A stretch of 64,000 nucleotides of DNA from NCBI GenBank assembly GCA_963713825.1, contig CAVQNG010000034.1, forward strand, positions 1 through 64,000, given 5' to 3'. A program made the position numbers and the translations under genes. The notes beneath the pieces are model-generated. The model did no database searches and had not been told where the DNA came from. It saw nothing but the letters and a program-made list of their open reading frames with translations. This document shows positions 1 to 64,000 of this stretch, in pieces; the stretch's first letter is position 1; every line of letters begins with the position of its first letter. This stretch comes from an uncultured Acidobacteriota bacterium (GTDB taxonomy: Bacteria; Acidobacteriota; Thermoanaerobaculia; Multivoradales; JAHEKO01).

Positions 1-131
1 TCCTTGCGCGAGCGAGGGCAAAGTGATGCACTGGTAGTCTGATGGAAGGGCCGGTCTACGGGAAAGACGACCCGAAGTTGAGGAGAGTTACGAACGGTTA
101 CACTCGCCTTGACCGATGATCTCCCGGAAAC

Positions 132-3100
132 GTGAAACTCGAAGTGAACGCCACCGACCCCGTGATCGCCGCTCCTGCCGAGTGGGAAGAACCGATCCGC
201 GCCGAGATCTTCGGCATCGAGCGCCTCGCGCAGCACGCCGAGAGCCTGGCCGCGGCACAGCGCAGCACCGAAGGACCCTCCAAAGGACGGAATCTCCTCC
301 CGAGGGTCCGCGACAATGCCCAGGTGCTCCTGGCCGCTTACCGAAACATCGCCGGAGACGGTCAGGGAGAAGGGCGAGATCACGCCCGCAGCGGAATGGC
401 TCCTCGACAACTTCTATATCGTGGAGGAACAGATCCGCGGAATCCGGGACCACCTTCCTGGAGAGCTACTACCGCCTGCTGCCGAAGATCGCCGCGGGCC
501 ACCTCGCGGGATACCCACGCGTCTATGCGTTGACCTGGGCCTACGTCGCCCATACTGACAGTCGGTTCGAGCTTGAGACGCTGCAGCGATTCGTGCGCGC
601 CTACCAGGGTGTCCAGCCGCTCACCATCGGGGAGCTCTGGGCGGTACCCATCCACCTGCGCGTCGCTCTGGTGGAAAATCTGCGGCGGCTGTCGCAGCTG
701 ATCGTCCGCTCCCGGCACGCGCGCGCCCAGGCCGATGAGCTGGCCGACCGCCTGCTGGGCCTGAGCGGCCGACCGGCTGAGCACGCTGACGCTGTTCTGG
801 GACCTCTCGATGACGTCCCACTGCGCCGCTCGTTCACCGTCCAGCTCGTCCAGCGGCTTCGTGACCAGGGACCTTCGATCATGCCGGCCCTGGCCTGGCT
901 CGACAGGAAGGTGAGCTCCCAGGGAAGGTCGGCCGATGAGTTGGTGTCCGAGGAGCTCAGTGCCCAGGCCGCGGCCAGTGTGACCGTCCGCAACATCATC
1001 ACCAGCATGCGGTGGATGTCCTCCATCGACTGGCTCGAGTTTTTCGAGGGCGTCAGTCTGGTGGACGAAGTCCTCCGCGCCGCTCCCGGGTTTGCGGCCT
1101 CCGATTTCGCGACGCGGGACGACTACCGCGGCCAGATCGAGGTGCTCTCCCGGGGTTCTGGGCGATCGGAGATCGAGGTAGCACGGGAAAGTGTGCTCCT
1201 GGCCGAGAACGCAGCCCGAGGACAAGGGGCAGCGGCAGGCCCAGAGGTGGAGGCCGACTCTCGCGAGAGCGAGCTGGGGCTTCCCGCTGTTTCCGAGCGC
1301 GCCGAGGAGGACCCGGGGTACTACCTTCTTTCCCGGGGCAGACCGGCTTTCGAGAGGCGTCTAGGGTTTCGCGTTCCGTGGCGAAACCGGCTTCGCCGCT
1401 TCCATCGCGCCCATGCGACCGCCGGATACCTGGGATCGATTGCTCTCCTCACCGCCCTCCTGCTCTCAGGCCTGCTTTTCTTCACCTGGACGGCCGGGGC
1501 GAGCCTCTCGGCCCTCGTCTTGCTCGGGATTCTGGGTCTGGTGCCCGCCTCGGAGATCGCGGTGTCCCTCGTCCATCGCCTGGTGCCGCTTCTCGTTCGA
1601 CCCAAGTTGCTGCCCAAGCTCGAGCTTGCTCGAGGCGTGCCTCCGGAGCTTCGAACCATGGTCGTCGTGCCGATGCTGCTCACGAGCCGTGACGACATCG
1701 AAGAGCAGGTCGAGCGGCTCGAGGTGCACTACCTGGCAAATCCTGAAGGCCATCTGCACTATGCCCTGCTGAGCGACTGGGCGGACGCGCCCAGCGAACA
1801 TATCCCCGGCGACGAGGATCTCCTCGCCGCGCTGGCCGACGGCATCGCGCGCCTCAATCAGAGATACGAGGGTCTTCCCGGAGGCGGCAGTCGTTTCCTC
1901 TTGCTGCATCGTCGACGCCTCTGGAACGAGAAGGAAGGCAAATGGATTGGCTGGGAAAGGAAGCGCGGGAAACTCCACGAGCTGAACCGGCTTCTTCGCG
2001 GCGCCAGCGACACCACCTTCATTCCAGTCTCCGGACAATCACCCTCGGTGCCCCAGGGGGTCCGCTTCGTCATTACCCTGGACGCCGACACCCGGCTTCC
2101 CAAGGCGAGCGCCTACCGCCTCGTTGGGGCAGCAGCTCATCCGTTGAATCGACCGCGCTTCGATCGCCGGAAAGGCCGCGTCGTCGAGGGCTACGCGGTC
2201 ATTCAGCCCCGGATCACGCCGTCCTTGCCGACAGGTCCGAAAAGCACGGATTTCCAGCGGATCATCTCGGGCCCTGGAGGCGTCGACCCGTACGCGGCGG
2301 CCGTCTCCGATGTGTATCAGGACCTCTTCGGCGAGGGATCCTTCACGGGAAAAGGAATCTACGACGTCGATGCCTTCGAGACGGCGCTCGAGGGAAAAGT
2401 CCCGGAGAACACGCTCCTCAGCCACGATCTGTTCGAGGGCTCGTTTGCGCGCGCCGGGTTGGCGACCGATGTGGATCTATTCGAAGATTTCCCCACCAAC
2501 TACGAGGTGGCCGCACGCCGCCTGCATCGATGGGTGCGGGGCGACTGGCAGCTCCTACCCTGGATCCTGGGACAGGCGCGCGACGCCACGGGGCAGAAGC
2601 AGAGAGCTGGTACCCCCGCCCGAAGCCGTTGGAAGATGGTGGACAATCTCCGCCGAAGTCTCGTCGCGCCGTTCGCGTTTCTGGTAGCGGTGGCCGGCTG
2701 GGTTCTACCTGCTGTTCCGCCCCTCCTCTGGACCGGCCTGCTCGTCGGAGTCGTCGCTGTGCCGACCGTCATCCCGGTCCTCGACGGCCTCCTGCCGGGG
2801 CGATGGGGGATCTCCAAGCGGAGCCACCTGCGGGCCGTAGGAAGGGACATCTCCGTGGCCGCGTCGCAGATGCTCCTGGCCATCTCCATGCTGGCCCATC
2901 AGGCCTGGCTGATGGTGGATGCAGTGGTGCGTACGCTCGGGCGGCTCTACTTCACGAAGAGGAACCTGCTCGAGTGGGTGGCGGCTGCACAGTCGGGCTA
3001 CGGGATCGACCTGAGGCTCCGGGCCTTCTACCAGCACCTTCGCTGGGGTCTGGTCCTGGCAGTAGGAGCGGGCTTGCTCGTCGTTGTCCTGAAGCCAGAA

Positions 3101-6100
3101 GCCTATCCCGTGGCAGCGCCGTTCGTCCTCCTCTGGCTGCTGGCGCCCGTCCTCGCGTGGTGGGTGAGTGTCCCAGCGAGGATCGCAAAGTCACAGATTC
3201 TCTCGTCCCAGGAGACGCGCTTCTTGCGGCTCATCGCCCGTCAGACCTGGCGCTTCTTCGAGACCTTTGTGGACGAGGAGGAGCATGCCCTTCCGCCGGA
3301 CAACTTTCAGGAAGATCCCGAGCCAGTCGAAGCCCACCGCACCTCGCCGACGAATCTGGGTCTATATCTCCTGAGCACAGTGGTCGCCCATGACTTCGGC
3401 TGGATTGGGGTTCTGGAGACGGTGGAGCGGCTCGAAGCCACGCTTCAGACGATGGGCGAGTTGCGCCGCGTCCGAGGCCACTTCTGCAACTGGTACGACA
3501 CGCGGGACCTCCGGCCCTTGGAGCCCATCTACGTTTCCACCGTGGACAGTGGCAATCTGGCCGGGCACCTGATCGCCCTATCTCAAAGTTGCCGCGAGCT
3601 CATACAGCGCCCCCTCTTCGGCCCGGAGGTCCTGGGAGGGGTCCGCGACGCTCTCCAGTTGGTTCTCGATTCCGTGGAGATGGCCGAGCATGCCCAGCCT
3701 ACGGGGATGGCCACCGCGGTGCAGCTGGGTGAGGCCGCGGCAACGATGTCGGTCGCTCTCGAGGATCCACCGACGTCCCTTCCCGAATGGGTCGAAAGGC
3801 TCGACAAGCTGGAGACCCAGGCGGAGATTCTTCTGGATATCGCCCGCACTCTCTCGAACGATGTCGAGGACGGGACCCTATCCGAGGTCCTGACCTGGGC
3901 CGAGGCGGTTCAGAACTGCGTTCAGAGCCACATCCGCGATCTCGAGACGAGCTTGCCCGAGGGGGCGACGGCCCTAGAACACCGTCTCTCGGCCCTCGCA
4001 CTGCTCGCCGAGGGGATGGTCCGGGCCATGGACTTTCGGTTCCTCTACGACTCTTCGCGTCGGCTATTTTCCATTGGCTACCGGGTGACCGAAGGCAGGC
4101 TCGATCCCAGCAGCTACGACCTGCTGGCCTCAGAGGCTAGGTTGGCAAGCTTCCTAGCCATCGCCAAGGGCGACGTTTCACCCCGACACTGGTTCCTCCT
4201 CGGCCGGTCTCTCACTCCGGTGGGGCGTGGTGCGGCCCTCGTCTCGTGGTCGGGGTCCATGTTCGAATACCTGATGCCGCTCCTTGTCATGCGGCAACCC
4301 GCCCACAGTCTTCTGGATCTCACCTGTCGTCTCGTCGTGGGGCGCCAGATCCGATACGGCACCGAGCGGAAGGTCCCGTGGGGGGTTTCGGAATCAGCCT
4401 ACAACGTTCGCGACGTGCAGCTCACGTATCAGTACTCGGCGTTTGGCGTGCCCGGATTGGGGCTCAAGCGAGGGCTGTTCGAAGACGTGGTCGTGGCTCC
4501 CTACGCCACCGCCCTCGCGGCCATGGTGAATCCCAAGGCCGCCCTGAACAACTTTGCCCGCCTGGAGGAAGTCGGTGCCCGAGGCGTCTACGGGTTCTAC
4601 GAAGCCCTCGATTACACCCCTTCGAGGTTGCCGGACGATGCCGAGGTCGCCGTGGTCCGGGCATACATGGCCCATCACCAGGGGATGACCCTCGTCGCCC
4701 TCGGCAACGTGCTTCACGATGGCCTCACCCGAAGGCGTTTTCACGCCCATCCCTTGGTCCAGGCCGCGGAGCTCCTGCTCCAGGAGCGCACGCCGCGTGC
4801 GGTGGCCGTGGCCCGACCCCGGGGCGAGGAAGTGCGGGAGGCCGCGCTCGTGCGCGACCTCGTTCCCGCCACCCTGCGGCGGTTCGAGTCGCCGCACGAC
4901 ATCACTCCCCGCACTCATCTCCTTTCCAACGGACGCTACACGGTCATGGTCACGGCGGCGGGCTCCGGGTTCAGCCGCTGGGGGGACCTTGCCGTCACCC
5001 GCTGGCGGGAGGACACAACACGTGACTGCTGGGGCTCGTTCCTCTTCTTGCGGGACGTGGAGACCGGTGACGTGTGGTCCGCTGGATTCCAGCCAAGCGG
5101 AACCGAAGCGGACACCTACGAAGTCGTCTATTCCGAAGACCGGGCCAAGATCATGCAGCATCATCGCTCCCTTTGGATCGCCCTGGAGATCGTGGTTTCC
5201 CCCGAGGACGACGCCGAGCTTCGCCGGCTGACGGTGACCAATCTCGACAACCATGACCGTGAGATCGATGTCACGTCCTATGCCGAGGTCGTGCTGGCTC
5301 CGCAGGGTGCGGACGAGGCCCATCCCGCCTTCTCGAATCTGTTTGTAGAAACGGAGTTCGTCCCCGAGCTCGGGACGCTGCTGGCTACACGGCGCCCTCG
5401 TTCGGCAGTCGAGCCCCAGGTCTGGCTCGCCCATCTGACCGCAGTCGAGGGGGAGACGGACGGCGATCTGCAGTACGAGAGCGACCGGGCACGCTTTCTG
5501 GGCCGCGGCCGCAGGGTTCGAACGCCGCTCTCTGTGGTTGGCGGGGAGGCACTTTCGAACACGGCGGGAACGGTTCTGGATCCAATTGTGAGCCTCCGTC
5601 ATCGCGTCGCGATTCCTGCTCGAGGAACAGTCAATCTCGTCTTCACCTGGCTCGTGGCGCCTTCCCGGAAAGAGGCCCTCGAGAGTGCGGAGAAGTACCA
5701 CCAGTCGGCAACGTTCGAGCGGGAAAGCTCTTTGGCTTGGACTCAGGCTTACGTCCAGCTGCACCACCTCCGGATCAACCGGGACGAGGCGCATCTCTTC
5801 CAGCGTCTGGCCAATCGTCTGCTCTACGCCGATCCAACGCTGCGTGCGGCACCTCAGGACCTGGCCAGGAGCCGCGGCGGTCCGTCCGGGCTCTGGGCCT
5901 ACGGCATCTCCGGCGATCGTCCGATCGCGCTGCTAAGCATCGAAACGGAGGAGGACCTGCAGCTCGTAAGGCAGCTCCTGCGAGCACACGAGTACTGGTA
6001 CCGAAAGGGGATTGCCGCCGACCTGGTGATCCTGAATGCACAAGGCACTTCCTACGCACCAGGCCTCCAGGCGTCCATCGAAGCAATGGTGCAAGCGATC

Positions 6101-8749
6101 CAGTCCGCGGCCGGTCACGAGGACCATCCCGAGCATGGAGGCGTATTCTCGCTCAGGGCCGACCTCGTGCCACGGCGGGATCGGATCCTGTTGCGTGCTG
6201 CGGCGCGAGTGGTGATTCTGGCGCGCCGGGGTACGCTGGCTGAGCAGGTGGTGCGTCTGCAGCGGGTGAGGCCGGGGCCTGGGCCGCCGCGACTCCACTC
6301 GCCGCGCGAGACGGCCGAGACCGTTGCTGCCCCCTCGCTGGATCTCGAGTTCTTCAATGGCCTGGGGGGATTCACACCGGACGGCCGCGAATATGTCACG
6401 GCTCTGGGCAAGGGGCAGTGGACCCCGGCTCCCTGGATCAATGTTGTGTCCAACCCGGGATTCGGTTTCCAGGTTTCCGAGTCGGGCTCGGGCTATACCT
6501 GGTGCGAGAACAGCCGGGAGAACAAGCTCACGCCGTGGTCCAACGATCCCGTCAGCGACGCTCCGGGCGAGACGTTCTATGTGCGAGACGAGGACAGTGG
6601 TCTGCTCTGGGGGCCGACCTGTCTCCCCATCCGCGAAGAAGCCTGGCCCTATGTCATCCGGCACGGTCAAGGGTACAGTCGATTCGAGCACACATCGCAC
6701 GGCATCGCACTGGATCTCCTGCAGTTCGTACCGCTGGATGATCCGATCAAGATCTCTCGCCTCATTCTGGAGAATCGGTCCGGCCACAGAAGGCGTCTCT
6801 CGGTGACGGCCTATGCGGAGTGGGTGCTGGGTGTTGGGCGCACGGGTGCCGCGCCTTTCGTGGTTACTGAAGTCGATCCCGCGACGGGAGCCATGTTTGC
6901 GCGCAATACCTGGAACGGAGAGTTCGCGAACCGGATCGCATTCGCCGATCTGTGCGGCCGCCAAACCTCCTGGACTGGCGACCGCCTCGAGTTTCTGGGC
7001 CGCAACGCCGACCTCGAACATCCCGCGTCGCTCGAACATGGCGCGGAGTTTTCGGGCAAGACCGGAGCCGGCCTGGATCCGTGTGCCGCCTTGCAGACCA
7101 AAGTGGAGCTTGAACCGGGACAACGCACCGAAGTGCTGTTCTTTCTGGGGCAGGGGGACAGCCATGAGCAGGCTCGATTCCTGGTCGATCGCTACCGCAC
7201 GATGAACTGCGATGCGGTTCTCCGCGAGGTCCAGGAGCACTGGGACCGGATTCTGGGTGCGGTCCAGGTCAAGACCCCCGAGCCCTCCATGGACCTTCTC
7301 CTCAACCGCTGGCTGCTCTATCAAACACTCTCCTGTCGAATCTGGGGCCGCTCTGCGTTCTATCAATCAGGAGGAGCGTACGGATTCCGCGACCAGCTGC
7401 AGGACGTCATGGCCCTGGCGGTGACGGAGCCCGAGATCGCGCGCCAGCATCTCCTGCGGGCCTCAACCCGGCAGTTTCCTGAAGGCGATGTCCAGCACTG
7501 GTGGCATCCACCCACCGGCCGCGGAGTTCGGACCCGGATTTCCGACGACCGCCTCTGGCTGCCGTATGCGGTGGCACATTATCTGAAGACGACTGAGGAT
7601 CGGACGGTTCTCGATGCGCAGATTCCGTGGCTCGAGGGGGCGGCTCTCGAGGAGGACCAGCAAGAAGCTTACTTCGAGCCCGATGGGTCGGAGGATCAGG
7701 CGACACTCTACGAACATTGCGCCCGGGCCCTGGACCGCAGTCTCGAGGTGGGCAGCCACGGCCTTCCCTTGATGGGGGCCGGGGATTGGAACGATGGCAT
7801 GAACCGTGTCGGCCACGAAGGCCGGGGAGAAAGTGTCTGGCTGGGCTGGTTTCTTCTTGCCAACCTCGAGGAGTTCGCCAGAATCGCCGCCACGCGCGAC
7901 GAGGTCGAACGTGCCGCACGGTGGCGGATGGGTGCCGCTTCTCTCAAGGCCTCTCTGGAGCGGGAGGGGTGGGACGGCGCTTGGTACAAACGGGCCTTCT
8001 TCGACGACGGGACACCGCTCGGCTCGGCGGAGAACGACGAATGCCAGATCGACTCCATATCCCAGTCCTGGGCGGTCCTTTCGGGCGCTGGCAGTGAGGA
8101 GCGAGCCCGTCAGGCCATGGAGTCCGTGGAGCGACGGCTCGTTCGCCGGGAAAGCGGGCTTTTGCTGCTGCTCTACCCGCCATTCGACCGGACCCCCCTG
8201 GACCCGGGTTACATCAAGGGATACGTTCCCGGAATCCGGGAGAACGGCGGACAGTACACCCACGCCGCCATATGGTCGGTCGCGGCCTTCGCCATGCTCG
8301 GCGAGGGAGACAAGGCCACCGATCTCTTCAACCTGCTGAACCCCATCCAGCATACGAGCAGTGGGGCGGATCTTCACCGGTACAAGGTGGAGCCGTACGC
8401 AATAGCCGCAGACGTCTACTCCGAACCTCCTCACGAGGGCCGGGGGGGATGGACCTGGTACACGGGGGCGGCTGCCTGGCTTTACCGCGCCGGCCTGGAG
8501 TGGATTCTCGGATTCCAGAAGCGAGGCTCCGCCCTCTGCATCGATCCGTGTATCCCGAAGGATTGGAAACGCTTCGAGATCGCCTACCGTCATGGCGACA
8601 CGCTCTACCGGATCACCGTCGAAAACCCGCACGGAGTGTGCCGGGGGGTATCCCGGGTCAGCCTTGACGGAACCCTGCTTCAGGGAGAAGCGCTTGTCCC
8701 TTTGGCCGACGACGCTCGCGAACACGAAGTCCAGGTGGTGCTCGGATAG
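132..8749 (+). CDS. ndvB: Cyclic beta-1,2-glucan synthase (Cgs/NdvB/ChvB type: glycosyltransferase + glucoamylase-like cyclization domain + GH94 phosphorylase); two +1 frameshifts near the 5' end
   Basis: ~2870 aa when three frames are joined: MKLEV...EEPIRAEIFGIERLAQHAESLA (132, GTG), EITPAAEWLLDNFYIVEEQIR (ORF 316) and YYRLLPK...GYPRVY (ORF 116). Motifs GWERKRGKL, TLDADT, LLSHDLFEG, RWVRGDWQ, SWSGSMFEY, GAYGFRDQLQD, GDWNDGMN, ENGGQYTH, WTWYTG. Confidence 0.93.
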
Positions 8750-8775
8750 GCCTTCGAGCCATGGGTTCGAAGGCC
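8749..8775 (+). terminator. Hairpin immediately after the ndvB stop
   Basis: GGCCTTCGA-GCCATGGGT-TCGAAGGCC inverted repeat; no U-tract. Confidence 0.4.
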
Positions 8776-8814
8776 GCCGTCGAGGGATTGCAGATGTCGA
8801 GCGCTGGATACCGA

Positions 8815-8846
8815 AGAAGAAAAAGGACCCCCCTTGCGGAGGGTCC
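8815..8846 (-). terminator. Rho-independent terminator of the RRM gene
   Basis: Minus strand: GC stem GGACCC...GGGTCC with GCAA-containing loop, followed by TTTTTCTTC, downstream of the RRM stop. Confidence 0.7.
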
Positions 8847-8914
8847 GAGCCAGCTTCACCGCGGCCGAGGTCCCGAGAACCTCGGCTGCGAGTAGCGACT
8901 AATGCGAGTAGCGA

Positions 8915-9193
8915 CTAAAAGGACGGCCGGCTATCGGAGCCGCCGCCGTCACGCCGTGGCCGCGCCTCGTTGACGGTGAGGCTGCGGTCTCCGAGAGTGG
9001 TTCCATTGAGTGCGCTGATCGCCGAGTCGGCGCCAGCAAGAGCCATTTCCACGAAGCCGAAGCCCCGCGACTGACCGGTTTGGCGGTCGGTGATCAGTTT
9101 GACGGACTCGACGGCGCCGTGCTCGGTGAAGAGCTGGCGGAGATCGTCTTCGGTCGTGTTGAAGGACAGATTGCCCACATAGATTTTCTTCAT
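8915..9193 (-). CDS. RRM (RNP-1) RNA-binding protein
   Basis: MKKIYVGNLSF (RNP2) and RGFGFVEM (RNP1), Gly/Arg tail; ATG at 9193 preceded by AAGG. Confidence 0.93.
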   Translation of the reverse strand: MKKIYVGNLSFNTTEDDLRQLFTEHGAVESVKLITDRQTGQSRGFGFVEMALAGADSAISALNGTTLGDRSLTVNEARPRRDGGGSDSRPSF

Positions 9194-9464
9194 AGTCTCT
9201 CTTTTTCCTTTTTCGTGTAACCGAGGCCGTGACCTCGCTACACCGATATTCCTAAACGATTCCTGGATCGGAATCTTCCGATCGAGCAAGTTCGCCTGTT
9301 GTCAGTTGGGAAAGCGGCTACTTCAGGAAGAACTCGGGATGCTTCAGGCTGCAGTGCACCCACTTGGCAGAGCGGTCCTACTCGTCCTCTTCACACTAGG
9401 GTAGTCCAAGACCGAAGTCAACCGCCGGTCCCAGATCAAGACTCTTGAGACAGTCGGGATTGCC

Positions 9465-9778
9465 GGACCCCAGGGTAGCGCAATGTGGCGTTGGGACTGG
9501 CCTGGGCCCCGACCAGCTCGGAGAGCCTCGACGCGCGCCCATTGGCCACTCGATCCGACCGCAGGGCACAGTACTTCATTTTGATCGATCGCGCCGGCAG
9601 TCGAGACTCGCCGATTTGCTGTAAATACTTGAAATGATGAGAGATCCGTCCGTGGCCGGGTACTTGCACTGCTCTCCGGGTGGCTCCAGGTGAACCTGCT
9701 CGCGCTCGGCTTCCGGAGCCACCACGGCACTCTCGCAGAAGATCGGAGAAAAATAGATGAGAAACGACACGGGCATGA
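9465..9778 (+). repeat. ~314-bp direct repeat, copy 1 (sigma-54 promoter cassette)
   Basis: Near-identical to 12116-12429 (offset 2651), running from GGACCCCAGGGTAGCGCAATG to ATGAGAAACGACACGGGCATGA. Confidence 0.95.
9653..9668 (+). promoter_or_regulatory. Sigma-54 -24/-12 promoter
   Basis: TGGCCGGGTACTTGCA (GG-N10-GC); IHF-like TAAATACTTGAAA at 9622-9634; candidate enhancer CTTCATTTTGATCGA at 9574. Confidence 0.75.
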
Positions 9779-10056
9779 CAGAGGCTAGCCAGCAGTACGC
9801 AGCGGCCCATGCGGCGCACCACGGGACGAAGGACTTGCGTGCAGCTCTCGAGCTTTACAAGGGCATCCTGGCCGCGCATCCGGACACCCAGGAGGCCGGG
9901 TACTCCCGGTCACAGATGCAGAACATCATCAAGGAAGTGGTCCCAGAGCGGGAGCTCTTGGAAGCTCAGGCGGGCATGGCAATGGCCCACTTCGGCGAGG
10001 ATCGACAGCAGGAGAGACGGATTCCGGTGCCGCCGATGGGGGAGGCAAGGGCATGA
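9757..10056 (+). CDS. Small helical (TPR-like) hypothetical protein
   Basis: 99-aa ORF with GGAG RBS downstream of the sigma-54 motif; 'AALELYKGILAAHPDTQEA' resembles a TPR helix pair. Confidence 0.65.
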   Translation: MRNDTGMTEASQQYAAAHAAHHGTKDLRAALELYKGILAAHPDTQEAGYSRSQMQNIIKEVVPERELLEAQAGMAMAHFGEDRQQERRIPVPPMGEARA

Positions 10057-10136
10057 TCAAGATGAAGGCGGTTCAGAGAGCCTCGCGGCGACGGGGCATG
10101 GGAGGCATGGGCGAGGGTATGGGGGGTATGTATTGA
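10053..10136 (+). pseudogene. Chimeric relic: first 14 codons of the Cys-rich gene fused to a GroEL-like GGM tail
   Basis: Translates MIKMKAVQRASRRR-GMGGMGEGMGGMY*; 10049-10090 matches 12422-12463. Confidence 0.55.
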
Positions 10137-10254
10137 TGCCGCTCCTCTACTGCGCGCGAAGGATCGAGGCCGGCTTGGCTCTCGAGGCGACCGGGGCAGT
10201 GCTCCTCACCCCCTCCACGATTGGTGGACCGGATGTGAAGGGCCATTCGCGATC

Positions 10255-11826
10255 GTGCTGGGCAGGGCCATGACGTCGCCCCACGGCCCCGGGCCGCTGT
10301 CGACAGACTTCGACACCTGGCAGACCGAGGCGCTGTCGGATCAGGCCAAGATCCTGGAATCCGTCCTCGAGTGCCTTCCCGATGGGGTCATTCTTGCCGA
10401 TCTGTCGGGCACGTTCCTGATCTTCAACAAAGCCGCCAAGCAGATCCTCGGCATCGGGCAACGGGTTGTGCCCTCGACGGACTGGGCGCAAACCTACGGC
10501 TTCTTTCACTCCGACGAGGTCACTCCCTACTCCAGTGACGAGCTACCGCTGGCGCGGGCTCTGCGGGGGCAAGAGGTCAACGGCGCCGAGGTTTTCGTCC
10601 GCAACAAACAGGTGCCTGACGGCCGCTGGATCAAGGCAAGCGCCGTGCCGTGGCGAGATGAGACGGGCGCAACGCGAGGAGCCCTCGTCATCTTTCGCGA
10701 CTTCAGCGACGAGAAGAGGTCGCAGGAGCTCAACGAGCGTCTTTCCAACGTCGTGGAGCAGACCGCCGACTCGGTCTTCATCACAGATCGGACCGGCACG
10801 ATCGTCTACGTCAATCCGGCTTTCGAGAAGGTCACAGGGTATTCGCGAGACGAGGCGCTAGGCAGCACCCCACGGCTGCTCAAGTCCGGCGAACATGACG
10901 GGCATTTCTACAAAGAGCTCTGGGACACCGTGCTCGGCGGTCGCGTGTTCCGGGGAACCCTGCTCAACCGGAAGAAGAACGGACAGGATTTCCATTCCGA
11001 GCAGACGATCAGTCCCATCGTCGGCGCCGACGGGCGCTGCGTGTCTCTGGTATCCGTAGCGAAAGACATCACCGAGCGCCTGCGCGCCGAGCGGCAGGAG
11101 GCGCAGCTGGAGGCGGCGCACGCGATTCAAATGAGGCTTTATCCGAGAGAGGTACCACAGGTCCCGGGTTTCGACATCGCGGGTGCTGTCCATCCGGCCG
11201 AGTCTCTGTGCGGCGACTACTTCGACTTCTTTCCCATGCCGGGCGGCTGCATCGGAATGACGATCGCGGACGTTTGCGGTCACGGAGTCGGCCCGGCGAT
11301 CCTCATGGCCCAGGCCCGCGCCTACCTGCGCTCGCTCGCGCTCACGCACGCCGACGTCGGCGAGATTCTCTGCCGGCTCAACGACATCCTCACCGTCGAG
11401 GGATCGCAGCGGGAGTTCGTGACCCAGATTCTCCTGCGCCTCGATCCGGACGCGAGGACCCTGGTATTCGCCAACGCCGGGCACCCGTCAGGGCTCCTGC
11501 TCGACTGCAACGGCGATGTCCGGGAAGAGCTCCGGAGTGGCGGCCTTCCCTTGGGCCTCTTCACAGATCAGCTCTATTCGTCGAGCCGGGCGATTCGCTT
11601 GGAGCCCGGCGACGTCTTGGTCCTGTTTACCGACGGGATCGTCGAGTCCAGTGACCTCGCCGGGAGCGAGTTCGGGACCAGACGGGTCCTCGAGCTCATT
11701 CGAAGCCACCGCGGAGATCCCGCCCATCAGATCCTGGAGGCCCTCAATGAAGCGGCCTGCAGCTTTCAATCCGGTGGCCCGCAGCTCGACGACATGACGG
11801 CGGTCGTCTGCAAGGTCGAGGGCTAG
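10255..11826 (+). CDS. PAS-PAS-SpoIIE (RsbU-like PP2C) phosphatase
   Basis: Two PAS domains (LPDGVILAD; IVYVNPAFEKVTGYS) and PP2C motifs GDYFD, IADVCGHG, LFTDG, DDMT; start may be 10270. Confidence 0.9.
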   Translation: MLGRAMTSPHGPGPLSTDFDTWQTEALSDQAKILESVLECLPDGVILADLSGTFLIFNKAAKQILGIGQRVVPSTDWAQTYGFFHSDEVTPYSSDELPLARALRGQEVNGAEVFVRNKQVPDGRWIKASAVPWRDETGATRGALVIFRDFSDEKRSQELNERLSNVVEQTADSVFITDRTGTIVYVNPAFEKVTGYSRDEALGSTPRLLKSGEHDGHFYKELWDTVLGGRVFRGTLLNRKKNGQDFHSEQTISPIVGADGRCVSLVSVAKDITERLRAERQEAQLEAAHAIQMRLYPREVPQVPGFDIAGAVHPAESLCGDYFDFFPMPGGCIGMTIADVCGHGVGPAILMAQARAYLRSLALTHADVGEILCRLNDILTVEGSQREFVTQILLRLDPDARTLVFANAGHPSGLLLDCNGDVREELRSGGLPLGLFTDQLYSSSRAIRLEPGDVLVLFTDGIVESSDLAGSEFGTRRVLELIRSHRGDPAHQILEALNEAACSFQSGGPQLDDMTAVVCKVEG

Positions 11827-12115
11827 GATCGATTTGCGCCTTTGCCGCCGATCGATCCCCAGTTCTTGAGTTTTCGGTAGAGCGTCGCCGAGCCGATCTG
11901 GAGCTGCTCGGCAGTGCGGGGCGGGAGGACCGAGATCTTGCGCGCCGTCCGAATTGCTGCGTCCGCGAGTATCAGCCGGACGAGCGGCAAGATGTCGTCC
12001 GTGCGATCACGCAGCGGTGGAACATGCAGCTCCACCACTTTGAGCCGATAGTAGAGGTCCTGCCGAAAGGTTCCTTTGTCGATCCCGGCGGCCAGGTCGC
12101 GGTTGGTGGCTACTA
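11823..12115 (-). pseudogene. Internally deleted remnant of a sigma-54 activator (AAA+ C-terminus + Fis HTH)
   Basis: ATNRDL...FRQDLYYRLKVVELHVPPLRDR...RTAEQLQIGSATLYRKLK, a paralog of 14449-16101. Lacks Walker A, GAFTGA and the WPGNVRELEN segment. Confidence 0.85.
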
Positions 12116-12429
12116 GGACCCCAGGGTAGCGCAATGTGGCGTTGGGTCTGGCCTGGGCCCCGACCAGCTCGGAGAGCCTCGACGCGCGCCCATCGGCCAC
12201 TCGATCCGACCACAGGGCAAAGTACTTCATTTTGATCGATCGCGCCGACAGTCGAGACTCGCCGATTTGCTGTAAATCCTTGAAATGATGAGAGATGCGT
12301 CCGTGGCCAGGTACTTGCACTGTTCTCAGGGTGGCTCCAGGTGAACCTGCTCGCGCTCGGCTTCCGGAGCCACCACGGCACTCTCGCAGGAGATCGGAGA
12401 AAAATAGATGAGAAACGACACGGGCATGA
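12116..12429 (+). repeat. ~314-bp direct repeat, copy 2 (sigma-54 promoter cassette)
   Basis: Near-identical to 9465-9778. Confidence 0.95.
12304..12319 (+). promoter_or_regulatory. Sigma-54 -24/-12 promoter
   Basis: TGGCCAGGTACTTGCA; IHF-like site at 12273-12285; candidate enhancer at 12225. Confidence 0.75.
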
Positions 12430-13394
12430 TCAAGATGAAGGCGGTTCGGAGAGCCTCGCGGCGTAGACTGATCTCCTCATGCTGGTGGCTGGCCTTTGTT
12501 CTATTCCTGTTCGTCGCGCCCGCAGTTGCTACCGCAGAGGCCGACCCGACCGAAGCACCGATGAACTCTCACGCGAGGCGCTACGGAGGCGGTTGGGAGT
12601 GCGATTGGGGCTACCGGAACGTCGATCAGTCCTGCTTAGCCGTCCAGGTGCCTCCGGATGCTTATCTGGACTCTTCCGGGAACGGATGGGAGTGCAGTCG
12701 AGGCTACCGGAAAGTGGGCGAAACCTGCGCCATGATCGAAGTACCAACTGAGGCCTTCCTGAGATCTGGCGGGGGTAGTTGGGAGTGCGCTCGAGGGTAC
12801 CGACGGGTGGACCAGTCCTGCGTTGCGGTCGAGGTGCCTGAGAACGCCTATCTAACCGACTCCTACGGCAGCGAATGGCAGTGCGATCGGGGTTATCGAC
12901 CGGTCAACGAGGCCTGCTCCGAGGTCGTCGCGCCTCCGAACGCATTCCTGAATTCGCGCGGACGCGATTGGAAGTGCGACCGAGGCTACCGGCGGGTCGA
13001 CCAGTCCTGCGTAGCAGTCAAGGTGCCTGCACACGGCTATCTCGACGCTGACGGTAGCGGCTTTATGTGCGAGCGGGGCTTCCAACAAAGCGGTAGCTTG
13101 TGCGCCTCCATCGAGATACCTCCACAAGCTCATCTCGTGCCCTCGGGAAGGGACTGGCAATGCGATCGTGGGTTCCGGAGAAGTCACGATTCGTGCGTCG
13201 CGGTCGAAGTGCCTGAGCACGGCTACCTCGACTCCATTGTGCGTGATTGGGAGTGCGAGCGGGGTTACGTGAAGACCGGCCTTTCGTGTCTGGCGTTGGT
13301 GGTACCAGCGAACGCTCACATCGGCTATTCCGGAAACGATTGGGCTTGCAACTCGGATCATCGGCGGCAGGGTGACGGCTGCACTGCGAACTAG
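12408..13394 (+). CDS. Secreted Cys-rich tandem-repeat protein (9 x ~31 aa)
   Basis: Basic/hydrophobic signal peptide followed by nine repeats of the form P-x-[NDH]-[AG]-[YFH]-L-x3-G-x2-W-x-C-x-RG[YF]-x6-C. Confidence 0.85.
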   Translation: MRNDTGMIKMKAVRRASRRRLISSCWWLAFVLFLFVAPAVATAEADPTEAPMNSHARRYGGGWECDWGYRNVDQSCLAVQVPPDAYLDSSGNGWECSRGYRKVGETCAMIEVPTEAFLRSGGGSWECARGYRRVDQSCVAVEVPENAYLTDSYGSEWQCDRGYRPVNEACSEVVAPPNAFLNSRGRDWKCDRGYRRVDQSCVAVKVPAHGYLDADGSGFMCERGFQQSGSLCASIEIPPQAHLVPSGRDWQCDRGFRRSHDSCVAVEVPEHGYLDSIVRDWECERGYVKTGLSCLALVVPANAHIGYSGNDWACNSDHRRQGDGCTAN

Positions 13395-13469
13395 ATGTAG
13401 AGGTCGGATGGGGATCCGAAGCAACCAGGGGAATTGCTCATCGACCCCTTTGCGACCCGAGGAGCGAAA

Positions 13470-14495
13470 ATGAGAGTCGATTCACGATCAAAAGGGGCTG
13501 GGGCTGTGAAACTGCCCGATGTCGAGCCACTCGTGGGTAGGAAGAATGAGAGCGACGCCGATCGTTTGCGGAGGACGACGACTCCGGAGGTCATGAGCGT
13601 GGAGCTGGTGTCGGCATTTGCCGGAGACCGCGACTTGACCGAAACCGATCGCAATCTCATTCGTTTGCAGAAGATGGTCAGGGGCGACGAATTCTACTCG
13701 GATCTGCTTTATGCAATCTCTCACCACTACTTCGCCCCCGAGATCGCAGCGACTCTGTGGCAGGAAATCCTCTCACACAAGCACCTGATTTCGGTGCAAC
13801 TTGGCAGGAACGTGCGCGTTACTGTCGCCACTTTGGACTATCTCTCGAACATCACGAGTGAGCTGCCGAACCCGACTCTCATCACCGAGACCTACGTCTC
13901 GGAAATAGCCAGTCTCGCGATGCGCGACGGGATGACAGGCCTCTTCAACCACTCGACCTGCTACGAATTGCTGGAGTTGGAGCTCAGAAACCACCGGCGA
14001 TACGGCGTTGGCGTGTCCCTATTGCTTCTGGACATCGATGACTTCAAGTCCGTGAACGATAGGAAGGGCCATCAAGAGGGAGACAGGATTCTGGTCGAGC
14101 TCGCCAGGACCCTGACAGAGCAGGCGAGAGATACCGATATCTGTTGTCGCCTTGGCGGTGATGAGTTCGTGGTCATTCTGCGTCTGACGAACGATCCGAA
14201 GGAGGCGTTCAATATGGCCGAGAGGATCAGAGCGCAGGTCGCCACCATCGCCTGTAATGGTCAACGACTGGCCATCAGCGTTGGAGTGGCCTTGTGCGAT
14301 CACCTGACCAACTCGCCGCGAGCGCTTGTTGAAAGAGCAGATCGAGCCCTGCACAAGGCGAAGATGGACGGCAAGGATCGGGTCATCCTGGCTGGTCGAG
14401 ACCGTACAGACCTCGTTGGGGAGCAGGCCACCGATAGGCTGGCCTCTCCTATTTCTGATCCGCGCGATTGGCTCGAACGAGACCCCAGCTCTTGA
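13470..14495 (+). CDS. Diguanylate cyclase (GGDEF)
   Basis: DGMTGLFN, LDIDDFKSVND, GHQEGD, RLGGDEF; GGAG RBS before ATG 13470. Confidence 0.92.
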   Translation: MRVDSRSKGAGAVKLPDVEPLVGRKNESDADRLRRTTTPEVMSVELVSAFAGDRDLTETDRNLIRLQKMVRGDEFYSDLLYAISHHYFAPEIAATLWQEILSHKHLISVQLGRNVRVTVATLDYLSNITSELPNPTLITETYVSEIASLAMRDGMTGLFNHSTCYELLELELRNHRRYGVGVSLLLLDIDDFKSVNDRKGHQEGDRILVELARTLTEQARDTDICCRLGGDEFVVILRLTNDPKEAFNMAERIRAQVATIACNGQRLAISVGVALCDHLTNSPRALVERADRALHKAKMDGKDRVILAGRDRTDLVGEQATDRLASPISDPRDWLERDPSS

Positions 14496-16101
14496 GTCTT
14501 CGGTACAGCGTCACCGAGCCGATTCGCAGCTGTTCGGCGGTGCGTGTCCGGTTTCCGTCGTTGAGTTTCAGGACCGCAAGGATGTACTCCTTCTCGACAT
14601 CGGCCAGCGACTGCACTACTCCTGCGCTGACTATCGGCTTGGGAAACGCCTGGCGGATCTCCTCGGGCAGATCGTCGAGGCCGACGCGACTTCCACGCGC
14701 CAGCGCGACAGCGCGCTCCATGGCGTTCTCGAGCTCGCGCACGTTGCCCGGCCAGTCGTAGCGCAGTAGCTGATCGGCAGCCTGCGGGGAGAGGCCTGAG
14801 ATCTCACGAGCCATCCGAACTACCGCGTCCGCGAGCAGCACGCGGGCGAGCGGCAAAATGTCGTCTCTGCGATCACGCAGAGGGGGAACGTGCAGCTCGA
14901 CGACCTTGAGCCGGTAGTAGAGGTCCTGCCGGAAGCCGCCTTCTGCGACTTCATGGGCCAGATCACGGTTGGTGGCAGCCAGGACCCGCACATCCACTGG
15001 CCGGCTCTTGTTCTCCCCGACCCGACGGATCTCCTTCTCCTGAAGCACCCGCAAGAGTTTGACTTGCATGCCCGGAGAAACATCGCCGATCTCGTCGAGC
15101 AGCAAGCTGCCGCGGTTGGCCGCTTCGAACAGGCCGGGCCGATCCGATGCCGCGCCGGTGAACGCGCCGCGCTTGTGTCCGAAGAGCTCACTCTCGAGGA
15201 GGGTCTCGGTGATGGCGCCGCAATTGACGGCGATGAAAGGTCCCGCTGCGCGGGTCGACTCGTCGTGGACGAGCCGCGCGACTCGCTCCTTCCCGACTCC
15301 GCTCTCGCCGGTTATCAGCACCGTCGCATCGACTTTGGCCACCCGTTGTGCCAGGTCCACCACCTGCTGCATCTTCGGGCTCTTGGTTACGAGCCCCAGC
15401 GGCTCGTCCACGTCGCGTGCGATGCGCACCAAGGCTCGACGGTGCGCTCGGAGCTTCTCCTCGGCGGCCTTCAAAGTCTCCGTGACCCTGCTGAGCGAAA
15501 CATCGAGGCATTCCTCGAGGCGCCCAGTGTCGAAGAACGCCAGCGCATCGGCGTGTTCTTCACCCCACTCTTCGCGGGTGCGTCCCAGGAGGTGGCACGC
15601 CGCGTGCCCCTCGCCCAAACAGCGATTCTCGATCACGTAGGTTTCCTGGCCGGTGGTGTGGCTTACGTAGCCGCTCATGAGGCCGCAAATAGTCCAGCAC
15701 ACCGCCGAATCGGAGCGACCGAAGTGGAGGAGATGCTGCTCCGCCTCGTAGGAGGCCAACAGCACCGCCCCCTCCTTGGTGAGCGGGTCCTCACTTCCCG
15801 ACTGGGTGCGGAAAAGTCCCTCGAGGGCGTAGATCTGGGGTCCGGCGCGACGCCACTCCTCGGCGTCTTCCCACTCGAATTCCTTCTTCATGGCTGCAGC
15901 CATGCGCCAGCCGTGGGCGAAACCAAACTGAGTGAGCACCGTGCGGGCAGCGGTGAGGCCAAAGTTCTCGACGAGATAGTGCCGCAAGAGTCCCATCGCC
16001 ACAGCGTCGACCAGGAGCGCACGCTGTCCGGCGAAACGAATTACGCCTCCCTCCGCGTCCAGTTCCAGGAGTTCCTTGTGATGCAGATCCTCGACGCGCA
16101 T
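14449..16101 (-). CDS. Sigma-54-dependent enhancer-binding protein with XylR_N/V4R sensory domain
   Basis: N-terminal XylR_N/V4R features (CWTICG, ENRC...HAAC); GESGVGKE, ESELFGH, GAFTGA, LLDEIG, WPGNVREL; C-terminal HTH. Confidence 0.95.
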   Translation of the reverse strand: MRVEDLHHKELLELDAEGGVIRFAGQRALLVDAVAMGLLRHYLVENFGLTAARTVLTQFGFAHGWRMAAAMKKEFEWEDAEEWRRAGPQIYALEGLFRTQSGSEDPLTKEGAVLLASYEAEQHLLHFGRSDSAVCWTICGLMSGYVSHTTGQETYVIENRCLGEGHAACHLLGRTREEWGEEHADALAFFDTGRLEECLDVSLSRVTETLKAAEEKLRAHRRALVRIARDVDEPLGLVTKSPKMQQVVDLAQRVAKVDATVLITGESGVGKERVARLVHDESTRAAGPFIAVNCGAITETLLESELFGHKRGAFTGAASDRPGLFEAANRGSLLLDEIGDVSPGMQVKLLRVLQEKEIRRVGENKSRPVDVRVLAATNRDLAHEVAEGGFRQDLYYRLKVVELHVPPLRDRRDDILPLARVLLADAVVRMAREISGLSPQAADQLLRYDWPGNVRELENAMERAVALARGSRVGLDDLPEEIRQAFPKPIVSAGVVQSLADVEKEYILAVLKLNDGNRTRTAEQLRIGSVTLYRRLKSWGLVRANRADQK

Positions 16102-16110
16102 GGGTCACCT

Positions 16111-16150
16111 CTTTCAAATTGAAAGTACCATACCTTCATTTCGACCGACC
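16111..16150. promoter_or_regulatory. Candidate paired upstream activating sequences
   Basis: Perfect palindrome CTTTCAA-A-TTGAAAG (16111-16125), with the related TTCATTTCGAC 22 bp downstream. Confidence 0.55.
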
Positions 16151-16210
16151 CTGTGAGCAGTCGGATCCAGGCGTGACCAAACTGCCTAAAGTCAAAGGGA
16201 GATCGATCTG

Positions 16211-16226
16211 TGGCCGGGGAATTGCA
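16211..16226 (+). promoter_or_regulatory. Sigma-54 -24/-12 promoter divergent from the activator
   Basis: TGGCCGGGGAATTGCA (GG-N10-GC). Confidence 0.75.
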
Positions 16227-16315
16227 ACAAGAACAATAAGAATCAGTATGGCGGCAGCAGACGTCGCAAGCCCGCAGTGGGGGCGGGAGCAGGTGCCCGA
16301 TGGAAGGGAGAGAAG

Positions 16316-16540
16316 ATGCTGGACAGGCTGCAAAACGAAGGCGCCTTGGCCGACTGGGAGAACGAAGGAGGTCACATTCAGGCACAGCCTCGGCACCGCG
16401 ATGGGTACGAGGAGCGCGAGGAGACATCAGGCAGGGATCGCCCAGAGGAACGGGGTGATGAGCGCTGTCGAGGCGTTCAGACGGCAGCGCGCCAGCGTGG
16501 GGCCCTAGCGTTCGAGGCGGGACAGGGAGCCCGCCAATGA
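16316..16540 (+). CDS. Small hypothetical protein with WENEGG motif
   Basis: GGGAG RBS, MLDRLQNEGALADWENEGG; its stop overlaps the pirin start (ATGA). Confidence 0.55.
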   Translation: MLDRLQNEGALADWENEGGHIQAQPRHRDGYEEREETSGRDRPEERGDERCRGVQTAARQRGALAFEAGQGARQ

Positions 16541-17277
16541 TCGCGCTCCGCAGGGCCAACCAGCGCCACTATGACCAGCGGCGCAAACAGGAGATCTGGC
16601 TCACATTCGACCGACGGAACCGAGCAGACCCATTTGCCGACGGTTTCGGGAACCTCGAGAGCCTCAGCGAGAAACGCCTGCCGCCGGGCACAAGCGCCTT
16701 ACGACACCCGCATCACAATGCGGAGACCGTTACCTACGTCCGCGAGGGCGCGCTTGCCTACGAGGATTCGACGGGTCGCTCGGGTGTGCTGCTCGCCGGC
16801 GAGTTCCAGTGCCTGACCTCTGGGCGCGGTATTCGGCGCAGCGAGACGAATGCGTCGCGCACCAGCGGCTTGCAGGTGTTTCAGGTCGAGCTGAGCTCGT
16901 CTGGGGCTGAGCTCGAGTCCGGTGAGGAGCAGAAACGCTTCAGCACGGCGGAGCGTCGAGGAGAGTTGTGCGTCATCGCCTCGCCCGACGCACGGAGAGG
17001 CTCGCTACCCATCCACCAGGACGCCCTGATGTACTCGGCCTTGCTCAACGCCGGTCAGCACGTGATCCACGAGATTTCGCAGGGGCGAAGTGTGTGGCTC
17101 CACCTGGTCCAGGGAGAGGCGACCTTCGCCAATGTCGTCCTGACCACGGGCGACGGCGTCGGAGTCAGAGCGGAGAGCGCGATGTCACTGACCGCGCGGG
17201 AAGAGACCGAGATCCTGCTTTTCGACCTCGGCGAACAGTCGCCGAGGTCTGGCAAGAAGAAGGTGCGAGATTCGTGA
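16537..17277 (+). CDS. Pirin family protein (YhhW-like cupin)
   Basis: HPH..ETVTYVREG, GEFQCLTSGRGIRRSETN, SLPIHQDA, WLHLVQG, EILLFDL; the third metal-binding His appears replaced (RRSE). Confidence 0.88.
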   Translation: MIALRRANQRHYDQRRKQEIWLTFDRRNRADPFADGFGNLESLSEKRLPPGTSALRHPHHNAETVTYVREGALAYEDSTGRSGVLLAGEFQCLTSGRGIRRSETNASRTSGLQVFQVELSSSGAELESGEEQKRFSTAERRGELCVIASPDARRGSLPIHQDALMYSALLNAGQHVIHEISQGRSVWLHLVQGEATFANVVLTTGDGVGVRAESAMSLTAREETEILLFDLGEQSPRSGKKKVRDS

Positions 17278-17347
17278 TCGTCGGTCTCGCCGAAGCCTTT
17301 AGGGCTTCGGGAAGAACCACAATTACCTGCTGAAAGGGAGACAGGCT

Positions 17348-17476
17348 ATGGGAGACAAGAGTCAGAAGGACAAGGAAAAGGGCCGGAAACAGAAAGTCGC
17401 AAAAGAAGCAAAGAAGGAGACAAGCAGGCGGGAGAAGCAAGCCAAGGCACCAGGCTTCAGTACGCTAACCAGATAG
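17348..17476 (+). CDS. 42-aa Lys-rich small protein (not in the ORF track)
   Basis: MGDKSQKDKEKGRKQKVAKEAKKETSRREKQAKAPGFSTLTR*, preceded by AAGGGAG RBS. Confidence 0.6.
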   Translation: MGDKSQKDKEKGRKQKVAKEAKKETSRREKQAKAPGFSTLTR

Positions 17477-17598
17477 GTAAAAGCCCTTCGGTAGGGGTGA
17501 GGTGCTTCAGCGAGGTTCACGTAGCCAGTTACGCTGCGGGGTCCGCCTTGCAGGGGTCAACACCCTGAAATCGAAGGCTACTCGAGCCAATTGGGAGA

Positions 17599-18051
17599 AT
17601 GAACATGGGTAAGACTATTGCTGAAATTGTTGGCGAGAATCGGGCAAAGTTCTCGGTAGATGCCGACCAGACAGTCGGCCAGGTGATCGAATATATGTAT
17701 GGCAACAAGGTGGGGGCTGTCGCGGTCTGTGACGGGGACAATGTCGTCGGGGTCTTTTCAGAGAGAGATCTGCTCAGGCGGGTTGTGCATGAAGCTCTCG
17801 ACCCAGATCGGGTCGCCATCCAAGACGTCATGACCAGCCCGGTGTTTTGGATCTCCATGGACGAACGCTACGAGGTGGCAAAGGCGATCATGGTCGACAA
17901 GGACGTGCGCCATTTAGTAGTCAAGGATGGCAAGCGCAGGTTTCGGGGCTTTGTCTCTTCGCGAGAGCTCCTGGAGGCTGACCTTTGGGATTCTCGAGAC
18001 CTCGTGGGCAAACTGAACGATGACTACTACGCTCATCAGTTTCAGCCCTAG
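17599..18051 (+). CDS. CBS-domain-pair protein
   Basis: VGAVAV, VGVFSERDLLRRV, VMTSP, VRHLVV. Confidence 0.9.
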   Translation: MNMGKTIAEIVGENRAKFSVDADQTVGQVIEYMYGNKVGAVAVCDGDNVVGVFSERDLLRRVVHEALDPDRVAIQDVMTSPVFWISMDERYEVAKAIMVDKDVRHLVVKDGKRRFRGFVSSRELLEADLWDSRDLVGKLNDDYYAHQFQP

Positions 18052-18120
18052 ATCAACAAGGGCGATTCGCTTGCCCGAGAAACCTCACGCGGCGCCCGAA
18101 GCGATCGAGTGGTCCCTTCA

Positions 18121-18270
18121 GACGACTGCACTGTGGAATTCGACCAGCGAGGAGTTATTCGTCCGCCACTGCCAGGATGCGACACCGGTTCCGTCGAGGT
18201 AGGAGTAGGTTCCTTCGCCGACGGCTTCGAGTCCGGTGACCCCTCCGCCTGGTCCAGCACGGTTCAGTAG
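18121..18270 (+). pseudogene. 3' fragment of a choice-of-anchor-Q-like exported protein gene
   Basis: In frame DDCTVEFDQRGVIRPPLPGCDTGSVEVGVGSFADGFESGDPSAWSSTVQ*; no matching 5' part upstream. Confidence 0.65.
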
Positions 18271-18419
18271 TCAGCTCAGCCCCTCTTGATCTTCCAGCCG
18301 CGCCTCGCGCCCGGCCGTCTCTTGCCCGCAGGTTTCGGGGGGAGTCCCCAACGCGGGATCACGCCGCCCGCCGTGTACCGTCCACCGGAAACCACCTCTC
18401 AATCGGAATCCGCGAGGCG

Positions 18420-18462
18420 TCAAGTCCCCTTGGGGACACTATTTGTTTTCAGTAACTTACAG
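18420..18462 (+). other. tRNA-3'-end-like (att-like) motif followed by an IHF-like AT tract
   Basis: TCAAGTCCCCTTGGGGACACTA resembles the tRNA-Glu 3' end (TCGAATCCCCTAGGGGACGCCA), then TTTGTTTTCAGTAACTTAC. Confidence 0.4.
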
Positions 18463-18668
18463 ATCTTGACTCAATCCCCGACGCTTCCAGGTAATCAAAG
18501 GGAAAGCACCGGGGCAGGTCAGCAGCCAATTCCACAGGAGGTCAACTCTTCCCGTGGTACTATCATGGCAGCAGTAAACTGACTTAGCGGGGACCTCTCG
18601 TTGACACTCGGCCAAACCTGGCCGGCAAGATTCTGTCGCCTCCTCTGAGCCCATCTCGAGGAGGGACG

Positions 18669-19865
18669 ATGTCCCAAGAACCGCTATTCACGCCGCCACA
18701 CATACTGGAGCCCCCTAGTGGACGCGCGGCCCAAGCCGCTGCGGTGTTGTCCGTGACACCAGCCAACGGTCGACAAGTGCGCGTCGCGACCGCAGTCGTG
18801 TACTGCGAGGGCAACTTCGGTGCCAGCGACGGCAAGACCGCCAACGGGCTCGTTCGCCACTCGGAGAAGTACGCGATCCGCTCGGTCATCGACAGCGAAA
18901 AGGCTGGCTTGGATGCCGGTTCGGTGCTCGACGGGGAGCCGAACGGCATCCCCATCTGTCGCGACCTCGTCGAGGCATTGGCGCAGTCGGAAGATCTGCC
19001 CGACTACTTCATCTTCGGGATTGCGCCGGCCAGCGGCACATTGTCGACCTACGAGCGCGGCCTCGTGCTCGAGGCCATAGGACTTGGGATGAACGTCGTG
19101 AACGGCCTGCATGAGTTCCTGAACGACGACCCAGAGTTCAGCGCGGCCAGCGCAGCGAGCCATGTGGAGATCCTCGACGTCCGCAAGCCCCGCCCCAAGA
19201 AGGACCTGCGGTTGTTCAGCGGTGACATCGCCCTGGTCACCTGCCCGCGCATTGCCGTGCTCGGAACCGACTGCGCCATCGGCAAACGCACGACTTCCAC
19301 CATCCTGGCCCATGCCCTCAACGCCAGCGGTTTGAAGGCGGTGATGGTCGGCACAGGCCAGACGGGGCTGATTCAAGGTGCCCGTTACGGCATCGCGCTG
19401 GATGCCGTCCCCTCCCAGTTCTGCTCGGGTGAGCTCGAGGCGACGATCATCGAGGCGTTCGAGGGCGAGGACCCCGACGTGATCATCATCGAAGGGCAAG
19501 GAGCCTTGAGTCATCCCGCCTACTCGACTTCTGCCTTCATCCTGCGCGGCAGCTGCCCTGACGCCGTCGTGCTGCAGCACGCACCTGGGCGGCCCCATCG
19601 CTGCGACTTCGAACAGATGACGATGCCAACGCCAGCCAGCGAGATCCATCTCATCGAAACCTTCGCTGACACCAAGGTCATCGGCCTCACGATCAACCAT
19701 GAGCACATGACCGACTTCGAGGTCGCCGCGGCTATAAGACGCTACGAGCGCGAGCTCGGCATCCCCGCCACCGATGCGCTGAGCCGCCCGACTGAGCATC
19801 TGGTGGACATGGTCCTGGCGGCGTTCCCAGAGCTCGCTGAGAAACAAATGGCCGCAGCGGGATGA
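18669..19865 (+). CDS. DUF1611 family P-loop protein (DgcN-like)
   Basis: DGKTANGL, VNGLHEFL, GTDCAIGKRTT, GTGQTG, IEGQGAL.HP. Confidence 0.88.
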   Translation: MSQEPLFTPPHILEPPSGRAAQAAAVLSVTPANGRQVRVATAVVYCEGNFGASDGKTANGLVRHSEKYAIRSVIDSEKAGLDAGSVLDGEPNGIPICRDLVEALAQSEDLPDYFIFGIAPASGTLSTYERGLVLEAIGLGMNVVNGLHEFLNDDPEFSAASAASHVEILDVRKPRPKKDLRLFSGDIALVTCPRIAVLGTDCAIGKRTTSTILAHALNASGLKAVMVGTGQTGLIQGARYGIALDAVPSQFCSGELEATIIEAFEGEDPDVIIIEGQGALSHPAYSTSAFILRGSCPDAVVLQHAPGRPHRCDFEQMTMPTPASEIHLIETFADTKVIGLTINHEHMTDFEVAAAIRRYERELGIPATDALSRPTEHLVDMVLAAFPELAEKQMAAAG

Positions 19866-21025
19866 GCGCGCCCCGCTTGGAGATCGACCTCGACAAAATC
19901 CAGCACAACGCCCGCTCACTGGTCGAACGGCTGGCCGTGGGCGGAATTTCGGTCACGGGCGTTACCAAGGCGACCCTCGGCTCGCCCGAGATCGCTGGAG
20001 CGTTGCTGCGGGCGGGAGTGCGTAGGCTCGGCGACTCTCGCATCGAGAACATAGAAGCAATGCGGCTTGCCCGCGTGCCGGCCTCGATGACGCTCATCCG
20101 TTCTCCGATGCTCAGTCAGGGGGATCGGGTCGTGGCGCAAGCCGACGTTAGTTTCAACACCGAGCTCGACGTCATCAGCAAGCTCTCGTGCGCCGCACAG
20201 AGGATGGGGAAGACGCACGGGATCGTACTCATGGTCGAGTTGGGGGACCTTCGTGAAGGCATCCTGCCAGGTGACCTCGAGCCCTGCGTGCGCCAAGCGC
20301 TTCGATTCCCGAACATCACGCTCGAGGGCATAGGCACCAATCTCGCCTGCCAGAGCGGAGTGGAACCCGACGCCAAGAACATGGCCGAGCTGTCCGCGCT
20401 GGTCGCTTCGATCGAGGCAACCTTCGGTGTCAAGCTCGGCATTGTCTCCGGAGGCAATTCCGCCAACCTCCCATGGGCGCTCAACGGCGCAGACAAGGGG
20501 CGTGTCAACGATCTCCGGCTGGGTGAATCACTCCTGCTCGGTCGCGAACCGCTGCGTCGCCAGCCGATCGACGGCCTGCACACCGACGCCATCACGCTGG
20601 TAGCCGAGGTCATCGAGTCGATGGTCAAGCCATCGCAGCCTTGGGGCAAGATCGCACAGACCGCGTTCGGGGAGAAGTCACCCGCGTTGGATCGGGGCGA
20701 TATCTCGCACACGATCCTGGCCATCGGGCACCAAGACACCGATCCGGACGGTCTCTTCCCGCCTGGCGGGATCGAGATCCTGGGGGCCAGTAGTGACCAC
20801 CTCATCACGGACTCCGGCCAGCAGCGCCTGTCTGTCGGCGGCGAGGTCAGGTTCCAGCTCAACTACAGCGCGATGATGCGCGCCATGACGTCGCCTTTCG
20901 TCGCCAAAGTCATGCCGGTCCAGGCGGCCACATCGCCCGTGTTATCTGCGACGTGGCCGGGCCTGTACGACGACTCTCGGGTCGACAAGAAGAAACGAAT
21001 CGAGGTCGGAGAAACGGCCGGTTAG
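19862..21025 (+). CDS. Alanine/ornithine racemase family PLP enzyme
   Basis: IDLDKIQHN, GVTKA (PLP Lys), GDSRIEN, MVELGDLREG, SGGNSA, GASSDH; ATGA overlap with DUF1611. Confidence 0.9.
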   Translation: MSAPRLEIDLDKIQHNARSLVERLAVGGISVTGVTKATLGSPEIAGALLRAGVRRLGDSRIENIEAMRLARVPASMTLIRSPMLSQGDRVVAQADVSFNTELDVISKLSCAAQRMGKTHGIVLMVELGDLREGILPGDLEPCVRQALRFPNITLEGIGTNLACQSGVEPDAKNMAELSALVASIEATFGVKLGIVSGGNSANLPWALNGADKGRVNDLRLGESLLLGREPLRRQPIDGLHTDAITLVAEVIESMVKPSQPWGKIAQTAFGEKSPALDRGDISHTILAIGHQDTDPDGLFPPGGIEILGASSDHLITDSGQQRLSVGGEVRFQLNYSAMMRAMTSPFVAKVMPVQAATSPVLSATWPGLYDDSRVDKKKRIEVGETAG

Positions 21026-21091
21026 CCCGCCTCCGCAGAGGTCTGAGTGCCCCCTATCCCACCAAGGCCCAGAGACAGCACCGGTGACTCT

Positions 21092-22837
21092 TCAGGCAGC
21101 ACCGCTACCTTGCGTTAGCTGCTCTTGAATGGCATCTGTGTGCTCCTCGATTCTTTGGAAGCACCGTCTGAAGGTCTTCCAATCCCGACCGTACGGGTCT
21201 TGGATGGTCTCAGATCGAGATGCGAAGGCTGAAAACAATACCGTTTTGGCAGGGGCGACTGCCGGGTAGTCACTCACCAGGTGGGCGAGATTGAACCAAT
21301 CCATTGCCAGGACCAGGTCGGCTCGATCGAATAGCTCTGGCGTCATCTTCTGAGGTCTGTGGCTGGTCAGATCGATACCCAGTGAATCAGCGCAAGCGAT
21401 GGCCATGGCATCCGCCGAGGAATCGGAGGCATGGGTGCCGCAGGACGCAATCTCTATACCTCGAGGGCCCAGCTGTTTCTTCATCAGCGCTTCGGCAAAG
21501 GCCGAGCGGATGATATTGCCGTGACAGACGATCAGAATCGAGCGTGCTCGTGCGATCTTTGGAACAGTCGATCGACCGAGTCCCAGTCGCATTCGCAGAT
21601 ACGCAAGTTTCCCCTTGCCGGTGAGCTTCGTGAATCTCTTCAGCCCGGGCGGCAAGCTCTTGAGCAGCTTACGTCCGACCTGTTCCAGTTCGCCCACGGG
21701 AGCGAGTAGGTCGTTCAAGCGCCAGACTGCGTCTGTCGTGAAAGGCGGCAGGAACCTGAGAAACGATGCGATCTCTCTGGAAGGGGAGGACGCAAGTATC
21801 CACTCCGGTGGGCGATTCGCCAGATAGCCCACCAGGCGTTCGATCCTGCCTGCGGTCCAAGCGATTCGCGCACCTACTCGGTAGCTCTCTGGCACCTGCG
21901 GGTCCATGCCGTGCAGGAGCTGCCATTGATACCAGGGAAACTCGAGTCCTGCGACGTCGGCGAGCGCGAGAGATCCCCAGAACCGGCCATTGACTTCAAT
22001 CAGGGTGGCCTCTCGAGTCTCCGGATGATAGCGATACTCGACCATTGCCGCGCCCTGCCAACCCAGCTCTTCAAGCAGAGCTTTCGACATCTGCAGCAGC
22101 TGCTCATCAGGGTAGACAGCTCGAGCCAGCACACTTACACCCCCCGTCGCAGGCAGATCCTCTTCCCTTTCGTGCTGGAATACTGCCAGGGCTTTTCCAG
22201 AGTCGATCAGTAGCTCCACTCCAATGCCGATTCCAGGCACGTACTCCTGGAACAGGAAGTGATGGCGAGCTCCTTGCCAATCCGTTAGAAACCCTCGAAA
22301 CGCCTCCTCGTCTTCGATGTGGAGGACTTTGACCGAAGAGCGAAGTGCTTTGTTTGCGGGCTTGGCGACGATGGGGAAGCTCAGGTGCAGATCATCCGCT
22401 CGGTCGACAGTCGCGCCCATCTGTGTTCTCGGTAAACGGAAGCCGAGTGCTTTGGCGGCAGCGAGGGTTTTCTCCTTGGACAGAACGGATGCAACGACTT
22501 CGGCGGGCGGACAAGCAATATGAGCCGATGCGCTGAGCAGGTGGCGATGCTGAGCAATGGCTGCGAGTGCCAGATCGTTGGTGGCAAAGATGGTGTCGTA
22601 CCCATCCTGGTCGATGAGCCGCAACAATGTCTCGGCAACCGCTGACGGGTCTTCCAGCGAGCCAATGGGGTGCCGCTGGCGAATGTGGACGGATCGACAA
22701 GGCACGTCTCGTGGAAACGCGATATCGACAGAAATGCCGTGGCGGTCCAGGCATCGGGCGATCGCGATTGCGATTCGATGGTTGGAGCCGACAACGAGAG
22801 TCGGCGGCGAAGCCTGTTGTCGCTTCTTCAGTCTCAA
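21092..22837 (-). CDS. ATP-grasp domain fused to a low-molecular-weight protein-tyrosine phosphatase domain
   Basis: FPIVAKP, FQEYVPG, LIEVNGRFWGS; C-terminal VCHGNIIRS (CX5R) and DPY; TTG start overlaps the DinB stop. Confidence 0.82.
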   Translation of the reverse strand: MRLKKRQQASPPTLVVGSNHRIAIAIARCLDRHGISVDIAFPRDVPCRSVHIRQRHPIGSLEDPSAVAETLLRLIDQDGYDTIFATNDLALAAIAQHRHLLSASAHIACPPAEVVASVLSKEKTLAAAKALGFRLPRTQMGATVDRADDLHLSFPIVAKPANKALRSSVKVLHIEDEEAFRGFLTDWQGARHHFLFQEYVPGIGIGVELLIDSGKALAVFQHEREEDLPATGGVSVLARAVYPDEQLLQMSKALLEELGWQGAAMVEYRYHPETREATLIEVNGRFWGSLALADVAGLEFPWYQWQLLHGMDPQVPESYRVGARIAWTAGRIERLVGYLANRPPEWILASSPSREIASFLRFLPPFTTDAVWRLNDLLAPVGELEQVGRKLLKSLPPGLKRFTKLTGKGKLAYLRMRLGLGRSTVPKIARARSILIVCHGNIIRSAFAEALMKKQLGPRGIEIASCGTHASDSSADAMAIACADSLGIDLTSHRPQKMTPELFDRADLVLAMDWFNLAHLVSDYPAVAPAKTVLFSAFASRSETIQDPYGRDWKTFRRCFQRIEEHTDAIQEQLTQGSGAA

Positions 22838-23331
22838 ACGTGAAGGCTCATCGCTGGCAATCGGTGAATCCTGCGTAGCAGGGCCAGTTGCCCAATGTGA
22901 TAGGCCTCATGGTGGAGCATGAAGCCGATGCTGCCAAGTAGGGACTCGTCTTCGAATGGAAACGAGTACTCCATGACGGGTGGTGTTTGTGAGAGCGAGT
23001 CGGCGTCGAGTGTCTCGAACCTGTTGTCGAGCGCTGCCGTCACCTCCAGCCAGGCGGTCCGCATCTCTGCCAGGGAAGGGTAGATTTCGATCTCGTCGAT
23101 CGTTTGTGCCGACGCGGTGATCTGCTCGAACGGGTTGGACTCTGACAGTCCGACGAATTTGGCCATGTAGTGTCGGGCATCGTGCATGTGCAGGCCGATG
23201 TAGGCCATGCTGCTGGTATCCTCGTTGGGCCTCAGGCGGGCAGTCTCGTCACTGACCTCGTCGAAGCAGTTCAGGAAAAGGCGGGTATGCAGTCGCAACA
23301 TTGCGTGCATGGGAACAACTCGGCTATCCAT
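22834..23331 (-). CDS. DinB-family protein
   Basis: IGLH...HHEAYHIGQLALLRR motif. Confidence 0.82.
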   Translation of the reverse strand: MDSRVVPMHAMLRLHTRLFLNCFDEVSDETARLRPNEDTSSMAYIGLHMHDARHYMAKFVGLSESNPFEQITASAQTIDEIEIYPSLAEMRTAWLEVTAALDNRFETLDADSLSQTPPVMEYSFPFEDESLLGSIGFMLHHEAYHIGQLALLRRIHRLPAMSLHV

Positions 23332-23453
23332 GGGCGTGACCTCCTCTCGAGACCCGAAGGCGCGAATTGGGGAAGCAAGCGCCTGCGACGCTACAATTCC
23401 GTCGAGTAGCGGAATGCCGGATTCCAGAGCGCAGTTTGTAAGGTCTGGATTCC

Positions 23454-24833
23454 GTGATCGAAATCATGACTAGGGCCATCCTATCGCTTGTAGCGCTGCT
23501 GTCCTCTATCGGCTGTCAGAAGCCGCTGGCACTCGTTCGTCCCGAGGTGCCGAGTCTGACCGTGCGACTCGACATTCCAGCCCCGGAGACCTCGGCCGGC
23601 GGCCTGGTGGTCGCCGACCTCAACCAGGACGAGCGGCCGGACTTTGTGGTCACGGTGCCTGGTCATCTCGCGGTGTACGACAACAGCGGAAGCGAGCTTT
23701 GGATCGAGCGAAGCGACATCGTGGTCAGCAGCAAGAGCGAAGCCAATGGCCTTCCCGGGCACAACGGCCCCGGTGTGGCAGCTGGGGACGTGGATGGAGA
23801 CGGCGCCATCGAAGTGGTCTTCCTGACCAAGGATGGAGCTCTTCATGTGGTCGATGGAGCGACGGGCAGATCCGAGCTTCAGGTCAGTCCACCGATCCCC
23901 GCAGGGGCCGAACGGTGGGAGCTGGCCATGGTCGCCGACTTTCGGGGGGAGGGGGACCGGGACCTCCTTCTGCAGGCCACCAATCTTGAAGGGTATCGGA
24001 CCGGCAAGTACCTCGCCGCCTACTCGTACGAAGGATTGGTGAATGGTGAGGAGCCGCTCTGGTCTTCCGACAGCTTCGAATCCTGTGCCCACAACGGTGC
24101 CCGGTTGAGTGACCTCGATGGCGATGGAAGAGACGAGGTATTGGGAGGACAGATCGTATCTGCTGCTGGGGAGGTGATCGCCGAGCCTGCGGACTTCGAA
24201 GGGCACATGGATAGCGTCTTTGTCAACGACTTGGTGCCCGACATTCCGGGACTGGAAGTCGTTCTTCTCGAGGAAGGATCGGATCAGGTGCAGGTCTTGG
24301 GCATGGACGGACCCGTCTGGCGAAACCACCTCCGAGAGCAGGAGCCTCAGAATGCGGCGGTGGGGAGGTTTTCCCCGGACTCGGACGAGGTCTTCGTCTG
24401 GTGTCGAAGTCGTTACAGGAAGCACCAGAAGCCGTTCGTCTTCAACAGTCGTGGAGAGATGGTCTTCGAGTACGAGATGAAGCGGTCCGCGCCTCTGGGC
24501 TGGACTGCCGAGGGAGTGGAAGTGATCCACACCATCGACTGGACGGGCGAAGAGACCCAGCTCGCCTGTGCGAAAGAACGTCATAAGAGAGGCAGTGTCG
24601 TGCTCTTCGAACCCCTGACAGGAAGATTCGTGAGAATCTTCAAGGAAGAGGCCGACCGGCTCTATGTGGCCGATGTGCTGGGCGACTGGCGCGAAGAGGT
24701 CATCGTTCTCAATGGGAACGAGCTCCACGTGTACGAGAACAACGATCCAAATCCCCGACCCGACCGCGAGCGGCTCTGGACCGACCGCAACTACCGTCGC
24801 CTGAAGCAGTACCACAACTACTACTCACCCTGA
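23454..24833 (+). CDS. FG-GAP/VCBS repeat beta-propeller lipoprotein (PL11-like)
   Basis: Lipobox-like LSSIGC; repeated DLNQD, DVDGDG, DLDGDGRDE; ADVLGDWREE. Confidence 0.72.
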   Translation: MIEIMTRAILSLVALLSSIGCQKPLALVRPEVPSLTVRLDIPAPETSAGGLVVADLNQDERPDFVVTVPGHLAVYDNSGSELWIERSDIVVSSKSEANGLPGHNGPGVAAGDVDGDGAIEVVFLTKDGALHVVDGATGRSELQVSPPIPAGAERWELAMVADFRGEGDRDLLLQATNLEGYRTGKYLAAYSYEGLVNGEEPLWSSDSFESCAHNGARLSDLDGDGRDEVLGGQIVSAAGEVIAEPADFEGHMDSVFVNDLVPDIPGLEVVLLEEGSDQVQVLGMDGPVWRNHLREQEPQNAAVGRFSPDSDEVFVWCRSRYRKHQKPFVFNSRGEMVFEYEMKRSAPLGWTAEGVEVIHTIDWTGEETQLACAKERHKRGSVVLFEPLTGRFVRIFKEEADRLYVADVLGDWREEVIVLNGNELHVYENNDPNPRPDRERLWTDRNYRRLKQYHNYYSP

Positions 24834-24868
24834 GCGAGGCAGAGTGTTGTTTCGTGGGGCTTAAGGGC

Positions 24869-25759
24869 TTAGGGGCTCAGGGATGCCGAGGCCCTGGGGA
24901 ACCGTTCGTTCACCCATTCCTCGATTGCCTCTCTTACCGCCTCGGGGCTCTCGGTGAGGGGCCAGTGGTTGGCATCGATGCTCGTGAAGACTACGTCGGG
25001 AAAGTGCTCGAGAGCCTCGCGGTTGATCTGAGGATCCGCGAAGGTGATGCCAGTGGAAAGAAGAATCGCAACGGGAACGGTGATGGTTTCCAAGTCGGGC
25101 AGAGTCGCGGTTGTGGCGATGAGCTGCTGTAGGTAGTTGGCTGTGGGTTGGTACCGGAGAATGGGCCCCAGGGCGCTGTACCGCTTGGCGATCTCTTCGG
25201 CCGACTGCCCTTCCTGGAGGGCGGCGCGAGTCTCTCGATCGAGCTCTCGAAGGTCCCTGTCGGGAATTCGGCGCCGCCTGAGACCCAGGGCGTTGAGGCT
25301 CTGAATGCCCCAGACTGCAGCTTGAAACAGTGGACGGGCGTGGCTGACCCTTCTTTGGCTCCCGATCAGTGCACTCCGGACGACCGGGTCGATCAAAACG
25401 AGGCCTTGTGCCCTTTCAGGGTGATCGTGCGCGAATTGAATGGCGATCTGCGCCCCGAGACTGTGGCCGACCAGGAGGGCCTTGGGATAACTCTCGGCAT
25501 CGAGCAGATGTGCGAGGTCCCGACTCCAGAGGTCGAGGCCGATCCGGCCGCGATGGAAGGACTGACCGTTGCCCCTCATGTCGGGCCGCAACAGGTCCCA
25601 CGAGCCTGAAAGAGACGTTGCATCGACGAGCTCGGACCATCGGCTGTGATTGCTCGCGGCCCCGTGGACCATCAGGATCACGGGTGCCGGCTGGTCTGGC
25701 GCTCGCCTCAACCAATAGGTCAGTCGACAATCGTCAGAAGTCGTGATGGCACGTTCCAT
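24869..25759 (-). CDS. Alpha/beta-fold hydrolase
   Basis: MVHG, DMRGNG, GHSLG nucleophile elbow, C-terminal NHW. Confidence 0.88.
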   Translation of the reverse strand: MERAITTSDDCRLTYWLRRAPDQPAPVILMVHGAASNHSRWSELVDATSLSGSWDLLRPDMRGNGQSFHRGRIGLDLWSRDLAHLLDAESYPKALLVGHSLGAQIAIQFAHDHPERAQGLVLIDPVVRSALIGSQRRVSHARPLFQAAVWGIQSLNALGLRRRRIPDRDLRELDRETRAALQEGQSAEEIAKRYSALGPILRYQPTANYLQQLIATTATLPDLETITVPVAILLSTGITFADPQINREALEHFPDVVFTSIDANHWPLTESPEAVREAIEEWVNERFPRASASLSP

Positions 25760-25841
25760 GTCGCCCCTCCGTGCGGCCTGGGGTTATAGTGACAGATCTA
25801 GCGAGAATGGGAATCGAGAGGTCTTCTTCAGGAGGTTCGTC

Positions 25842-26393
25842 ATGAAACGAGCATTATTTGCACTGGCAGTCCTGGCGATTGTCGGATCCTGGGCGGTGCC
25901 GTCTTTAGCTCAGATCGGCACGGGAGACGTCGGGCAGCAGGCCCGCAGAGGCATGGAAATGGCCATGATGGATCTCGAGAACCAGAGCCTCGGGGTCACC
26001 GAAGAGTCGATGAAAGAGAGCATCGGTGAGGAGGCACTGGCAGCTTTTCTTGCAGGTACCGTGGTGCGATTGGAGCTCTTCCCAGACGGCAGGTTCACCT
26101 CCTATTCCATGTTGGGGGGCGAGCTGGTTTCGTTCAAAGTCGGCAAGGAGTCGTTTGCGCCCGGCGAAGATTGGTCCCTGGACGAGAACGAATGGGTACA
26201 GCGGAGCGGGGAATTCACCGTGCCGAAGAAGGCACAGAAGATCTCCCTCACGGTTCAGGCCGGGGAAGACGAAGTCACTGCCAAGTGCTTCAACAAGTAC
26301 CGCGGAACGGAGGGTCCAGTCACGTTCTACGTTGGGCCTCTGGACGGGTATTTCTGTCTGGGCCTGCTCGATGAGGGAGGATCCGAGGGATGA
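25842..26393 (+). CDS. Hypothetical secreted protein
   Basis: GGAGG RBS, signal peptide [14 protein letters not shown]...SLA; stop overlaps the next gene. Confidence 0.7.
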
Positions 26394-27499
26394 AGATTCA
26401 GAGCATCACCATCCATCAGGTCGATCTTCCACTGCATGAAGGTAGTTACAAATGGTCAGGTGGCAAGTCGGTCACAGTCTTCGATAGCACGATCGTGAAG
26501 ATCGAAACCGACGCGGGCGTTACCGGTTTTGGAGAGGTCTGCCCTCTGGGTCCCTTCTACCTACCGGCCTATGGCCCCGGTGCCAGGGCTGGCATCGCGG
26601 AGCTCGCACCGCATCTGCTCGGCGAGGATCCGACCCATTTGGACCGAATCAACCGGCTCATGGACCATCACCTCAAGGGTCATCCCTACGCCAAGTCTGC
26701 TCTGGATATCGCCTGCTGGGACATCCTCGGTCAGGTGACCGGGCAACCGGTGTGCACTCTACTCGGGGGCCGCTATGAGGAAGATTTCGTGCTCTACAGA
26801 GCGATCTCCCAGGAGAGCCCTGAAGCAATGGCAGCCAGCGTGGAGGGTTATCGCTCTGAAGGCTACCGGAGGTTCCAGCTGAAGGTGGGTGGCGACCCCG
26901 ATACCGACATCGAGCGAATTCGCGCTGTCGCGGCGGTGATCGAGAGTGGAGACAAGTTGATTGCCGATGCCAACACCGGCTGGCTGATGCACGAGGCAGC
27001 GCGGGTGGTTCGCGCTGTGAGAGACGTCGATGTCTACATCGAGCAGCCTTGCCCCAGCTATGAAGAGTGTCTGACCATTCGCCGCCGCACCGACCATCCT
27101 TTCGTCTTGGATGAGGTGATCGACGGAATCGAGCCTCTGCTGCGAGGCCACGCCGATGGAGCCATGGACGTGGTCAACATCAAGATCAGCAAGTTCGGGG
27201 GTCTGACGAAGGCCCGTCAGGCGCGAGACCTGTGCGTTTCACTGGGAATCGCGATGACCATCGAGGACAGCTGGGGAGGGGACATCACAACGGCGGCCAT
27301 TGCTCATCTGGCTCACAGCACACCGACGGAGATGCTGTTTACCGCCACTGATTTCAATAGCTATGTCACGGTGAGCACCGCTGAAGGCGCGCCGCAGCGG
27401 AACCAGGGCCGCCTTGCTGCCTCTGAAGCTCCAGGCTTGGGTCTTCAGCCGCGGCTGGAAGTGCTCGGTGATCCCGTAGCTCGGTGGGAGGCTGGTTGA
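26390..27499 (+). CDS. Enolase-superfamily enzyme, cis-3-hydroxy-L-proline dehydratase-like
   Basis: VDLPL.EG.Y.WS, EVCPLG..YLP, GHPYAK, LYRAISQ, QLKVG, DAN, EQP, LDE, NIKISK. Confidence 0.82.
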
Positions 27500-27518
27500 G
27501 GGGGCGGCTCGACCGGTC

Positions 27519-29225
27519 TCACTCGACCCACAGCGGTACCCGCTCGAAGCGATCGACGTCGATCAAACCCTGATCGGTCAGCTTCAGGCTCGGGATGACC
27601 TCCAGGGCCAGGAAGCTCATGGCCATGAAGGGGTCATGGAGACTGGAGCCGAGCCCTCGAGCTGCCGCGATTGCCTTGTCCAATCCGTCCCGCACTTCCT
27701 CGACGGGAGAGTCGTTCATCAGGCCGCCAATGGGCAGAGGTAGCTCAGCCAGCACCTGGTCCCCTTCGGCGACCACCAATCCTCCACCCAGGGCTGCGGC
27801 CCGTCGGGTTGCGGTCCACATAGAGGTGTCATCGGCGCCGACGACTACCAGGTTGTGGTGGTCGTGAGCGATAGAGGAAGACAGCGCCCCGCGCTCGAGT
27901 CCCATCCCCTGAACGAAGCCCTTGCCCATGGCTCCAGAGGCTCGGTGCCTCTCGATGACGGCGATCTTGAGCAGGTCCCGGCTGGGATCGGCTTCAGCTT
28001 CGGCCGTATCAGATTCGAAGGTGGCCGTGAGGTGCTTGGTGACGAGTTGATCGGGAATGATGCCGATGACCCGAGCCTGGCCGCCATGGTTGTCGATGGA
28101 GAAGTCGACCCGGTCCCAGTCGATATTCATGGTGCTACGCAACGGATGGGAGTCATGGGCCAGACGGGGGAGGAGCATTCTGCCTTCCCGTGCTACGGGC
28201 CGACCGCCCCGGAACACCAAGTGAGGCGAGGGAGCTTCGAGATCGTTGAAGGCGACCAGGTCGGCTCGCCTGCCTGGGCTGATGGCGCCACGGTCGGAAA
28301 GCCCGAAATACCGAGCTGCATTCCAGGTGGCCATACGAATCGCGCGAATCGGTTCCAGACCGCGGGCTATGGCGGTTCGAATCATGTAGTCGATGTGGCC
28401 CTGGTCCAGCAGATCCCTGGGCTGGCGATCATCCGTGCAGAAGCAGAACCGATGTTGGTTGTCCGCATTCACCAGCGGTAGCAATGCCTCCAGATTGTGG
28501 GCGTTGCTCGCCTCTCGAATGAAAATGGTCAGTCCCATTCGGAGTTTCTCGCGGGCCTCCTCTGCCGTCGTGGATTCGTGATCGGAGCCGATGCCAGCCG
28601 CCACGTAGCCGGCCAGGTCCTTACCGCTCAGACCTGGGCAGTGGCCATCGATCGGGTAGTCGTCGAACGCCTGTATCTTTGCCAATACTTCGGTGTCGGC
28701 CGACAAGACACCGGGAAAATTCATCACTTCCGCCAGGCCGATGACCCACGGGTCGGATTTGAACGGCGCCAGATCGTAGCTGTGCAAGGTGGCGCCGGCA
28801 GTCTCCATGTGGGTGGCGGGGACGCAAGACGGTGCCATCACGAACATGCTGAGAGGCCCGTCCTTGGCGCTCTCGAACATGAAGCGGATTCCCTCGGTGC
28901 CTAGAACATTGGCAATCTCGTGAGGGTCGGTTATGACCGTCGTGGTGCCCCTTGGAACCACGGCTCGAGCAAACTCCGCCGGTGGCACGAGACTGCTTTC
29001 GATGTGCACGTGGGCGTCGATGAAGCCGGGCGCCAGATAGGCCCCCTCCAGGTCCAATCGGTCCTGAGCCGGATAGTCCCCCAGCCCAACGATGCGGGAT
29101 CGTGCGAGGGCCACGGAGGTTTCCTGGATCTCGCCGCTGAGGACGTTGACGACCTTGGCGTTCTCGATCAGGAGATCGGCGGGAGCTTCACCCCGTGCAT
29201 GTTGGATGAGGGTATCGAGTTCCAT
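27519..29225 (-). CDS. ade: Adenine deaminase
   Basis: PGFIDAHVHIES, DPHEIANV, AEVMNFPG, DGHCPG, SDHE, CTDDR, SIAHDHHN. Confidence 0.93.
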   Translation of the reverse strand: MELDTLIQHARGEAPADLLIENAKVVNVLSGEIQETSVALARSRIVGLGDYPAQDRLDLEGAYLAPGFIDAHVHIESSLVPPAEFARAVVPRGTTTVITDPHEIANVLGTEGIRFMFESAKDGPLSMFVMAPSCVPATHMETAGATLHSYDLAPFKSDPWVIGLAEVMNFPGVLSADTEVLAKIQAFDDYPIDGHCPGLSGKDLAGYVAAGIGSDHESTTAEEAREKLRMGLTIFIREASNAHNLEALLPLVNADNQHRFCFCTDDRQPRDLLDQGHIDYMIRTAIARGLEPIRAIRMATWNAARYFGLSDRGAISPGRRADLVAFNDLEAPSPHLVFRGGRPVAREGRMLLPRLAHDSHPLRSTMNIDWDRVDFSIDNHGGQARVIGIIPDQLVTKHLTATFESDTAEAEADPSRDLLKIAVIERHRASGAMGKGFVQGMGLERGALSSSIAHDHHNLVVVGADDTSMWTATRRAAALGGGLVVAEGDQVLAELPLPIGGLMNDSPVEEVRDGLDKAIAAARGLGSSLHDPFMAMSFLALEVIPSLKLTDQGLIDVDRFERVPLWVE

Positions 29226-29301
29226 GCTTGGTCTCCTTGGGGGCCCGGCTCGGGCCTCGGGCGCCATTCTAGCGCCGCCCGAGTCCCATCGGGTGGTCTC
29301 A

Positions 29302-30606
29302 TCAACGAAACGCGTAGAAAGTGATCAGCAGCCCGCACAGCAAGTAGAGCAGCGGATGGACTTCCCGAAAGCGCCCTGACAGGACGCGAATGATGACGAA
29401 CGAGACCAGCCCGAGCGTGATTCCGTTGGCAATGGAGTAGGTAAAAGGCATGGCGGCGATGGTCAGCAGGGCCGGAACCGCCTGATCGGGAGCAGTCCAG
29501 TCGAGATCCTTCGAACCGCGCATCATCAGAGCTCCGACCAGAATCAGGGCGGGTGCAGTGGCGATGGCAGGTACGGCGACGAGCAGCGGAGTGAAGAACA
29601 AGGACAAGAGGAAGAGCATGGCCACGGCCACGGCAGTCAACCCCGTCCGTCCTCCCTCTTCGACGCCCGTGGCGGATTCGACGTAGCTGGTGACTGTGCT
29701 CGTGCCGAGCAGTGCGCCGACCGAGGTGCCTACGGCATCCGCCGTGAAGGCTCGATTGGCGCGCGTCAGTTGACCCCTGTCATCGACAAAGCCGGCCAGG
29801 CGACCGACGCCGATAAGCGTCCCTGCCGTATCGAAGAAGTCGACAAACAGGAACGCCAGGATGACGCCGAGCATCTTGCCCGTCAGGAGCCCGTGGAAGT
29901 CCAAGGCGAACAATGTCTCGCGGGGGAGCGAGGGGATTGTCAGGACCGCTTCGGGCCCTGGAGCGATCCCTGAGATCCAGGCCACGCCAGCTACGATCAA
30001 GATCCCGTACAAAATCGCGCCTCGGATGCGTCGGGTCATCAGTGCGGCCATCAGCAAAAGGCCGGCCATGGCAAGAAGGGTAGGTGCGGCGCGAATGTCA
30101 CCCATGCCAACCAGGGTGTCGGCGTGATCGACGACGACGCCCGAGCTTTGCAGTCCGATCATGGCCAGGAAGAGGCCGATTCCGGCCATGGTTGCGACCT
30201 TGATCTGCACCGGGATGGCCTGAACCAGGGCACTTCGGGCCCCCGTTACAGCCAGGATCAGGAAGAGAAGTCCCTCGATGAACACCGCCGCCAGGGCGAT
30301 CCGCCAATCCACACCCATAGCACCGACGACTCCGAAGGTAAAATAGGCGTTGAGGCCCATTCCAGGCGCCAAAGCGAAAGGGAGATTGGCCCACAGGCCC
30401 ATCAGCAGCGTGGCCGTGGCCGAAGCGATCGCCGTTGCCACGACGACATCCTCACGGGGAAGCCCCGCTTGCGAGAGGATCTGGGGATTGACGAAGAGAA
30501 TGTAGGAAAGGGTCAGGAACGTCGTTGCGCCAGCCCGAAACTCGGTGGAAACTGTGGTTCCCGCCTGTTCGAGATCGAAGATCTGTTCCAGCTTGTCCTT
30601 CACCAT
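29302..30606 (-). CDS. NCS2/AzgA-family purine permease
   Basis: YILFVNP.IL, APGMGLNAYF, DFFDTAGT, GTSTVTSYVES, GGRTG, PFTYSIANG. Confidence 0.93.
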   Translation of the reverse strand: MVKDKLEQIFDLEQAGTTVSTEFRAGATTFLTLSYILFVNPQILSQAGLPREDVVVATAIASATATLLMGLWANLPFALAPGMGLNAYFTFGVVGAMGVDWRIALAAVFIEGLLFLILAVTGARSALVQAIPVQIKVATMAGIGLFLAMIGLQSSGVVVDHADTLVGMGDIRAAPTLLAMAGLLLMAALMTRRIRGAILYGILIVAGVAWISGIAPGPEAVLTIPSLPRETLFALDFHGLLTGKMLGVILAFLFVDFFDTAGTLIGVGRLAGFVDDRGQLTRANRAFTADAVGTSVGALLGTSTVTSYVESATGVEEGGRTGLTAVAVAMLFLLSLFFTPLLVAVPAIATAPALILVGALMMRGSKDLDWTAPDQAVPALLTIAAMPFTYSIANGITLGLVSFVIIRVLSGRFREVHPLLYLLCGLLITFYAFR

Positions 30607-30700
30607 CTTGGCGATTCTAACGACCAGCGGAAAATTGGATGAAACGTTTTGGCCTCCTCGAGCGTCTATTTATATGAGGCCAAACGATCACGCTTGAGAC

Positions 30701-30922
30701 ATGGTAGCCCATCCTCGATATCCCGAGATCTGCGTCGAGTCGCACAGCCACAACCCTCTCGCCCTGGTTGCTGCGGTGAGGGAGGCCATGCGGCTGGCTC
30801 ACATCGAGACCTCCGAGATCAGCCGCTTCTCGGATCAAGCCCTGACAGCCCCGGAGCCACAGCGGATTCGCGAGGTCTGTGGGAAGTGGGTGATTCTCAA
30901 CGACAACGGCCGGCTCGATTGA
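30701..30922 (+). CDS. Small hypothetical protein
   Basis: 73-aa ORF filling the gap between flanking genes, with globular composition. Confidence 0.6.
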   Translation: MVAHPRYPEICVESHSHNPLALVAAVREAMRLAHIETSEISRFSDQALTAPEPQRIREVCGKWVILNDNGRLD

Positions 30923-30932
30923 ACCGGTCTTC

Positions 30933-33881
30933 CTACTCGCTCTGCTGACCGGCTACAACGGTTCTGACCGACAGCTGCTTTCCAGCCACCTCGACCTTGA
31001 TCTTGCGCAGCTCGCTTTCTTCGAGGGCGCGCTCGGTGGAGAAGGAGAGGATGTACTGGCTGCGAAGCTCCTCGTTGATCTGGGCATAGGCCTCGTCGAG
31101 CTGGTCCATCTGCGTGATGTAGAAGATCCCCCCGCCCGTACCCTCGGTGACAGACTCGAGATCGATCTTCCTGAGCGCGCGGCGGGGATTCTGAATTCCG
31201 GCCAGGGACAGGATGTAGACCGGCACACCGAGCTGCTTCCCGTACTGAATGCAGCGCCTGGGCCCATAGCGGCTCTGCACGTCGTCTCCATCCGTCAGCA
31301 AGACCAGAGCCTTGCGACCTTCGGCCTCCTCGAACTGCAGCATCGAGAAGATGATGGCGTCGTAAACGGCGGTCAGGCCCTCGGGCTCCAACGAATTGAA
31401 GGTGGAGAAGAGCTCCAATAGGTCGCCGGTCGTGGCTTGAGCGAGTCGCGGTTTGCTGTCGAAGTCGACGAGGAAGGCCTGGTCCAATGGTCCGACGGTG
31501 GCGCCGAGGAACTGTGCTCCCGCCTTCTTGGTATCGATCATCAGGGCCCACATGCTCTCCGAGGTGTCGATGACGAGGCCTAGAACCAGTGGCACGTCGG
31601 CCGCCAAGGCGAAGCGATCCACGGTTCTCTTTTCGCCGCCTACCTTGATGGTGAAGTCCTCTGGCTGGAGCCCCCGAACGACCTGGCCATCGCGATCGCT
31701 GACGACGACGTTGAGCTCGACGAGGTTGACCACGACGAGCTCACTGAGGCTCTGTGGATCGAGCAGTACGGCATCCTCCAAGGAACTGTCATCGTCCAGA
31801 TAGGCCACCACCCGAACGTAGTCCTGTGCGCCGGGGGCAGGGGAGGTGAGCTCGGCGCGAAACGGCTCCTCGGTAAGGGTGGCAGCCAGCTCTTCGTTCC
31901 AGTAGAACTCGACGCGATCTAGGCTGCGGCCCGGTGGAGCGCTCACATCGGCTGTCACGACGGCACTGCCCGAGGATGGGTCGCCTTCGATGTCCCGAAT
32001 GCGCACCTCGAAGGAGCGACCTACCTGGTTGATCCGAATCTCGTGCGACCCGAGGCGCCGGCCGTCACCGGACAGGGCATCGGCTCTAACGACGTGGGGC
32101 TTGGTCTCGGCGCCGAACTCCATGACGGTGCGGAATGGTGGCTTCGGGTCGGTTGCCACCTTCTCGTTGTCGAGAAAGAACTCGACCTGCGCGACCCTCG
32201 GATCACTGCCGAGAGTGTCGATCCGGACCTTGCCTGTCACCGGCTGGCGCCTCGGCGGCAGCAGCCGGATCAGCTTGCCGGCCGTCGAGGAGCCGCTGGA
32301 GCCGGTCTCCGATGAGCGGCGTGGAGCGTTCCATTCTGCGACCCGTCGGCCGCTACCTCCTCCCAGGGAGTGATTCGAAATGTCGAGCGTGGCCGCGCCC
32401 CACAACCCCGTGTTGAGCTCCTCGACGACGACGACGCCTTGCGTCAAGTCCTCCGGCACCAAGATCGCTTGGCGGTACCGCCAGCGGTCCATCCCCGACA
32501 GGCTGCCAGGCCGAATCTGCTCATAGCCGATCGACGGTGGGTCGTCGATGACGGTCAGCGCCATCGTGACCCTGAACTGGGGGCTCTCGACGTTCTGAAT
32601 GCCTTGCAGGTCCAGGCCGATCTCGAGCAGTGCTCCCATCATGCCGGGACGAGAGGCGTCAGCGGTGTCAGGCCGGAGAATCGCCTCGATCGGAAGTGAG
32701 TGAGTGTCGGCGTCAGGCTCGTCGAAGAGACGACCAGCCCGTGCTGCCGAGACCCAGAGCGGAGTTGCCGCGGAGATCCACTTGGGTGCCAGAACGCCTT
32801 GGCCTGAATCCCCGGCCCTCACTTGGAGCGTCAGAGGCTGGCCTGTCGATTCGCCAGCGACCATGACTCGCAAGCGCTGGGCGTCGCCCAGCGCGCTCAG
32901 AGCGGCAGCAAATTCGTCGCGGCTCGAAGCGACGAGGCCCCCAGTCGCGTCTGCCAGTACCCGGACCCCTGATCGGGAGGCGGGGAAGAGCTCGTCGGCC
33001 GACTGTCTGGGCTCGAGTCCGACGACGGTCCAACCAGTCACGGCCAGCAATTGGCCGACCTGAGGCAGGAGCCCTGCGTCCTCGTTGGTCTCGGTAGCCG
33101 ACGTGCCCCCGTAGAAGAGCTGCGGTGAATGATCGACGGCCTCTTGCGCCACGATCAGGCAGCGAGGCGTTCCCTGATTGCCGGACGCTAGCCATCCGGC
33201 GAGCTCGCCCAAGTGATCGGACAGGATATTGAGCTCACGATTGAGGGCTGCTCCTGGATCCAGCAGCTGTCGGCCTTGCTCGGGTTCCCGGAGGGCCGCC
33301 CGCTGATCTTCCAGCTCGCCGGCCGTTTCCACCAGGTCGTAGTAGAGCTCCAGGGTTTCTCTGATTGCCTCCGGATCGCGCGTCGACTCGAGGGCCGTCT
33401 CGGCGAAGGGCTCGGCGACGACGATTCGAACGGCCCCAATGCGGGTCAAATTCTCGGCCTGGGAACCCAACCACTCGAATGCTTGCTGCATCCCGCTGCG
33501 GGTGGAAAGAACGGGATCCAGATAGACCTCGAAGTGCCAAGAGGAGGCTCCGGACGTCGTACCCTTGTCAAGCCGGCGCAGATCGATCTTGTGCACGGGA
33601 CTTCCATCAACGAGAACTTCGAGGTCCTGGAGACTTGGTCTCTCCGCGCTTGCGCTCGGGGCGAGGAGGAGAACCTCACGCTCCACCGCGAGGCGATCAG
33701 CTCCCTCGCCCTGGAAGCCGATCTCCGGAGGCCTTTCTGAGGATGGGGTCAGGGGAGGAATGGAGCCCTGAACCGCGTTCGCCCCGAGCACTAGCGCCAG
33801 GACCAGAAACCCCTCAGCAAGGCTTGGAAGGCGGCCGGCGAGATTTTGGCCGGCCGCCCTGGGAGTGCAATTGCGTTTCAT
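30933..33881 (-). CDS. VWA-domain protein (acidobacterial VWFA-related) with Ig-like domains
   Basis: VVVNLVELNVVVSDRDG..VRGL...DF, MIDAS DTSES, TAVYDA, LLTDG, ELRSQY; Ig-like V..VEFF..segments. Confidence 0.85.
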   Translation of the reverse strand: MKRNCTPRAAGQNLAGRLPSLAEGFLVLALVLGANAVQGSIPPLTPSSERPPEIGFQGEGADRLAVEREVLLLAPSASAERPSLQDLEVLVDGSPVHKIDLRRLDKGTTSGASSWHFEVYLDPVLSTRSGMQQAFEWLGSQAENLTRIGAVRIVVAEPFAETALESTRDPEAIRETLELYYDLVETAGELEDQRAALREPEQGRQLLDPGAALNRELNILSDHLGELAGWLASGNQGTPRCLIVAQEAVDHSPQLFYGGTSATETNEDAGLLPQVGQLLAVTGWTVVGLEPRQSADELFPASRSGVRVLADATGGLVASSRDEFAAALSALGDAQRLRVMVAGESTGQPLTLQVRAGDSGQGVLAPKWISAATPLWVSAARAGRLFDEPDADTHSLPIEAILRPDTADASRPGMMGALLEIGLDLQGIQNVESPQFRVTMALTVIDDPPSIGYEQIRPGSLSGMDRWRYRQAILVPEDLTQGVVVVEELNTGLWGAATLDISNHSLGGGSGRRVAEWNAPRRSSETGSSGSSTAGKLIRLLPPRRQPVTGKVRIDTLGSDPRVAQVEFFLDNEKVATDPKPPFRTVMEFGAETKPHVVRADALSGDGRRLGSHEIRINQVGRSFEVRIRDIEGDPSSGSAVVTADVSAPPGRSLDRVEFYWNEELAATLTEEPFRAELTSPAPGAQDYVRVVAYLDDDSSLEDAVLLDPQSLSELVVVNLVELNVVVSDRDGQVVRGLQPEDFTIKVGGEKRTVDRFALAADVPLVLGLVIDTSESMWALMIDTKKAGAQFLGATVGPLDQAFLVDFDSKPRLAQATTGDLLELFSTFNSLEPEGLTAVYDAIIFSMLQFEEAEGRKALVLLTDGDDVQSRYGPRRCIQYGKQLGVPVYILSLAGIQNPRRALRKIDLESVTEGTGGGIFYITQMDQLDEAYAQINEELRSQYILSFSTERALEESELRKIKVEVAGKQLSVRTVVAGQQSE

Positions 33882-33903
33882 TCCGAGGCCCTTCGACAGG
33901 TGA

Positions 33904-34548
33904 CTAGAGAACGAATAGAAACAGCAGCACCAATAGACCGAGAATGACAAGAAGCCCCTTCGTCCTGCCCGTCATTGGGGATTGTCCACCCTTCTTGTCT
34001 GGTTTGGCCTGCCGCGAGACCTTGCTCCCGGACACCTTGGCGGGCGGCGACTTGGCTCGAGACTCAGTCTTCCTGGTGCTTGGCTGTTCCGGCGATGGAA
34101 CCGTGTCCGAGCGGTGGTCAGGCCTTTGCAGTAGTTGCGGTCGCTGGACGGGGCCTTTGGGCGCTGGCTCCGTCAACCCCTCGACTCCGAGGCTTTCGAG
34201 CGCCTCGAAAACTGCGGCCCTCAATCTGTCGCGATTGGTCTCGTCGAGATGCCCGAACTGGACACCCATTCCGGAGGGGACCTCGGGACCGAGCGAGTGG
34301 GCACGAATCCAGACGACCTCACCAACTCCACGGATGGGTTCTCCTTCGCCCAACTGTAGCTCGAAGCGCAGGAGCGTACCGACCGGTCTTGGGTTCCTTC
34401 CTTGGACGAACATGCCGCCGATCGACAGATTGGCTGTGAAGCCATCCTGGGGCTCTTCCAAGGTGTCGAATTGAAGGCGCACCGGAGCCGCCAGTGGGGC
34501 TCGGGAATTTTCCCGGAACTGGTGCTCAGAGGGGCCTGTGGGTGGCAC
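33904..34548 (-). CDS. Membrane-anchored PilZ-domain protein
   Basis: RxxxR (RENSR), NLSIGG, GEVVW, GMGVQF; C-terminal TM helix. Confidence 0.85.
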   Translation of the reverse strand: MPPTGPSEHQFRENSRAPLAAPVRLQFDTLEEPQDGFTANLSIGGMFVQGRNPRPVGTLLRFELQLGEGEPIRGVGEVVWIRAHSLGPEVPSGMGVQFGHLDETNRDRLRAAVFEALESLGVEGLTEPAPKGPVQRPQLLQRPDHRSDTVPSPEQPSTRKTESRAKSPPAKVSGSKVSRQAKPDKKGGQSPMTGRTKGLLVILGLLVLLFLFVL

Positions 34549-34647
34549 AGCCCAGGGATGCTAGCAGATCGATGACAGCTGGACATTCCGGTGATTTCGT
34601 CGGTTACTGGTAGAATCGAGCGCCCCTGCCTCTCTCGAGTGTCCTCA

Positions 34648-36504
34648 ATGGAAGCGAATTCGCGCACTCCCTCGCTAGCTTTCTCGTCGCGTGCCGAGCG
34701 CGGGGCCGAGGAATCCCACCCAACGGCGGGCTTCTTCCATCGCCCTGTCCGACCGGTCAAGCCGAGGCAGAAGGGCTCTATCGAGGTACCTGACCGCTAC
34801 GTCATCCGAGAAGACGAGGCTGGCTCGTATCTGAGTTGCCTCGAGGCTCCGGAGTTGATGGTTCGAGTCGATCGCGATCTTTCCTTCACTGCGAGTGCCG
34901 CCCGCAAGGCGGATGAGGGGACCATATTTCTGGATGGCGTCGCGCAAGGCGAGCCCTTCATGGAACTCGAACGGCGTGTCTATAACCTGGATCATCACGA
35001 GGGTTGTGTCCGACACTTCACGCTGTCGACCTGTGAACAGGCCCTGGTGCTGGTGGCCCGTGGTCTGGATCTGAGGGAGAAGCCCTGGCAGGTGTACGCC
35101 AATGAGCCGGACCTGGATGTCGTACTGGCCGTCTGGGTATTGTGCAACGGCATGCATCTACAGGCCGAGGACTCGGCGATCCGCAATGCGGTGGTTCCCC
35201 TGGTGAGACTCGAAGGCCTGATCGACTCGCACGGCCTCGAGTTGTACGAGCTCTCCGGCTATCCGCGACAGATGGTGGACGAGATCACCGGCAGTCTCGA
35301 GTCGCTGCGGGAAACCGAGCTGAAGCTCAAGACGGATGGCAAGTGGGAGGGAGCCGACCTGCTCAGGTACCTCCGGGATCAGCTGCGCCTGCTAGACCAG
35401 ATGGTGTACCCGGCGGACTTCTTCGAGGCCTTTCGCGGTATCGAGGAGCTCGCGAAGACCGAGCTCACTGACAATAGGATCGCTGTGGTTTGCCGCTGCG
35501 ATTGCGGCATCTACGAGCTGGAGAAGGAGCTGAAGCGTTTGTATGGCAAGCGGCTCGGGATCGTTGGGCTGCAGAAGGGGCCTGGCGTCTACACGCTACG
35601 CCAGGTAGATCCGTTTCTGCCAGTCGATCTCAACGAGGCTTTTCGCAAGCTCAACGTGCTGGACCCTGCCGTCCAGCGCGGCGGCTCGAGCAATCGCTGG
35701 GGTGGCTCGGGGGAGATTGGCGGCTCGCCTCGCAAGACCGGCACCGCCATGAGTCCGGTCGACATCGCCGAGGCAGTGAAGCTGGCCTATCGCCGGCCCG
35801 GACTGTGGGACCGGTTGCGCTCGATTGGGCTCGCAGTGGGCCTCAGCGCGCTTCCCATGGTGGCAGGCTGGCTCGTCGTGATGTGGAATCAAGTGGTTGA
35901 TGAGCCGCTGGGCCTGTTCTCAGACCGCCTGCTGGAGTTCCTCGCGATGTCCAGCGCAGTCGCGATCTGTTGTCTCTTGTTGCTGGGGCGTCGGCGGAAG
36001 CGGCGGGTCTTCGGCCTGCAAGCTCCTGAGGGTAGGGGCTGGACTCTGATGGCTCCGGTCGTCGCTCTGGGCGGCCTGGCTGGAGGGGTCTGGGTCTTCT
36101 TGCAGTCCTGGTTGCAAGCCGGGACGCTGGGCTCTTTCGGGGTGCCACAGCTCCTGGCACTGGTGGGTTTCCCGCTGCTTGCAGAGGTCGTCTTTCGCGG
36201 CGTGGCGCACGGCGTCATGGTGCACGATTTCAGCGTGCAACACGCCCAGGGCCGCTGGTTCGTGTCGTGGCCTGTTGCAATATCCGCGCTGCTGTTTGTC
36301 ATTTGGAGCTTGATCCTCCGACCCCTGGTGATTACGGACCTCTGGTGGCCCGGTCTGTCGTCCTGGATTCTTCCCTTTGGAGCTGCCGTATCCGGCTTGG
36401 CGCTCGGGATGGCAAGAGAGCGTTCGGGCAGCCTGCTCGCTTCTCTTGGCCTGCACTACCTGGCAGTGGCAATCGGTCTGGTTATCGTCTCGATTCTCCG
36501 CTAG
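34648..36504 (+). CDS. DHH-like soluble domain fused to a degenerate CPBP (CAAX/Abi) membrane domain
   Basis: FLDG, NLDHH, EPDLD in the N-half; multiple TM helices with AEVVFRG and RERSGSL...LH in the C-half; start uncertain. Confidence 0.68.
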   Translation: MEANSRTPSLAFSSRAERGAEESHPTAGFFHRPVRPVKPRQKGSIEVPDRYVIREDEAGSYLSCLEAPELMVRVDRDLSFTASAARKADEGTIFLDGVAQGEPFMELERRVYNLDHHEGCVRHFTLSTCEQALVLVARGLDLREKPWQVYANEPDLDVVLAVWVLCNGMHLQAEDSAIRNAVVPLVRLEGLIDSHGLELYELSGYPRQMVDEITGSLESLRETELKLKTDGKWEGADLLRYLRDQLRLLDQMVYPADFFEAFRGIEELAKTELTDNRIAVVCRCDCGIYELEKELKRLYGKRLGIVGLQKGPGVYTLRQVDPFLPVDLNEAFRKLNVLDPAVQRGGSSNRWGGSGEIGGSPRKTGTAMSPVDIAEAVKLAYRRPGLWDRLRSIGLAVGLSALPMVAGWLVVMWNQVVDEPLGLFSDRLLEFLAMSSAVAICCLLLLGRRRKRRVFGLQAPEGRGWTLMAPVVALGGLAGGVWVFLQSWLQAGTLGSFGVPQLLALVGFPLLAEVVFRGVAHGVMVHDFSVQHAQGRWFVSWPVAISALLFVIWSLILRPLVITDLWWPGLSSWILPFGAAVSGLALGMARERSGSLLASLGLHYLAVAIGLVIVSILR

Positions 36505-36539
36505 AGTCTGCCTCTCGCGGTGGCTCTGGCGGCTCGAGA

Positions 36540-37151
36540 ATGAGCTCCCTACCCATGAAGTCCTATCGGATCAACGAGATTTTCTTCAGCCTGCAGGGTG
36601 AAGGTGCGCGCACGGGACAGCCGAGTCTGTTCTTGCGATTTTCGAAGTGTAACTTGACCTGTAAGGTCGAGACCCATGGTTTCGATTGCGACACGGAGTT
36701 CGAATCTGGCCGGGACCTGACCGTCGATGAGATCCTCGCCGAGCTGAAGGCTCTCACCGCAGAGTGCTCCTGGGTGGTGCTGACTGGCGGAGAGCCAGCT
36801 CTCCAGATCGACCGGGCGTTGATCGACGCGCTGCACGAGGCCGGCTACCAGCTGGCTATCGAGACCAATGGGACCGTCGAGCTGCCGCCGGGCCTGGATT
36901 GGGTCACGGTCAGCCCGAAGGTCGCCGAGCACGCGATTCGACAACGGGTTGCTGACGAGGTGAAATATGTTCGTACATACGGACAGGCCCTTCCCGAAAC
37001 CTCGGTCAAGGCTGAGAAGTTCTGGATTTCTCCAGCCTTCGAGGGTGATCGAGTCGATCCGCGGACACTCGAGTGGTGTGTGCAACTGGTCAAGGACAAT
37101 CCGCACTGGGGACTTTCCCCACAAATGCACAAGTTCTGGGGCCTTCGATAG
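36540..37151 (+). CDS. queE: 7-carboxy-7-deazaguanine synthase QueE (radical SAM)
   Basis: EIFFSLQGEG, FLRF, CDT, LTGGEP, IETNG, VSPK, LSPQMHK. Confidence 0.9.
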   Translation: MSSLPMKSYRINEIFFSLQGEGARTGQPSLFLRFSKCNLTCKVETHGFDCDTEFESGRDLTVDEILAELKALTAECSWVVLTGGEPALQIDRALIDALHEAGYQLAIETNGTVELPPGLDWVTVSPKVAEHAIRQRVADEVKYVRTYGQALPETSVKAEKFWISPAFEGDRVDPRTLEWCVQLVKDNPHWGLSPQMHKFWGLR

Positions 37152-37324
37152 CCAGAGGGGAATGTCTCCATGGCTCCTTTCTTTGGCTAGGTGAGAGTGC
37201 TACCTTTTTGGATAGCCCCGAGCTACCCGTGTGTTTCGGAGATCACTACCCCTAATGAGGTTCCTCTCGCACCGGTGTTTTCGTAGAGTCTGTTTGGGAA
37301 TGTTGAGTAGGAGCCGCTGAACAC

Positions 37325-37936
37325 ATGTCTTTGATCGCATTGAGAGCACGTCTGTCGGGTCGGCCCCAGGGTGGCAGCCGGACGGACAGATCTGCGCCTT
37401 CGGCTCCGGACGCTCGTCCCCACCTGGTGTTGCGCCGTCTGCTTCCCGTGGCACCGTCGGTGATCGCGGCAGTCATACTGGTCGCCTATCACCTGGTGCT
37501 TCTCTGGCATCGATTGACCGACTTGAGTTTGCTGCAGCCGGCTGTCGCCGTGCGGTGGATCGTCACGGTCGGTCTCTTGATTGGCCTTCGGCGGATGCAG
37601 GTGGCAGGCCTTCCCTTGCTTTGGGGGCGAAGAGCGCTTGCCTTTTGGCTGCTTGTTTTGCTCCTCCATGTGAGCTTCCTTGGACCGCTCTCCACCGAGT
37701 CGTCAGCCTCGGGAGATTGGAGCACCAGTGTCGGTTTGGCACTGGTCCTGCCGGCAGCAACGCCGCTGGTGCTGTTGTCGACGTTTCTGCTGGCCTGCTG
37801 GCTCGCGGCAAGAGCCACAGTAGCGAACTCACGACCACTGCAGTTACTGGCCTTTACGATCGCCAGCGCCGAGCACCCCTCCAGGGGAGGGTGGCTCCCG
37901 TCTCACTCCTCGAGACCCCCTCCAGCTACCTGCTGA
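37325..37936 (+). CDS. 4-TM membrane protein ending in RPPP; candidate arrest-peptide leader
   Basis: GGAG upstream; four hydrophobic segments; C-terminus WLPSHSSRPPPATC; 143 bp upstream of the TonB receptor. Confidence 0.7.
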   Translation: MSLIALRARLSGRPQGGSRTDRSAPSAPDARPHLVLRRLLPVAPSVIAAVILVAYHLVLLWHRLTDLSLLQPAVAVRWIVTVGLLIGLRRMQVAGLPLLWGRRALAFWLLVLLLHVSFLGPLSTESSASGDWSTSVGLALVLPAATPLVLLSTFLLACWLAARATVANSRPLQLLAFTIASAEHPSRGGWLPSHSSRPPPATC

Positions 37937-38079
37937 CATCGGTTTACAACGCCGCCGACCCCTCGAAACGGCACGCTCGCTGTGGCTGCCCGAGGGAACC
38001 TGCTCGCACGGGCTCGAGATCCGGGTTCGGGCAAACCGTAGAACGATCAGCAACACTCTTTTGGAAGGAATTTGGAACC

Positions 38080-40419
38080 ATGCTCAGAACGACACAAGCA
38101 GTAGTCTGGATCTGCCTGCTGGCGCTGGTAATCGTGCCGGTCTCGAGTTGGGCGGCTCCGTCGCCTCAGCAGGATGAGGACGCGACAGTCGACCAAGAAA
38201 CAGATGCCGAAACCCCCGAAGGCGAAGGGGATACAGAACCCGCCGACTCTTTCTTCGAGGCCACCACAGTCACGGCCACTGGGACGGAGGTCGACGTATT
38301 CAGCATTGCGACTCCAGTCTCGGTGATTCCCGAGGAAGAGATCGAGAGGAAGCTTCCCGAGAACGCCGTCGATCTCTTCAGGGCACAGCCAGGCGTAGAC
38401 GTCAACGGTGTAGGCCCCAATCAGGCCAGGCCCATTATTCGAGGCCAGCGGGGTCTCAGGGTCCTGTTCATGGAGAACGGGCTGCGTCTGAACAACGCCC
38501 GCCGACAGTCCGATTTCGGCGAAGTTTCGGGTCTCATCGATATGGGTAGCGTCGGCAGTGTCGAGGTCTTGAGAGGCCCTGCTTCCGTCCTCTACGGGAC
38601 CGACGCAATCGGTGGCGTCTTGAATCTGGTGACCAAGTCACCCGCCTATGGAGACGGCAGTTGGACGGCTGGCTCCCTGGGACTCGGGTACCAGGACGCC
38701 AGCGATGGTTTCAGGGCTCAAGGCTATGTTCAGGGCCGGCAGCAGAAGTGGGCCTTCAATCTGGGTGCCACGTACCGTGACTCCTCGGACTACCTGGCAG
38801 CCGGTGGCAGCTATGGCGATATCACGTTGCCGGACGACACCCCGGTCAACGACACCGGACTGCAGGACGACTCCGTCTACGGCTTCCTGTCTTACGACTT
38901 CACCGACAGTCAGCTGTTGTCGTTCCGGTTCAACCGCTACCGGGCTGGCGAGACCGGGTTCGGTTGGGTGGATCCGATTCTCCTGGGTGAGCTGGACAAG
39001 GTCCAGATTACTTATCCTTTCCAGGATTTCGACCGATATACGATGGAGTACAACGCCAGTGCCCTCCAGTCTGCCCTGGCGAACACGGTGAGAGTCAACC
39101 TGCTGTACCAGGAGAATTCGCGGGAGCTCGTCAACAATATCGACGCCTACGACGACGTCGTTTTCGGGCAACCGTTGCCGCCTGGAATGTTCTTCCATGT
39201 GGGCGTGAACACCGAGAACTTCACGGATCTGTCGACCCTGGGCTTGCGGGCCGAGGCGAGCAAGATCCTGGGTGACAATCACCTGCTCTCCTATGGCGGC
39301 GAGTACTACGACGATGACTCGTTCAACACCGACTACTCGTTCACCTACGGTGCTTTGGCGATGCAGATGGACCCGACCCTGCCGCCCGAGGACATCACCC
39401 CGCCCTTCTTCACGGATGAGGACGACATCGCCAACACTCCCAACGCGGAGAACATCGCCTGGGGCCTGTTCGCCCAGGATCAGTTCCTGATCGGCAGCCG
39501 GTTCTCGGGTACCGCCGGTATTCGGTATGCGAATACCGAGACCAAGGCAAAGGAGACCCCAGGCCTGGACACGACGGGCTTGGATTTTTCCGACGACGAC
39601 TTCGTCGGGGCGGTCAGCGGCGTCTATCAGGTAACGAGCAATCTCAATGTCGTCGGCACCGCCGGCACCGCTTTCCGGGCGCCCAATATCGTGGAGAGGC
39701 TCTTCAACGGTCTGACGCCAGAAGGCAGTGGTTATCAGATTCTCAATTCGGATCTGAAGTCCGAGAACAGCACCAACTTCGATCTGGGCATGAAGTACAG
39801 GCGCATGAACGCCGTCTTCGAGCTCATGATCTTCCGCAACGAGATCAAGGACGGCATCGTGCAGGAGTTCCTGAGCGACGAGGAGATTGCCCAGCTGCCG
39901 CCTGATGTGCAAGAGGAGATCGAGGATTCGGGCGCCAGTGTTGTCGTACAGCAGCAGAACGTCTCCAAGCTCCGATACGAGGGAGTCGAGACCGTCATCG
40001 GTTGGCGCGCCAATAATGGAGTCTCTATCGGAGCCAACTACACTTATCTCGATGCCGAGCGGGTCGACACGGGCACTCCGACTGGCGATACCTATAAGAA
40101 CAAATTCAACTTTCACACCCGCTACGATCGCCCCACTGGTAGGTACTGGGTCGAGTATCGCTTGCGTCACAACGGCAGTACCGATTCCGTCAACGATCCC
40201 GATGCGCCGATCCCGGCGGTTGGTTTGACGTTGCCGGCTTTTACCATACACACCCTGAGCGGCGGCGTGGTGCTGTTCGAAAGAGGCAGACAGCAGCACA
40301 CCCTGACCCTGGTGATCGACAACTTCAGCGACGAGCTCTACTCCGAGTTCTCGAACGCCACCTTCTTCCGCCCGCAGTCGAGGCGGAACTTTCTCGTCAA
40401 CTATCGTCTGCGGATCTGA
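38080..40419 (+). CDS. TonB-dependent receptor (heme/hemoglobin receptor-like)
   Basis: Signal peptide, TonB-box-like TTVTAT, plug PIIRG and VEVLRGPASVLYG.DAIGGV.N, FRAP motif, beta-barrel C-terminus. Confidence 0.92.
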   Translation: MLRTTQAVVWICLLALVIVPVSSWAAPSPQQDEDATVDQETDAETPEGEGDTEPADSFFEATTVTATGTEVDVFSIATPVSVIPEEEIERKLPENAVDLFRAQPGVDVNGVGPNQARPIIRGQRGLRVLFMENGLRLNNARRQSDFGEVSGLIDMGSVGSVEVLRGPASVLYGTDAIGGVLNLVTKSPAYGDGSWTAGSLGLGYQDASDGFRAQGYVQGRQQKWAFNLGATYRDSSDYLAAGGSYGDITLPDDTPVNDTGLQDDSVYGFLSYDFTDSQLLSFRFNRYRAGETGFGWVDPILLGELDKVQITYPFQDFDRYTMEYNASALQSALANTVRVNLLYQENSRELVNNIDAYDDVVFGQPLPPGMFFHVGVNTENFTDLSTLGLRAEASKILGDNHLLSYGGEYYDDDSFNTDYSFTYGALAMQMDPTLPPEDITPPFFTDEDDIANTPNAENIAWGLFAQDQFLIGSRFSGTAGIRYANTETKAKETPGLDTTGLDFSDDDFVGAVSGVYQVTSNLNVVGTAGTAFRAPNIVERLFNGLTPEGSGYQILNSDLKSENSTNFDLGMKYRRMNAVFELMIFRNEIKDGIVQEFLSDEEIAQLPPDVQEEIEDSGASVVVQQQNVSKLRYEGVETVIGWRANNGVSIGANYTYLDAERVDTGTPTGDTYKNKFNFHTRYDRPTGRYWVEYRLRHNGSTDSVNDPDAPIPAVGLTLPAFTIHTLSGGVVLFERGRQQHTLTLVIDNFSDELYSEFSNATFFRPQSRRNFLVNYRLRI

Positions 40420-40440
40420 CCCAGACCTGACTTCCCTCTC

Positions 40441-40475
40441 GGCCCCGGAGTCCGCTCGGATTTCGGGGCCTTTTT
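40441..40475 (+). terminator. Rho-independent terminator
   Basis: GGCCCCGGAGTCC-GCTC-GGATTTCGGGGCC followed by TTTTT. Confidence 0.8.
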
Positions 40476-40496
40476 CCTTGCCGTCGGAGGGACTGA

Positions 40497-41534
40497 CTAA
40501 GGGAGCTGGCTGTGACGGGGAGGCAGGGCCTCTATTTCTAACCCCGCTATCTCGCGCAGTGCTGCCTCGGTATAACGTGCTGTCATCAGGCCGCGCCATT
40601 GGGCCTTGAAATCGGTGTTGTCCATCGGTGTTGCCAGTTTTCGAGCCTGCTGAGCGACTTCTTCGATTCGCTCCTCGGTCAGCGGGTGGCCGCGCAGGAG
40701 TTCGGAAACTGCCTCCACGGCAACGGGCCGCGATCCAACTGCACCCAGGAAGATCCGGGCGTCAGAGACGACGTTGTTGTCAGTGAACCAGACGGCAGCG
40801 GCTACGGACAGCACGGCAAAATCGATGGAACCACGGCGACGAAGCTTCCAGAAGCTCGACCGACAGTGCTCTTGGTCACTCTCGGCAGGAATCAGCACCT
40901 GCGTCACGATCTCGTCGGAGCGCTTCGCCAGATAGTCGATGCCGTCGTCGCGATACAAGTCGGTGAGGGCCAGGTCCCTTTCGCCCCTGGCCGACAGCAG
41001 GCTCACCCTGGCATCCAGTGCGGCGAGCATGGGGGCTGAATCGGCGGCGGTGTGCGCCCAACAGCGCGAAGAGCTGGGGGCGACCCAACAGACCGTGCCA
41101 TCCTCTTTCATGCAGTAGTCGATGGCTCGGCGCCAATCTTCGGTCTGGTTGTAGTACGTGCAGCGGGTGTCGAGGCAGATGTTTCCACCCAAAGTCCCCA
41201 TTTGGCGCAAGGGAGGCGAGGCTATCGAAGCGACCGCCTGAGCCAGGGCGGGGTAGCGTTGCCGCAATGCCGAATCCCGGACCACGTCCTCGAGCAGGGT
41301 CGTAGCGCCGATCCGAGCCTCGCTGGATGGGTCGATCGCATCGATGCCCGCCATATCCCCGATCGACATGAGGCTGACGACCGTCTCCGGCTTCTGGTGG
41401 CGCCGTTTCATGTTCGGCCAGAGGTCGGTGCCGCCCGCGACAACTCGAGCGCCCGGTCCTTCGGAGGCGAGGATCGTCGCGGCCTCACGAGTCGAGTCCG
41501 GCATGTGGAATCTGAATTGGGGCAAACGGAGCAT
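40497..41534 (-). CDS. Molybdo-flavoenzyme FAD subunit with [4Fe-4S] insert (HcrB-like)
   Basis: AGGTDL, TLGGNICLDTRC...C...C...C insert, KLRRRGSIDF. Confidence 0.85.
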   Translation of the reverse strand: MLRLPQFRFHMPDSTREAATILASEGPGARVVAGGTDLWPNMKRRHQKPETVVSLMSIGDMAGIDAIDPSSEARIGATTLLEDVVRDSALRQRYPALAQAVASIASPPLRQMGTLGGNICLDTRCTYYNQTEDWRRAIDYCMKEDGTVCWVAPSSSRCWAHTAADSAPMLAALDARVSLLSARGERDLALTDLYRDDGIDYLAKRSDEIVTQVLIPAESDQEHCRSSFWKLRRRGSIDFAVLSVAAAVWFTDNNVVSDARIFLGAVGSRPVAVEAVSELLRGHPLTEERIEEVAQQARKLATPMDNTDFKAQWRGLMTARYTEAALREIAGLEIEALPPRHSQLP

Positions 41535-41578
41535 TGCGGTTCCTGTTCACTCCTCGAAGACTCGGAGCGCGAGTCGAG

Positions 41579-44131
41579 TCATTTGGTGGTCAGAGCTCCA
41601 TCCTTCCGCTTCAGGGCTTCGGTGCGGTCCGACATAGTGCCCGTGTCACCACGCATCTTGGAAGAGCGCTTCCGCTTGGGATCATTGCTAGCCCTGCCAT
41701 CTCCACCCTCGTCCGGCGTCGGCACGAGGAGCGTCTCCCCGAAGTTCACACGAGGGAAGCCTGTCGGGCCGAATCGAGCTTCTTCACCTCTTTCACCTGC
41801 CAGCAAGGCCTGGTGGATCATGTGGGGCTGGATCGGCACCTGATCGATGCGGACGCCGACCGCGTCGTGGATTGCGTTGGCCAGTGCCGGGGGTATGGGA
41901 AGTAGCGGCCCCTGACCTACCTCCTTGGCACCGAAGGGACCCTCCGGATCTGGATCCTCGATCAGGTAGCTGGTCACCTCGGGCATATCGAGGCAGGTCG
42001 GGCTTTTGTATTCGAGCATTGAAGGCATCTTGTGCACGAGAGCGTCAGACATGTGCCTTGGCAGGCGACGGAATGCCTGTTCCTCCATCATGGCCTCTCC
42101 CAGACCCATGTAGACGGAACCCTCGATCTGACCCAGGACCAGTGTCGGGTTGATGGCCCGGCCGATGTCGTGGGCCAGCCAGACGTGAACGGGGCGATAG
42201 ATGCCGCTCGTCGGGTCCACTTCCACCTCGATGACAGCGGCCGAGTAGGAGTAGGTGGGCGAAGGCCCGACCCCGGCGCCGCGGTATTTGCCCGGCGAGC
42301 GGGGCGGAATGTACGAGCCGACCGTGCCGAGCGTTCCGAATCGAGCCTCGGTCGTGATGACCGAATCCTCGAAGCTCAGGCCGCCCTCCGGATGCGCCGC
42401 GTCGAAGACCCGCCGGTTGGCGAAAACCAGATTCTCAGGTGCCGTCTCGAGGCGCTCGGCAACGGCTGTCGCGATGAGCTCACGAGCCCGCATTGCCGCC
42501 TGGACTGCGGCGTTGCCAGCCATGAGGGTTACCCTGGAGGAGTAGCTACCCAGGTCGACAGGTGTGAGGTCCGTGTCTGCCACGCAGAGTCGGATGTCCT
42601 TCAAATCCACGCCCAAGACATCGGCCACGAGTGCGGCCAATACCGAATCGGAACCCTGCCCGATTTCGGTCTCGCCACAGAACAGCGCGATGCCGCCAGA
42701 GCGGTCGAGCTTGAGCTGGACTCCCGACTGCGGGAGATGATTCCAGTAGATGGGTAGACCGGCGCCGCACATGTAGGCGCCACACGCCAATCCGAGACCA
42801 CGGCCCTCTGGTAACTTGCCTCGGCGTTGGCGCCATCCACTTCCTTCGACGACCGCTTCGATGCAGCGCCGCAAAGCGATCGTGCCCAAGCGCAGCCAGT
42901 TGGCGGTCACCTGGCCCGGGGAAGCGAGATTGGCCAGTCTCAGGTCTGCCGGATCGAGGTCCAGCTTCTCTGCCGCCTTGTCCAGATGAACCTCGAATGC
43001 AAAGCGCGGTTGCGGCGTTCCATGGCCTCGCTTGGGACCGCAGGGTGGCTTGTTGGTGAAACAGCGCACACCGTCGAATTGATAGCGCGGCAGCGAGTAA
43101 GTTGCCGTCTGCAGAGCTCCCGTGTAGTACGTGGAAGCCACTCCGTAGCTGCCGTAGGCGCCGCCGTCGAGAGCGGTCTGGAGGTGCTGGGCCGTGATCG
43201 CCCCCTCTTTCGAGAAGCCGGTTCGGATCTTCATCGCCACCGGATGGCGCCCCCGGTGGCAATAGAAGACCTCCTCGCGATTGAGGACTATCTTGGCCGG
43301 CCTGCCGAGCTCGAGGGCCATCTTCGCGGCGACGATCTCGTGGTTGAAGGGATCGCTCTTGCCGCCGAATCCACCCCCGTTGGGGCAAGCGATGACTCGG
43401 ATCCGGGAGGCGGGAAGTCCCAAGACCCGGGTGAGAGCACGGTGCAGATAGTGGGGTGTCTGAGTCGAAGAGTAGATGGTGACCCGGTCGACATCTTCGG
43501 GGACCGCTACCGTAGCGTGCTGCTCTAGCGCCAGATGAGTGTTGCCTTCGTAGAAGAATTGATCGTCGAGAATCAGGTCGGCATTGTCGAAGCCGGTCTG
43601 GAGGTCGCCAAATCGCAGAGACACGCTCTTGTGGACGTTGCCCTCAGAGCCGTAGTCGTGAATGCGAGGCTCGGGAGTGCCGAGGGCTTCTTCGACCGAA
43701 GCGATGGTTGGTAGCGGCTCGTATTCGACCTCGACGCAGAGGGCGGCCTCGTAGGCCGCGTCTTCGGAAGTCGCTGCCACCGCTGCGACGGGATCGCCGA
43801 CGAATCGCACACGGTCGAGACAGAGAGCGTGCTCGTCCTGGGAAACCGGCAGGATGCCGAAAGTCTCTGGCATGTCGGAGCCGACAAGGCTGCCGAGATA
43901 CCCCGCCACCTTCTCGGCCTGCCCGAAGTCGATTGACGAGATCTTGCCGTGGGGAATCGTGGATCGCACCAGACGGAGGTGACACATCCGTGGGAACTCG
44001 AGGTCATCGGCAAACCGAGTCACGCCACTGACCTTGTCCCGACCATCGACGCGGCGGAACGGCCTGCCGATGTAACGACCCGATGTGGGATCGAAGGGAC
44101 CGGCCTCGTGGCGAGTTTTGGATTCACCCAT
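41579..44131 (-). CDS. Xanthine dehydrogenase-family molybdopterin subunit (HcrA-like)
   Basis: RVDGRDKVSG, STQ.PH, GGGFGGK, KRGHG.PQ, EIGQG, GSYSSR.T, GQIEG, GAKEVGQ. Confidence 0.88.
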   Translation of the reverse strand: MGESKTRHEAGPFDPTSGRYIGRPFRRVDGRDKVSGVTRFADDLEFPRMCHLRLVRSTIPHGKISSIDFGQAEKVAGYLGSLVGSDMPETFGILPVSQDEHALCLDRVRFVGDPVAAVAATSEDAAYEAALCVEVEYEPLPTIASVEEALGTPEPRIHDYGSEGNVHKSVSLRFGDLQTGFDNADLILDDQFFYEGNTHLALEQHATVAVPEDVDRVTIYSSTQTPHYLHRALTRVLGLPASRIRVIACPNGGGFGGKSDPFNHEIVAAKMALELGRPAKIVLNREEVFYCHRGRHPVAMKIRTGFSKEGAITAQHLQTALDGGAYGSYGVASTYYTGALQTATYSLPRYQFDGVRCFTNKPPCGPKRGHGTPQPRFAFEVHLDKAAEKLDLDPADLRLANLASPGQVTANWLRLGTIALRRCIEAVVEGSGWRQRRGKLPEGRGLGLACGAYMCGAGLPIYWNHLPQSGVQLKLDRSGGIALFCGETEIGQGSDSVLAALVADVLGVDLKDIRLCVADTDLTPVDLGSYSSRVTLMAGNAAVQAAMRARELIATAVAERLETAPENLVFANRRVFDAAHPEGGLSFEDSVITTEARFGTLGTVGSYIPPRSPGKYRGAGVGPSPTYSYSAAVIEVEVDPTSGIYRPVHVWLAHDIGRAINPTLVLGQIEGSVYMGLGEAMMEEQAFRRLPRHMSDALVHKMPSMLEYKSPTCLDMPEVTSYLIEDPDPEGPFGAKEVGQGPLLPIPPALANAIHDAVGVRIDQVPIQPHMIHQALLAGERGEEARFGPTGFPRVNFGETLLVPTPDEGGDGRASNDPKRKRSSKMRGDTGTMSDRTEALKRKDGALTTK

Positions 44132-44172
44132 CGTTCTGGTCCAGGTTCTCTTGAGTTTCTCGTCCAGACAAT

Positions 44173-44715
44173 TCAGCCGGCATCGGAGGAGGGAGGAGGA
44201 GTGCCATGGAGGGTTTCGGTCGAGTAGGGGCGCTCTTCGCCACGCATTCGAGCGGCAGCCACCTCGACGGCCTGGACGATCTTGTGGTACCCGGTACAGC
44301 GACAGAGATTCCCGGACAGTGCTTCTTCGATCTGATTTCTGGATGGCGTCTGTTCGTCCTGCAGAAGCGCGATCGATGTCATGAGGATGCCTGGGGTGCA
44401 ATAGCCACACTGCGCGGCATTGAGATCGGCCATGGCGGTCTGCAGCGGGTGAAGCTCATTGGATTCCTGCAAGCCCTCGACGGTCTGGACGTTCTTGCCC
44501 GCCAACTGGGCGGCCAGAAGCAGGCAAGAGAGAATCGGTCGACCGTCCACCAGTACCGTGCAGGCCCCACACTCGCCCAACTCGCATCCGTGCTTGGTCC
44601 CAGTGAGTCGAAGCTGCTCGCGCAAGACCTCGAGCAAGGTGTGATGGGTCGGAAAGGAGAGGGTCCTGGTCTCACCGTTGACGGTCAGCTCGAGGGATGT
44701 GATTTGCTCCGACAT
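44173..44715 (-). CDS. (2Fe-2S) subunit (HcrC/CoxS-like)
   Basis: GTKHGCELGECGACTV, QCGYCTPG, GNLCRCTGY. Confidence 0.93.
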   Translation of the reverse strand: MSEQITSLELTVNGETRTLSFPTHHTLLEVLREQLRLTGTKHGCELGECGACTVLVDGRPILSCLLLAAQLAGKNVQTVEGLQESNELHPLQTAMADLNAAQCGYCTPGILMTSIALLQDEQTPSRNQIEEALSGNLCRCTGYHKIVQAVEVAAARMRGEERPYSTETLHGTPPPSSDAG

Positions 44716-44933
44716 GGCAGTCTCGTTGATACAGCTTCGAGGGCGGACTCAGGCGTCCTTCGCCGGCGCCGGCTCGGGTGAGTCTGGCAAGACAGGCTCG
44801 ACTTCCAGCCTGAAGACCAGGGTATCCGCGAATTGCCCTACGAGCTACGAAATTCTGGCCAGATGCAGCTTGGCTGTCAAGCGGGCTCTCGAGTCGCGGA
44901 GCTCACCCTTCAAGTGTTGCGGATGCCGAGAAA

Positions 44934-45683
44934 TCAGGGAGCTGCCGGCGATTGCTCGAGCTCGAAGGGGAGGATCTCTTCTTCTCGAATCACCATCCGG
45001 CCCTGAACGTAGTCGCGGAGCCGCTCGCGAGCGCCTTCTGGGAGGCGGACGAAGGTCACGCCCATTCCCTGGGTCTGCTCGGTGCCGGGACTGGTGTGGC
45101 GAACGACTTTGACCGCGCCGTCGATCGGCCGTGGATCTCCAGGCAGATGAAAGGTCACCTCGACCTCACTGCCCACTGGGGCTCGGCGACTGGTGTGGAT
45201 CAGCATGCCCGATTCGGACACGTTCGAGGTCTGACAGGCGCGCAGTAGATTGCCGGTTTCGACTGCGAGCTGCAGCTGAACCAGCAGGCGGCTCGTCTTT
45301 CGCTGCGCCACCCCGAGGCTGGCTGCCACGTGCTGTTGCAGGGCCTCGGCAGAGGCGCCGATTGGCAGGACTTCGACTCTGTCGCTATCGATCTGGGCGC
45401 CCAGGTCTTCGGCGTGCTCGTCTTTCGTCAGCAGAACGACCGGCGAATGGGCGTTGGCGAGAGTGGGGGACTGGAGGATCTCGAGGAAGTCGACGATGCT
45501 CAGGTCGGGAAGAGGATACTCGGCGACGATCAGGTCGTACCTCACGTTGGTAGCCAGGATCAGACTCCGGGTGCCGTTGGTGGCTCGGGTCACCTCCATG
45601 GATGCCCGCGTGAAGATCGGTTCCATCTTCTCGAAGACCGAGTCCTGCGTGATGATAGCGAGGATCTTTTTTGTCGATTCCAT
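44934..45683 (-). CDS. Pseudo-receiver + PilZ protein
   Basis: Receiver-like YDLIVAEYPLPD and PVVLLT; PilZ RKTSR, NVSESG, GMGVTF. Confidence 0.8.
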   Translation of the reverse strand: MESTKKILAIITQDSVFEKMEPIFTRASMEVTRATNGTRSLILATNVRYDLIVAEYPLPDLSIVDFLEILQSPTLANAHSPVVLLTKDEHAEDLGAQIDSDRVEVLPIGASAEALQQHVAASLGVAQRKTSRLLVQLQLAVETGNLLRACQTSNVSESGMLIHTSRRAPVGSEVEVTFHLPGDPRPIDGAVKVVRHTSPGTEQTQGMGVTFVRLPEGARERLRDYVQGRMVIREEEILPFELEQSPAAP

Positions 45684-45792
45684 GGTGGAAGCCCCTCTTC
45701 GTTGGCACCCTTCGGATTGACCGACTAGAGCGCTATTCTTCGTCCAGCAGGAGTCGTGCTGCAGTGAAGTGCTTCACATTGGAGGTGGAGTC

Positions 45793-46599
45793 ATGAGTCT
45801 CGAGATCGTCCAGATCGATGCCTTTTCGTCACAGCCGTTCGGCGGCAACCCTGCCGCGGTCTGCTTGCTACCGAGATATCCAAGCAACGAATGGCTTCTT
45901 TCAGTCGCTCGAGAGATGAACCTGTCGGAGACCGCATTTCTGAAACCGCGGCAAGACGGCTTCGAATTGCGGTGGTTCACACCCGAGGTCGAAGTCGAGC
46001 TCTGCGGTCACGCGACTCTCGCGAGTGCACACTTTCTGTGGCAACAGGGACTACTGGAACCGGCGGAGCCGGCGCGATTTCACACCCTCAGCGGTTGGTT
46101 GGTCGCACAGCAACGGCAGGGTTGGATCGAAATGGACTTCCCGGCCGAACCGCCAGACGCGGTCTCGGCCACCCCAGTACTGCTTCGCGCGCTGGGAGTG
46201 GAGGCTCTCTACGTCGGCAAGAACCGCTTCGACTACCTGGTCGAGGTCGAGTCCGAATCGATCCTTCGGCAGATACAGCCGGACTTCAAGCTCCTTGCCG
46301 AGGTTTGCGACCGCGGTGTCATGGTGACCAGCGGCACCGACCAGACGGAGATCGACTTCGTGTCACGCTTTTTCGCTCCAGCCGTCGGAGTCGACGAAGA
46401 CCCCGTGACCGGATCTGCACATTGCTGCTTGGCTCCGTTCTGGTCCCGAAGGCTGGCCAAGGACGAGCTGGTGGGCTTTCAGGCCTCCCGCCGCGGCGGA
46501 GTGGTGAGGACCCGACTGCAAGGGAATCGAGTCCTGCTTTCCGGCCAGGCTGTCACAGTTCTCGAGGGCCACCTGCAACTCGAGGTGCCTACCTCGTAG
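45793..46599 (+). CDS. PhzF family isomerase
   Basis: QIDAF...GGNPAAV, NLSETAF, ELCGHATLA, EDPVTGSAH. Confidence 0.93.
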   Translation: MSLEIVQIDAFSSQPFGGNPAAVCLLPRYPSNEWLLSVAREMNLSETAFLKPRQDGFELRWFTPEVEVELCGHATLASAHFLWQQGLLEPAEPARFHTLSGWLVAQQRQGWIEMDFPAEPPDAVSATPVLLRALGVEALYVGKNRFDYLVEVESESILRQIQPDFKLLAEVCDRGVMVTSGTDQTEIDFVSRFFAPAVGVDEDPVTGSAHCCLAPFWSRRLAKDELVGFQASRRGGVVRTRLQGNRVLLSGQAVTVLEGHLQLEVPTS

Positions 46600-48340
46600 G
46601 CGGTTGCCAGCTGGCGTTGGGTGGCCGGAAGTAGACCTTGAGCCTGGCGAAACGGGGTTCCTCTGCGGAGGTGTTCTCGAAGATGCCCCACACCACCGTC
46701 GCATTGAAACCGCGCTGGACGACCGGGCTCGCAAGCCACTGGACCTGGGCCAGTGGACAACCGCGGTCTGGAGCACACTCTCCGCCACTGGCGTCGTCGT
46801 AGGCCTCGTATCGAAAACCGACGAAGCGGACGGACTTTGGAAGAACTACCGAAACAACCTGACAATTGCTCACTCCTCCAAGGTAACGCCCCAACTTCTG
46901 CGTGTACGCTTGGGAGACCGAGGACTCGGCCGATTTCAGCGCCTCGTTGCTCGAGCCGTCGGCGGCGGGGCCCACGAAACCGGAGAGCTCCAACTGCATG
47001 GAGTTCCCCAGGCCATCAGCCGCCTCCCGAGCGGCAGGGGTGACCGCGGCCGGACATGGGACGCTACCGGCGGCGACCGCCTGAGTGGCGGTGACCGCCC
47101 ATTCTCCGGTCCTGCACTCAGAGCAGCTCCCATCTCGATAGGTGGAGATCTCGGGAGCGTCCCGTGGGACCGCAATCGGTGGTGCACTGGGTGGCGCCGC
47201 TGGTTCGACCGCGGGAGCCTCGACTGCTGGAGCCGGAGCTGGCTCGACCTCGGCTGTTTCCATGGATTCGGGTACTTTCGCTGGTGTCGGCTCCAGACTC
47301 GGAGCCTCCTCCGTGACGCCGGACTGGACTGCAGTTGTAGACGTCGATTCCGGTAGAGCCTCTGAAGGCTGAGGCTCGGAGGGTGTTTCCGTGACCTCTG
47401 TGAGCTCGATTGGAGGCGCTGCCTCGACCGGTTTTGCGATGCCGGGCTCCGGCTCACTTGGTAGCGGTACCTGTGTTTCGGCGATCTCTTCCGCCACCTC
47501 GGGTGCCAGAGCCGGCTCGAGTTCCGTGGGTGCTGCTTCGGTGGCGACCGTCTCTGTTGGGATTCCCGACTGGCTCTCTGGCTCTTCAGTGACAGAGGGC
47601 GCTTCGATGGTGGGCTCGGGCTGCGGCTCGACTTCCTGAGGCGCTGGCAAGTCTTCCTCTTCTGGCTCGGGGTCCGGCATCGGCGTGAGCTCTGGAACTC
47701 GGACTTCCTGCACCTCCGGAATCGAGGGTTCGATCTCCGCAGCCGCAGGCTCGGCGGCTGATGGCGCCGGTGGCTCCTCTGCGACCTGGCTCACGGGCGC
47801 GGGGGCAGGCTGGGGCTCGGTCTTCTCCTGCGGGACTGGCTCGTCCTCGATCGTCGGCCTCGGTGCTGGGGCGGCTTCCACTGGTGGTGCTGTCTGGGTT
47901 CGAGCCTCCTGGGAGGGAAGCGGAGAGCTGGCGTCCCTCGGGTTCCCCTTCGAGAGCTTGACTTTCATGGGAGTCAGAGACCGGCCTCCGGCCTCCAGGA
48001 ACGAAGCGTTGATGGACGGTTTCTTGCCGCGCGACAGTTCGAATACCGCCACGTAGGAAAGGAAATCTGGATGTAGAACCTCGACTTGCCAGGGGCCTGC
48101 AGCAAGACCCGCGACGACGGCTCGGCCCTTGGAATCTGTTGCTACTTGCGGGGGATTGCCCTCGGATCCTCGACCCTGGAAGCTGAGTACGACCCGGGCT
48201 TCCGGGATGGGCTTGCCCTTCGAGTCGGAAGCCTGGATCCCGATGGCTTCGGTCCCGCTCCAAGTCTGGGCCTGGGCAGGAATAGTGATAGCCAGGGCGA
48301 GAAGGCCGGCAGCCAGGGCCAAGAGGCGGTGGTGATGCAT
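46589..48340 (-). CDS. Secreted protein: carboxypeptidase-regulatory-like domain, long Pro/Glu linker, Cys-containing C-domain
   Basis: Signal peptide; DSKGKPIPEARV...TDSKG...GL..G.W; long P/E/A-rich tract. Confidence 0.72.
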   Translation of the reverse strand: MHHHRLLALAAGLLALAITIPAQAQTWSGTEAIGIQASDSKGKPIPEARVVLSFQGRGSEGNPPQVATDSKGRAVVAGLAAGPWQVEVLHPDFLSYVAVFELSRGKKPSINASFLEAGGRSLTPMKVKLSKGNPRDASSPLPSQEARTQTAPPVEAAPAPRPTIEDEPVPQEKTEPQPAPAPVSQVAEEPPAPSAAEPAAAEIEPSIPEVQEVRVPELTPMPDPEPEEEDLPAPQEVEPQPEPTIEAPSVTEEPESQSGIPTETVATEAAPTELEPALAPEVAEEIAETQVPLPSEPEPGIAKPVEAAPPIELTEVTETPSEPQPSEALPESTSTTAVQSGVTEEAPSLEPTPAKVPESMETAEVEPAPAPAVEAPAVEPAAPPSAPPIAVPRDAPEISTYRDGSCSECRTGEWAVTATQAVAAGSVPCPAAVTPAAREAADGLGNSMQLELSGFVGPAADGSSNEALKSAESSVSQAYTQKLGRYLGGVSNCQVVSVVLPKSVRFVGFRYEAYDDASGGECAPDRGCPLAQVQWLASPVVQRGFNATVVWGIFENTSAEEPRFARLKVYFRPPNASWQPPTR

Positions 48341-48505
48341 CGTATCCCCCTTCGATTGCGTCAGCGGGAGGCAGACCTGTTCGATCACTGCTCCGAGCAG
48401 CTTACCCTCAGGGAGGCGCTCGGACAAGCCGTCGTGAGCGGATGCCTGCGGACCCCGCCCGTCTGGCTCCCCTGATACGATTGGCGCGAATTTCAGGAGG
48501 AACCT

Positions 48506-49630
48506 ATGAATCCTTTGCGACAACTCCAGGCTCAGGGGCAAGCGGTCTGGTTGGACTACATCCGTCGGGACATTCTGCTCGACGGGTCTTTGCGCCGCAT
48601 GGTGGAGGACGATGGGGTCACTGGCGTGACCAGCAATCCAGCCATTTTTCAGAAGGCGATTGGCGAGAGTGAGCTCTACGACTCAGCCATCCAGGACTAT
48701 TTGACCGGTGAGCCCGAGGGCAGCGTGGAGGATCTCTATGAGGCCCTGGTCGTCGAGGACATCCGCCTCGCTGCTGACATCTTGACGTCGGTCTTCGAAA
48801 GTACGAGCGGCCGGGACGGGTTTGTGAGTCTGGAGGTGTCTCCGCACCTGGCTCGCGATGCCGAGGGTACGCTGGCCGAAGCGAGGCATCTTTGGCAACG
48901 AGTCGGACGACCCAACCTGATGATCAAGGTGCCGGCCACTGGCGAGTGCGTTCCAGCGATCGAGGGTTTGCTGGCGGAAGGAATCAACGTCAATGTGACC
49001 CTGATGTTCTCAATGGCTCACTACGAGGCTGTCGCCGGGGCCTACCTGCGAGGTCTGGAGCGCTGCGAGAGCCCGGATCGAACGGCTTCGGTGGCATCGT
49101 TTTTTGTCAGTCGCGTCGACACGAAAGTAGACGAGATACTGGAGAACCTGGGCAGCGAGGCGGCAGCCCAGCTCATGGGTAAGATCGCCATCGCCAACTC
49201 GAAGTTGACCTATGCTCGATACCAGGACGTGTTCGAGGGTGCTGTCTTCGAGGCGATGCGAAGTCGTGGCGCGGTCCCCCAGCGAGTCCTATGGGCCAGT
49301 ACCAGCACCAAGAACCCCGCTTATCGTGACGTGATCTACGTCGAGGAGCTTGTCGGTCCCAATACGGTCAATACGATTCCACCGGAGACCCTGGAGGCTT
49401 TCCGCGATCACGGGAAGGTAGGGCCGACGCTTCTCGAGGACTGGAGCGGAGCCCGAAGGGAGCTCGACGAGCTCGCCTCCCTCGGCGTTGATCTGGCGAT
49501 CGCCACGGAAGAGCTCCAGCAAGAGGGTCTCGAGAAGTTCGCCATGCCCTTCGATAGCCTTCTGGATACCTTGCGGAGCAAGCGAGATTCCCTGCGACCG
49601 GGTGTCTCGCTGAGCTCGACAGTCGAATGA
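48506..49630 (+). CDS. tal: Transaldolase (type 2)
   Basis: WLD, GVTSNPAIF, VSLEV, NLMIKVP, NVTLMF, SFFVSRVD, LWASTSTK. Confidence 0.95.
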   Translation: MNPLRQLQAQGQAVWLDYIRRDILLDGSLRRMVEDDGVTGVTSNPAIFQKAIGESELYDSAIQDYLTGEPEGSVEDLYEALVVEDIRLAADILTSVFESTSGRDGFVSLEVSPHLARDAEGTLAEARHLWQRVGRPNLMIKVPATGECVPAIEGLLAEGINVNVTLMFSMAHYEAVAGAYLRGLERCESPDRTASVASFFVSRVDTKVDEILENLGSEAAAQLMGKIAIANSKLTYARYQDVFEGAVFEAMRSRGAVPQRVLWASTSTKNPAYRDVIYVEELVGPNTVNTIPPETLEAFRDHGKVGPTLLEDWSGARRELDELASLGVDLAIATEELQQEGLEKFAMPFDSLLDTLRSKRDSLRPGVSLSSTVE

Positions 49631-49670
49631 GATTCCGATTGCACTCAGACATGCATTCCGGTAGGTCGGG

Positions 49671-50477
49671 ATGAGAGGCGGCAACCCGTTCCAGGGTGGC
49701 AGGGGCGGCGGATTCGGTGGGGAATTCGCAGGCCTCACGGGTCCGGTACCACGGGACTTGTGGATCCTTCTGGGTGTCGTCTTCGGCACCTTCACCCTGC
49801 AGTTCTTCCAGGCGACGGCATGGTTGCCCGAACTGCTTCGCCTCACACCCCTGGTCTGGAGAACTGGGTTCCTATGGCAACTGGCGACCTATCCCTTCAT
49901 CGGCACGGGCGCTCCCAATTTCTGGTTCGTTCTCGAGCTGCTGATTCTCTTTCTGTTCGGCCGCAGCGTTCTCAGCCGTCTCGGTAGACGTGGCTTCTGG
50001 AAGCTCCTGCTGTCCTCGACTGTGGTGGCAGGAGTTGCAGCGGCGGTGGTCGGATTGCTCGCGGATTGGATGACCGGGCCAGGACCGCCGCCGGCTTCTA
50101 CTCTGGTTCTCATGCAAGGCCAGCGCATGGTGCTGACGATTCTGATCGCCGCCTTCGCGACGATGAATCAGAACGCCACGATTCTGCTTTTCTTCGTGCT
50201 ACCGATTCAAGCGCGATGGTTCCTTTTCCTGGAAATTCTCTTTGCTTTTCTCGGCTTCCTGGCCACCCATGACCTGGCAGGGTTCATCGGTCTTTGTGTG
50301 GCGGTTGGCTTCACCTATGGTGCTCTGACCGGTTGGCGATCCCAGAACTTCCTGCGCCGTGGCAGATTGCATCTGCAGCAGCAGTGGCTGCGCTTCAAAT
50401 TGAAATGGATGCGAAAGAAACATGGCATCCACGTCGTGCGCGATGACGACGACCCTCGCGGTCCTTGGCTTCACTGA
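49671..50477 (+). CDS. Rhomboid-like membrane protein (likely non-catalytic)
   Basis: WQLATYPF, multiple TM helices, no GxS motif seen. Confidence 0.65.
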   Translation: MRGGNPFQGGRGGGFGGEFAGLTGPVPRDLWILLGVVFGTFTLQFFQATAWLPELLRLTPLVWRTGFLWQLATYPFIGTGAPNFWFVLELLILFLFGRSVLSRLGRRGFWKLLLSSTVVAGVAAAVVGLLADWMTGPGPPPASTLVLMQGQRMVLTILIAAFATMNQNATILLFFVLPIQARWFLFLEILFAFLGFLATHDLAGFIGLCVAVGFTYGALTGWRSQNFLRRGRLHLQQQWLRFKLKWMRKKHGIHVVRDDDDPRGPWLH

Positions 50478-50630
50478 GCGGCGGGAATTTTCCCTCGATT
50501 GACAGACGTTTGAAGTGATGAGCCGTTCCCGGCAAAGGGCAGGGACTCCAAAGGGATCGGGGAGGATGGGAGGGCGAGCCATTCATTCGAGAAACTCCCT
50601 GCCGCTGCACTTCAGCCACAAAGGAGAGTC

Positions 50631-53183
50631 ATGTCGGATACATTGACGTTACCAGTACTTCCACTCCGGGACACCGTTGTTTTTCCCGGGGTTACGACGC
50701 CCATCGGTGCCGGACGTCCCGGTACCCTGCGGGCAATTCAGGCTGTCTCGAGCTCCAAGGAAAAGCTGGTTTTCGCGGTATCGCAGCGCGAAAACCGCGA
50801 GATGGTCACCCCGGATCGCCTCCACACCATCGGTACCGTGGCGCGAATCGGCCAGCTGCAGAGAGTCACGGGAGGTGTTCAATTCCTCCTGCATGGCGAA
50901 TACAGAGGTATCGCCCTTCGGATCAGTGAATCGAGCGGTGACTACCTGGAGGCTGTCGTTCGCCAAGCGGAGGAAATGTCGCCGAGCGATCCTGCTGACA
51001 CGGCCTTTCTGGCTTTACAGCGAGAGGTCCGCGAAAGGGCGCTCGAGCTGGGGCAGAAGGCGGGATTCCCCGAGGACGTCGTCAAGCAGGTCCTGACTTC
51101 GGCCGAAGACTCGGCTCGACTTGCCGATCTGGTTGCCGCCTATCTGGAGGTGCCTCACCTGGAGCGACAGATGCTCCTGGAGACCCTCTCGGTCGAGGAG
51201 AGGCTGCGCCAGGTGCTCTTGCAGGTGCAGCGTCAAATCGGCGTGCTCGATGCGCAGCAGGACATCAAAAGCAAGGTCCAGCGAGAGCTTGGCGATCGGC
51301 AGCGCGAGATGGTGCTCCGTGAGCAGCTCAAGGCAATTCAAGAGGAGCTGGGAGAGACCGATGGCGATCCTGGAATCGGGGAGCTCAAGAACAGCCTGGA
51401 TGCTCTGGACCTTCCCCCCGAGGCGCAAAAGGAAGTCGATCGGGAGCTCGATCGTTTGGAGCGGATGAACCGTGAGTCGATGGAGCACCAAGTCATTCGC
51501 ACCTACCTGGAGAACGTTGCTGAGCTACCCTGGAACACCCGCAGCGAAGACGATCTGGATCTGCATCGGGCTGCCGACATTCTCGATGAGGACCACTACG
51601 GTCTGCAGGATGTCAAGGATCGGGTCCTGGAGTTTCTGGCCGTTCGCCAGCTGCAATCCGATCGGGAGCTGCGCCAAAAGGAGAAGGCCGAGGACGAATT
51701 GGTATCTGACTCCGAGATCCTGGAGAGCGGGTCCGAAGTCGCCGCGGCTTCGATGGCTGACGAGGCGTCTGAAGACAGTCCAGCCACGGGCGATCGACGG
51801 GTCGAGGAGGACCAGAACGCCAAGGGCCCGATTCTGCTGTTCGTCGGTCCTCCAGGTGTTGGTAAGACCTCGATTGCGAAGTCGATCGCGCGGGCCATGG
51901 GTAGAAAGTACGTCCGCATCTCACTGGGAGGCGCACGTGACGAGGCCGACATCCGAGGTCACCGCCGGACCTACGTCGGGGCCATGCCGGGTCGCATTCT
52001 GAAGGGGATGAAACAGGCGGGCACGAAGAACCCGGTCTTTCTGCTCGACGAGGTCGACAAGCTGGGGGTGTCCTACCAGGGCGATCCAGCGAGCGCCCTC
52101 CTCGAAGTCCTGGATCCGGCCCAGAACGACAGCTTCGTCGATCACTATCTCGGTGTTCCATTCGACCTGTCGGAGGTGCTGTTCGTCACCACGGCCAACT
52201 TCATCCAGAGCATTCCGGGGCCCCTCTTGGACCGCATGGAGATCGTCGAGTTCACCGGCTATACCGAACGGGAGAAGTTGGAGATCGCCAAGCGCTATCT
52301 GGTGCCTCGACAGTTGACCGGCAACGCCCTGGACGAGGGAACTCTGACGATCACGGACGAGGCGCTGGCAGAAGTCATCGCGCACTACACCCGTGAGGCT
52401 GGGGTGCGGCAGCTCGAGCGAGAGATCGGTCGGTTGGCCCGAAAAGTAGCCCGAAAGATTGCCACCAAAGAGGTGGAGACCTTCGAGGTGTCGCCGCCAA
52501 GCGTCACGGACCTGCTGGGCCGGTCGAAGATTCATCCCGAGAAGATGTCGCGCGAAGACCAGGTCGGAGTGGCGACAGGGATGTTCTATACACCCGTCGG
52601 TGGAGACATCATGTTCGTCGAGGTCAGCACCATGCGGGGGAAAGGCGAGCTTGTCCTGACCGGACAGCTCGGCGATGTGATGAAGGAATCAGCTCGGGCC
52701 GCATGGAGCTACGCGCGCTCTCATGCAGCGGAGCTCGACATCCCCGAGGACATCTTCGAGCAAAGAGATGCTCACATCCACTGTCCGGCGGGTGCCATCC
52801 CGAAGGACGGGCCGTCGGCAGGTGTCACGATGGCTACGGCGCTGGTGTCGGCGCTGTCGGGCCGGCCGGCCAGGCACGATACGGCCATGACCGGCGAGAT
52901 CACGCTTTCGGGTCGGGTGCTGCCTATCGGCGGCGTCAAAGAGAAGGTGTTGGGAGCGGTGAGGTCCGGCATTCATCGGATTATTCTGCCTTCCGAGAAC
53001 GAGAGGGATCTCGACGACCTTCCGGAGGATGTCAGGAACAGACTGGAAGTGATCGCCGTCAACGAGCTCGGTGAGGTGCTGGGTCCGGCAATTCAGGGCG
53101 GCTCGTTCGAGGACGGCAAGCTCTTGTTCAGTGAGGTCGAGAATAGCCGACCGGAGCGACCGTCCAAGCAACTCCAGCACTGA
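50631..53183 (+). CDS. lon: Lon protease
   Basis: [47 protein letters not shown]. Confidence 0.97.
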
Positions 53184-53262
53184 GCTGGCCCGCAGATCCC
53201 GTATACTTCCGCCGTCATCGGTATTCTGGTGGGAGAGAGCTGCTGTGCGGAATCGATTCATC

Positions 53263-53922
53263 ATGGTGCTGGCAGTGGCGGTTGCAGCAGCCGTCTCGTT
53301 GTGTTCCTCTGCGGGTGCTCAGGAAAAACAGGCCATCAAGCTGGAGAACGCGAGGCTCGTCTACGAGGAGATGGTCGACGCCAAGGAGGGAGGCGTCCCG
53401 TCCAACCTCCGGGCGGAGGCCATGTGTGTCGCTGTCATCCCTCACGTAGTCAAGGGCGGCTTCCTGGTTGGTGGCCGCCACGGCAACGGAGTCATGAGTT
53501 GCCACGATGACGGGGGAATCTGGAGCCCGCCTGTCTTCATCGAGATCAGCGGCGCCAGCTTGGGGCTGCAGGTCGGCGGTCACGCCAGTGACCTGGTGCT
53601 GTTCTTCATGACCGAGAAAGCTGCCCGATCCCTGATGACGAGCAAGTTCACTCTGGGAGGAGATGCCAGCGTCGCGGCGGGTCCAGTCGGCAGGGAGACG
53701 CAGCCAGACTCGGATCCGAATGAAGAAGCGGAAATCTACTCCTATGCCAGGGCCCGTGGGCTGTTCGCCGGAGTCTCACTGCAAGGCAGCCAGCTGGCTC
53801 CTGATCAGAAGGCGATCGAGAGCTACTACGGCGAGCGGATCTTCCCGGAGAAGATCGTCTTCGAACATTGGGTACCGCGGTATCCCCCCGAAGCCAGGGC
53901 CTTCGCGGATTCCTTGCCCTGA
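53263..53922 (+). CDS. Ysc84/SYLF lipid-binding domain protein
   Basis: Signal peptide; KGGFLVGG..G.G, WSPP, GLQVGG, GGDASVAAGPVGR, RGLFAG; start uncertain. Confidence 0.88.
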   Translation: MVLAVAVAAAVSLCSSAGAQEKQAIKLENARLVYEEMVDAKEGGVPSNLRAEAMCVAVIPHVVKGGFLVGGRHGNGVMSCHDDGGIWSPPVFIEISGASLGLQVGGHASDLVLFFMTEKAARSLMTSKFTLGGDASVAAGPVGRETQPDSDPNEEAEIYSYARARGLFAGVSLQGSQLAPDQKAIESYYGERIFPEKIVFEHWVPRYPPEARAFADSLP

Positions 53923-53986
53923 GTGGCTAGAGGCCCGTGTGTTGGACAAGGTCTGGGAAGGTCTCTAAGGGTGCTGTGAAGGCACC

Positions 53987-54181
53987 TCAGACTCCTTCGA
54001 GCTCCTCGAGGCGCTTTGCAGCTTGTTCGATCTCCGACTTCAGTCGGTCGATCGCGGACTCGACTTCGGCCAGCTGGTCCTGCAGGGATCGCCTCTGGAT
54101 CTCGAGGCGCTTGTCGTGGCTCTGCAGCCAGCGCAGGGAAGTCCGAAGGCGCGCGGCTTCCTCTTGACTCCGGTTCACCAC
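53987..54181 (-). CDS. Small coiled-coil protein
   Basis: 64-aa heptad-rich ORF co-oriented with its neighbours. Confidence 0.6.
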   Translation of the reverse strand: MVNRSQEEAARLRTSLRWLQSHDKRLEIQRRSLQDQLAEVESAIDRLKSEIEQAAKRLEELEGV

Positions 54182-54212
54182 GCCTCGAGACCACCGTTTC
54201 GGATCGACCTCA

Positions 54213-54824
54213 TCATCGTTTCTTGGCCTCTTTCTGTAACTGCTCGATCAGGGCTCGTTCCTCTTCGGGCGGTCTTCGCATGCACAGGGCCCGATGGTCG
54301 TAGGTGTAGGAAAAGGCCCCCGAGAAAGGCTTGCTGAACTGGAAGTTGAAGTTCCACGCAGATTGCCCATCTTTCTTCGTCGAGCTCCACGGACAGCAGG
54401 CAGTCAGCCGGAACTTGGCGGGCAGGTTGTAGGCACCCTGGGCCATCGGTCGGAGCAAAGTCTCCAGATCGTCGAGGCTTGGAAGGGTCCAGTCTTCGAA
54501 GCCCGCCAGTACCAACGCTTTGCAGTAGGTAGCGGCACGGTGCCAATCGACGTCCCGACCGTTATCGGCGGTCGTCCAGAGCAGGCCGGTCGCCGGATCG
54601 AGGTAGACACTGCTGACCTTTTCCTCGACGATCCTCTCCTGCTCGAGAGCTTCGACGATCGAGGCGATCAGGGCACTCGAGACGAACGGGGCCGAGACAG
54701 GGCTCGACTCTACGGCTTCGTCGGATAGGGTCGGCTGGCCGAAGGCACTGGCTGTCGAGCCCATCAGGACGAGCACTTGTAGTGCCAAGGAGCGAAGAAG
54801 GTTGGAACTGAACGGGAGAAGCAT
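54213..54824 (-). CDS. DUF1566 (Lcl C-terminal) domain protein
   Basis: DPATGLLW, W..A..YC..L.LAGFEDWTLPS..L, WSST. Confidence 0.8.
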   Translation of the reverse strand: MLLPFSSNLLRSLALQVLVLMGSTASAFGQPTLSDEAVESSPVSAPFVSSALIASIVEALEQERIVEEKVSSVYLDPATGLLWTTADNGRDVDWHRAATYCKALVLAGFEDWTLPSLDDLETLLRPMAQGAYNLPAKFRLTACCPWSSTKKDGQSAWNFNFQFSKPFSGAFSYTYDHRALCMRRPPEEERALIEQLQKEAKKR

Positions 54825-54915
54825 GGAGCGGGCTGGTGATCGAGATCGTCGCGAGACGTAGGAGGTCATTGTTCTGACTGGTGCCAGCGGGTGCTGGGTC
54901 TGTCGAAGCGAAAAC

Positions 54916-55134
54916 TCAGATCAGACCACCCAGAGAGCCGGTGAGAATAACCTGACAGTTCGGACAGAGCATGACCTGGCCCCGGCGTGGAAGGCTGGAA
55001 ACGAAGTTCACCTTCGTCCTGAGAATCCGAACTACCAGAAGCGATTCGATCTTCTCTCGACAGTGAGGGCACACAGCAGCGGACTCGAGGGTGAATTCCG
55101 CTTCAATTTCCCGCTCGCCCATTTTCTGATCCAT
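54916..55134 (-). CDS. Small zinc-ribbon protein
   Basis: CPHC ... CPNC; GGAG upstream. Confidence 0.7.
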   Translation of the reverse strand: MDQKMGEREIEAEFTLESAAVCPHCREKIESLLVVRILRTKVNFVSSLPRRGQVMLCPNCQVILTGSLGGLI

Positions 55135-55370
55135 GACAGCTCCCTTCGATCGATGTCGTGCGGCCGAAAGCCAGAGGAACACGTCTCTGCCGCGCTTGGC
55201 CGAGAAGGTCGATTTGCCTGTGATTGTAGCCCATGTTCCTGCTGATCGAGGTGGGTCGATCCGGGGTTGGATTGGTCGCCTCGAGCGACTCTGAGAGCCG
55301 TCGAATCGCCAGTTCGCGCCGGACTCCAGAAGCCGTTCCCTATGCTACGATCATCGGCTCGGTGCCTACC

Positions 55371-56744
55371 ATGAATGGACCTCGGCGAAACGAGTTGATT
55401 GGTGAGACTCTGCGACGATTCGTGCGTCGCGGAGCCTCAGCCCATTTGTCCAAACTCCTGGGCAAGACAAGGCCAGAGGACGTGGCCCTGCAGTTCCCTC
55501 GCCTGACTCCGGCCGAGCAGCTCGAGGTCTTCGAAATCCTCATCGAGGAATACCCCGACAGTGCCGGAGACGTCCTGGTCGAGCTGGAGCCGCAGCAGCA
55601 GCAGGCGGTTATCGAGGCCCTGGACCGTCCGAGGATTGCGAGAGTGTTGTCGAACATGTCTGTCGACGATGCGGTCTCGCTGGTCGATTCGCTGCCTCCC
55701 GAGCTCAGAGATGAGCTGCTCGAGATTGTCGATCTCCGAAACTTGAACGAGCTGCAAACCCATCTGACCTTTGGCGACGACACGGCTGGGCGGTTGATGG
55801 ACACCGCCTATCTGGCGCTCGACGAGGCGATGACCGTAGCCGATGCGATCGGCGAAGTGCAGCGATCATCCGAGCTCGACAACGTCTTCTATCTCTACGT
55901 AGTGGATGGAGAGCACCACCTGGTGGGGGTCACTTCCTTGAGACAGTTACTGCTGTCACGCCCCGAGAGGACGTTGGGAGAGGTCATGACCCGGTCGGTC
56001 ATCAAAGTCCATACAGACACCGATCAAGAGGAAGTCGCGCAGCTGACCGCTCGGTACAACCTGCTGGCAATGCCGGTCACCGACGACTCGAATCATCTGG
56101 CTGGGATCGTGACGCTCGACGACATCATCGACGTCGTCGAAGAAGAGGCCAACGAAGATTTCTTCAAGATGGTCGGTACCACCGATGACGAGCTGGTGTA
56201 CCAGGACCGCTCGTTCAAAGTCGCCGGCTTCCGTCTGCCCTGGCTTTTGATCAACATGGCCGGCCTGCTGTTGGCCGGTGCGTTGATCGGCTTCTTCGAA
56301 GTGACGTGGAAGGAAGCCGCTCTTCTGGTGACATTCTTGCCGGTGGTGATGGGGATGGGAGGTAACATCGGTTCCCAGACATCGACCATAGCGGTTCGGG
56401 GACTCGCCACCGGGCGAATCGTCCTTGGCGAGTCCGTACGTCGCTTTCTCTGGCAACAGTTCAAGGTCGGAACGGTCCTGGCTGTGGTCTGCGCCTTACT
56501 GATCGGCGTCGGTGGCATGATCTGGGGCGCCAGCCCGGCCTATGGTCTGGTCGTCGGTCTCTCTCTGTTTCTGGTTCTGATGCTGGCTTCCGTCAATGGA
56601 GCCATGATTCCGATCGTCTTCGAACGGCTGGGTGTAGATCCCGCGGTGGCAGCCGGTCCGCTGGTGACCACTTCGAACGACATCACCGGGATCCTCATCT
56701 ACTTCGGCCTCGCTTCGATGTTCATCGAGTTCCTGGTGCGATAA
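55371..56744 (+). CDS. mgtE: Magnesium transporter MgtE
   Basis: N-domain, CBS pair, RLPWL, GGNIGSQ, DPAVAAGPLVTT.ND. Confidence 0.95.
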   Translation: MNGPRRNELIGETLRRFVRRGASAHLSKLLGKTRPEDVALQFPRLTPAEQLEVFEILIEEYPDSAGDVLVELEPQQQQAVIEALDRPRIARVLSNMSVDDAVSLVDSLPPELRDELLEIVDLRNLNELQTHLTFGDDTAGRLMDTAYLALDEAMTVADAIGEVQRSSELDNVFYLYVVDGEHHLVGVTSLRQLLLSRPERTLGEVMTRSVIKVHTDTDQEEVAQLTARYNLLAMPVTDDSNHLAGIVTLDDIIDVVEEEANEDFFKMVGTTDDELVYQDRSFKVAGFRLPWLLINMAGLLLAGALIGFFEVTWKEAALLVTFLPVVMGMGGNIGSQTSTIAVRGLATGRIVLGESVRRFLWQQFKVGTVLAVVCALLIGVGGMIWGASPAYGLVVGLSLFLVLMLASVNGAMIPIVFERLGVDPAVAAGPLVTTSNDITGILIYFGLASMFIEFLVR

Positions 56745-56788
56745 AGCCAGGATCACAACGCCAAACCGACGATTACTGAAAATAAGAG

Positions 56789-57580
56789 ATGGAACTACGC
56801 AGCGCAGAAGCGCTTCTCTTGGATGTCGTGGATCTTCACGACTACGATCGCATAGTGACTTTCTTGACTCGAGAGTGGGGCAAGAAGAGGGGAGTGGCAA
56901 AAGGGGCGCGCCGCAAGCACAGTCGATTCGGAGGGCAGCTCCAGCCGCTGGCCCGGGCTCGGGTCGATTGGATGGAGAAGGACAATCGGGATCTGGTGCG
57001 AATTTCGGCAGTCGATCTTCAGCGCAGCGCCCGACAGCTGCAGGAGGACCTCGAAGGACTTCTACTGAGCGCCTATCTGGCCGATCACATTCAGGAATTC
57101 GTGCAGGAGAACGAACCCAGTGACCTGTTCTTTCGATTGTTGGACTCGACAGTGCTGGCGGTAGTCGAGGGGGTAGATCGGGGGCTGGCAACGCGATATT
57201 TTGAGGCCTGGGTTCTCAGGCTGGCCGGGATTTTCCCGGTGCCGGAGCTCTGCCCGCATTGCGGTCGGGTTCTAGAGGCCTCGGGAGTCGTGCTGCTGGC
57301 CAGCGGTGAGTCCATGGTCTGCGCGGCTTGTGGGACAGCAGAAGGAAGAGCCAGGAAGGTCTCGCCCGAGGCAGTGATGTTTCTCCGACGCATCGATGGC
57401 GCCAAGCTGGTGGACATGGATCGCCAGCCTCCGAGGGAGTCGACGCTCGACGAGATCGAGCAAATCTGTACCCTGGTTCGAAGGAGTTTCTTGCAGCACG
57501 AGCTCAGGAGCTACCAAGTCATCCGTGAAACGATTGCGGGGTTGCCTGGCAAGCCGGTGCCCCCTTCCGAGAATCCTTGA
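56789..57580 (+). CDS. recO: DNA repair protein RecO
   Basis: DRIVTFLT...GK..VAKGAR, zinc motif CPHC/CAAC; upstream of glyQS. Confidence 0.92.
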   Translation: MELRSAEALLLDVVDLHDYDRIVTFLTREWGKKRGVAKGARRKHSRFGGQLQPLARARVDWMEKDNRDLVRISAVDLQRSARQLQEDLEGLLLSAYLADHIQEFVQENEPSDLFFRLLDSTVLAVVEGVDRGLATRYFEAWVLRLAGIFPVPELCPHCGRVLEASGVVLLASGESMVCAACGTAEGRARKVSPEAVMFLRRIDGAKLVDMDRQPPRESTLDEIEQICTLVRRSFLQHELRSYQVIRETIAGLPGKPVPPSENP

Positions 57581-57595
57581 GTAGAGAGAAGACAC

Positions 57596-58519
57596 GTGCA
57601 AAGCTTTCAAGAGTTGATTCTTCGTCTTCAGACCTTCTGGGCTGAGCGGGGATGCGTCGTGCAGCAGCCGTACGACCTGGAGGTCGGAGCGGGCACCATG
57701 CATCCAGACACATTCCTGCGGGTCCTGGGACCCGAGCCGTGGAATGTCGCCTACGTCCAGCCCTCCAGACGCCCGGCCGACGCCCGCTACGGAGAGAACC
57801 CTTTTCGGCTCGGCAAGCACTACCAGCTCCAGGTGGTCCTGAAGCCCTCCCCGAAAGACGTACAGGCTGTATACATCGACAGTCTTCGGGCACTGGGTGT
57901 CGATCTCGAGGTTCACGACCTGCGGTTCGAGGAGGACAACTGGGAGGCTCCAACCCTGGGCGCCTGGGGAGTCGGCTGGCAGGTCATGCTGGACGGCATG
58001 GAGATCACCCAATTTACCTACTTCCAGCAGGCCGGTGGAATCGAGTTGAAGCCCATCAGCGCCGAGATCACCTATGGCCTCGAGCGGATCACCATGTTTC
58101 TGGGCTTGTCGCGAAGTGTCTACGATGTCGAGTGGGTGCCGGGCGGCGTGAGCTACGGCCTCGTTCGCCATCAGGACGAAGTGGAGTTTTCGAAGTACTA
58201 CTTTGAAGTAGCCGACGTGGAGTTCTTGAAGATCAGGTTCGACGGCAACGAGAAGGAGGCCGAGCGCTGCCTGGAGGCTGGTCTGGTGTTACCGGCCTAT
58301 GAATGTGCCCTGAAATGCTCGCACCTGTTCAACGTTATGGACGCGAGAGGCGCAGTCTCGGTCACCGAGAGGGTGGCCTTGATCAAGCGGGTTCGCAACC
58401 TGGCGGTGGCCTGCGCGCACGAGTATGTGGCCAGTCGCGAAAGGCTCGGCTATCCATTGTTGGCAAAGGACAGGGGCTCAGCTGGCGTCAAGGAGGAGGT
58501 GCACGATGGCCGGGAGTGA
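57596..58519 (+). CDS. glyQ: Glycine-tRNA ligase alpha subunit
   Basis: [34 protein letters not shown]. Confidence 0.97.
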
Positions 58520-60620
58520 GTTCCTCCTCGAAGTGCGCTGTGAAGAGATTCCGGCCAGAATGCTGCAACCGGCGATGCGGGAACTGGCGACGCGGCTCTT
58601 CGAAGAGCTCATGGCCTTGAACCTGGCACCCGCAGAAATGGAGACCGGCTTCACGCCCCGGCGACTGATTCTCATGCTCAAGGGCCTACCCTCGAGAGAG
58701 AACGATCGCGACGAGGAGCTTGTCGGACCGCCTGTCAAAGCCGCGTTCGACAACGAGGGTCTCCCGACCCGTGCTGCCGAAGGATTCGCACGAAAATGCG
58801 GTGTAGAGGTCGAAGCCTTGCAACGAAAAGAGACCGACAAGGGAGAGTACCTGGCCGCTACCCGTAGCATCGTGGGTCGGCCGGTGTCCGAAGTCTTGTC
58901 TGAGCTGGTGCCACCCCTTGTCGAGGGACTCGGCTGGGCCAAGACCATGCGCTGGGGCGTTGGCGAAGGGCCCTGGGTGCGACCGATTCACGGTGTCGTG
59001 GCGCTCTGCGATGGCGAAGTCGTGCCGTGCAGCGTCTTCGACGTTACGTCTGGTTCCGAAACTTCGGGTCACGCGGTTCTTTCACCACGGCCGTTTACGA
59101 TTCGTAGCGTCGCCGACTACCGCCGAAAGATGGCCCGGCGACAAATCGTCATTCGGTTCGAAGAGCGTCGTCAGGATCTCCAGCGGCAACTCGATGCTGC
59201 TGCAAAGAGTCTGGGCGGCGAGTTGGTGGCAGATCCGGAGTTGTTGGATCGGCTGACGGCGATTTGCGAGATTCCAGGCACGGTAGTGGGCAGATTCGAG
59301 CCAGCCTTTCTGTCCTTGCCACGTGAGGTGCTGATCACCAGCTTGCGGGACCATCAGAGCGCTTTCACCCTGGAGTCCGGAGGCATGCTGCTACCGAACT
59401 TCATCACGGTGATGGACCGTCCCGACGACCCAAAGGGTCGGGTCAAGGCAGGCAATGAATGGGTCGTGGCGGCTCGCCTCGAGGACGCACGGTTCTTTTT
59501 CAAGGAAGACGGCAAGACGGGCCTCGAGAAGCGTAGAGAGAAACTGGATCACCTCACATTTCACGCCAAGCTCGGTAGTTACGCCGACAAGACGAAGCGA
59601 ACTACCGAGCTGACCAAGGAAATCTGTCAGTCCCTGGAGTGGGATGGCGATCTCGAGGATGCAATCCAGGCGGCGCAGCTGCTGAAGGTCGATCTGACCT
59701 CGGAGATGGTCAAGGAGTTCACTTCCCTTCAGGGCCTCGTCGGGGGTCTGTACGCCGAGCGTGAGGAGTATCCGGTCGACGTGTGGCAGGCGATCTACGA
59801 TCAATACCTGCCGGCTTCCACCGAGGACGCGATCCCACGGGGGAAAGTAGGGCAGGCGACGGCTCTCGCAGACCGCATCGACACCCTGGTGGGAATGTTC
59901 GGACTCGGCCTCATCCCGAGTGGCAGTCGAGATCCGTTCGGGCTGCGCAGAGCGGGGCAAGGAGTGGTTCGAATCCTCCTGGAAGGGGATTTGCCACTGG
60001 ATCTGGATCTGATTGCGGCCAGGAGCGTTTTGCTCTTCGGCGACATCCTGGAGCGCAGCGGCAAGGAGATCCTGTCCGATCTTCGCCTCTTCCTGCAGGA
60101 CCGGGTGCGCCACCTGCTGAGCCTCCGGGGCTATGCCTACGACACCATCGAAGCGGCGCTGGCCGCCGGTAGCTCGAATCTGCCAGACCTTCTGGCACGC
60201 GTCGATGCCGTCCACAAGGTGCGAGAGGAGAAGGACTTTCTCTCGGTGGTGTTGGCAGCCAAGCGCATTGCGAACATTCTTCGGGAGTCCCCGGATCAAG
60301 AGCTCGAGGAGTCTCGGCTAAAAGAGCCTGCCGAACGAGATCTTCATAGCGCCGCCGCATCCTTGCGCAACGATATCGATCAGGCAGAGAACGAAGGAGA
60401 CTATGAACAGGGTCTGCGAGCGATCGCGAAACTCTCAGAGCCGCTGGACAGGTTCTTCGTCGAAGTCCTGGTCATGGATGAGAATCGCGAGTTGAGGAAC
60501 AATCGGCTCGCGTTGCTGCAGAACATCCAGCGCATGATCTCGCGGACGGCGCTTTTGACCGAGGTCGTGGTAGACAAGAGTGAGCATCGTGAGCGCGGGG
60601 AATCCAAATCGTCCATCTAG
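58506..60620 (+). CDS. glyS: Glycine-tRNA ligase beta subunit
   Basis: [43 protein letters not shown]. Confidence 0.96.
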
Positions 60621-60669
60621 GGTCGCTGCAAAGGGCCCATGATCCGTGAACGGAAGTGAGAGGGAAATC

Positions 60670-63369
60670 ATGAGTGAGAAGTGGATCTATTTCTTCGGCG
60701 ACGGAAGTGCCGAAGGTCGTGGTGATCAAAAGCAGCTGTTGGGTGGAAAGGGCGCCGGCCTGGCCGAGATGAGTGGTCTTGGCATACCGGTTCCGCCGGG
60801 ATTCACGTTGACGACCGAAGCGTGCATTCACTACCACGCCAACGATAAGAACTATCCCGATGGCTTGGAGGAGCAGTTCGCCGCACAGCTGCATCGGTTG
60901 GAAGAGCTCCAGGGGCGGAAATTCGGGGACCCTCAGAATCCCCTTCTGCTGTCCGTCAGATCCGGCGGCCCCGTGTCCATGCCAGGGATGATGGATACGG
61001 TGCTGAACCTGGGCCTGAATCGCGACATCGTCGACGCTCAGGTTGCTGCCGGCGTCGACGCCCGGTTCATCCGTGATTGCTACCGACGTCTGCTGACGAT
61101 GTATGGAGATGTTGTACTCGGTGTTCCTCATGCCCGTTTCGAAGAAGTTCTGGCCGCAGTCCGGAAGGACGAAGGGGTCGAGACCGACTACGAGATATCG
61201 GCGGCTGGACTGGGAAGGATCGTCGAAGCCTTCGAGGCAATCATCGAGCGCAGTGGCAAGCCCTTTCCAAAGGAGCCGATCGACCAACTCTGGGGCGGTG
61301 TGCGCGCGGTGTTCGATAGCTGGAATGTCCAGCGAGCGCTTGACTACCGACGACTCCACGGGTTGCCGGAAGATTCAGGTACGGGCGTCAATGTACAGAC
61401 GATGGTGTTCGGAAATCTCGGTCCCGACTGTGCGACCGGTGTCGCTTTCACGCGAGATCCGGCAACCGGCGAGAACAGGATCTATGGTGAGTACCTGGTC
61501 AATGCTCAGGGGGAGGATGTGGTAGCTGGGACTCGGACTCCCCACGCCATCGCCCCACGCGACGGGTCGAGTGGCCTGGGTGACGACTTCCCCGAGGCCT
61601 TCGAGACCCTGGAGGGGGTCTGCGCCACCTTGGAGGACCATCGACGTGACATGCAGGACGTGGAGTTCACAATCGAGCACGGCAAGCTCTACATGCTGCA
61701 GACCCGGGATGGCAAGCGCACTGGGGCTGCGGCGGTCCGAGTTGCGGTGGAGATGGAGGAGGAAGGACGAATCAGTCTCCAGGAGGCCCTGTCGAGAGTC
61801 GTGCCGGAGCAATTGAACCAGCTTCTGGCCCCTGTTTTCGACCTCGAGGAGAAGCGGCTCGCTGTAACCGGTGACCGACTGCTGGCCAAGGGCCTCGCGG
61901 CCGGGCCTGGAGCGGCTTCGGGCCGCATCGCTCTATCGGCGGACCGAGCTGCTGAGATGGCGGAGTCCGGCCCGGTGCTCCTGGTGCGCGATGAGACTTC
62001 GCCCGAGGACATTGTCGGCATGCACGCGTCGGCTGGCATCCTTACCAGCCGTGGAGGCATGACCTCTCATGCGGCGGTGGTGGCGCGTGGCCTCGGTAAG
62101 CCCTGTATCGTCGGGGCCGGGGCGATCGCTGTCAACGAGGAGAAAGGTGAGCTTCGCGTCGACGGCAAGGTCTTCAAGGAGGGAGATCAGCTATCGATCG
62201 ATGGCACGACGGGTGAGGTGATTGCTGGGGAGCTGTCGCCCAGACCCTCCGAGGTGCTGCGCGTTCTCTTGGAGGGGCAGGAGGCCGAGTCACCGGTAGT
62301 CCATGCCTTTTCCGAGATCCTGAACTGGGCGGATGGCGAGCGGCGAATGAAGGTGCGGGCCAACGCTGACACGCCGCATGATGCGACAGTGGCGCGAGCT
62401 CTCGGTGCCGAAGGGATTGGACTGTGTCGGACCGAGCACATGTTCTTCGAAGAAGACCGGTTGCCCTGGGTTCGCCAGTTGATCCTGGCACAGGAGGAGG
62501 AGCAGAGGCAGGCGGCTCTGACCCATCTTCTGCCGGTGCAGCAGCAAGACTTCGTGGGCATTTTCGAAGCGATGGATGGGTTGCCGGTTACAGTCCGGTT
62601 ACTCGATCCGCCGCTGCATGAGTTCCTGCCCCGGGACGCGAAGGTGATCGAGCAGGTTGCCGACCAGATGGGCATCTCGGCCGACGAGGTGAAGGCGAAA
62701 TCGGAGGCGCTCAGCGAATTCAACCCCATGCTGGGTCATCGTGGATGTCGCCTCGGGCTGACTTCACCGGAGATCTACGACATGCAGGTGGAGGCCATCG
62801 TTCGCGCTGCCTGCACCTTGAGCGCGCAGGGTAGGGACCCACGGCCGGAGATCATGGTACCCCTTGTTGGTAGTGAAGAAGAGATGGCCCGATTGAGGGG
62901 TCGAATCGAAGCGGTGGTCAAACGGGTGAAGGAGGAGCTCAGCGCGGACATCGGCATACCCATTGGAACCATGATCGAGGTGCCCCGTGCTGCCCTCGTG
63001 GCGGATAGGATCGCCCTCTTCGCAGATTTCTTTTCCTTTGGAACCAATGATTTGACTCAGATGGCATATGGCTTTTCGCGCGACGACGCCAGCCGCTTTC
63101 TGCCGGACTATCTCGAATCGGGAATCCTGGCGACGGACCCGTTCGAACGGCTGGACGTCGAAGGTGTCGGGCAATTGGTCTCTATGGCCTGTGAGCGCGG
63201 GCGTCAAACCCGCAGTGATCTCAAGATCGGCATCTGCGGGGAGCACGGCGGCGAATCGCACTCCATCGACTTTTTCGAAACGTGTGCCCTCGACTACGTG
63301 TCGTGCTCACCCTATCGAGTTCCAATTGCCCGTCTCGCGGCAGCCCGCGCCACCATGAACAAGGCTTGA
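60670..63369 (+). CDS. ppdK: Pyruvate, phosphate dikinase
   Basis: LLGGKGA, SMPGMMDT, GGMTSHAAVVAR, GLCRTEHM, NPMLGHRG, GICGEHGG. Confidence 0.97.
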   Translation: MSEKWIYFFGDGSAEGRGDQKQLLGGKGAGLAEMSGLGIPVPPGFTLTTEACIHYHANDKNYPDGLEEQFAAQLHRLEELQGRKFGDPQNPLLLSVRSGGPVSMPGMMDTVLNLGLNRDIVDAQVAAGVDARFIRDCYRRLLTMYGDVVLGVPHARFEEVLAAVRKDEGVETDYEISAAGLGRIVEAFEAIIERSGKPFPKEPIDQLWGGVRAVFDSWNVQRALDYRRLHGLPEDSGTGVNVQTMVFGNLGPDCATGVAFTRDPATGENRIYGEYLVNAQGEDVVAGTRTPHAIAPRDGSSGLGDDFPEAFETLEGVCATLEDHRRDMQDVEFTIEHGKLYMLQTRDGKRTGAAAVRVAVEMEEEGRISLQEALSRVVPEQLNQLLAPVFDLEEKRLAVTGDRLLAKGLAAGPGAASGRIALSADRAAEMAESGPVLLVRDETSPEDIVGMHASAGILTSRGGMTSHAAVVARGLGKPCIVGAGAIAVNEEKGELRVDGKVFKEGDQLSIDGTTGEVIAGELSPRPSEVLRVLLEGQEAESPVVHAFSEILNWADGERRMKVRANADTPHDATVARALGAEGIGLCRTEHMFFEEDRLPWVRQLILAQEEEQRQAALTHLLPVQQQDFVGIFEAMDGLPVTVRLLDPPLHEFLPRDAKVIEQVADQMGISADEVKAKSEALSEFNPMLGHRGCRLGLTSPEIYDMQVEAIVRAACTLSAQGRDPRPEIMVPLVGSEEEMARLRGRIEAVVKRVKEELSADIGIPIGTMIEVPRAALVADRIALFADFFSFGTNDLTQMAYGFSRDDASRFLPDYLESGILATDPFERLDVEGVGQLVSMACERGRQTRSDLKIGICGEHGGESHSIDFFETCALDYVSCSPYRVPIARLAAARATMNKA

Positions 63370-63572
63370 GCGCGGAGCGTGAGGCAGCTGACTCGGAATA
63401 GCCTGAGAGTCGTCAAGGAGCCAAGTGCGACCTGGGTCGTGTGAACATGTAGTGACAAATTGCCAAAAACACGCCGTCTGGCAGGCGGCTGTGGTACAAC
63501 GACTTGAGAATGGGGCGGGCGCACTGGCTTCTTGGGGCGCCGGGTCCTGACCAAACGGAAGGAGTTTTGCCT

Positions 63573-64000
63573 ATGCAGCCCATACGAGTGGGCCTGGCGG
63601 GATTTGGGAGGATTGGCCGGAATCTGTTCCGCATCCTCTACAAAAACCCGGAGGTTCGAATTGGTGCCATCAGTGATACGGCAGACCATGCAGCTCTCGA
63701 GTACCTCATCCGGTTCGACACGATCTTCGGTCCCTTTCCGGAGGAGCTGAGCGTCAAGGAGGGCAACCTCTACGTCCATGGCCAACAGATTCCGATGTTC
63801 TCGGGTCAGCGGCCGGGTGATGTCCCCTGGGGCGATCTCGGGATCGACGTCGTCGTGGAAGCGACCGGGCAACAGCGGACTCGTGAGGAGTTGGAAGGGC
63901 ACCTGGAAGCCGGGGCCAAGGCAGTCATCCTCTGCGCTCCTCCCAAGGACCCACCCGACATCACGATCGTGATGGGCGTCAATGATCAGGATCTTCGATA
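63573..64000 (+). CDS. gap: Glyceraldehyde-3-phosphate dehydrogenase family (5' part, truncated by window end; not in ORF track)
   Basis: AAGGAG RBS; MQPIRVGLAGFGRIGRN...YLIRFDT..G.F...VPWGDLGIDVVVEATG...HLEAGAK. Confidence 0.88.
   Translation, partial: MQPIRVGLAGFGRIGRNLFRILYKNPEVRIGAISDTADHAALEYLIRFDTIFGPFPEELSVKEGNLYVHGQQIPMFSGQRPGDVPWGDLGIDVVVEATGQQRTREELEGHLEAGAKAVILCAPPKDPPDITIVMGVNDQDLR

Follow-up and report, generated by a model that had tools for sequence, protein, structure and literature searches.

A candidate arrest-peptide leader with a polytopic, putatively heme-sensing domain upstream of a TonB-dependent receptor in Acidobacteriota

The leader gene and the receptor gene

The window (the whole stretch of 64,000 nucleotides that was analyzed, from an uncultured Acidobacteriota bacterium) contains a leader open reading frame (ORF) and, after a long spacer, the gene for a TonB-dependent receptor, with the following features:

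37325..37936, + strand: leader ORF, 203 aa, ATG start, TGA stop, C-terminus SRPPPATC
37448..37681, + strand: conserved core of the leader, helices 1-3, residues 42-119 (150-sequence alignment)
37724..37825, + strand: helix 4, residues about 134-167 (AlphaFold2 and alignment)
37826..37912, + strand: cytoplasmic linker from helix 4 to the motif (alignment)
37913..37924, + strand: RPPP codons AGA CCC CCT CCA, R197-P200, read in the sequence, three codons before the stop at 37934-37936
37937..38079, + strand: spacer, 143 nt; three hairpins with local conservation; GGAAGGA at 38063-38069 resembles a Shine-Dalgarno sequence
38080..40419, + strand: TonB-dependent receptor, 779 aa (Plug PF07715, 1.2e-21; TonB barrel PF00593, 8.5e-39)
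40441..40470, + strand: terminator-like GC hairpin (13 pairs) with a T run after it, immediately 3' of the receptor

The leader product is a predicted inner-membrane protein, modeled with four helices (helices 42-65, 72-94, 102-118 and 134-167; AlphaFold2 with 150 sequences, at the middling confidence of a mean pLDDT of 71.8), and a hydropathy scan delineates four hydrophobic segments; application of the positive-inside rule predicts an N-in/C-in topology (+4.8 for the N-terminus, -1.1 for loop 3 and +3.7 for the tail). A first-pass annotation, made from the DNA letters and ORF translations, had described a 203-aa polytopic ORF with four transmembrane segments and no CxxC, and this description holds in full: the only cysteines are C157 and C203, there is no CxxC (or CxxxC) metal site, and the 150-sequence alignment contains no conserved Cys column. 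The homolog search yielded 67 homologs and 619 cluster representatives at E<=1e-3, whereas comparison of the leader with Pfam and NCBIfam profiles matched no family, and the matches in the protein atlas are unnamed acidobacterial clusters only. The profile of PF11162 (DUF2946), which the annotation had proposed to run, matched 0 of 30 family members at E<=5 and is absent across the window's genome, whereas control genomes do match. A Foldseek search of the PDB with the leader model gave no match at E<=0.001, and the wide VIA-align search retrieved helical hairpins only (best Z of 7.1 over 48 residues, a range common for helical models). Open frames of ~1,470 aa in two relatives looked like fusions but result from read-through, on the upstream side, of a GC-rich frame with few stops. 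The leader ORF is a real gene and a member of an unnamed family that is distinct from DUF2946.

The core formed by helices 1-3 shows no indels or length variation across the 150 sequences; H56 (37490-37492) and H115 (37667-37669) are invariant (150/150), and R63, P72, R77, W78, G95, G101, R102 and W108 are nearly so. The histidines that had been pointed out in or near helices 1 and 3 are indeed located there (His56, His62 and His115), and two of them are conserved, whereas H62 varies among the 150 homologs. This core is a candidate ligand (heme) site on the periplasmic side of the membrane. Helix 4 is less conserved (top-residue frequency of 0.41), with a near-invariant P143 (138/150), and would be the helix that has newly left the ribosome while the motif is decoded. 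At 150-200 aa, these proteins are large for the leader class, and a conserved core of this kind is also compatible with a stable, working membrane protein.

The receptor starts at the ATG at 38080, not at 38081. The best model for it is that of heme/hemoglobin receptors (TIGR01785), with 218.7 bits, below the cut-off of 316.85, and it is the top TonB-hemin match in the window's genome by a wide margin (218.5 vs 97.4 bits). In heme receptors, a conserved His is located between a FRAP and an NPNL box. A FRAP box is found here at residue 532, the second box reads NSDL (NPDL in most orthologs), and a His between the two boxes is absent in 11/11 receptor orthologs. The FRAP motif and the TonB domains of the first-pass description hold; HMM similarity, below the cut-off, places the protein in the heme/hemoglobin-receptor type, and with this score and the missing His it does not qualify as a clear heme receptor. 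The operon ends with the receptor gene: where a locus extends far enough past it, the next ORF of high GC3 is encoded on the other strand.

The C-terminal motif and the linker

The terminal SRPPPATC that was annotated in the first pass can be read directly, with R197-P200 at nt 37913-37924, and its conservation, which the annotation had singled out for checking, is nearly complete. The R-x-P-P signature lies inside the final 14-16 residues of 66 of the 67 homologs, the sole miss being a 115-aa fragment, and inside the final 16 residues of 132/139 further representatives of the family (of the 7 misses, 2 are fragments, 2 have LPPP, 1 carries its RPPP 14 aa before the end, and 2 are of other kinds). 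The R and both P residues are invariant in the motif-bearing sequences, and the residue x is P in 156 of these, A in 33, G in 6, R in 2 and Q in 1; 1-11 residues follow the motif. Because about 19% of the family carry RAPP or RGPP, without a third proline (about 78% carry RPPP), the common element is R-x-P-P rather than PPP. The codons of the motif vary (Arg is written in 5 ways, Pro in all 4), and 43 distinct 12-nt strings encode it in 56 distinct loci, which argues that selection acts on the motif as a peptide. In the long ORFs of the window's genome, the observed/expected ratios are 0.17 for RAPP, 0.25 for RGPP and 0.63 for RPPP, compared with 1.5-2.0 for APPP, LPPP, SPPP and EPPP.

According to PMC12992588, motifs of the RAPP type arrest ribosomes and are avoided in proteomes; Gly at x supports arrest fully, other small residues (Pro among them) do so in part, and random screens recovered RxPP with G, A, S or P at x. 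The C-terminal R-[A/G, partly S/P/D]-P-P that characterizes this class is conserved in the leader family. In the ApdA/ApdP context, RPPP is described as only partly arrest-competent, and it might be an ordinary EF-P-dependent pause. The leader also combines a transmembrane segment with a spacer of >30 residues to the motif, the features by which RAPP-type peptides were searched for in PMC10987492. The length of the linker, another conservation check put forward in the first pass, where it was given as ~34 aa, is 32-36 residues between the end of helix 4 and the motif in the window's leader and is near-fixed in the family (median of 32 aa, IQR 31-33), whereas its sequence is poorly conserved (top-residue frequency of 0.36); from the end of helix 4 to the last Pro, the median is 36 (IQR 32.5-39, n=199). 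Overall, the leader family is compact, with sharply invariant residues (H56, H115, R197, P199 and P200). A crude scan of the window's genome, run without a gene caller, for other RxPP-ended membrane ORFs upstream of genes detected no second leader; besides the leader, it picked up a three-copy repeat ORF with low GC3 and an ankyrin-repeat protein.

Operon context, spacer and heme supply

The collection of leader loci comprises 61 non-redundant cases, of which 55 could be assessed (4 have no room downstream, and in 2 the leader is cut). In all 55, the leader is the first gene of the operon, is encoded on the same strand as the next gene and is followed by a spacer of 100-290 nt. The adjacency to TonB receptors proposed for homologs in the first pass applies to 46 of these loci (31 leader-receptor, 12 leader-membrane protein-receptor and 3 leader-membrane protein, the latter at contig ends); the other 9 are of a heme-biosynthesis, hemX/hemA type (4 leader-CcsA-like at contig ends, 2 leader-CcsA-like-HemA and 3 leader-HemA). 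Any other downstream gene, sec and yidC included, was found in 0/55. The HemA protein encoded downstream of the leader scores 373 bits with TIGR01035, above the cut-off, the CcsA-like protein matches PF01578 (4.5e-24), and the cluster continues to hemB in 4/4 hemA-type genomes. The 250-aa membrane protein encoded between the leader and the receptor in some loci belongs to no Pfam or NCBIfam family and matches unnamed atlas clusters only.

The nucleotide identity of the spacer to relatives (0.73-0.74) is about equal to that of the leader coding DNA (0.75-0.77), and three spacer hairpins are kept in 7/7 close relatives, with few compensatory changes (4/52 pairs). The first-pass annotation had drawn attention to a 143-bp spacer with two sets of complementary words. 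Its length is correct, and CGGTTT/AAACCG and CCCTCG/CGAGGG occur in it and are base-paired in the minimum-free-energy structure; a special fold, in contrast, finds no support, since 37900-38095 folds no more stably than shuffled sequences (z = -0.27; 72/200 shuffles at least as stable). The long-range CGGTTT/AAACCG pair is not retained in relatives, whereas the CCCTCG/CGAGGG helix is retained in 7/7 close relatives with almost no covariation. A search of 36900-38300 against Rfam returned nothing at E<=1, including no cobalamin riboswitch; no intrinsic terminator was found in the spacer, and a promoter scan of 36900-40700 yielded 0 sigma-70-like sites. Contigs from RNA libraries (4 runs from 2 studies) cover 37040-37470, 37313-37662, 37693-37922, 38044-38293 and parts of the receptor; none of them spans 37923-38043, and at their low depth DNA carry-over is possible. 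Regulation could in principle reside in the spacer RNA, through riboswitch-like or attenuator hairpins, or in an unseen protein regulator, with the leader motif being incidental. The hairpins and the coding-like conservation of the spacer would fit such an arrangement; however, the spacers of different subgroups are mutually unrelated in sequence, whereas the peptide motif is universal, and this, along with the Rfam, shuffling and covariation results, makes the explanation highly improbable.

The window's genome (96.4% complete) contains no match to hemA, hemB (ALAD), hemC (PBG deaminase) or ferrochelatase, and retains heme-copper oxidases (2 COX1) plus 3 cytochrome-c-assembly genes; by gene content, the bacterium seems unable to make its own heme. 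Among the receptor-type genomes, 10/14 are without both hemA (none over the cut-off) and ALAD, and 4/14 possess ALAD; the association of the leader-receptor arrangement with loss of the heme pathway is descriptive only because 86 of the 401 sampled Acidobacteriota (21%) are without ALAD and the genomes concerned are kin. The annotation's suggestion that heme might be the ligand gains independent support from the 9/55 loci of the hemX/hemA type and from the absence of tetrapyrrole synthesis in the window's genome.

The leader could also be an arrest leader that responds to a signal other than heme, namely, Sec/YidC insertion capacity (in the manner of MifM and SecM), a metal (such as iron) bound by the His pair, another tetrapyrrole (such as cobalamin) or EF-P activity at a polyproline run. 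The geometry of the linker and the transmembrane signal fit the criteria for Sec/YidC monitoring substrates (PMC10987492), but sec or yidC is never the downstream gene, which in all 55 loci belongs to the receptor or hemX/hemA type. His pairs bind many metals, yet iron limitation would demand opposite regulation of uptake and of hemA; hemA supplies all tetrapyrroles, but the region contains neither a cobalamin riboswitch nor another Rfam element. The CutF stall at a PPP run is EF-P dependent (bioRxiv 10.1101/2025.02.05.636593), whereas the RAPP/RGPP fraction of the present family has no third proline. The receptor, for its part, is no clear heme receptor, in line with a different signal. Taken together, a non-heme signal appears unlikely to us, while still deserving serious consideration.

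HemX-type membrane proteins reportedly modulate HemA, and the leader might likewise be a stable inner-membrane heme-handling protein that works, for example, as a small b-type cytochrome or heme chaperone, or that assists the receptor or HemA, with RxPP serving as a binding or turnover tag or as a mere pause, and no regulation involved. The strong conservation of the helix 1-3 core, with its invariant His and lack of indels, and a size exceeding that of classical leaders would be readily accounted for in this way. A protein of this kind gives no reason for the gene always being first in the operon, ahead of a long conserved spacer, for a linker of fixed length and free sequence, or for a motif always 1-11 residues from the stop; moreover, the motif belongs to a class for which both ribosome arrest and avoidance in proteomes have been shown, is depleted in the window's genome, and is part of one gene that serves two different operon types. 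We regard this explanation as quite improbable.

Proposed mechanism and relation to known arrest leaders

On balance, we consider it probable, if far from certain, that the leader is a RAPP-type arrest-peptide regulatory leader with a new, polytopic and probably heme-sensing domain. The observation made in the first pass is confirmed, and its interpretation is supported at the level of sequence comparison. The analysis established the reality of the gene, the conservation of the motif, the His residues and the linker length, the operon position, the two downstream classes and the absence of the heme pathway; we infer that ribosomes stall, which ligand is sensed, which way the switch works and how the stall is coupled to the next gene.

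In the proposed scheme, the nascent leader would insert helices 1-3 into the inner membrane with the N-terminus inside. With the ribosome at R197-P-P-P200, peptide-bond formation would stall, as deduced from the motif, and helix 4 would then be located ~32-36 residues from the peptidyl-transferase centre, just beyond the exit tunnel. A stalled ribosome on the 3' end of the leader would keep the downstream gene on, either by protecting a C-rich stretch against Rho (the proposal for CruR) or by keeping apart a pairing that occludes the ribosome-binding site (RBS) of the next gene (the proposal for CutF and SecM). His56/His115, R63, R77 and W78 are predicted to cluster at the periplasmic ends of helices 1-3, where a tetrapyrrole, most likely heme, could be ligated; the ligated bundle would pack, helix 4 would dock, and the resulting pull on the chain would free the arrest. 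The released ribosome would terminate three codons further on, and the downstream gene would go off. The net logic would be that low heme switches on heme uptake in the case of the window and, in other lineages, synthesis of heme through hemX/hemA.

A stretch with C>G (C/G of 1.9-2.5 over 78 nt) overlaps the 3' part of the leader in 12/12 loci and covers the motif in most of them. In a distant subgroup, the last codons of the leader together with the stop are predicted to pair with the receptor RBS GGAGAG in 7/7 sequences; there, 0.11-0.74 of the RBS pairing goes to the ribosome footprint, and alternative partners exist. When the footprint of a ribosome at the motif is masked in the window, the probability that the receptor RBS is unpaired changes from 0.40 to 0.46, with 0.04 of pairing to the footprint. 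The folding models thus suggest unmasking of the RBS by a stalled ribosome for the distant subgroup, not for the window's clade. In the window, the RBS is largely unpaired either way and the spacer fold does not stand out from shuffles, so that both modes of coupling are put forward here as possibilities only.

The full version of this scheme would make the leader the first nascent-chain heme sensor, in which co-translational ligation of heme by a His pair of helices 1 and 3 and docking of helix 4, placed one exit-tunnel length from the RPPP site, mechanically free the ribosome, with feedback on uptake in heme-auxotrophic Acidobacteriota and on hemX/hemA in heme-making ones; we put it forward tentatively, as a possibility that falls somewhat short of being probable. 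A literature search, with coverage outside subscription journals, found no report of a heme-responsive arrest peptide or of a hemA leader peptide. The novelty suggested in the first pass is not complete: RAPP-type leaders before TonB receptors have already been published (CruR, PMC9426467; survey, PMC12992588).

CruR (Bp2923, DUF2946) of Bordetella pertussis is encoded upstream of the TonB-dependent transporter BfrG; its motif is needed for downstream expression, and a ligand is proposed to relieve the arrest, permitting Rho termination (PMC9426467). The leader resembles CruR in being the first gene of an operon, in the C-terminal R-x-P-P three residues from the end, in the long spacer (162 nt in CruR vs 143 nt), in the TonB transporter encoded downstream and in the C>G region at the 3' end of the gene. 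CruR, however, is exported, measures ~145 aa and carries a signal peptide and, 45 residues ahead of its RAPP, a CxxC copper site. The leader instead spans the membrane with four helices, has two invariant His in place of a CxxC and RPPP in most members, does not match PF11162, and has targets related to heme rather than copper; the export feature of the DUF2946 type (a signal peptide or single N-terminal anchor) is replaced here by four helices with N-in/C-in topology. CutF (DUF2946) of Rhodobacter capsulatus, encoded upstream of the multicopper oxidase CutO (bioRxiv 10.1101/2025.02.05.636593), shares a C-terminal PPP-containing stall motif with the leader, and its sensing of a periplasmic-side ligand while the C-terminus is still in the ribosome is similar to the mechanism proposed here; for CutF, stalling has been proposed to open a stem-loop in which the next RBS is sequestered, and a similar pairing is predicted in one leader subgroup. 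In this secreted protein with a CxxxC site, copper induces the EF-P-dependent stall and the gene goes on; the leader differs in its polytopic sensor, and its ligand would switch the gene off.

ApdA/ApdP, the 'RQH' RAPP-like peptides and the RAPP/RGPP small membrane proteins encoded before metal or TonB genes (PMC10987492, PMC12992588) have in common with the leader a conserved R-[A/G]-P-P near the C-terminus, a localisation signal or transmembrane segment in the N-terminal part, >30 residues of spacer, the uORF position and avoidance of the motif in proteomes. The published surveys searched RAPP and RGPP, whereas the leader family is predominantly RPPP; almost all surveyed uORFs before TonB receptors have signal peptides, in contrast to the four helices here, and the available supplement text of these surveys mentions neither hemA nor heme. 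MifM and SecM, which are force-sensitive monitoring substrates, place a transmembrane or signal segment about one tunnel length before the arrest site, and a membrane pull can release the stall, as proposed here; unlike the leader, in which three helices would form a conserved ligand site and the fourth would be placed to pull, they have one hydrophobic segment and regulate the insertion or secretion machinery itself. Force-sensitive arrest of this type is also the subject of the force-profile work of von Heijne's laboratory.

To our knowledge, arrest leaders that sense something beyond the secretion machinery have been recognized only recently and are so far tied to copper and to cysteine motifs in exported proteins. 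If the proposed reading is correct, the leader family would add a new ligand class (heme or another tetrapyrrole) and a new sensor architecture (a four-helix protein with its His pair within the membrane), and would provide a concrete example in which the ribosome responds to the ligand-dependent folding of a membrane protein. We know of no regulator of the first committed step of heme synthesis in Acidobacteriota; the leader may offer a handle on the control of this step in relatives and, in uncultured heme-auxotrophic sediment Acidobacteriota, on the control of heme scavenging.

Leader family and C-terminal motif

The leader proved to be as the first-pass annotation had described it, an ORF of 203 codons, and it lies in the following surroundings.

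34591-36504, + strand: 637-aa ORF
36540-37151, + strand: QueE-like radical-SAM gene directly upstream of the leader (TIGR04508, 152.9 bits, below cut-off)
37325-37936, + strand: leader, ATG start, TGA stop, C-terminus SRPPPATC
37913-37924, + strand: RPPP motif, R197-P198-P199-P200 (AGA CCC CCT CCA), then three codons and the stop
37937-38079, + strand: intergenic spacer, 143 nt from leader stop to receptor ATG
38080 (ATG), + strand: start of the TonB-dependent receptor, 779 aa, with Plug and TonB-barrel domains
40441-40470, + strand: strong terminator-like hairpin directly 3' of the receptor
40497-44410, - strand: xanthine dehydrogenase / CO dehydrogenase-type genes in convergent orientation

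The unit comprises the leader and the receptor because the receptor is followed by the hairpin and then by genes on the opposite strand. One RNA-library contig (37040-37470) covers the end of the QueE-like gene and the start of the leader. The C-terminal part of the 637-aa ORF weakly matches CPBP/Rce1-like intramembrane proteases (MrtJ-like), and its long N-terminal region has no family match; among the convergent genes, the FAD-binding subunit is matched by Pfam, and a 943-aa ORF is presumably the molybdopterin subunit.

The leader matches no Pfam or NCBIfam family. A word-indexed search yielded 67 homologs, and a profile search against 1.84 billion cluster representatives yielded 619 (E<=0.001), of which 504 pass E<=1e-10; almost all have a length of 150-220 aa and an alignment reaching the C-terminus. 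Judging from these sequences, the leader is a genuine gene, and the unnamed family to which it belongs is of considerable size. The genome-borne homologs come from MAGs of Acidobacteriota and Thermoanaerobaculia; the leader is present in 22 of 41 genomes of close relatives and, in a single copy each, in 18 of the 401 genomes of a phylum-wide sample. None of 30 family members matches the DUF2946 HMM, even at E<=5, and a genome-wide profile search found no DUF2946 protein in the window's genome.

The proposed stalling motif is a family trait, with R-x-P-P in the last 14-16 residues of 66 of the 67 homologs in the first set (RPPP 60, RAPP 4, RGPP 2; the miss is a 115-aa fragment) and of 132 of 139 further representatives (RPPP 96, RAPP 29, RGPP 4, RRPP 2, RQPP 1). 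The seven misses in the latter are two fragments, two LPPP sequences, one RPPP 14 residues from the end and two others. Across homologs, 1 to 11 residues follow the motif. In 56 distinct loci, the motif is written by 43 different 12-nt strings, in which five Arg codons occur and each Pro position draws on all four Pro codons, which argues for selection on the peptide, not the RNA. At one locus (L015, 4480-4520), the motif is absent in frame and RPPP occurs in another frame just before the stop, probably an assembly indel. In a small LPPP subgroup (loci L018 and L046, proteins P0145 and P0147), the otherwise invariant Arg is absent, with a membrane protein and the receptor still downstream; this subgroup could serve as a natural test of the need for Arg.

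According to PMC12992588, arrest by the RAPP-type peptides ApdA/ApdP is fully permissive for Gly at x and partly kept by small residues including Pro, and random screens recovered RxPP motifs whose x was G, A, S or P; the second-position residues allowed in the leader family match those reported there. In a crude proteome proxy of the window's genome (2,478 long ORFs with GC3 of at least 0.72), the observed/expected ratios are 0.17 for RAPP, 0.25 for RGPP and 0.63 for RPPP, compared with 1.5-2.0 for APPP, LPPP, SPPP and EPPP, in agreement with the proteome-wide avoidance described in that work. A low-GC3 ORF found three times in this genome (C3:980033-980668, C26:14963-15790 and C27:14968-15795), with the C-terminal 24 residues identical, probably represents a non-coding frame of a repeated mobile element.

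Predicted architecture and candidate His site

AlphaFold2 run with 150 sequences predicts helices at 42-65, 72-94, 102-118 and 134-167 (mean pLDDT 71.8; 82-88 over helices 1-3); the model obtained with 30 sequences was poorer (pLDDT 58.7). Under the positive-inside rule, the family net charges (N-terminus +4.8, loop 2 +1.4, loop 3 -1.1, C-terminal tail +3.7) predict an N-in/C-in topology with loops 1 and 3 periplasmic.

Among the membrane His residues implicated by the first-pass annotation, H56 and H115 are invariant in the 150-sequence alignment, whereas H62 is not conserved. Both invariant residues lie about one turn below the predicted periplasmic ends of helices 1 and 3, flanked by R63, R77 and W78 in predicted periplasmic loop 1; these three, along with P72, G95, G101, R102, W108 and P143, are conserved in at least 88% of the sequences. 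R197, P199 and P200 are invariant as well, but these sequences were picked for having the motif, so that motif conservation is to be judged only from the 66/67 and 132/139 sets. A pocket of two axial His and two Arg resembles what would be expected of a b-type heme site and is a candidate for one. Helices 1 to 3 form a block with zero length variation; conservation is lower in loop 3 and helix 4.

The linker length, which the annotation proposed to compare among homologs, is conserved: the distance from helix 4 to the motif has a median of 32 residues (IQR 31-33), and an independent hydropathy measure puts a median of 36 residues (IQR 32.5-39, n=199) between the last hydrophobic segment and the final Pro. 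The sequence of this tail is poorly conserved (top-residue frequency 0.36). Free sequence at a fixed length of about one exit tunnel is the signature that would be expected of a spacer placing a membrane segment just outside a stalled ribosome.

Downstream genes and heme supply

We collected 76 leader loci, collapsed them on identical last 60 leader residues and classified the resulting 61 with one script; these loci are kin, not independent events.

Genes following the leader in the 61 non-redundant loci
Leader-receptor: 31 loci
Leader-250-aa membrane protein-receptor: 12 loci
Leader-250-aa membrane protein, contig ends: 3 loci
Leader-CcsA/HemX-like protein, contig ends: 4 loci
Leader-CcsA-like-HemA: 2 loci
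Leader-HemA: 3 loci
Too little DNA after the leader: 4 loci
Leader cut by contig end: 2 loci

Most of these leaders are linked to a TonB receptor, directly or through the membrane protein, and no downstream gene outside the listed classes occurs among the 61 loci. The receptors are orthologs of the one in the window (50-92% identity), and where enough DNA lies beyond them, the high-GC3 ORF that comes next runs in the opposite direction. The membrane protein of about 250 aa is polytopic and conserved (15 of the 61 loci, e.g. L016:2929-3678 and L012:4811-5554), belongs to no Pfam or NCBIfam family, falls only into unnamed clusters of the protein atlas and was not found in the window's genome; it may act as the receptor's partner in the inner membrane.

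In the hemA-type loci (L058:1048-3055 and L061-L064), found in different taxonomic families from the receptor-type operons, the leader heads hemX(CcsA-like)-hemA or hemA...hemB clusters. The CcsA-like protein has a PF01578 match (4.5e-24), and HemA exceeds the TIGR01035 cut-off of 209.55 with 373 bits. The phylum sample includes four hemA-type genomes, and in these the cluster extends to hemB 2-3 kb downstream. In one genome, G214, the hemA match is split between profile positions 2-190 and 187-414, perhaps through a frameshift or an assembly error.

The best NCBIfam models for the window's receptor are the heme/hemoglobin receptor subfamilies TIGR01785 (218.7 bits) and TIGR01786 (191.8 bits), both scores being below cut-off and well above that of the siderophore model (103 bits); the receptor is by far the best TonB-hemin match in its genome (218.5 bits vs 97.4 for the next). 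A His between the FRAP and the second box is diagnostic of heme receptors; in 11 of 11 receptor orthologs, the stretch from the FRAP box to the NPDL/NSDL box contains none. The sub-threshold score and the missing His argue against the receptor being of the classical heme type.

The window's genome (96.4% complete) has no match to glutamyl-tRNA reductase/hemA, ALAD/HemB, porphobilinogen deaminase/hemC or ferrochelatase in searches that matched most control genomes, and it carries two genes for heme-copper oxidase subunit I (COX1) and three for cytochrome-c-assembly proteins; the host thus seems to require heme and to be auxotrophic for it. The phylum sample includes 14 receptor-type genomes, of which 10, at 96-100% completeness, lack both ALAD and an over-cut-off hemA match and 4 have ALAD; all 4 hemA-type genomes have hemA and ALAD. 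ALAD was not found in 86 of the 401 sampled Acidobacteriota genomes, a tally that takes in the unpublished G063, G088 and G189, each with a match. Because relatives share traits, these genome counts are descriptive support only.

Possible coupling to the next gene and proposed regulation

Published descriptions offer two modes of coupling: in CruR, the stalled ribosome is proposed to block Rho (PMC9426467), and in CutF and SecM, the stall is proposed to melt a stem hiding the ribosome-binding site (bioRxiv 10.1101/2025.02.05.636593). A C>G stretch (C/G 1.9-2.5 over 78 nt), partly explained by Pro, Ser and Arg codons, overlaps the 3' part of the leader in 12 of 12 loci examined and covers the motif too in most of them. 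In a distant receptor-type subgroup, RNAalifold folds all 7 of the 7 sequences with the receptor's GGAGAG site paired to the final codons and the stop of the leader, with one compensatory pair; the region that a ribosome at the motif would cover accounts for 0.11-0.74 of the pairing probability of this site. Such pairing is not seen in the window's clade (0.04), where masking the footprint raises the site's probability of being unpaired from 0.40 to 0.46. The spacer of this clade is as conserved as coding DNA (identity 0.73-0.74 vs 0.75-0.77) and has three hairpins that recur in 7 of 7 relatives; compensatory changes are few, at 4 of 52 pairs, and the fold energy of the window's spacer is ordinary (z = -0.27).

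RAPP-type leaders before TonB receptors are already known: PMC12992588, with its supplements, describes thousands of RAPP ORFs in this position, almost all of these uORFs with signal peptides, unlike the four-helix leader. The portion of its supplement text covered here mentions neither glutamyl-tRNA reductase nor heme, and no arrest peptide that responds to heme, and no leader for hemA, turned up in the literature outside subscription journals. Thus, the arrest principle is known; the family, the sensor architecture, the probable ligand and the target pathway are new.

The simplest account is that the leader is a RAPP-type arrest leader whose release is set by a ligand in the predicted membrane-embedded His site. 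This ligand is most likely heme because only a heme-type receptor or heme-synthesis entry genes ever follow the leader. By analogy with CruR and force-sensitive arrest peptides, helix 4 would pull on the nascent chain; a stall at the motif would turn the downstream gene on, and heme would cause release and turn it off. Under heme scarcity, the heme-type receptor and the heme-synthesis entry genes should both go up.
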